The notes beneath the pieces are model-generated. The model was not told the origin of the DNA, made no database searches, and saw nothing but the letters and a program-made list of their open reading frames with translations. The translations under genes were made by a program, and so were the position numbers. From Octopus bimaculoides (Eukaryota), in the NCBI RefSeq assembly GCF_001194135.2, contig NC_068988.1, positions 33,048,242 to 33,112,241 of the forward strand: DNA of 64,000 nucleotides, written 5' to 3'. Positions 1 through 64,000 of the stretch are shown here, in pieces; position 1 is the stretch's first letter; each line of letters begins with the position of its first letter.

Positions 1-12425: not shown

Positions 12426-13200
12426 ATATATAAAGTGACTAATTCGGAAATAGAGTGTACTGAAAGGTATGCACACTCTTACGCATATATGCGTATACAA
12501 ACACGCGCGCGAGCACACACACGCACACACACGCACGCACACGTACACACACACACACACAAATATATATATATACATACATGCGTGTGTGTATGTGTGA
12601 GGAATAAGCACATACGTATAGAGATGGCATTCGTAAGCCTAATTTAGAGATTGCGATACATTTGTCAAAGAGGTTCAACTAAATAGTAAAAGACCTGTAA
12701 ATGAAACAAACACTACGATATCCGATTCACAAGAGGATTAATGCTTTCGCAAATCCATTACACGATATAATGGAATTGAGTTCACCCCATATTGCAGAAG
12801 AAACCTCTTCAGGTTACATGAAATGCTTCAGTTTTATAAGCTGCACCTTTATATACATTTACGTACAAATATATGTATACACAGATACGCCTATTTACAT
12901 GAACGCACAGTCATACATACGTTTGTTAGTGTTTTGTAGGCATACGCACATGTATATGTGTATATACAGAAATACGCATATATATATATATATCAATGTA
13001 TATGTTTCCTGAAAGGGTACCACAGTGTGCCATGCGTCATGTGTCGAAGTGATCACAAAGCAACAATATATGAAATCCTTCTCTTATAAGAAAACGCACT
13101 TTGGGGTCTAATAATTCAAAGCTCGCTATCTCGGGCATGTATATACATGCGTACACAGACACACACACACACACACACACATACACACACACACACACAC

Positions 13201-13255
<55 letters not shown>

Positions 13256-13388
13256 GATGCTACCTACATGTGCACGTGCGAGTCCGTGTGTCCGTGTCTA
13301 TTTACTCCCTGCATTTCTGTGTATATATACATGTGTGTGTGTGTGCGTGTGTGTGTGTGTGTGTGTGTGGGTGTATGTGTATGCGTGT

Positions 13389-13419
<31 letters not shown>

Positions 13420-14425
13420 GTGTGCGTGTGCGTGTCTGCTTTTACATGTTGGTAAAGTATATGAACTCAAATTTTTTNNNNNNNNNNNNNNNNNNNNNNN
13501 NNNNNNNNNNNNNNNNNNNNNNNNNNNNNNNNNNNNNNNNNNNNNNNNNNNNNNNNNNNNNNNNNNNNNNNNNNNNNNNNNNNNNNNNNNNNNNNNNNNN
13601 NNNNNNNNNNNNNNNNNNNNNNNNNNNNNNNNNNNNNNNNNNNNNNNNNNNNNNNNNNNNNNNNNNNNNNNNNNNNNNNNNNNNNNNNNNNNNNNNNNNN
13701 NNNNNNNNNNNNNNNNNNNNNNNNNNNNNNNNNNNNNNNNNNNNNNNNNNNNNNNNNNNNNNNNNNNNNNNNNNNNNNNNNNNNNNNNNNNNNNNNNNNN
13801 NNNNNNNNNNNNNNNNNNNNNNNNNNNNNNNNNNNNNNNNNNNNNNNNNNNNNNNNNNNNNNNNNNNNNNNNNNNNNNNNNNNNNNNNNNNNNNNNNNNN
13901 NNNNNNNNNNNNNNNNNNNNNNNNNNNNNNNNNNNNNNNNNNNNNNNNNNNNNNNNNNNNNNNNNNNNNNNNNNNNNNNNNNNNNNNNNNNNNNNNNNNN
14001 NNNNNNNNNNNNNNNNNNNNNNNNNNNNNNNNNNNNNNNNNNNNNNNNNNNNNNNNNNNNNNNNNNNNNNNNNNNTTTTGAAGTGCACTATAATTCAATT
14101 AACAGTAGCAAGAGGAATTTGAAGATTTTAGGAAAATTTTTCTCTGGCTATGACCAGCCTCAGATTGCCCAACAATACGACGTCTTTGAAAATGTGACAG
14201 TTCTGCGGAAATTTTTTGTTCGTGGCATGGTTACTCTTCGCAAATGCTTAATATAATGGCACCTGGAATGAAAAAGAATAATTACATTGTAAATTCTACA
14301 CCGCTGAAAACATATTAAGACGTTTAGATCAGAAATTTTGAAAGTTAAACGTGTCTATTTACTCCCTTCATTTCTTTGTATATATACATGTGTGTGTGTG
14401 TGCGTGTGTGTGTATGTGTGTGTGG

Positions 14426-14461
<36 letters not shown>

Positions 14462-15407
14462 TGTGCGTGTGCGTGTCTGCTTTTACATGTTGGTACAGTA
14501 TATGAACTCAAAATATATATTTGATTGGGTTGGAAATATAAACAGGACTGCTCTCTATTGTCTGTTGTAAAAAAATAAGTAGTTAACTTCATAGATACTT
14601 ATACTAGGAAGCAACGAATGTTACTCAAATGATATTTCTCTATTAACGTTTATAGCCAGCAGAATGGAGTGTAAAAATAGAACCAAAGAATTACATCGTC
14701 ATTTATCTGTAGTTTACGTAATATATTTTGTCTTGTCTGCCGCTATCTTCTAGAGTTTTGATGAATTGCTTTTTTTTTTTATCTTACAAGTATGTAGTTT
14801 CTCATTTAATTTTCTTTTACATTTTACGTTGAGTTATTATATCGCCAGAAGTAACTGCTTGAAGCCGTAAATAGCTGTTATGCCTGAAGAAGAAGGAAAA
14901 ATATTGTTTTATAATATATACATTAACACTTCATATAACCGAGCTTTATAATTTTTTTAAATAATATTTAGAGCAATGACATCTGAAAACATTCATTACT
15001 TCCGGGACTTCACTAGAGATGTTATATTCAATGTGTACTTTTCTTGATAAAAGTCCTGGTTCATGTCGTTAATAGGACAGATGAACCTGTGAAAAGTTGA
15101 TGTCAACGAATTCCAGGGACTACATATAAGCAATATCATTGTAAACACTGAGGTATGAATGGTCATATCAACGGATTTGTAGGTGCTTTTCATTTGTTAA
15201 TAGAATTTCCAGTAGCCAAACACACAACAAATGATGATTTTGCGATTGTTATTTATATTTATGTCATTCCTAATTGATCATTCCAATAAATATAAGCTTT
15301 CTTAAACTCTCAAATGTATATATGTGAATACAGAAACGTCATAAGCACGTGCTCCACATTTGTACTGCACCATTACAACATGCTAATATTTATAAGTATA
15401 CTTTTAT

Positions 15408-15597
15408 GGGCGTGAGCTGACGGAATCGTTAACATGCCGGGCGAAATGCTGAGCAGCATTTCGTTCGTCTTCACATTCTGTGTTCATCCCTTCGGGGTCG
15501 ATAAAAACTAATGCCAGTAAAGTATTTGGGTTGATTACATCAACTTATCCCCTACCCATAAACTGCTGGTCTTTTGCTAGAATGTGAAATCAATATT
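15408..15597 (+). mobile_element. tRNA-derived SINE with Nin-like central domain, internally deleted
   Basis: GTGAGCTGACGGAATCGTTAACATGCCGGGCGAAATGCT...CATCCCTTCGGGGTCGATAAA; homologous to 32384-32601. Confidence 0.75.
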
Positions 15598-15794
15598 TAT
15601 AAGTGTTCTGTTATGGTTTTATGAGAGGGATTTTCTCCCTTACATTAAGGGATAGTATTCCCATAATACTGGGACGCATAAGGTATTCACTTGACTTGTC
15701 GCATTGACTTTTGTTCTCCTTAAAACATAATAACCGAACAATCTCCATATACTGAGATTCTCTGTTTCAACAATTATTTAATCATTTTGTTATT

Positions 15795-16500
15795 TGTGTA
15801 AAGCGCATCTGACTTACCACTTAACCGGGAAATTCGATATTGTTTCAAGCCGATCCAGCTAGTTTTCTTGAACGTTTACTAAGCCAAGGTGAGTGTTAGC
15901 TTCTTCACTTTGAACCAGAGTCAAATAGACAATCCATGTAGTAGAAACACCGCTGCGCATCTGTTTCAAAGTAGGCTGAGGTCGTTTCATCTGCAAGGAA
16001 GGTGATTGCCTCCACATTTTGGAACGCAATACGCGTTGTGTTTCTTGAATTTCTTCAAAAGGTCCACACTATAAATGAGGAGGACTACACAAACTTACTA
16101 AGACGAAAGTCTATCAAAATGACCCAAAAGAAATTAGACAAGGGATCTCGTTTTATCAAGAGAATGCCTCAGCACACAAGTCATTGCTTTCAATGGCTGT
16201 TGTGCGTGACACAGTCTTCGAACTGGTTGAATATACTCCATATTCACCTGATCGTCCCTATATGACTACCACCTCTTCCCTAAAATTACAAAACAACACA
16301 TTACCGGGAAGCAGTGCCGCACTGACAATGACATCATATCTACTGTTGATGACATTTTTGACCAAGATAATTTCAGCTTCTTCACCAACATGCTCCGTTC
16401 ACTATCACCGATAGAAGAAGTGTGTGGACTGCAAGGTGGACTGTTTCGAAAAATGATCCTCATTTTGTCAATTTCCATGAAAGAACCTTGGTCAACCAAT
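15795..16500 (+). mobile_element. Degenerate mariner transposase fragment
   Basis: Translation FQADPASFLERLLSQGEC*LLHFEPE...SARKVIASTFWNA...FELVEYTPYSPD...GDCFEK* carries mariner catalytic-domain motifs; many stops and frameshifts. Confidence 0.9.
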
Positions 16501-16933
16501 GAACTGTTTAGCCGCCTGTTGTAATATGCTGTGTTTATGCTCTGATTGTTTTGTTTTGATTAAATCAGTTAACAGAGTTCCAGGCTACAAAGTTCTGGTC
16601 ATCAAACATCCGATGAGCATTACATGAACTAATGACAACTCTGCCTTTTCATGGTGTACCTCATTACGTTTAATTTATATTTATTATATTTTCACCACGT
16701 ATCTCGATTGTTTTGATAAACATCTATGTAATGTTACCATTTTGTCTTCTGCAGTGTTTTGTGCGATGTGTTTGAATGTTTTAGTGTCAATTGTGTTGCA
16801 CATTGAACGCATTGGTGTTGCTTGTTAAAGATTTAATGATTTTATTTGGCAATATTTCGTTGTTGCTTTGGTCATATCCCTCTAATTTCGTTTGATATAT
16901 GCTATCTATTTATTTTATGGAAATGTGATGTAA

Positions 16934-16958
16934 CCAATTGTCGGTCGGAAGTCACGTG
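16934..16958. promoter_or_regulatory. Cluster of CCAAT, ETS-like (CGGAAGT) and overlapping E-box (GTCACGTG) motifs
   Basis: Motifs seen directly; no linked gene, and could be chance. Confidence 0.2.
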
Positions 16959-19900
16959 TATGAAATCGGGACACTATTGTTATTGAATCTGTGAGTCACA
17001 TTTTCTGCACTTGTCCTTCTTGCATATTATAATTTTCTTTTACAGCTTAAATTTAGTTTGCTAACTACAGGTTACTGTAGCGGCAGATAATATTTCATGA
17101 GAAGCGTTTTAAGAAGTCGAAAGATAACATGATGCTCATAGTTCTGAGACATGTATAAGCACAAAGATTTCTATTAGTTAAGACAATATACTTTCAGAGT
17201 TACATTCGTAAATATTAGTGATTGAATGTACTTGTTCGAAACTCGCACTTGTAGCGGATAGATTTAAGCATTTCTTGCTGACATCAAATATTCGCCTCAA
17301 GGACAATGCTATTTATTTATATTTTATTTCCTTGTCTTTTTTTTTTTTTTGCTAAGATTTATTTCGGATATCCAGAGTTTTAATACTTTTCGCTAGAATT
17401 CACCAGCTTGTCCACATTTGAAGTACAATGTACATTCATATGCCTCTTCACACACTGTACGTTTTACATTTCGTCAGATTGTTCGTGTCAATACATATAT
17501 CATAATCCGTGTACAATCGTAACTAACTTTTAAATTCTCATTATTTTCCCGTAAGTCTGCTTGGGTGCAGAGACGTATTTCATTCTATACAATTTTCTCT
17601 TTTAATACAAAGGGGAAAAATAAGTGATTTTCGAGCATTTTATTCTACTGGATGTTTGCGGTTTTGTGTTCTCTAATAAAGTTGGTCTTCCTTCGATATC
17701 AGTTTCCCACTTTTATAATATCGGTGTAATTTGTCGACGATCTTTTTACCGACAAATAGATCCCAATGCCATGCTAATTCCTTCAATTGCTTTCTTTCCA
17801 GAAATCGTATGTAGGATATTCGTGGTTACATGTATATAAGTAGTTATCTAATGTAAATTTTGTATGATTATTGACATGCCGTTATCGAGTAACGCCATCT
17901 TTTCCTCATAGGTTGATCGATAGTTATAAAATAATTAATTAGTGTATCTTATTAGTGTAAAATGTATGGTGTATATGATAGTATCTGTTAGTGTTATGAC
18001 ATTGCATTAAATATCATTGACAGACGGAGGGAAATACCATTTGGTTATCTTAGAGATGAGGTGGGATGTCCAATGATATAATTGAGAAATAGATATTTGG
18101 GGATTAATCTCATCAATCACTGAGAGTAAACTTTTTGTTCAAAACTGAATATGCTGTATATTCTACAATAAACAAACGCCTTCAAAAGTATAAACTATTT
18201 CCANNNNNNNNNNNNNNNNNNNNNNNNNNNNNNNNNNNNNNNNNNNNNNNNNNNNNNNNNNNNNNNNNNNNNNNNNNNNNNNNNNNNNNNNNNNNNNNNN
18301 NNNNNNNNNNNNNNNNNNNNNNNNNNNNNNNNNNNNNNNNNNNNNNNNNNNNNNNNNNNNNNNNNNNNNNNNNNNNNNNNNNNNNNNNNNNNNNNNNNNN
18401 NNNNNNNNNNNNNNNNNNNNNNNNNNNNNNNNNNNNNNNNNNNNNNNNNNNNNNNNNNNNNNNNNNNNNNNNNNNNNNNNNNNNNNNNNNNNNNNNNNNN
18501 NNNNNNNNNNNNNNNNNNNNNNNNNNNNNNNNNNNNNNNNNNNNNNNNNNNNNNNNNNNNNNNNNNNNNNNNNNNNNNNNNNNNNNNNNNNNNNNNNNNN
18601 NNNNNNNNNNNNNNNNNNNNNNNNNNNNNNNNNNNNNNNNNNNNNNNNNNNNNNNNNNNNNNNNNNNNNNNNNNNNNNNNNNNNNNNNNNNNNNTATATA
18701 TATATACATATGTATGCATACGTATATATATATATATATATGTCTGTGTGTGTATGTATACATCTGCTTATGTTAATTTGAACAAAAGTCGAGATACGTT
18801 TTTAAAAGCTCCTATGCCTCATGTCGTCTACCACATGATTATTCCATCTCCTGTGTAATCCCATGTTATGGGTATATATTTGAAATTCCTTTCCTCTTAG
18901 GATAAATGTAATAATAACAATAACAACACGAAGATAGAAATTCGTCGATTTTGATTATGCATTGTAACGTATATTTCTATATCACACACTATCATTAGGT
19001 TGCAAGCTTTCTTATTCATTTGACATTATTTACCATTTCCTCTTAAAATTACTATTTAAGATTACATTTATAGCGTTGATGCTTCTTCAGGCGGGGTACT
19101 ACTGAAGTATTGTGAGACATATTTAATGACCTTGAAGGCACACACCATTTACATCAGTCAAATTATTTCATTTTATTGATATGTGAACTTACGATTAACG
19201 AAAAGAAAGAAAGTAACCCAAAAACGCAGAAATTTTAGTGATCAAAAGATTGTTTGCGGCCGCACCTAAGATAAATTGATTTCATGGAGAACACAACGCA
19301 CCGCCGGGTCCGTGATCCAAATCCATCGAAACGTGTGTACTATACCTAATACTTAGTTCTCCCCACACACGCACACACGTATCAATCCAAATATGTAATA
19401 TTTACGGATTTTTGCGTCGCTAGAAAATACTTCGGTCACTACAGAATTGGGAAATGGAATTCTTATTTTACTATTACTTACGATGCTGCAAATTGAAATG
19501 GAAATGCAACGTATGCAATTTTTTGAACAGAAAAAAGAGCATAAAAGCAACTGCTAAGTGAAAATACATCAGAAAGGACGTGAAAAGAAATACATAAGTG
19601 AATAAATAAGTAGTCGACAATATCTTATTTTCAAGCTCTCACATCATTGCTAATGTTCATTTTTGCATGATAGCTGGCGGTGCACTGGGAGCTATAAAGA
19701 GAAAGAGAACCAGCAGGTTCTTCACTGTTATTATCAGTATGATTTTCCTCTACAAGAGTGAAGACGTTGACTGAAATTTTTAGCTAACTTTTGCATTGTT
19801 TTTTTTTAATTAATCTCCTTCAGTAATAACGGTCTTCATCTTTCAGGATGCCTGTGATGTTAATGCACTAAAAATTGTTGTTCCTCTTAAATGTTCAGAA

Positions 19901-20938
19901 CACAGCTGTACTAGCTTGTTAATTTTCCGTCGCTATTTACACATTCTGTTTTCTGCTTAGCATATCAACATAATTATGTGCAACGTTTGCGTGAATAACA
20001 ATTATATTCACTCTGATAATCAGCTTGCAATTTCAAGTGTTCTTCCATATAAGCGTCACATCCAATTATAAAGGAAAATATACACACGGACGCACGAACG
20101 CGTGCGCACACACGCACACACACACACATACACACACACACATACACACACACACATGCACAGACACGCATGCACGCACACACGCACGCACTAACATACA
20201 TAATTTTACGTGGTAGTTACAAAAGCACGTGACCTATTTTTTAATTTATTGTCACTGTTACTCCTACGATTGCATTTGTTTTTTGTCTTTCAGTATGGCT
20301 GTGTTTCTATCCTGAAAAATAATCATTCTATCAGGTTTAATGTCCAACGCAATCATTTTAAGAATCTTTATTGCATTACGTATTTTACTTCCACTTGGCG
20401 TTTTCCTTCATGACAAATTATATCTCGGTAATGTTCAATGGCTTACAAGGTGGTACTTAGAACCAACAGGGGCACAGTCAGACGAACAGTTACACAGCAA
20501 ATATTAAAACGTTCAAAATCGAAGCAGTACAGTCTAACGTTTACAAATATAATTGGTAGGCAACTTCTGAGACAAAACTATTATTTAAATATTTAAAACG
20601 ACAAGGTATGCAATGGAAGGTGCAGCTATTTTATAGGAATTAGATGCTGTCGCACGTAGGGTGAGTTTTTGCATAGTTGCACACTTTTTGCATAGTTGCA
20701 CACGTTTTGCTGGCGCTAACGTCGGTAGAATTGTTGCAAGCATAAAAGGTATGAGAAATATTTGGATGTGGAACTGCTGTAGAAATTCATTTTGTGCTAT
20801 CATATTAAATAATTAATTGATTTTAATTTTATGTACGGTCAGATTAAGTATCCAGAAATTAGTAGTGAATCCTAGCAATTTTCCTAAGCACGCGCTATTG
20901 TAACACAAGTTTGCAAAATCACGGCGTTGTCTAACTGC

Positions 20939-20981
<43 letters not shown>

Positions 20982-21578
20982 ATGTATGAGTGTGTGTGAG
21001 TATGTGTGTGTGTAATCTGCGTATTTGGGGTTATAGATTTATGTTTTGTATGAATATAACATTATGTATAAGACTTGTGCTTAAGAATATTCATCATATA
21101 TATTGTTGCAGTTTGTAGTGGTTAATAACCTGCATGCAAACAACCCATCAAATAATGAACGCAATTTCTAAAATATATTTAATGTTAGACTTGTAAAATT
21201 ATTACTTACATGATTGTTTCTGCACGAAACTGAAATCAGATGAAAATCATGTACGAACATCAACGAATATTTGCTTTCATATGTTTTACCAAAGTAAGTT
21301 TTATGAAGTGAATGTTAAATACATTTAAATAATTGTAGTTTTTTGCAGCAAACTTAGCAAGAATTAATTGTAATTTATCTCGATTATAAAATGAGATATT
21401 TCAAATTAAGCTTGTGAGAATCTGTCAAGAGAATTGGCACATATATTGTAGCATAATTTTAAATATTCTGTTCTACTTGGAATGCATGACATATCTAAAA
21501 GATCAGACTTTCAAAGTATTTAATTTTGCACTGTATCCAGAAAGTTTTAATTTTCTTCATCGCCTTAAAGTGGGAGTA

Positions 21579-21629
<51 letters not shown>
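21579..21629. repeat. (ACT)n microsatellite
   Basis: Direct read. Confidence 0.95.
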
Positions 21630-21631
<2 letters not shown>

Positions 21632-22452
21632 AAATAAAAATACAACTACAGAAGCCACAATACAAACTAAATCAGCAAACAAACTTGCCTGTGTCTAGGT
21701 TACGTATAAAAATCATGGAAAATATCACCCGAGTAGTATCCCATCTACAGCAGAAGAAAAACGTTATATAACCCGATTTAGAACACTCGGAATATATACT
21801 AGAACGCGAATGGTAGAGGTGAAATACCAAATACCAATCCGAAAGGAAAGAGAGAAAATGGGAATGTAATAAAAATATTCCTTCAAAGCTTTAATCTTTG
21901 AGGAGACTTCACTGGAATACAATACACACAAAACATCTCACAACAACGCTGCAACGAATACCATGACTACTATCAACACCATCATCACTACCCACCAACA
22001 TTAACACAGTGTTCTTCAAAATTTCATACAATACAAATATTACCATGGCAATCAAATACACGTACATGAAAAATATCCCAAACAATCAAAACAAAAACTA
22101 CGTGGACATGGACGAAAAAAAACCCCGAAGTATTGATAAACGAAATATATCCATTTCGTTTCTTCATGACATTACATAAGAATAATCATCCAATCTTTTA
22201 AAAGTCAACATAGGAAACTAAAAACAAAATGTCCTGTGAGAATTCAGAATTTCGAGGGTCAGTACACACAGTAATTACAAATCTTAATAGTGTAAACACA
22301 CACAAAAAAAAAAAAACAATTGCTGACCTTAATTCTTTTTTCTAAATTAATGAAGCACGAATATGTGTACATTTTGACCCGTGGCATACAAAACAATTCC
22401 ATGGTATTATTTGTAGTGACGTGGCTTGATAAAGTGTCTCAGATATCTGAGA

Positions 22453-22643
22453 CACGAAGAGGTGCTGAAAAGTTCGTAGAATGTGTTAAAAAATACAGGT
22501 GAATCAGTTAATTATGATTCTCACACTTATTGCGGAGGCCCTTCCTTTTAGCTAAGAACTTTAAAAGTACTGAGGAAATTGGACCTCCAACAGCGTATTT
22601 TGCGATACCCGTAAAGCAAGAAGCTTTTCAACACCAGTCCGTA
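22453..22643. mobile_element. Mariner-derived MITE (~190 bp)
   Basis: Degenerate TIRs cacgaagaggtgctgaaaagttc ... gcttttcaacaccagtccgta; same family as 34010-34199. Confidence 0.8.
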
Positions 22644-22974
22644 TGTGAGATGACGATAGACCACGGTTACAGAATTCACAAAAAGTGTCTGTGAGGCATT
22701 ACCAAGATTTTTCTTGCAATAGAGGAGGTAGATTCCAGTTCATACAAAGAGGTCATATGCGATTTGTAACTATGAAAAAAGTATATATATAAGTAAAAAT
22801 AGAAATAAGTGACATGAGAAGGACATAATGAATGAAAGAACTGACAGCGTTCGAAGAGCTATCGGAGAAACTTTATGTAAAACCTAGTTCTATATTGTTA
22901 AATCTCTCAACGAGGAATTAACAGTAACTGCATGCAAACGTGAAGTATATTTGCCACTTAAATGCGGCTAAACC

Positions 22975-23210
22975 CTAAGAGGGAATGTTACTGTAGGTTT
23001 TAGCCCCAGGAGAACATCTCCAGCTAGCTATTGACACACTTTTTGTGCCCTGTCGGTATTTGCAAAGGGAAGTCATCCTTCCCATCGTCGATTTGACTTG
23101 ATACGCACGGATCAGGGTTTCTGGGTATATACCCTTCGTCAGCGTACGACAATCACCGATCTTCGATGCGAATGGCTCCCAATGCAAATACATATATCCT
23201 TTTTCCAGTG
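22975..23210 (-). mobile_element. Short interspersed element carrying a hammerhead relic (family B)
   Basis: Minus strand 23146-23102: UACG-CUGACGA-A-GGG(UAUAUA)CCC-A-GAAAC-CCUGAUCC-GUG-CGUA. Element boundaries are approximate. Confidence 0.5.
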
Positions 23211-23359
23211 ACGAAAATTAACTGATCTCGAAAAAGTGTAAACAAGCAATGTTAAATCTCTGAACGAGGTATAAACAGTAACTGCACGACAACGTTGTGA
23301 GTGTATTTCATAAACACAATCTTGTGAGTGCATTTCATAAACAAAAAACTTATAGAAGA

Positions 23360-23530
23360 CCGTCATCATGTAGAACCGTTAATCCCTATACATTCTTTTC
23401 TCTCTCTGTTTTTTCACCATTTAACACATCCTGTCGAGGAGCGTAGGCTCGAAAAGTCAAAGACTTTTCTATTCTTTCCAAGCGTTAAATTAATACACCT
23501 GCTTCTTGGTCCTTCACATGTAAATTCGAA
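23360..23530 (+). mobile_element. Non-autonomous PLE-type element, family A, with HHR-like motif at 23431-23463
   Basis: CTGTCGA-G-GAGC-GTAG-GCTC-GAAAA-GTC-AAAGA; homologous (reverse complement) to 12241-12425. Confidence 0.75.
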
Positions 23531-25100
23531 CTATATGTGTATGTGTGAATGTGTATACATATGCACGGTCGTGTTTATGGCTGCCTGTTTCTTTGTCCGT
23601 TATTTTTTCTATCTTTGTCATCCGCCACAGCTTTATGACAGGCTTTGGTGTGTTTACCTCTCTGTAACGTAGTGGTACAGCAAAAGGACATGAGTTACAT
23701 AATACCAGTTTAAAAAAAAAACACACAAATGCTGGGTTCGATTCGTTCATCTAACCTTCTTCAAGTAATGCACTAATCATGTACGAAGCATGCACTGATC
23801 AATCACAAATTTTTTGAAAGACAAATCTTGAAACGTGGCGGAAGTTGAACTCAGAAAGGAAAGAGTCTCAAGATATATCGCTGAGCACTTTGTCGAATGG
23901 GCTAATAGTACTGTCAATGTAGTCTTAACAATAAATTACTGTGTTAATTACGTATATTGAAACAACATATATAATGCATGATTGACTGTATTCCTTTCAA
24001 TTTTTATAGCTATTAAACAGATCTATGAATGAATATACTTCATGTTCTAACCACTCACTGAACATCATATTTTTCCTATAAGAAGAATAAATTAATGGGA
24101 TAAAAGGTATTTGTAAACTTAATCTGGCTTTTATAAAACATATGTAGCCATAAATCCTGTAATCTATGTCTACGATATTTCATCGTCAATCGAATTGAAA
24201 GAAAAAAACGAATGATTTTGTTCTCTTATTGCCAAATGTTATTCTTATTGAAATAGCAATCATTATTGTATGTGAAATGTATTCATATTCTTGGGAATTT
24301 TCTTTTTTACGTTATTTTCTATTCATTCTCGTTTCCATTAAACGAAGGAAAGACTGACTTTATTAATGCATGGGATTTCCAGCTAAATCTTTCAATGTAG
24401 CTGAAGTCACGTACGTTGAAGTCAATGTGACATTGCATATATTTAGTGTGAGATTAGATTATAAGTCGGCATATGTTATTAGTTTGTGTCGTGGGTCAAT
24501 GATCCACGTTTAAGCTAGCCATACATTGTTTTACACAAAAAACATACGGACGTGTGTGTTTATGTGTGCGTGCATGTGTATCTATGCTTGTTGTATAAAT
24601 TTTGCACTGAACGGAGCAATTAAATATTTCGAGGAATTTTTCAACGAATTCTCAAAATATCGTTCTTAATTTCGGGCTTCAACACAAGTCTAGTTATAGA
24701 AATAAGAAAGCTAACACAATAAAAATGACAATCACATATATATGACAAACAGAATGAGTTAGAACATATGTTTTAGGGATTCGTTTCATTTATTGTTAAA
24801 AATTATTCTGTCAAGAGTTTCAACGGTTATAGGGTGATGTAGAAACCAGAAACAGTTTGTGATTTAGAGAGGGAGACACCATAAAGAGTACAATTTTAAA
24901 TCCAAACAGGTTAAATATTCCATCAAGTAAACTACAATGAGTATTCAACATGAATTTATATCTTCCTGGGAACTTTTACTCTTGGATATATGTTAGCGGT
25001 TTGGGAGCACTAGACAAACAAACATATAACTATGTGTATATATAAACACGTACACAGACATACACATATACATGTATATTCATACATACATGGTTACATG

Positions 25101-25142
<42 letters not shown>

Positions 25143-26917
25143 NNNNNNNNNNNNNNNNNNNNNNNNNNNNNNNNNNNNNNNNNNNNNNNNNNNNNNNNNN
25201 NNNNNNNNNNNNNNNNNNNNNNNNNNNNNNNNNNNNNNNNNNNNNNNNNNNNNNNNNNNNNNNNNNNNNNNNNNNNNNNNNNNNNNNNNNNNNNNNNNNN
25301 NNNNNNNNNNNNNNNNNNNNNNNNNNNNNNNNNNNNNNNNNNNNNNNNNNNNNNNNNNNNNNNNNNNNNNNNNNNNNNNNNNNNNNNNNNNNNNNNNNNN
25401 NNNNNNNNNNNNNNNNNNNNNNNNNNNNNNNNNNNNNNNNNNNNNNNNNNNNNNNNNNNNNNNNNNNNNNNNNNNNNNNNNNNNNNNNNNNNNNNNNNNN
25501 NNNNNNNNNNNNNNNNNNNNNNNNNNNNNNNNNNNNNNNNNNNNNNNNNNNNNNNATCGTTAAAACGGCTCTTCACATGGACCGCAAATTAAATTTGTAT
25601 ACACAAATTAAATCTTGCCATGGAGGAATGTAGTGGCGGACAAAAAACAAGACAGGAAAACAAACAGAAAAGGCTTTACGGCTAGACGAGAAAAAATATG
25701 TGTATGAACGCTGTGAGGCACGAACTTGAAAGGGACGAAGTAGTTCGCGTGTTTGCTCGCTGATAGCCAAGGAAGAAAAGGATTATTGACCGGAATCATG
25801 TGACCATGCCGCTGTAAGGGGAAGAGAGAGATAGGTAAATGATAGGCTTGCCTCAACCCTTCATGGGCAGTCTGAAGCATCCAAGCAACCAGGGGATGTT
25901 TAAATCCGGAGGCACTCCTGGGAATCACCTGTGCGGGTACATAACATCCACAATGACTCATTACATAACCTCCACATTCTTGGGAATAGAAATTTCCCTT
26001 ATGAATTTCTTTACACACTCAATTATTGATAACATTCTTGTAAAAGAGTGTTATCCCTTTTTGAATTTATTAATCAAATATTTACACGGAATATATTCAA
26101 TGCTGAATTTTTATTCCTGTCTCCACACGTGTACCCAAAAGCAACCCGGAAGTATTCCCGCTTCTATGATGAAGACATATACAGATAAACTTCATTCCCT
26201 TTGCTCTGTCGGATGCGTAGTGTGTTCGTTTTTGGTGAGGTGAGAATTCTGTTTATTTATATATATTTTTGGAACAATACTATGCTGATGAACGAAATCT
26301 AGATTCATTCTAGTAATCGCGAAATCGGTCGATACACAGTTAAGTTTATTTATGAGAAAGTCGGTCGTCTTCTGTTGGTTGTTTTTCCTCGCATTAGGTA
26401 CTAAATGTGATTATTTTGAGAAGTCCACTGTGTGGCGTTATTATTTTTTTCTGTAATAATGCCCTTTATATAAATATAAACGAATAATTATATTCTTGGG
26501 AATATAAATTTTCCTTATGATTTTTTTTTACACACTGGCTTCTTGATAAAATTCNNNNNNNNNNNNNNNNNNNNNNNNNNNNNNNNNNNNNNNNNNNNNN
26601 NNNNNNNNNNNNNNNNNNNNNNNNNNNNNNNNNNNNNNNNNNNNNNNNNNNNNNNNNNNNNNNNNNNNNNNNNNNNNNNNNNNNNNNNNNNNNNNNNNNN
26701 NNNNNNNNNNNNNNNNNNNNNNNNNNNNNNNNNNNNNNNNNNNNNNNNNNNNNNNNNNNNNNNNNNNNNNNNNNNNNNNNNNNNNNNNNNNNNNNNNNNN
26801 NNNNNNNNNNNNNNNNNNNNNNNNNNNNNNNNNNNNNNNNNNNNNNNNNNNNNNNNNNNNNNNNNNNNNNNNNNNNNNNNNNNNNNNNNNNNNNNNNNNN
26901 NNNNNNNNNNNNNNNNN

Positions 26918-26952
<35 letters not shown>

Positions 26953-27499
26953 ATATATATATATATACACGCACAGGAATGTATAGAGTAAAAGATGTTT
27001 TCTTAAACACAGTCCCATTGCGTGGTACCTTCGCAAATGTTTTCTTTTAGAGCTCAGGGTCTAAGGTTTGTGAGTTGACATGGTAGATGGAAGCTAAAAG
27101 TATCCCATCTTATATATATGTGTGTGCGTGTATGTGTGTGTGTGTGTGTATATGTATGTGTATGTGTGTGTATGTGTGTGTATGTATATGTGTATGTGTG
27201 TGTATGAGTGTATGTGTGTGTATGTGTGAGTGTTTTCTTTCATGTATGTGTGAACCGTAAATGTCAGGTGGGATGAGATGCAACAATGAATTTATTGATT
27301 CTCGTGACAGTATTAGAATTACAAATGTTTCGCGAACTTCTTGTAGTATTGCGTGTGGAAGAATATATTCTTTCATGCTTGCACTGCTTAACATGCTCAA
27401 CAGTATTCGATGTCATTATATATTCCCAAATCAATGCAAATAATGAAAGCTGACTCGTAGGTTCACAAAAACTTTATAGTTACACCAAGGATTTCACTT

Positions 27500-28350
27500 C
27501 ATACATAGAATGTGTGGAAGGCAGAAGCTGAATGCTATTAGGTTGGTTTGTTCAGGAGAATCGAAGATGAGAGGGCTGTTTATGCCGTATATGACAAGAG
27601 AGATACGTTCGACGAGTGCCAAGTGTTCCTTAAACAAGTCAAAGCACCAAGAGGCTGAACTACTTATATCAAGACCGAAATGTAGACCGAAGGCTTGACA
27701 GATGGCTATACGGGGATCGGAATTTGATTTCAACAGTCATGCATACTAAATCTCCAACAAAAGTGAGGGCGCCTAAGAGATATCAGCTACAAGGGAGGTC
27801 TCGTCCCACCTAATTTTTTTCAGCGGGCTTAAAAGTAAATGCGACTCTACATACCTATATTTTTGGAGAAGCATCGGAGGCCTGGATAGAATGAATACGT
27901 GACATAATTTTGTAGATTCCCCAGCAAAGCTCTGCGTTGTTTCATAAGATTGAGCCAAGCGAAGCGTGGATGTGTTCCAATCTCCATGATCAGTTTCTCC
28001 CAGACAAATATGTTTCAATCGCATCAAACCTCAATCCAATAGACTATTACGTATGGGACGTACATGAAGGATAAGTTAATCAACGTGTCTTTAACTCTAT
28101 GCAGCCACTCAAGTCCCCCACATCCTGCACTTCGTCCAAATTTGATAATGATTGTCTGCTTCTGGCATGTCTTCCGACCCGCCTTGCAGTCACTAATGAC
28201 AACGCTGGATTCATCGAATAGGTGTGATAAAATCATTCTCAAGATTACTTATACCGATTTCTTTTCAAATAGAGTTTTCCTTTGATGAGCTATGTATCTT
28301 TATTTAATTTCACAAAAATGAACTAAAGCAATCTGAGACATCCTGTGCAT
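27500..28350 (+). mobile_element. Degenerate Tc1/mariner transposon, DD37D (maT)-like
   Basis: Translation VMHTKSPTKV...FFSAGLKVNA...PQQSSALFHK...SNLNPIDYYVWDV...NDNAGFIE* matches maT-type catalytic and C-terminal motifs; ends near ...gagacatcctgt. Confidence 0.8.
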
Positions 28351-30060
28351 AAAAAAAACCCCAAGGACTAACCACTATAGCGAGCTAAATCAAAAGTTGT
28401 TCCTTTAGAATTTTCATTGACGATTTTTCGCAATTTTCATAGGACTTCAAATGTTGTACATACCCAGGCTTGCAAAGAAGTACACAGCCGAAACTTTTAT
28501 ACATCAAACATTATATACTGTCATTGAGCTTTTCATGACAATGCCACATAAAGCCACTCTCTTCAAACATTTTACAACTTTCCATTATACGCTTCCTTTA
28601 CTTAGCCTTTTTCCAAAGATTGTTCTTCCCATTTCTTTACATGCTTCTACATTTCTTTCAGGATGCCTTTCATAAAGTGATTTTACTTTTCCCCAGTAAT
28701 TTATATATATTAACCCATATGTCAGTGGAATCAGTTTAAGCTGTATAGGCCGGAGTTCCCGCAATGCTGAAACCGCCTCAATCTGCCGATATTTACAGTA
28801 ATTAAGGAGAATTGAGCTAACATAATCTAAGCTCTAAAGTTCAGTCCTTAGAAGTGCAGCAATTCCAGAATCTCACATTCCGATTTATATTTAGTTACTA
28901 CAACTTAAAACGTCATTGAACAAAATAAACACTTGAGCGATTCAAATAGAATTTTCATTTGTGCTATTATTGTAGCACAAAGGAAAACCTCGCGTTTATA
29001 TACGTCAGCCTAAATTTACTGATGACATTTCAATGTGGTATCTGTTATCATCTCTCTCTTTTAGTCATCAAACTGTTGGTATATCGGCTTGAATAGATAG
29101 ACAACATTAGTTATTTCGTTGAAAATTAGTACTTAGTATATCATCACTTTTGCCAAACCGTTATCTACGGGAGTGTTAACAAAGCAGCAACAGTTGTCCA
29201 GTGGTTGTGGGAGACAATCACAGACAGAAGGACACGCACACACACGCACACCTATATATATATATATATATATATATANNNNNNNNNNNNNNNNNNNNNN
29301 NNNNNNNNNNNNNNNNNNNNNNNNNNNNNNNNNNNNNNNNNNNNNNNNNNNNNNNNNNNNNNNNNNNNNNNNNNNNNNNNNNNNNNNNNNNNNNNNNNNN
29401 NNNNNNNNNNNNNNNNNNNNNNNNNNNNNNNNNNNNNNNNNNNNNNNNNNNNNNNNNNNNNNNNNNNNNNNNNNNNNNNNNNNNNNNNNNNNNNNNNNNN
29501 NNNNNNNNNNNNNNNNNNNNNNNNNNNNNNNNNNNNNNNNNNNNNNNNNNNNNNNNNNNNNNNNNNNNNNNNNNNNNNNNNNNNNNNNNNNNNNNNNNNN
29601 NNNNNNNNNNNNNNNNNNNNNNNNNNNNNNNNNNNNNNNNNNNNNNNNNNNNNNNNNNNNNNNNNNNNNNNNNNNNNNNNNNNNNNNNNNNNNNNNNNNN
29701 NNNNNNNNNNNNNNNNNNNNNNNNNNNNNNNNNNNNNNNNNNNNNNNNNNNNNNNNNNNNNNNNNNNNNNNNNNNNNNNNNNNNNNNNNNNNNNNNNNNN
29801 NNNNNNNNNNNNNNNNNNNNNNNNNNNNNNNNNNNNNNNNNNNNNNNNNNNNNNNNNNNNNNNNNNNNNNNNNNNNNNNNNNNNNNNNNNNNNNNNNNNN
29901 NNNNNNNNNNNNNNNNNNNNNNNNNNNNNNNNNNNNNNNNNNNNNNNNNNNNNNNNNNNNNNNNNNNNNNNNNNNNNNNNNNNNNNNNNNNNNNNNNNNN
30001 NNNNNNNNNNNNNNNNNNNNNNNNNNNNNNNNNNNNNNNNNNNNNGTGTGTGTGTGTGTG

Positions 30061-30111
<51 letters not shown>

Positions 30112-30209
30112 ATATGGATGGATGGATGGATGGATGGATGGATAGAAGGTTCAATGGATGGATAGATAGATGCAGCTCTGTTGGTATGTATGCATCTACA
30201 TATATATAT

Positions 30210-30251
<42 letters not shown>

Positions 30252-32383
30252 ACACTTATTAAACTTTAAGGACACATTGAAGTGTTTACCCGCCAGAAAT
30301 AAGAGATAAAACCCTCATTTAGACCACCAGATATTCCACTTATCGTAACATATACAATAGTATACGATGAGGTGAACTGAAACAGATCTCTCGCATACCA
30401 TTATACCATAAAGCTATATATTTAATGGAACTGGCGTATATATGTAGGCCGGTTCCTGGCTTGACACAAAATTCTTACCTTCCTCAGCAAATCTTAACCC
30501 TTAGAAACATCATTCCAGTCCGCCATATTGAAATCTGCTGGCGTCCTTAATTGATTGGCGCTAAAGTGTGGCCAGCCTCAGTGTGAAAAGTACTAACCAT
30601 CAACCAAAATATGTAAAATTGAATATATATATATATATTCTTGTTAGTTTTCATGCTTACCATTCCTTGTTTTGTTTACCGCAGCGTTCTTCCTAAGAAA
30701 TGTAATCTTGTGCGAACACACACGTCGGCACCCACCACACAAATAGTTAAATATAGGCTACAAATTTTATTGCTGCCAGAGTATCGTGTCTCTATGAATT
30801 ATAGTTGCAGGAAATGAAATGTTTATTTTAGGCTGGGCAAACTATCATGTCGCAGTAGGGAGAGCTAATGCAAAATGCCCTCCTATTATGATACATGGAA
30901 ATTTGTGCATATCTTATAAAAGTCTGGATGGTGGTGTGTCAGCAATGAGTAATGCTCAAAATATACTCATTCTTGTATATGACTACTTCATGTTTGTTTG
31001 CGAGGAGGTCCAATACCATTATATATATATTCATATCGATCAGAATGACCTAACATATACATCATAGGAATGAATACAATAGGGGAAAATGCTGAATGAT
31101 ATTTTGCTTTTAATGTATTTTTTAAAAGAACGGATGCTATCTGCCGCGTCTCCTCGGAAAATACGGATAGCTTCTTACGGAAACTTTAATCGTATGACGT
31201 GGCCGTTTTATAAAAAAAATAAACACTCACGCAGTTAGACAGTCGCACAAATTGACACAATTGTATAATGTTGAGCGTATATGTGTCTGTCTGTCCGTGT
31301 ATGTATATATGCATGTATGTATATATGCATGTATGTATGTAATTATGTGTGTTTGTAAGTAAATATGTACGTATGTATGTAAAACCTTATATTTAGTTAC
31401 TGTTTTCAGGTGAGACGACTTCCAGTATTTTTGAAATTTAAATTCGAGTGTGGCCGAACATAAATTCGTCTTTTATCTTTCAGTAACGGATATATTTAAG
31501 TACAACTCAAATACAAAATATTTTGAATAATGTAAACACACTCCAAAACTAGTGTTACGAATAATCATTACATCTTAGTTACGGGCTTATAATAAAAATG
31601 CTTTATTGGTATTAATTAGTAGTAGCGAATTTGCTCAAAACTCTAGTAATTTCACATCAGAGCGTGAAATACATGTAAAATATACCCGCTAAAATACTGC
31701 CATTTGTTAGCCTTTTGTGAGATGGTTAACTTCACACCTTATTTTAACTCCGATAATTATCCGCAATCTGAAATGATGCAGGCAAAATCGAATTTTGTGA
31801 TATTGAAACTAAGATCACACGAGACAGAAATAAATTGTATGATATGGTAAAGCCATTGCCAAGTTGGTTTCTATTTTAAGAGTACCCAATTACCAGATAG
31901 TGATGTGAAGCTGGTTATTTTTCTTACGCAATGTATTCACTGCAATATCTCACACAACGTAAGGGTCATAACCACCGTAAACGAATTACAACATAAGATA
32001 TTTCACCGAATTGATTAATTTATTACCAATACTTTGATTTGCCGCCTCAACGTGACCCTAAGAAGGTACATTATTTTGTGAATAAAATAAATGGGGTGTA
32101 ATATATCACATGATATCTCATCTCAATGGTCTGTTGGAGTCTGCTTGTTGGTCCCGAAGTATGCACAGCCAAGGCGAATCAGGAAGAAATTATCTCATGA
32201 TATTCGAAATAACACAATTAAGTATCACTCGTACTTTCAGTGGGTATGATTCTGAAACAAACAAATTCAAAAGAACCGAGAGTATATAAGGTTAATTTAT
32301 TGGAAATGTAGATGTTAACGCTTTCTTTCTTCATTTTGGATGAAATGAGTTGCGTTGGTGTACAAATGTATATTGGAATGGCA

Positions 32384-32601
32384 AGGCAGCGAGCTGGCAG
32401 AAATGTTAGCACGCCGGGCGAAACGCTTAGAAGTCTTTCGTCTGTCTTTACGTTCTGAGTTCAAATTCTGCCGAGGTCGACTTTGCCTTTCATTCTTTCG
32501 GGGACGATAAGTTAATTACCAGATGCGTAGTGGGGTCAATCTAATTGAGTGGGTCCCTCTTCCAAAATGTTGAGCCTTGTACCTAGAGCAGAAAAGAATA
32601 T
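32384..32601 (+). mobile_element. Full-length tRNA-derived SINE with Nin-like domain
   Basis: Head GAGCTGGCAGAAATGTTAGC...GAGTTCAAATTC; central GCCGAGGTCGACTTTGCCTTTCATTCTTTCGGGG; tail CTAGAGCAGAAAAGAATAT. Confidence 0.88.
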
Positions 32602-33792
32602 AGATTGGAATGGTATTACGTATCTACTTGCGAATGACTTCAGCATTTCCAAAACATATTCAGCCACTCGTCTTGCCTGGAATGCATAATATAGTATGTA
32701 GTGAAGCACCTATTACTGCACAATTACCAATGCATATTCCAGATTGTTTTTTTAATGACTAGGTTACATTATTTAACAGATGGTAAAATTTATTCAAGCC
32801 GTCTATTTCTATGTTTTATCTGCATAATTATTAAACAGTTAAAGATAAAAAATTTCGTATCACACTAATTGCCCATTTGTAGTTCATTCCAAGGAATTAC
32901 CTTTGTTTATTTGTTCTGTGTATCTTCAGAGTTCTGCATACAATACAACTTGGTGTTATAGCGCATATAAAATTCTAAGCTATAGCATTATTCTTTAGCA
33001 AAAGAGTATAGACGTGAGTTTCATTCTAAATGAATATCAATCAGATATGCTCAATAAACAACACGTTTTGTTGAACTCTATTACTAAAGAATTTCTTTAA
33101 TACTCTTGTCAGCTATAGTTTAAGGTGAAACATGATGATTTAAGATAATACACAGACAGTATAACGCAAAAAGATAATCAAATAATGTTCCTACATACAT
33201 CGAATGAAATTTATCTTAATGCTTTTGAATCATATAATATTATACATATTTTAATTTTGAAATTTTTTTAATTAGAATTATTATCTAAGAGCAATAAAAA
33301 CTATGGATAATTCCTTTTTGTTTCTATTGAGTGTTTTTAAATATCTAAAATCAGTTATTGCTGACTGAAACGTGACATCGTTACGTTATTAGTCAAAACA
33401 AATGCTAATATAATATTCGTGAAACGTGGAAACTAAAAAAAATATCGTGATTATAATTCAATACAAATATTTACACATCTATTGATTTTAGCATTTATGA
33501 ATTCCATCTGCAATTATCAGCGCAGACAACAAAAGATTTTGGGCTTTAATTATTCAATTAATTATTCAAGTTGATGTTTTTCTACGTTTTAAAGACCCTG
33601 TGAATTACCAAATTACTATCGAAACAAAGGTAACGATGCCTCATGTTTTCTACTAAAATAATCATCATCAAATATCGAACTACATTGTATTATTCGTCCT
33701 TTTCGTTAGATCATCAAGCATTTTACCACCTAAACAAAAGGTTTAAAATTATGAAATTGAAATAATAACCATCGTAAACAATCTGAAATCAA

Positions 33793-33831
<39 letters not shown>

Positions 33832-34009
33832 GCTTAGAGCTGCGGCCATGCTGATAATTAAAATTAAAGCGAAAATTAAGTGCCTGGTGATCGTAAAAGA
33901 TACATCCCTTGCTCGACAATTTTTCACTTACTGAATATAGAATACATTTAGTACCCAATTTTCTAATTTCCAAAACGTAACAAAAAAGAACAAAACATGT
34001 CCGAATATA

Positions 34010-34199
34010 TACGAGTGGGTACTAAAAAGTTCCTGACTTTGGGTAAAAGAAAATAAAGGAATCTCTTAACGCATTCTCCTCTCAGCTTCACACACATTGT
34101 AACGGCCCTCTTTTTTCGTAACCCCGGTAAAAGAACTCGTAAGTTTAGACCATTCACGATACCTTTAGAGCCAGGAAATTTTCAGCACCCCATCGTGTA
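34010..34199. mobile_element. Mariner-derived MITE (~190 bp)
   Basis: TIRs tacgagtgggtactaaaaagttcctg ... ccaggaaattttcagcaccccatcgtgta, TA-flanked. Confidence 0.85.
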
Positions 34200-34361
34200 T
34201 AATCTCGGCTCCTCTCTCTTTATATTTGCATATACTTAGGTCTCTCTCTCCCTGTCTCCAGTTCCCTCTCTCTTCCCTCTCTTTATCTCTCGAGTATACA
34301 TATATGTGTGTGTGTGTCTCTCTCTCTATATAAATATATATATATATATACGCACACTATT

Positions 34362-34900
34362 TACAACGTTTCATCAGGTGTCTTGGGGAAATTTCGAATC
34401 TAGGTTCTCAAATTATTATTATTAATATTATTATTATTCAATGCCTGGAATCGAACTCGGAATCTTGGGCTCAGTAGCCTGCGCTTTTAACCACTACTCC
34501 ATATACCCGTGGGCAATTGTGGAGTGAATTTTAGGGCTTATAAATCTAATATGCTCATGGTGTAGTGGTTAAGATTGCGGGCTACTAACCCCAAGATTCC
34601 GAGTTCGATTCCAGGCAGTTACTTGAATAATAATAATGATGATAATGTTAATAATAATAAGAAGAAGAAGAAAAAGAAGAAGAAGAAGAAGAAGAAGAAA
34701 AACAACAACAACAACAACAACAACCACAAGAACAACAACAACAACAATTACCTTAAGAAAAATACCTTCAGAATGAGAACCCACGTTTGAAATTTCCCCA
34801 AGACACCTGATGAAGGCTAGAGGGTATATCAGCCGAAACGTTGTGTTGACAACAAACAAGGTGAGGACAAATATCCATCAAATGTAAATAATGTACATAA
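34362..34900. mobile_element. Palindromic element: two divergent tRNA-like heads, each followed by (AAT)n and a PLE-type hammerhead segment (family C)
   Basis: 34442-34500 is the reverse complement of 34559-34617 (A box TGGTGTAGTGG, B box GAGTTCGATTCC). 34364-34410 is the reverse complement of 34774-34843 apart from a 23-nt deletion and a few substitutions. Confidence 0.88.
34802..34847 (+). ncRNA. Minimal type I hammerhead ribozyme (Penelope-type)
   Basis: GACAC-CUGAUGA-A-GGCU(AGAGGGUAUAUC)AGCC-GAAAC-GUU^GUGUU: intact core, 5-bp stem I, palindromic ACGU stem III; predicted cleavage after 34842. Confidence 0.85.
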
Positions 34901-35415
34901 TTCCTCATCTTTTAAATATAGAACTGGAATAAAGATATATATTCACGCACACGCGCATGCACGCATTCAACAAACACACACCTGCACGCACATACACACA
35001 TGTACACACACGCATACAAATATATATTTGTGAGCTTTGATTTGTAAATTGTAACTGTGGAATAGATAGTTCAAATTTACAGAAAAATAAAAGACGAAGA
35101 CAGATGCATGAACAACAAGCAGGTATATTAGTTTGACTCTCGGGAAAGCAGACAGTTGTTTAGTTAATATACTGTGGTACAGTGAAGTGTGCGAAAAAGA
35201 AATACCGACGGAGAGCAAATGAAATTTTCTGAAAATTGGAGAAGAACAGATGAGGTCTAAGAAGAGAGGAAGATTCTTTTAAAATTCGAATCGATAATTC
35301 CGTTGATCTTTCAAACGCGTATTTACTGCTTGCGTATGCGTTTGTGAGTGGTTATTTGTTTATATTTGTTTATATATAGGTTCAACATATATGTGTGCGT
35401 GTGTGTGTGTGTCGA

Positions 35416-35463
<48 letters not shown>

Positions 35464-35476
35464 ATCGATAAATTTG

Positions 35477-35612
35477 TATTCTTTTCTACTCTGGGCGCAA
35501 GGTCCGAAAATTTTTGGGAGGGAGCCAATCGATTAGATGGACCTCAGTACGTAACTGCTATTTAATTCATCGACTGCGAAAGGATGAAAGGCAAAGTCGA
35601 CCTCTGCGGAAT
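35477..35612 (-). mobile_element. 5'-truncated Nin-like SINE
   Basis: Reverse complement of the 3' two-thirds of 32384-32601. Confidence 0.85.
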
Positions 35613-36711
35613 CGGTAAATATGCATTGATCATCTAAGTTTTAGAGGAGTTTCATTGTAATAAATGGACAATGCGTGAGAAGATCACGCCCCTTTCGTTT
35701 CACTCAAACATCCTATGAAAATATCGGATAAAATTGCTAGTCAAAGCGGAAAATTTTATTGGTTTTCATGCTAAGCAATATTTAATATTTAGTTTTCAAT
35801 AATTGTAACCTATCAGATATTACCTGAAGTTACACAACAACAAATAACTCCTTGATGAATGATTAATAATGTCTGAAGTACGAGTGCATATCCTAATTAT
35901 ATTTGGCTCTATTTTAATTTTATCATATGATGGAAAGTGGAAGATTTAAAGTTATTTCAGGGCATTGGAGTTAATGTAATTAACTCAAGACATCGTGTGT
36001 TATTAGAGAGAGAAGCATTTCATTTATGGGAATAGATGCCTTGAAAAATGTACATTAGTCTGAGAAAATTCGGGAGTAATGCTCGAAGTGCATTTGCAAC
36101 GTGAGCTTTTTGTGCCTGACCGATGAGCAAAGCTGTTGCTATTTTCTTTGAAATTTTACTCCTTGGTTTACTGAATGAGATGCAGGGAAATTAAATGTAG
36201 ATATAATGAATTACTGACGCACATGGTTCCATTTCAAAGAAAACTAAACCTGTGATTTATTGAGAAACCCGATCTCTATTATCAGAGTAAAGCATGTATT
36301 GGAACAAATTCCTCCAAATAGCTTAATTAAAGTCATAAACTATAGCTTGTGCTATGTATTGGATTGCATGTTTCGTATTCGGGTAGCATATTTTAATATG
36401 ATTTGCAATGGTTTGTACGTGTTATACTAAAGATGTTCAGTGACATCTTTAATAGGAACCTCATTGGAAAATTGCTATAGTCGTGTACATGTATATGTAC
36501 ACCCTGATATCGTAGACTCAACTAAAGTAAAATGCTACACGTATAGCTTGATGCATAAAACTTAAAAATTGCTTCTCAATAGATTTCCCATTCAAACATC
36601 GACTGACTTGAGTTCAAGTGGAAAATTGATTGCACGCTGCGCTATAGATTTCAATGTTTAAAAATGATATAACTTTAGAAATTATGTATGTATGCATGCA
36701 TATATGCACTT

Positions 36712-36836
36712 AGGTAGGTAGGTAGATAGGTAGATAGGTAGGTAGGTAGGGAAGGAGGGAGTTGGGGAGGTAGGTAGGTAGGTAGGTAGGTAGGTAGGTA
36801 GGTAGGTAGGTAGGTAGGTAGGTAGGTAGGTAGGTA
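36712..36836. repeat. (TAGG)n microsatellite
   Basis: Direct read. Confidence 0.97.
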
Positions 36837-36949
36837 GAAAGTATGTTTAGATATATGTACATATGAATGCGTATTTTATATGTATATATACAATCATATA
36901 TGGAGAGTGTGCGGACTACATTTGACAATATCTTATATTTCTTTTTTTA

Positions 36950-37730
36950 GGAACAGCTTGGTTGTATTGCTGAACATCCAACGGCGATGGAACGTATACA
37001 AATTGAAGTTGTAGTTGAGAAAAAGTTAAATTACATGGAAGGTTAGAAGCCATCTGAATATTGGAAAACAGTTACGTGTATCATGATTATCCGTGCTGGG
37101 TTTCCAAAGGCTGATATCATGACTGCTGCTCAATGCTCTGTGAATGTTACAAAGACTGCAAGATGTGATATGGACAGTTTCAACGGAAACTACGAAGCTG
37201 TGGCCTGCAGGAAGTGTCGCAGCAGGAATTGTGACTGTGTTCACTCACTGTAGTTATCCGATGACTGTTCAATGGTGATACTAGCTCATTTCAGACAGAT
37301 CTGTAAAGCCGCTGGAGACTGTGACCAAGCCCTAGCTGGAGTGGGTTGCTGTTGGAAGCAGTCTTTGAAGAAGCAAGATTTAGATCTATCCCATATTTTC
37401 AGAAAGAGACAGAATTTGTCGGAGAATTTCTAGAACTACACTTGCCTAAATGTCTGACCTCCTTATTCTCACGATTGTGTTCCTGTCGATCACAATGTGA
37501 ATTGTTATTCAGAATGACATCAAGCAGTCTGACTGCAACACAACGGCCGATCCGCCGGCCATACTCAAGGAGGTATTCGAAAGTTTTACCATGGACAGGG
37601 TGAGGAAAGCATGATCCAAATTCCGGGGCCGTTTCTAAACCGTAGTGGAAACTCAGAGCGGCTACTTTCGATAAACACTCCTTGTCCACCCATAATCTAA
37701 TTAATTGTTTTTATATTTAAAAGATAAATT
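36950..37730 (+). mobile_element. Internally deleted, degenerate DD37D/maT-like transposon
   Basis: N-terminal PSEYWKTVTCIMIIRAGFPKADIMTAAQCSVN...YEAVACRK joined to C-terminal KPLETVTKP*LEWVAVG...ILKEVFESF...KFRGRF*TVVETQSGYF. Confidence 0.7.
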
Positions 37731-40700
37731 TTTCAGATGAGATATTCTGTTTACATAAGTCGACAGTTTTAATTTTTAATGTTCTCTCTCATTTATATAT
37801 TCTATCCTACCTTGAACTCGTTCTCTTATCTGTTGCAAATACTCACTGTAGTCTCTTTGATTCACATTTTCCCTTCTACGCGTCTGTTCTATGCTCGTTT
37901 TCCTTAGATGCAAATTGTCAAATTTAACCCGAAACATGTATGAATGCGTGTGTGAGTATGATTTTATGACATTAATTCTTACTAGTCGTACCCGTGGAAA
38001 TTTCATGGTAAATACGAAATTTTGATATGGCTGGAATTTTATATAAAGCCATAAATATTAGTGCCTTTTTTGAATGTGTATATTCTATGTCATTTTCATT
38101 TATAAAATCATATACGTCCTTCTGGATAAGACTTTAATAGAAGGAACATGTCTTTCCCATTCTATCAGCAATTGTAGAGTCTTATCTAGGATCATCAACA
38201 TGACTACAGAGAATATTCATGTTTTAACATGAATATTTTAATGTTCTTTATCATTTTGATTTCCTATCCTATCTTGAACTTGTCCTCTTATGTTTTGTTG
38301 TAAATACTCACTGTAATCTCTTTAATTCCCATTTTCCCTTCTACGCAGCTGTTCTGTGCTTGTTCTAGCCATTCGACCCTCTTCTCATATTTACGTCGTT
38401 GACTATATAGTCATATAGTCTAATTGTTTCTCCTGCTAGCTTACATCACCTGATATCTATATTTTATAAACAAATATCAGTTTTCTGGTGAGCAGACGAT
38501 AAATATTTGCAATTATACGCATGCGGCAAGTGACTGGCGATATAAAATGTTAGTACCTCCCAGAAATACTACACTTTTCATTGTTCATTCATCATAACCG
38601 CTACCACCATCATCATCATCATCACGACGACCACCAACAATATCTCCACCACCATCACCTCAACTACCACACTGCCAGCAACAACAACTACAAAAAAACC
38701 TAAAGCAACAGCAACAACTATTACTACCACAGCAACAACAACATCAGTAAATGTTTCATTAATACAGCTCAATCTAAGATGTTTACCAACAAAGAACATT
38801 TTCATTTGCTTTCTGTTGATTTGTTTGTTTATTTCTATTTTTCTCACTGCCAATATAGCTATGTATTCCGATGTTACAGAGTTTTAATAACAAATAAAAA
38901 ATAACCTTCACGGCTACTTTGCTAAATTATTTCACTTTCATTGAAAAATCAGCCCTTCTCCCTATGACATATAAGCTTTCATCTGTCCAGGCATTAATGA
39001 ATAGTTCGGCAGGTAGAACGTATTAAAAATTCGATATCAAAATGTTATTTTCTTAGCAGTCACAATACTATATCATATGATGCTTAAATTTTCCCTCAGC
39101 TAAATACTTAATAATTTGAAGTTTCTACCTGTATGTGTGTCACTCACTCTCTTTCTTTCTCTCTCTCTCTCTCTCTCTTTCGCTCTCTCTCTCTCTCTCT
39201 CTCTCTCNNNNNNNNNNNNNNNNNNNNNNNNNNNNNNNNNNNNNNNNNNNNNNNNNNNNNNNNNNNNNNNNNNNNNNNNNNNNNNNNNNNNNNNNNNNNN
39301 NNNNNNNNNNNNNNNNNNNNNNNNNNNNNNNNNNNNNNNNNNNNNNNNNNNNNNNNNNNNNNNNNNNNNNNNNNNNNNNNNNNNNNNNNNNNNNNNNNNN
39401 NNNNNNNNNNNNNNNNNNNNNNNNNNNNNNNNNNNNNNNNNNNNNNNNNNNNNNNNNNNNNNNNNNNNNNNNNNNNNNNNNNNNNNNNNNNNNNNNNNNN
39501 NNNNNNNNNNNNNNNNNNNNNNNNNNNNNNNNNNNNNNNNNNNNNNNNNNNNNNNNNNNNNNNNNNNNNNNNNNNNNNNNNNNNNNNNNNNNNNNNNNNN
39601 NNNNNNNNNNNNNNNNNNNNNNNNNNNNNNNNNNNNNNNNNNNNNNNNNNNNNNNNNNNNNNNNNNTATATATATATATATATATATATATATCTGACAC
39701 AGAATACATCGTTCCTAGTGAAATGATAAACTATATACTAGAATATGTTTTAAGTTTCTTGTATCACCACATCTAAATAAGTATCAACATATGTTTGTGT
39801 GTGTGTGTGATTGCTAGTGTGTGTATGTTAATGTATGTGTGTTTGTGTGTGTATGTTTGTGCGTGTGTGTATGTGTGCGCGTAATATGTATACAATATAT
39901 TATACTTGTATTGAAAATTTATGCCAGTATTTTTGACTCACTGTTCTAAATGTTCTTTTGGGTAGGACTTAAGAAAAAAATCGTAATGTTGTAATGTAAA
40001 TTTATTTCATATAATACAATCAATAGAACATCTTTGATCCATTCGAAGACAATTACAGCTTTGTATTTCAATAACTCGACTCCTCATAATAATGTAATTT
40101 TAAATTCCATTTATTTTAAATTGAAGTGCCTGGGATGAATAAAAGTAACGTATTTATTTACATATATATGCATGATCGTCCAGGTGTCTGTTCATGTGAA
40201 TATAAAAGCCAGTTTACCTGACTGTATCTGCGTTATGTAGGAGGTGATGTGAGTATAGATGTGCTTGTGTGTGTGGCTGTTTAAATAATTTGCGATATGT
40301 ATAAGTGTAAACAGCGATGCAGTAATAACCATTTGATCGTGTTTGTAAGATCTAATCTTTGTATAGAAGAGCGATTAAATTGGCAACAGCATTCTAAGGG
40401 TATTTATCTTCGCTTGAATGGCTGAAATTCAATTATTATATTTCTTGAGAAAATTCGATATTGGCGTATCAGAGGAATCGTGAATCAAACAAAATTTTCT
40501 TTCCTTTAAGCGCATTTCGTATGTATATTATAAAATTCTATATCATATATATGACGATGTGCCAAAATCGAATTGGCAAATTGAAAGTTTAACTGAATAT
40601 ATGTGCATAATGCAGGTTATACCGTCATGGAAATTATAAAATTGCTTCGGCATATTCATGCGTATTTACCAAAATTCTCTTTTAGTAAATTCAATTCTAT

Positions 40701-41384
40701 ATATACAATTGATAAAATCTAGTATTTCTAAAGATACCCCTGATAGGATTTTATGAAACGTTGTAAAATACGGGAGAGTTTTATTGCGAAAATTCTGAAT
40801 GTTTAAACTAATATACCAGGAAATTTGTGAAGCTATAACCTGACAAGGTGAAAGACTAAATGCTTCCGTATAACTCACAGAAGGAAAGAAGGAATGATTA
40901 TTTTATATACTACTGATCATTGTCATGAATCTCTTTTCATATTTGGGACATCTAAATAAATCTCTAATAAAGTAGTGAAATTTCAAAATAAAGTCTTTAT
41001 CAATAGACACTCATTTGTGCTAAATATGGTATTTTCGTATTAAAGGCAATCTTCCGGATGTGTTGTCGGCAGAGTATAGGAAGCATGTTTCTAATAGTTC
41101 TTTTCTTACTGATTTGGAGATGAAGGCTGAAAAATAATAAGCTTATTTTGTACCAACCCGCATCCATTAAATACTCATGTACTCATGTTAAGTTTACATG
41201 TGTTGTGCAAGGCAAATGTCGGATGTATCCAGCATAGTTTTTATGCATGGTCTACCATTTCTTTTACATTATACAGACAGACAGACACACACACACAAAC
41301 ATACACACACAGACACACGCATATATATATATATATATACAGGTTATATCGCCATGGTGGATCGCTAGCCACTACACATTTTTT

Positions 41385-43349
41385 TTAATTTTCTCCCCTT
41401 GTATTTTTCTGTGTTCTTTTCTGAGAAAGATCGCATGCCAAACAGAACTGGATGCGGAAACAATCAGCCACCTCTTATATATGGATGACCTAAAACTGTA
41501 CTCTATAAATGATAACCAGCTGGAAAAATGACTACAGACACTACATAGATTTACAAAAGAAATAAAGATGAAATTTGGCTTAGAGAAATGTGCCAAAGCA
41601 ACCTTGAAAAGAGGAAAATTATTTAAGAGTACCAACATAAAGCTAGATAAAGCAAATAAAATAAGAGAATTAGATCAAAGGTAGATATATAGAACTAACC
41701 AAAATAGACTGGAAAACAAGAAAAATAATGACAGGATTTAGGATGTACCACCCAAAATTCGACATAGAAAAGTTATATATACAACGTATATATACAGCAA
41801 AAAAAACTATTACAAAATAACCACCATAGGACTTTAATACCTACTTTAGAAGCAAGTAAAACTAATACAAATAGCCACAAAACACGAACCAAACAAAGAA
41901 CTGTTTTCAGTATTTAAGGAAGATGAAAAATACAAACAAGAAGTCATACTACCTAACAACTATGAAGAGGAAGAAAAAACAACAGAAGTTGTAAAACAAA
42001 TGAAATCCAAACTAAAACTAGAACAGCAACGGACAATGATAAAACGATAGCAAGAAAAGCCCCTTCATGGCAAATTTTGAGCTAAAATAAGCGCAAAAGA
42101 AATAGACAAAGCAAAATCCCATCAATGGCTGAGAAGCTCGGGACTCAAAGGAGTGACTGAAGGATTTTTATTTGCAGCACAAAACCAAAACCTCCCCACC
42201 ACAAATTCCCAAAACCTTATAATAAAAAGAAACATAAGAAGTAACTGCAGAATATGCGGAGATGGACGACAAACAATAAATCATGTTTCTCTGGCTGCCC
42301 AGTCCTAACTAAGAAGGAATATGTTCACAGACACGACAGAGTTTGGACCTACAAACATTGGAAGCTATGCCAACGGTGTGGAACAACAACAGCAAAAAAT
42401 ATGGTATAAGCACACGCCAGAAAAGATCACAGAAAATGAGAAAGCAACCATACTATGGGATATGCCAATACACAGACAGAGACAGATATAGTTTTCAGAG
42501 ATCATGAAGAAATAGTCAAGATATAGTCGTCCAGGTATAGTTGTCAACGATCATGAAGAAAAAATGCTTCCTAATTGATGTATCAATACCAACAGATACC
42601 AACGTTTCTCTAAAAGAAATGGAGAAACTTTCAAAAAACAAGGACCTAGAAATAGAGGTCACTCGAATGGGGAGTCTAAAAACAGAAACAATTCCTATCA
42701 TAGTGGACGCATTAGGTATGATAAAAAATATTCAAATACATAAGAAAATCACCAGGACTAACAAATATATATAACATACAGAAAATAGCACTACTAGGCA
42801 CTTCACACATCCTACGTAAAACACTTTCAATACAGTAACGATAATAGCATTACGGCAAACCACAGCACATATTCAAGCCGCACAGAGCTGTGCTTGGTAG
42901 GGAATTGAATGCACGGCTACAGCAAATATTCCGCTTAATGCCACAGATTTGCTTATAAGTTGCTTGACCGTAACCAGTTGAGCATGTCCCTTGGCAACTG
43001 ACGATATGTGCAAATCTGATCATGAGCAGAAGTAGTGGGGAAGCATCATAGCAATGTGTCGAGAGGAATTTTGGGTGGTTTGAAATATTCCCCTTCGGAA
43101 ACATGGGTATTTTGCACAACGTCCTTAAACAACCCTTATTCAGCGATTTTTTTAGCAAGATGGGCTACTCGACCAGAAGTAAATTCTAATTGGACACCAC
43201 CTGCGAGGTCATGCGCTGTTTATCTTCATATGAGATCACCATGTCGCACACATGATGCATGTGCCTGGTGTACTCTTATCAGACGGGCAGTCATGATGGG
43301 TATAATGGGCTTCTCATATTTTACCCCAGTGTCATTTTGATGGCATGCA

Positions 43350-43350
<1 letters not shown>
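41385..43350 (+). mobile_element. 5'-truncated R4/Dong-clade non-LTR retrotransposon (RT C-part, CCHC finger, restriction-like endonuclease, 3' UTR)
   Basis: SHLLYMDDLKLY (RT YxDD), KFGLEKCAK, CRICG...TINH, HRHD, ILWDMPIHTD, PGIVV...KKCFLIDVSIP..D..V..KE.EK (PD-(D/E)xK-type RLE); ends in (AAT)n. Frameshifted. Confidence 0.93.
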
Positions 43351-43570
<220 letters not shown>

Positions 43571-43625
43571 ATATATAGAATTTAGCACTTTTCTGAAGAA
43601 ATCCTATCACTTATGTTGAAGGAAA

Positions 43626-44250
43626 TTACGTAAGAGCTTCTTGGTAAACAACATTCTTTGATTCCTGGTTTGGATCATAGTCAAATAAATCTTTCAAACT
43701 CCCAACCCTGGAGCAACCAACATAAAGCTGACCATGAGAAATGTAAGGCTCAATTAAATGCAAGCAAATAGATTGCAAAATCTGGCCTTCAGCTTCATTA
43801 ATAGACATTGCGAAGCAAACGTTGCACTTGGAATTGTGTTCTTTGAACTCAAAGGGCATATCTGCTAGTTTGCTTGAAGTTCTTGGAATGAAAACATCTT
43901 CCCCAGACGCACATTCAATGATGATTGTGGCTTCTATCACATTAGGTATCAATGTTTTCACAATCAACCTTATCCCATTGTATAATTTAGGAGGATCTAA
44001 ATTTCTTAGAAGCATTAGTAGAACACCTACCTTCAGAAAAGTTGTATGTAGAGGAGTTGCGGGTGGCTGAAGAGAATTAAGGAACTCTGTTGGGTAATGG
44101 ACAGAATTATTTCCATCAAGGGCTGAATCGACTGATGTGCACTGCTTAATGACTGTTGGAATCGTATTCATTAATTCATGGTTAATCCTTGCTACTGTCT
44201 CATTTTGGGGAGCAAGAGTTGGCCTTTCATACAGCCATATATGTGAATTT
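43626..44250 (-). mobile_element. Helitron-type PIF1 helicase C-terminal fragment
   Basis: WLYERPTLAPQN...YPTEFLNSLQPP...LKVG.LLMLLRNLDPPKLYNG.RLIV...VFIPR...CFAMSIN...SHGQLYVGCSRV: typical PIF1/Helitron helicase motifs. Confidence 0.9.
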
Positions 44251-44776
44251 TAGCAACTTCGTCATTTCTAATTCTCTGCTGACTACCATTCTGCATATGA
44301 ATTTATGGTAAGGAGCTAAACGTGTGTTTATATATATGCAAACATATTTAATAGAGTTAACAGAGTTGCAGAATTCAACATTGCTTCTGGTTTACTTGTA
44401 GTTGTCCTTGCTTCACTGAAGAATACTGAACACCTTCGTTGGTTCTTGTAGAGAGTGAGACCATTGTTGTCGGAAAGTTTTTGAAACTGAAAATTGGGAT
44501 TAAATGAGTAACGCGAATATTTTCACAAGCGTGTTTGAAATAAATGGTGATCATGGAACCCCGCACGCAGGCACGCACGCACACACACAGACACATACAC
44601 ACATACCGTATCAAACATCAGATAAAATGGACGTGTGTGAAAGAGAGAGAGAGTGAAGGGCTGTGTTACCATGTACACGCACATACATAAATAAGCAAGC
44701 ATACATCTATTTATATTTATGTCTTTGTGTGTCACAGAGGGAAAGAGTGTGTGTATGAGTGCCACTTAGACATGAT

Positions 44777-44835
<59 letters not shown>

Positions 44836-44950
44836 GACTTTCTCACACACATACTTGCACGTGCATACAAAAAAGACGTATTCATATGTATTTATCTATG
44901 TAAGTATACATGGCAACACACCCCTTCACTCACTCCCCCTTTCTCCCTTA

Positions 44951-44992
<42 letters not shown>

Positions 44993-46450
44993 ACCACACA
45001 TGCACACACATACGTAAACGTATACCAACGTACATACAAAAACACATGTGCATGTGTGCGAATGACTACAAATACATAGAGCTGAACACCGCGAGCAAAA
45101 TGTAAATAAATAATGTTTACGAACATTAGGGAAGTGTGCGGACTCATGCGAAAGAAAGCCAATATTTTTAGACGCTCCATATTGAATTGCAAAATGCTGA
45201 TGTGAAATTTGTGGAAAAAGTTGTGTGTGTGAGAGAGAGAGAGTGAGAGACAGAAAGAGGGAACATTGAACATAATGAATGAAATAAACATAAAAGGAAA
45301 AAATCTTGTAAATAAAAGCTCGTACCGAATATTTAAATCTGTGAGCTAAGTAAATATTTCTTTCCGTAATTTATTGTAGTTGTTTGTAAATAGCGAATTG
45401 AAACATGAAATGAAATCTTTGAAATGGAGTGTGTGAAGTATCACAAATGAAAACGGAAAATTTTGCCCTTGCTACGTCAATACCGGAAGTTGACACTGAG
45501 AAACATTTTTAAAGAAGTCAATCATATATATAAAGCAATATCATTTATTTATAATAAAAATAATAAACTGAATATTCTATTAGGTTTCCGAGGTCAAATG
45601 CTCACACACACACTCACACATACACACACACACGCACGCGCGCACACACTCACACATACACACACACACGCACGCGCGCACACACTCACACACCCACACA
45701 GGTCTATTTTATATAAGAGATATATAGACGAAAAAATTCTACGTACTTACTCTTCTTGTGAGCGATTCTAAAGTATCGTGTTAATTGAAACGCACTGCCA
45801 ACAACAAAGGTCGTAGGAGAATAGCGAAACACCCGGCAAATTTCAAAACCTGCGCCGAACGTCTAAAATAATTCCAAATTTTTTTCCAAAATGTACCTAA
45901 TATGTCTTTGTGTATACTGTTATGTCAGTTTTTATGGATACTATAAAAAATTTGGTTTAGGATGATATTCAGAGACGAAATTCGAAATTAAGTCATCAGG
46001 AAACGTATATGTATGCAATATATATACATGTAGGAGTGTCGACGAGTGTGAAATGTTGCGTTTCAGAATTGGGCAAAACGAATAGACAGCTTAACACGAA
46101 AGAAAATTTTCTCTCCACAAATGCGTATCGGTTTCTGTTGGTTTCGACGACTTTAATTAAGAACGGGAAAAGAACAAGAAAAAGACACCTTTCTTCAATT
46201 TTTTCACATGTCTTATAACAAGGATCTCTATAGTTTCTTGCTCGGATTATTTATTTATCCGCTGTGAAAGATGTTTTTTTGAGATCTGGTGACTGTCTAT
46301 GTCAATTAATGATTGGTGATCAATTATTTGTCAGATATTCGACGATTGATATAGAATTGGCAGGTATCGTTTCGCAGAAATAGGATACTGTGGTTTCTAA
46401 GATTGTGACTGACTCAAAATGCAATATTTCTATCTGTATTTTCTTTGAAA

Positions 46451-46755
46451 CCGCATGACTCAGTGGTTCAAACTTCGGGTCACAAACATGAGGAGGTGAG
46501 TTCGGTTTCCCGAGGGGGCTGTGTGTTGTGTTCTTGAGCAACACACTTTATGTGACGTTCACTCAGTTCTAGAAATCAATTGAGACGTCTCTCGTCCCAA
46601 GCTGTAGTACCCTTTGCCTTTTTTTCGATAACATCGGTGACATGGAGAGGAGAGACTGGCATACATGGGTGGCTGGTAGTCTCCCATAGACAACCTTGCC
46701 CGGACTTGTGCCACGGAGCGGAACTTCCTAGGTGCAATCCCATGGTCATTCATTA
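46451..46755 (+). mobile_element. tRNA-derived SINE (third family)
   Basis: A-box-like GACTCAGTGG, B-box-like GAGTTCGGTTTCC, CORE-like GTTCTTGAGCAACACACTTTA, 3' end CTAGGTGCAATCCCATGGTCATTCAT. Confidence 0.8.
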
Positions 46756-47019
46756 CCATTTATTTTTGTTTTCACTACCAATGTGAATATTTCTCCGTAT
46801 TTCAAATTTTAAGATTCTTTTACCTTGGGTATGAGATGATTTATTATGCTTCAGAATTATTTATTTTTGAAAGAGCATATTTAGTTTTACCAGTCTTTTA
46901 CTTAGTGTATTTGTGTATGTAACTATTTGGAATAGAAGACATGCCTTACTAAATGTATGTTCTTTTTTGTTTGGGAAATGTTGAAATATCTAAAATGTAA
47001 CTATTGTTGTACGTCTCAT

Positions 47020-47980
47020 TCTTGCAGTGGCGATCGTTTGCACATAGCCCCTATTCCTTAATTATCCTAATTTCAAAAAATGTTCTCTTTCATTCCTATC
47101 CATATTGAACTACATCAATTCATCAATGCTATTTATTAATTTGAAAATCCTCCCTAACTTTATTTCAAAATATGGAACGGTCATCCAAGAACTTTCACAA
47201 TTTTCCATTAAAAAAGATTGGAAATGTTGATCAAACTACTTCAAGAGAGGTTATTAATTTTCCTTCTAGTAATCCCATTATTAGTCTCGTAAACATCGGC
47301 ATCACATTTGTCAGTATTGGCGTGACTAGTATTTGAGGAAATATTGTTTATCAAAGAAGTAATTGTTTGCAGCACCAACCGCAATCTTTCCTGAATTCTT
47401 TTTGTGTATTTATCGATCAAGTATTCAACTGCTTCTAATCTTAGTCCATGGGGAATATTTGTGTAGAGACTGGTTACGTCAAAAGTAACTAGAATCGTTT
47501 GTTAATCTACTCTTAGTGGAACGTGAGCTGAAAATTCAGTATCACCTCTAATGAAACTACGGTCGAAATTGAATAAAGGTTTCAAATTTATGTCAAACAA
47601 ATTGCCTAATCCTTGAATTTTAGCTGCTTGATTTGCAAAAAAATTATGTAATTTCAGATTGAATAATTTAGTAATTTCCAGGTATGGTATATATAGATAG
47701 TTTATACTGTTATCGGTGTGTATACAAATAAGTATACACACCATTTCTTTACGTTTTGCTGTCAATATAACTCACCAAAACGATATATGTGTTTCATTCT
47801 TTTGTTATTGCTGTTGTTCTTATGTTTTTCCTTTCTTTCTTTTGTTCCCAAACCTCCAACTCTTCTTGCTTATCTTCCATCCGCTTCCATGTTGTCTTTT
47901 TTCTTCGTCTCATCTTATTTATTAAGTTTTCTCGCATTAATTTGTAGATTTGATGAATTTGATCCTTTATATGCACCCAA
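47020..47980 (-). mobile_element. Degenerate Penelope-like element reverse transcriptase region
   Basis: LKPLF...SFIRGDTEF...ILVTFDVTSLYTNIPHGLRLEAV...LIMGLLEGKL...KFLDDRSIF: PLE RT motifs with stops and frameshifts. Confidence 0.85.
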
Positions 47981-47999
47981 TATATATACTATTTAACTA

Positions 48000-48420
48000 C
48001 TTACATCTTCAAACCAGAATGTCCCAGGCACAAGTTGGATCAGAAAATACATAAGATTATCAGAAGAGAATTAAAAAAAAAACAATCAAATTATTCGAAT
48101 GTGGGTTCAAAACAAATGAAAAATATATGGCTGTTTTTGACAAACGCAGTGTTTGATATAAACAAAGGTAATATGCAAAAACAGCGACTACGACTAATGA
48201 CACACTTTGTGGTATATTAAAGTTTATACATTCCTGCCTTCATATCGATACAAGGACCAGAACTGAAATATCTTGCTACACTTGTATGAAAGAGAAAAGC
48301 AGAAACTTCATTTAGTCTATCACATAAACAACATGTAACATACCACACATTGGCCAGCCATGAAAGTATTTATGAGAACGCACGCAATTATTCCCGCAGT
48401 GATTTAAGGTTTTAATACCA
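48000..48420 (+). mobile_element. Very degenerate Penelope-like thumb/GIY-YIG endonuclease region
   Basis: KQMKNIWLFLTNA (cf. RQPKNL..LLT.A), SCLHI..IQGPELK, HIGQP*KYL*ERT (cf. YIGQT...R). Reconstructed across frameshifts. Confidence 0.5.
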
Positions 48421-49384
48421 GGAAGGTCTTTTAATTAGACATTTGTGAACGTAATGCGATAAAACGTATTTCATAATTACATCTTATACAATTTTGTCTC
48501 AAGTGAAATTAACATAGAAGAAAATTGCTAGAGATTTTGAGAAATACCGAGATAATAAAAATTTAAATTTAATTATATTTGAAAATAACATTCATTCAAA
48601 AAATGAGGAAGATTAATGTGAACGTTATCATAGTTTAGCTACACATCATTGTTATCGTCAGTTTTCCTATGTAAACATTCCAATTACTTATTCACGAAAA
48701 TATAGTTCCTGTGCAAATATTTACTACGACATAAATGACTTCGATATACAAACACATACATGTGTTCATTGAATTGAAAATATGAAAGTTCTTCAAAAAG
48801 AAAATAACACATTTATAAAAAAAAATGTATATTTGAAAATATTAGAATGTATTTGTCCAACACGCGGATATACACATAAACCTGTACACACACTCATAGA
48901 CTCTCATACGTGTAGATACACAAACACATGCTTACACGCGCACAACAAAGACACACTCACACACTTGTCACCTCGCATGTTACCATCAAATCTAATAATT
49001 GCTGCTAACATGTCCGTAACGCCACTCCTCTACACATGCATTACCCACACGCACACACATATAATGCCACACACACACACACATATACCGCCAATTTTCA
49101 CTCTCCTGACTTTCTCCAAATCCCTCCATTTGCGGTACTTCAAGCATGTAAAAACTGACGTGCTTTACTTGAATAGTCCGTTCCAGACAATTCCTCTCTG
49201 CTCTTTATAACGAAGAACTGTGCCCGATACAACCTTTTATAACGAACAACCGTTACTGAAACCAGGTCTCTTTTATTGATTGACAACTTAATGCGTCCAT
49301 GTGTATGCTCCTTTGACTTTTATGCTATTTTCAATCTGCGATTATAAATTGTAAATGCAAAAATAAAAACAAAACACAAAGGAT

Positions 49385-49464
49385 TCTGCGGTACACGTGT
49401 TTCAAGCTTTATAGTTGTTACATCAGTGTATAATTGACAGTATAAAGCTATCTTCAGCCGCAAA
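49385..49464 (-). ncRNA. Mirror-image type I hammerhead ribozyme
   Basis: Reverse complement of 49481-49560, with one difference in the stem II loop. Confidence 0.78.
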
Positions 49465-49480
49465 TGTATTAGAGAATACA

Positions 49481-49560
49481 TTTGCGGCTGAAGATAGCTT
49501 TATACTGTCAATTATACACTGATCTAACAACTATAAAGCTTGAAACACGTGTACCGCAGA
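49481..49560 (+). ncRNA. Type I hammerhead ribozyme (Penelope-type)
   Basis: UUUGCGG-CUGAAGA-U-AGCUUUAUA(loop)UAUAAAGCU-U-GAAACAC-GUGUA^CCGCAGA: 7-bp stem I, 9-bp stem II, palindromic ACACGUGU stem III, GUA triplet. Stem II junction is atypical (U.U). Confidence 0.78.
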
Positions 49561-49731
49561 ATCCTTTGTGTTTGTTTTTATTTTTGCATTTACAATTTAT
49601 TCATTCACCCCGACCACGAGCTGGCATACACAGGTGCTTACAATTGTCAAGTATTNNNNNNNNNNNNNNNNNNNNNNNNNNNNNNNNNNNNNNNNNNNNN
49701 NNNNNNNNNNNNNNNNNNNNNNNNNNNNNNN

Positions 49732-49772
<41 letters not shown>

Positions 49773-50335
49773 GAGTCGCTCAAAAGTAGGTTTACAGTAA
49801 TTCAATTATCAATTTCGTATCCATATATTAACAGCTTAGATCTTAATAATAATAAAAAAATGAAATCACTATTCTATGTTAATTTAGTTAATTTTGTCAA
49901 GCTCCCTTTTTAGTTTGTAAGACACAAATTTAAATGTAATAGAATGTTTTGAAAGAAATTTAAAGTGCCTATGTGATAAGTGTGAACCTACTTTTGGGTG
50001 ACCATGTATATAATAAGTTTCAAAAACATATGATAAATGCACAAATGCAGGAAGGAGAGAGATCACCACATCCTCGTCAGTTATCGGCCATTTGCTCGAC
50101 TCTTTGCAAGTAAGTAATATCAAAACGTCTTCGTAATCTAACTTCGAATTTTCCTTCGCCAACACATGTCTATATTTGTTTGTTTAAAAATATAGGAAGA
50201 CCAAAATACCCTTTTTACACCTCTCATTTCCTCCTATTTCTGTCACTTCCTCACTGACAACTGATGTATATACATTATGTATGTATTAATCTGATACCTC
50301 TGCGTCGGCAAGAATAGAAAAAAATATAGAAAAAT

Positions 50336-50986
50336 GTGAAAGGGGTACAGTGAACTTGCCGTGAGGAGTGGAATATCCAACGTTTCGGATTCAATTCTTT
50401 GTCATGGGGTAGAGAAAAAGAAAAGAAATGGAGAAAAATTTCAAACAGAGTTTACGTCCTCTCAGTTTGAAAAATTGGCTGCAACTGATAATGGACGTAG
50501 AATAAGACGGGCTGCTAATGTGAAACAGAGGTTATAGTGAGGGCGTGCAGAAAGGAGAAGGAAAAGAGTGATGGAAAGAGTAGAGGTAAGTAAATACGGG
50601 AATGTTGGAGAGAGAGTGTGGAAGGAGGATTAAAACGTGTAAAAAAGAATTAATAGAAGGTGAAAGGATGAAAGGAAAAACGTTCATTCATACCTGTTAG
50701 GAACATACTGCCAATATCAATTATGAGACGTTGCTCCTGTTGTTTCCTGGAGAGGAGGGATCCGTAGAGCAGCACGGATTTTTTCTCCTTTCTGCACACC
50801 CTCTCTATAACTTCTGTTTCAAATTAGCAGCCCGTGTTATTCTGCGTCCATCATCAGCTGCAGCAACTTTTTCAAGCTGAGAAGATGTAAATTCTGTTTG
50901 ACATTTTCTCCGACCCCAGACGAAGGATTGAATCCGAAACTTTGGATATTCCACTCCGCACAGTAAGTTCACTGTACTCCTTTCAC
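50336..50986. mobile_element. Diverged inverted repeat (~205-225-bp arms, ~225-bp spacer) with decayed outward-facing hammerheads (family E)
   Basis: 50336-50559 matches the reverse complement of 50784-50986. Right arm CAGACGA-A-GGA(TTGAA)TCC-GAAAC-TTT-GG; left arm (minus) ATGACAA-A-GAA(TTGAA)TCC-GAAAC-GTT-GG. Confidence 0.85.

Positions 50987-64000: not shown

What the first reader, a model, noticed from the sequence alone, without database searches (positions are those of the whole stretch)
34362..34900. Head-to-head tRNA-headed SINE pair, each arm ending in a Penelope-type hammerhead
Seen: two pol III-type tRNA heads (A box TGGTGTAGTGG/GGAGTAGTGG, B box GAGTTCGATTCC) diverge from a ~50-bp spacer. 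Each is followed by (AAT)n and the same ...GAAATTTCCCCAAGACAC-CTGATGA...GAAACGTTG segment. The right arm folds into a complete minimal type I HHR (cleavage GUU^ at 34842). Established: SINEs normally borrow LINE 3' tails; minimal HHRs with a palindromic stem III are a hallmark of Penelope-like element pLTRs, which often insert as inverted partial repeats. Inference: a tRNA-promoter + ribozyme chimera, i.e. a SINE/retrozyme hybrid mobilised by PLE machinery, whose pol III transcript could self-trim. I do not know of this being described for octopus, but have not searched.
Basis: partly seen in the sequence, partly recalled or inferred. Interest (0 to 1): 0.9.

Follow-up and report, generated by a model that had tools for sequence, protein, structure and literature searches.

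The report
Inverted SINE pair with Penelope ribozyme
Two mirror-image copies of a short mobile-DNA relic in an octopus-type genome join a tRNA-style promoter to the small hammerhead ribozyme typical of Penelope retrotransposons, which hints at a SINE that borrows Penelope machinery, but only this one locus could be examined.

Summary
Window 34363-34502 (-) and 34557-34844 (+) are diverging copies, about 90% identical. Each has pol III A and B boxes 44 nt apart, an (AAT)n tract and a shared tail. The right arm carries a complete minimal type I hammerhead (34802-34847, cleavage after U34842). It is the only one in the window, and none appeared in 1500 simulated windows. The left arm has lost helix II and cannot fold.

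The same core, CUGAUGA-A-GGC...GCC-GAAACGUU, occurs in at least 120 metagenome contigs. There helix I covaries, and where coding sequence is held nearby the ribozyme lies downstream of a GIY-YIG/RT (Penelope-like) ORF. Those loci also show inverted 5'-truncated partner copies. So the Penelope-type ribozyme call is well supported.

A tRNA-like head upstream is peculiar to this locus. Only 2 of 122 other sites have one, and both are separate units ending in T-runs.

Not shown: that head plus tail is a repeated family. No further copy was found in 133 kb of octopus DNA, and no octopus genome was searchable. Also not shown are the octopus Penelope partner, tRNA ancestry (ARAGORN and Rfam are negative), a significant target-site duplication, or self-trimming. 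This ribozyme class is thought to need dimers.

Best reading: a tRNA-promoter SINE with a Penelope 3' module, inserted Penelope-style. It would be a new variant of a known kind, at moderate confidence.

The parts
34333..34357 (.). Candidate target-site duplication, left copy (AATATATATATATATATACGCACAC)
   Evidence: Direct repeat D4 with 34928-34952, 21 of 25 identical. Not significant: 7.7% of random 146-nt window segments align to the left flank at least as well, because (TA)n(CA)n tracts are everywhere.
34363..34502 (-). Left arm: box A (34491-34501), box B (34447-34457), (AAT)n (34412-34441), and a tail (34363-34410) ending in a hammerhead remnant that lacks helix II (CCTGATGA|AACGTTGT)
   Evidence: The remnant does not fold. 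Only 5 nt separate this arm from the candidate duplication.
34503..34556 (.). Unique 54-nt spacer between the two heads
   Evidence: No homology between the arms here and no match elsewhere. By analogy with L028 and L047, it may belong to the longer of the two copies or be filler.
34557..34622 (+). Right-arm head: pol III-type box A (34558-34568, TGGTGTAGTGG) and box B (34602-34612, AGTTCGATTCC), 44 nt apart
   Evidence: only two such pairs in the window, 0 in 60 simulations. Not recognised as tRNA by ARAGORN or Rfam, and no cloverleaf.
34623..34745 (+). Internal trinucleotide microsatellite (AAT)n(AAG)n(AAC)n, expanded relative to the left arm
34746..34801 (+). Body just upstream of the ribozyme. 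The last ~28 nt (from TGAGAACC) are shared with the left arm.
   Evidence: No similarity to the families in other animals.
34802..34847 (+). Complete minimal type I hammerhead. Helix I 34802-34806 / 34843-34847 (GACAC/GUGUU). CUGAUGA 34807-34813. Extra A 34814. Helix II 34815-34834 (GGCU/AGCC plus 2 bp). GAAA 34835-34838. C-G-U-U17 34839-34842. Predicted cleavage between 34842 and 34843.
   Evidence: Descriptor hit. 0 of 1500 simulated windows. The centroid fold gives helices I and II. The same core occurs in at least 120 metagenome contigs. Rfam hammerhead models do not match it.
34848..34927 (+). Sequence after the ribozyme that is absent from the left arm. It holds the first T4 run in the sense direction (34910-34913), a possible pol III terminator. 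It is possibly the element's 3' tail.
   Evidence: Four Penelope-type families in other animals extend 45-72 nt past the cleavage site, with an optional ~33-nt extension. Belonging to the element is inferred, not shown.
34928..34952 (.). Candidate target-site duplication, right copy (AATAAAGATATATATTCACGCACAC)
   Evidence: not significant.

Best explanation
The locus is an old retrotransposed insertion of a short non-autonomous element. The element is built from two modules. At the 5' end sits a tRNA-type internal pol III promoter (boxes A and B), followed by an (AAT)n tract. At the 3' end sits a module copied from a Penelope-like element (PLE), which includes its minimal hammerhead. In effect it is a SINE whose borrowed tail comes from a PLE instead of a LINE.

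Shown:
- The two modules are adjacent in both arms.
- The ribozyme belongs to the PLE class.
- The pair is arranged head to head with tails outward, next to (TA)n/(CA)n tracts.

Inferred:
- Pol III transcribes from the head through the ribozyme to the T4 run at 34910-34913.
- A PLE RT/GIY-YIG protein recognises the 3' module and integrates the copy, producing the inverted partner copy that is typical of PLE insertions.
- The (AAT)n tract is the fossil tail of an older tRNA-SINE into which the PLE fragment landed, which would be how the chimera arose.
- The ribozyme is most likely carried as part of the recognised 3' module, not as an efficient self-trimmer of the monomer.
- After insertion the arms diverged by about 10%. 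The left arm lost helix II (23 nt) and whatever lay beyond the cleavage site.
For: - Arms and boxes.
- Single non-random min-HHR.
- All PLE min-HHR hallmarks of PMC4209133 are present.
- The 22-base core pattern gives at least 120 metagenome contigs. My rough estimate of the chance yield is of order one.
- In those contigs helix I was not part of the pattern, yet it is complementary over >=3 bp in 34 of 58 distinct contexts, against about 9 expected. It uses many different sequences, for example GTC/GAT, TACCA/TGGTA, GCC/GGC, GCAC/GTGC and TTACG/CGTAA.
- Where coding sequence is held, the motif lies roughly 380-1750 nt downstream of a GIY-YIG motif on the same strand. The L018 ORF scores RVT_1 plus GIY-YIG above Pfam cut-offs.
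- PLE copies in L028 and L047 have an inverted 5'-truncated partner. At least six other sites have an inverted ribozyme fragment directly upstream. This matches Craig 2021 and the 'dual min-HHRs 100-700 bp apart on opposite strands' of PMC4209133.
- Both octopus arms start within 1 nt of box A, whereas true PLE inverted pairs are truncated at different points. This suggests a natural 5' end near the head.
- The left arm contains the head, so if the pair arose during one PLE-type insertion, the head was on the RNA template.
- Pol III-promoter plus hammerhead SINE-like elements exist in schistosomes (PMC6765202).
Against: - This is one locus only. No further copy of head or tail was found in the window, in about 69 kb of O. 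bimaculoides and O. sinensis DNA, in metagenome, viral or prokaryote collections, or among predicted proteins via antisense translation.
- The head is not detectably a tRNA.
- The 7 nt upstream of box A, which a pol III transcript would include, are not shared by the arms.
- The target-site duplication is not significant.
- The arms differ at their outer ends: 7 nt versus 85 nt beyond the cleavage site to the candidate duplication. The L028 and L047 pairs share their 3' ends.
- No octopus PLE 3' end was available to compare. The PLE-like copy in L004 is cut off by a satellite.
- The flanks of the ribozyme resemble no PLE family retrieved.
Confidence: 0.52

Rival explanations
1. Chance nesting followed by a DNA-level inverted duplication. 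A tRNA-like SINE remnant with an (AAT)n tail received a short 5'-truncated PLE 3' fragment in its microsatellite. A fold-back replication or repair error then duplicated about 140 bp of the composite in inverted orientation. No head-plus-tail RNA was ever mobile.
For: - PLEs favour microsatellite targets (PMC8557442), and the tail starts right after (AAT)n.
- No other copy of the composite was found.
- The left arm stops 2 nt past the cleavage site and lacks the ~80-nt tail of the right arm. That fits a partial DNA duplication better than twin priming, in which both arms keep the 3' end.
Against: - It needs three separate events.
- Both arms begin within 1 nt of box A, which would be a coincidence for a random duplication breakpoint.
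- Head-to-head pairs are a recurrent signature of PLE insertion itself.
Confidence: 0.2
2. An ordinary inverted pair of short non-autonomous or 5'-truncated PLE copies. The 'tRNA head' would be just part of that PLE family's 3' region or of a short PLE derivative, and would not act as a pol III promoter. Transcription would come from PLE or neighbouring promoters.
For: - Most genomic min-HHRs are solitary remnants of truncated PLEs (PMC4209133).
- Short non-autonomous Penelope elements are known (PMC6685494).
- The head fails all tRNA detectors.
- The arms do not share the nucleotides upstream of box A.
Against: - The box A/B pair is within 1 mismatch of consensus, with the exact 44-nt tRNA spacing. 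Only these two pairs occur in the window, and none in 60 simulations.
- Of 122 PLE-type ribozyme sites in other animals, only 2 have such a pair within 500 nt upstream. Both are separate units closed by T-runs.
- There is no coding remnant between head and ribozyme.
Confidence: 0.15
3. A self-processing, retrozyme-like element. RNAs are cut at U34842 by dimerised ribozymes and the cleaved RNA is the retrotransposition template or a circular RNA. The left arm, which ends about 2 nt after the cleavage site, would be a copy of such a cleaved RNA.
For: - Arm homology ends at GAAACGTT|GT, 2 nt past the predicted cleavage site and 7 nt from the candidate duplication.
- AACGUU is a 6-nt palindrome that allows pairing between two ribozymes.
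- Box A (GUGUAG...) could supply 4 bp of helix I in a tandem or circular form (reading).
Against: - There is no direct tandem array here.
- Min-HHRs cleave poorly even as dimers (PMC4209133; PMC6765202).
- In four related families the element continues 45-72 nt past the cleavage site.
- The left-arm ribozyme is itself broken.
Confidence: 0.08
4. A foldback or MITE-type DNA transposon, or a hairpin small-RNA locus, whose arms only happen to contain these motifs.
For: A long imperfect hairpin is possible. Plant MIR precursor models align weakly because of it, at 61 and 34 bits against gathering scores of 230 and 140.
Against: - No terminal TA, TTAA or 8-bp duplication next to the arm ends.
- The Rfam scores are far below threshold.
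- The arms contain oriented retroelement modules, and the ribozyme class is tied to PLEs.
Confidence: 0.03

Closest known systems
Minimal hammerhead ribozymes in the pseudo-LTR / 3' region of Penelope-like elements (Cervera & de la Pena 2014, PMC4209133; Lunse et al. 2017 as cited in PMC6765202)
   Same: The right arm has the same core and architecture: CUGAUGA, an extra nt before G10.1-C11.1, helix II of 4+2 bp, GAAA, palindromic ACGU in place of helix III, and a 5-bp helix I. The core string is identical to that of at least 120 contigs from invertebrate-associated metagenomes. Pairs occur on opposite strands a few hundred bp apart.
   Different: No RT/GIY-YIG ORF lies upstream. A box A/B pol III-type head sits about 190-290 nt upstream instead. 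The flanking sequence is unrelated to any retrieved PLE family. The octopus PLE partner was not identified.
Schistosoma Sm-alpha / Sj-alpha SINE-like elements (Ferbeyre et al. 1998; Laha et al. 2000; reviewed in PMC6765202)
   Same: Short non-autonomous retroposon-like repeats that combine a pol III promoter with a hammerhead ribozyme in one unit.
   Different: The schistosome ribozyme is a canonical type I hammerhead with loop-loop contacts. The units are often in direct tandem, which allows cleavage of multimers. Here the ribozyme is the minimal PLE type, the copies are inverted, and the animal is a cephalopod-type mollusc.
Metazoan non-LTR retrozymes (Cervera & de la Pena 2020, PMC7229834; Li et al. 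2026 preprint, 10.64898/2026.07.22.740005)
   Same: Non-autonomous hammerhead-bearing elements proposed to depend on PLE machinery.
   Different: Retrozymes are direct tandem repeats of 170-400 nt with canonical hammerheads. They are expressed as circular RNAs, and no tRNA-like promoter is mentioned in either paper as read. None of the tandem or circular features is seen here.
Classical tRNA-derived SINEs with LINE-derived tails, including the abundant octopus SINEs (Ohshima & Okada 1994, cited in PMC10886601; PMC8967140)
   Same: A 5' tRNA-type box A/B promoter, a short body, and a 3' module borrowed from an autonomous retroelement.
   Different: The borrowed module is of PLE type with a ribozyme, not a LINE tail. 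The insertion is an inverted dimer. The head has no detectable similarity to the abundant SINE families in the same window.

Membership tests
PLE-type minimal hammerhead ribozyme | Catalytic core CUGANGA ... GAAA with H17 not G | tested here: met
   CUGAUGA 34807-34813, GAAA 34835-34838, U17 at 34842.
PLE-type minimal hammerhead ribozyme | Unpaired nucleotide between A9 and G10.1, and a G10.1-C11.1 closing pair | tested here: met
   A34814, and G34815 paired with C34834. Feature list from PMC4209133.
PLE-type minimal hammerhead ribozyme | No, or a tiny, helix III loop with palindromic positions 15.2-16.2 (dimer-competent) | tested here: met
   A-C-G-U at 34838-34841. AACGUU is a 6-nt palindrome.
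PLE-type minimal hammerhead ribozyme | Short helix I formed with the sequence just 3' of the cleavage site | tested here: met
   GACAC/GUGUU, 5 bp. The same position covaries in 58 distinct contexts elsewhere.
PLE-type minimal hammerhead ribozyme | Located in the 3' region or pseudo-LTR of an element that encodes RT and a GIY-YIG endonuclease | tested here: not met
   No such ORF lies next to either arm. An RT-like fragment lies about 12 kb away and is unconfirmed. In other animals the motif does sit downstream of RT/GIY-YIG.
PLE-type minimal hammerhead ribozyme | Self-cleavage (as a dimer) | not testable with these tools
   Needs in vitro transcription of monomer and dimer constructs.
PLE-type minimal hammerhead ribozyme (left arm) | Helix II present | tested here: not met
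   The left arm reads CTGATGA|AACGTT, with a 23-nt gap relative to the right arm. It is a dead remnant.
tRNA-derived SINE | Internal pol III promoter: box A and box B at tRNA spacing | tested here: met
   Both arms, at most 1 mismatch per box, 44 nt apart. 0 such pairs in 60 simulated windows.
tRNA-derived SINE | Recognisable similarity to a tRNA (sequence or cloverleaf) | tested here: not met
   ARAGORN finds none. The Rfam tRNA model gives no hit at E<=10 in a 196-nt search. The fold is no better than shuffles, z = +1.5 and +0.1. A resemblance of the T-arm region to tRNA-Arg is from my memory only.
tRNA-derived SINE | Many dispersed copies with the same head-body-tail order | tested here: inconclusive
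   Only this pair in 64 kb plus about 69 kb of octopus DNA. No octopus genome collection was available. All other collections were negative.
tRNA-derived SINE | 3' tail shared with an autonomous partner in the same genome | tested here: inconclusive
   The ribozyme core is shared with PLEs of other animals, but the flanks are not. No octopus PLE 3' end was obtained.
tRNA-derived SINE | Target-site duplication flanking the copy | tested here: inconclusive
   21 of 25 match, 34333-34357 against 34928-34952. 7.7% of random segments align as well.
Metazoan non-LTR retrozyme | Direct tandem repeats of 170-400-nt units, each with a hammerhead | tested here: not met
   The copies are inverted and no direct tandem is present.
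Metazoan non-LTR retrozyme | Expression as small circular RNAs | not testable with these tools
   Needs RNA data.

The most novel reading that the evidence does not exclude
Octopods would harbour a true SINE family that couples a tRNA-type pol III promoter to a Penelope 3' module. That would make it a pol III SINE whose autonomous partner is a PLE instead of a LINE. Its hammerhead would be functional in the life cycle: the left arm ends 2 nt past the cleavage site because it was copied from a ribozyme-cleaved RNA.
Probability: 0.15. Interest if true: 0.8.

Novelty: new variant of a known kind. Interest (0 to 1): 0.55.

Why it matters
What the hammerhead does for PLEs is still unclear, and so is how PLE reverse transcriptase picks its template (PMC8557442; PMC6765202).

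A short pol III-driven element that carries only the PLE 3' module would be a natural minimal substrate. It would delimit the sequence that PLE machinery needs in cis. It would also allow a test of whether the ribozyme fold or its cleavage is required.

It would extend the SINE concept to a third class of autonomous partner. The curation guide PMC8969392 still describes SINEs as relying on LINEs and mentions only retrozymes as possible PLE dependants.

It could also bear on the SINE-rich genomes of octopuses (PMC8967140).

If this is a one-off nested relic, it is an ordinary PLE footprint.

Tried and rejected
1. Rfam at gathering and at E<=10, including narrow windows. No hammerhead or tRNA family matched. 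Only weak hairpin-driven plant MIR hits appeared. I read this as a limit of the models for loop-less helix III, not as evidence against the ribozyme.
2. More copies in the window by BLAST word 7: none.
3. More octopus DNA through Helitron-helicase homologues. This gave four loci, L001-L004, with no copy and no min-HHR.
4. Exact tail or head strings in the metagenome, viral and prokaryote genome collections: none.
5. Antisense translation of the element used as a 'protein' to fish for spurious ORFs: nothing in the word-indexed search. The exhaustive search gave two unrelated ribozyme arrays.
6. A PLE RT-like fragment of the window used as a query for octopus PLEs: no candidates. Pfam does not confirm it. 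tblastn finds only a homologue in L004 whose 3' part is replaced by a 102-nt satellite.
7. The target-site duplication as proof of a single insertion: rejected as not significant.
8. A MITE reading: no terminal duplication.
9. Sequence strings in the literature: none.
10. Look-up of the window's helicase ORF to name the assembly: not on record.
11. Lunse et al. 2017 could not be read.
Full report
WHAT IS THERE. The stretch 34363-34844 is an imperfect palindrome. The repeat finder gives three paired segments:
- a 61-nt head pair at 89% (34442-34502 / 34557-34617), with 54 nt between the arms;
- a 41-nt tail pair at 90% (34370-34410 / 34774-34814);
- paired (AAT)n tracts.

A gapped alignment shows that homology begins 1 nt before box A in both arms. 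It ends at GAAACGTTGT in both, at 34363 on the minus strand and 34844 on the plus strand. Relative to the left arm, the right arm carries GTTAC after box B, an expanded (AAT)(AAG)(AAC) tract, about 28 nt of extra body, and a 23-nt segment inside the ribozyme. Head and tail 25-mers occur only in these two arms and never in shuffles. BLAST at word size 7 finds no other copy in the window. The 10% divergence and the indels rule out an assembly palindrome.

THE HEAD. Box A (TGGTGTAGTGG on the right, TGGAGTAGTGG on the left) and box B (AGTTCGATTCC) are each within one mismatch of TRGCNNAGTGG and GGTTCGANTCC. They start 44 nt apart, which is the spacing of tRNA positions 8 and 52. At that stringency the two arms are the only such pairs in the window, and 60 simulated windows gave none. 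However:
- ARAGORN calls no tRNA.
- The Rfam tRNA model does not reach E<=10, even in a 196-nt search.
- Neither head folds better than its shuffles.
- The 7 nt before box A are not shared by the arms.

So a pol III-type promoter signature is present. Descent from a tRNA is plausible but not demonstrated.

THE RIBOZYME. I wrote a descriptor for the minimal hammerhead. It requires helix I, CUGANGA, an optional extra nt, helix II closed by G-C, GAAA, a palindromic helix III with a 0-6 nt loop, and H17. It hits once in the window, at 34802-34847 (+), even when relaxed to 3-bp helices. It hit in none of 1500 first-order Markov windows. The layout is:
- helix I: GACAC/GUGUU
- core: CUGAUGA
- extra A at 34814
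- helix II: GGCU/AGCC plus two further pairs
- GAAA
- A-C-G-U with no loop
- U17 at 34842

These are exactly the features that Cervera & de la Pena (PMC4209133) report for PLE min-HHRs and did not build into their own search. RNAfold's centroid gives helices I and II. Rfam's hammerhead models miss the motif, as expected for a motif without helix III. The left arm reads CCTGATGA|AACGTTGT. Helix II is gone and nothing folds, so only one arm has a ribozyme.

THE RIBOZYME CLASS ELSEWHERE. Two scans for octopus-specific strings found nothing. I then searched the metagenome collection for CTGATGAAGGC-N(8-22)-GCCGAAACGTT, which has 22 fixed bases. My rough estimate of the chance yield is of order one. 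Most contigs carry JGI metagenome identifiers. I infer a eukaryotic (invertebrate host) origin from their content: PLE ORFs, SINEs and tRNA arrays.

The 122 sites fall into several families. Helix I was not in the pattern. It is nonetheless complementary over >=3 bp in 34 of 58 distinct contexts, against about 9 after permutation, and it uses many different sequences. Helix II usually extends to 5-8 bp.

In 17 sites the held DNA contains PLE-like RT or GIY-YIG motifs. Eleven of these have the motif on the ribozyme strand, and in ten of those eleven it lies upstream of the ribozyme: GIY-YIG about 380-610 nt upstream in most, 1747 nt in L018, and RT about 1270-2670 nt upstream. In L066 the GIY-YIG motif lies 446 nt downstream. 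The 477-aa ORF of L018 scores RVT_1 and GIY-YIG above Pfam's cut-offs. The class is therefore the PLE 3'-region ribozyme.

In the four best-sampled families the repeat continues 45-72 nt beyond the cleavage site. A subset of copies adds a ~33-nt extension, the 'tail' described by Craig et al. 2021 (PMC8557442).

L028 and L047 show a long copy with a short inverted 5'-truncated partner, tails outward. At least six further sites have an inverted ribozyme fragment immediately upstream. This is the 'complex tandem/inverted' PLE insertion signature, and the octopus pair has the same topology.

WHAT IS UNUSUAL HERE. Among the 122 sites, only two have a box A/B pair within 500 nt upstream. Both are separate units that end in a T-run before the ribozyme. 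One is a genuine tRNA-Thr gene array in L043. The other is an unrelated tRNA-SINE in L066.

In the octopus locus the head is followed by no T4 run until 34910-34913, which lies 68 nt past the cleavage site. A pol III transcript could therefore include the ribozyme. No coding remnant lies between head and ribozyme. Both arms reach the same point just before box A, whereas real PLE pairs are truncated unequally. These points favour a discrete short element that starts near the head.

WHAT COULD NOT BE SHOWN. I could not search an octopus genome. Four loci reached through Helitron-helicase homologues contain neither head, tail nor any min-HHR. They come from O. bimaculoides GCA_001194135.2 and O. 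sinensis GCA_006345805.1 and hold about 69 kb without gaps. They do share the window's abundant SINE families at 72-81% identity, which supports an octopod origin of the window.

Other negative or inconclusive results:
- Antisense-translation tricks gave nothing from octopus.
- An RT-like fragment at 46.9-47.8 kb (-) has the DVTSLYTNIP and FLDD motifs that I associate with PLEs. It is unconfirmed by Pfam and by comparison with the metagenome PLEs.
- Its homologue in L004 has the CxxC linker but is cut by a 102-nt satellite before any 3' end.
- The flanks of the octopus ribozyme match no retrieved family.
- The 25-nt direct repeat flanking the whole composite (21 of 25) is not significant in this microsatellite-rich DNA, p about 0.08. 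The right-hand microsatellite probably belongs to the tail of a neighbouring SINE.
- The arms differ at their outer ends. The left stops 2 nt after the cleavage site and 7 nt from the candidate duplication. The right runs 85 nt further.

MECHANISM. The most economical account is a chimeric SINE. A tRNA-type promoter, whose old (AAT)n tail survives internally, reads into a captured PLE 3' module. PLE RT/endonuclease acts on that module in trans and leaves the inverted partner typical of its insertions.

Whether the ribozyme cuts is open. The class lacks helix III, is thought to work only as a dimer, and is slow even then (PMC4209133; PMC6765202). One unit holds one ribozyme, and related PLE families keep 45-72 nt after the cut. 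I therefore treat the ribozyme as a passenger of the recognised 3' module and consider 'self-trimming' unlikely for the monomer.

The coincidence of the left arm's end with the cleavage site is the one observation that points the other way. I cannot explain it. A helix-II-less string of the same shape (CCTGATGAAAC) also sits in the optional 3' extension of one worm-associated family.

COMPARISON AND NOVELTY.
- Pol III promoter plus hammerhead SINE-like elements are known in schistosomes, with a canonical ribozyme and tandem units (PMC6765202).
- Hammerhead-bearing non-autonomous elements thought to depend on PLEs are known as retrozymes, which are tandem and circular (PMC7229834; 2026 preprint).
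- Short non-autonomous Penelope elements are noted in butterflies (PMC6685494).
- A 2022 curation guide still defines SINEs by LINE dependence and mentions only retrozymes as possible PLE dependants (PMC8969392).
- Full-text searches for octopus plus hammerhead, for PLE-mobilised SINEs, and for the sequence strings found no description of this element. Repbase and Dfam could not be consulted.

If the family is real, it is a new variant of a known kind. If it is a lone nested relic, it is an ordinary PLE footprint beside a SINE head.

VERDICT. Confidence in the tRNA-promoter SINE with a PLE tail is about 0.5. Interest is 0.55.

Noticed in passing
L005, L017, L026, L029, L036, L071 (about 45-80 nt after the ribozyme): In one PLE family from invertebrate-associated metagenomes, the optional ~33-nt 3' extension (TTTTCGTGTCAACCTGATGAAACTTTTCACAG) contains a helix-II-less hammerhead-like string. 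It has the same shape as the broken ribozyme at the end of the octopus left arm. This may say something about how PLE 'tail' extensions arise.
   Followed up: partly
L043 757-1797: Three tandem tRNA-Thr(AGT) genes, each with its own T-run, lie about 300 nt apart. A PLE-type minimal hammerhead follows 330 nt downstream on the same strand.
   Followed up: partly
P0122 (ENA metagenome contig of 216 kb) and P0121: A 1529-aa predicted 'protein' is really the antisense translation of a long tandem array of hammerhead-containing units (21 matched stretches). This is a retrozyme-like satellite mis-called as a gene.
   Followed up: partly
window 46900-47771 (-); L004 4503-5650 (+): An RT-like fragment with DVTSLYTNIP and FLDD motifs. 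Its O. sinensis homologue continues into a CxxC linker (KCGKPNCGIC), as in Neptune-type PLEs. Pfam finds nothing in either, so the PLE assignment rests on motifs recalled from memory.
   Followed up: partly
L004 5753-8997: A 102-nt satellite, 31.7 copies at 95% identity, cuts off the PLE-like ORF. It contains no hammerhead motif.
   Followed up: partly
window 43629-44249 (-): A Pif1-type helicase fragment (Pfam Pif1_2B_dom, E 9e-11). It is 79-81% identical at the DNA level to copies in O. bimaculoides and O. sinensis and is probably a Helitron remnant.
   Followed up: partly
window 32384-32600 (+), 61428-61600 (+), 5723-5880 (-), 35477-35612: Copies of the abundant octopus SINE families. One type ends in (TA)n(CA/TG)n, which seems to seed the microsatellites scattered through the window, including those flanking the finding. 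None shares the head studied here.
   Followed up: no
window 40736-40770: CCCCTGATAGGATTTTATGAAACGTTGTAAAA shares a 15-nt exact string with the end of the left arm (BLAST E about 0.03) and vaguely resembles a decayed ribozyme. This is probably chance.
   Followed up: partly
window 41238-42771 (+) and 55050-55535 (-): Fragments of LINE-like reverse transcriptase ORFs (LLYMDDLKLY, IPIIVDALG, RDWFDEN motifs). Pfam finds nothing in these short pieces.
   Followed up: no
window, many places (e.g. 6875-7240, 13500-14080, 29300-30100, 52800-53540): Frequent runs of N (assembly gaps), often next to (TA)n or (CA)n tracts. This indicates a short-read draft assembly, in which complex inverted PLE-type insertions may often be collapsed or missing.
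   Followed up: no
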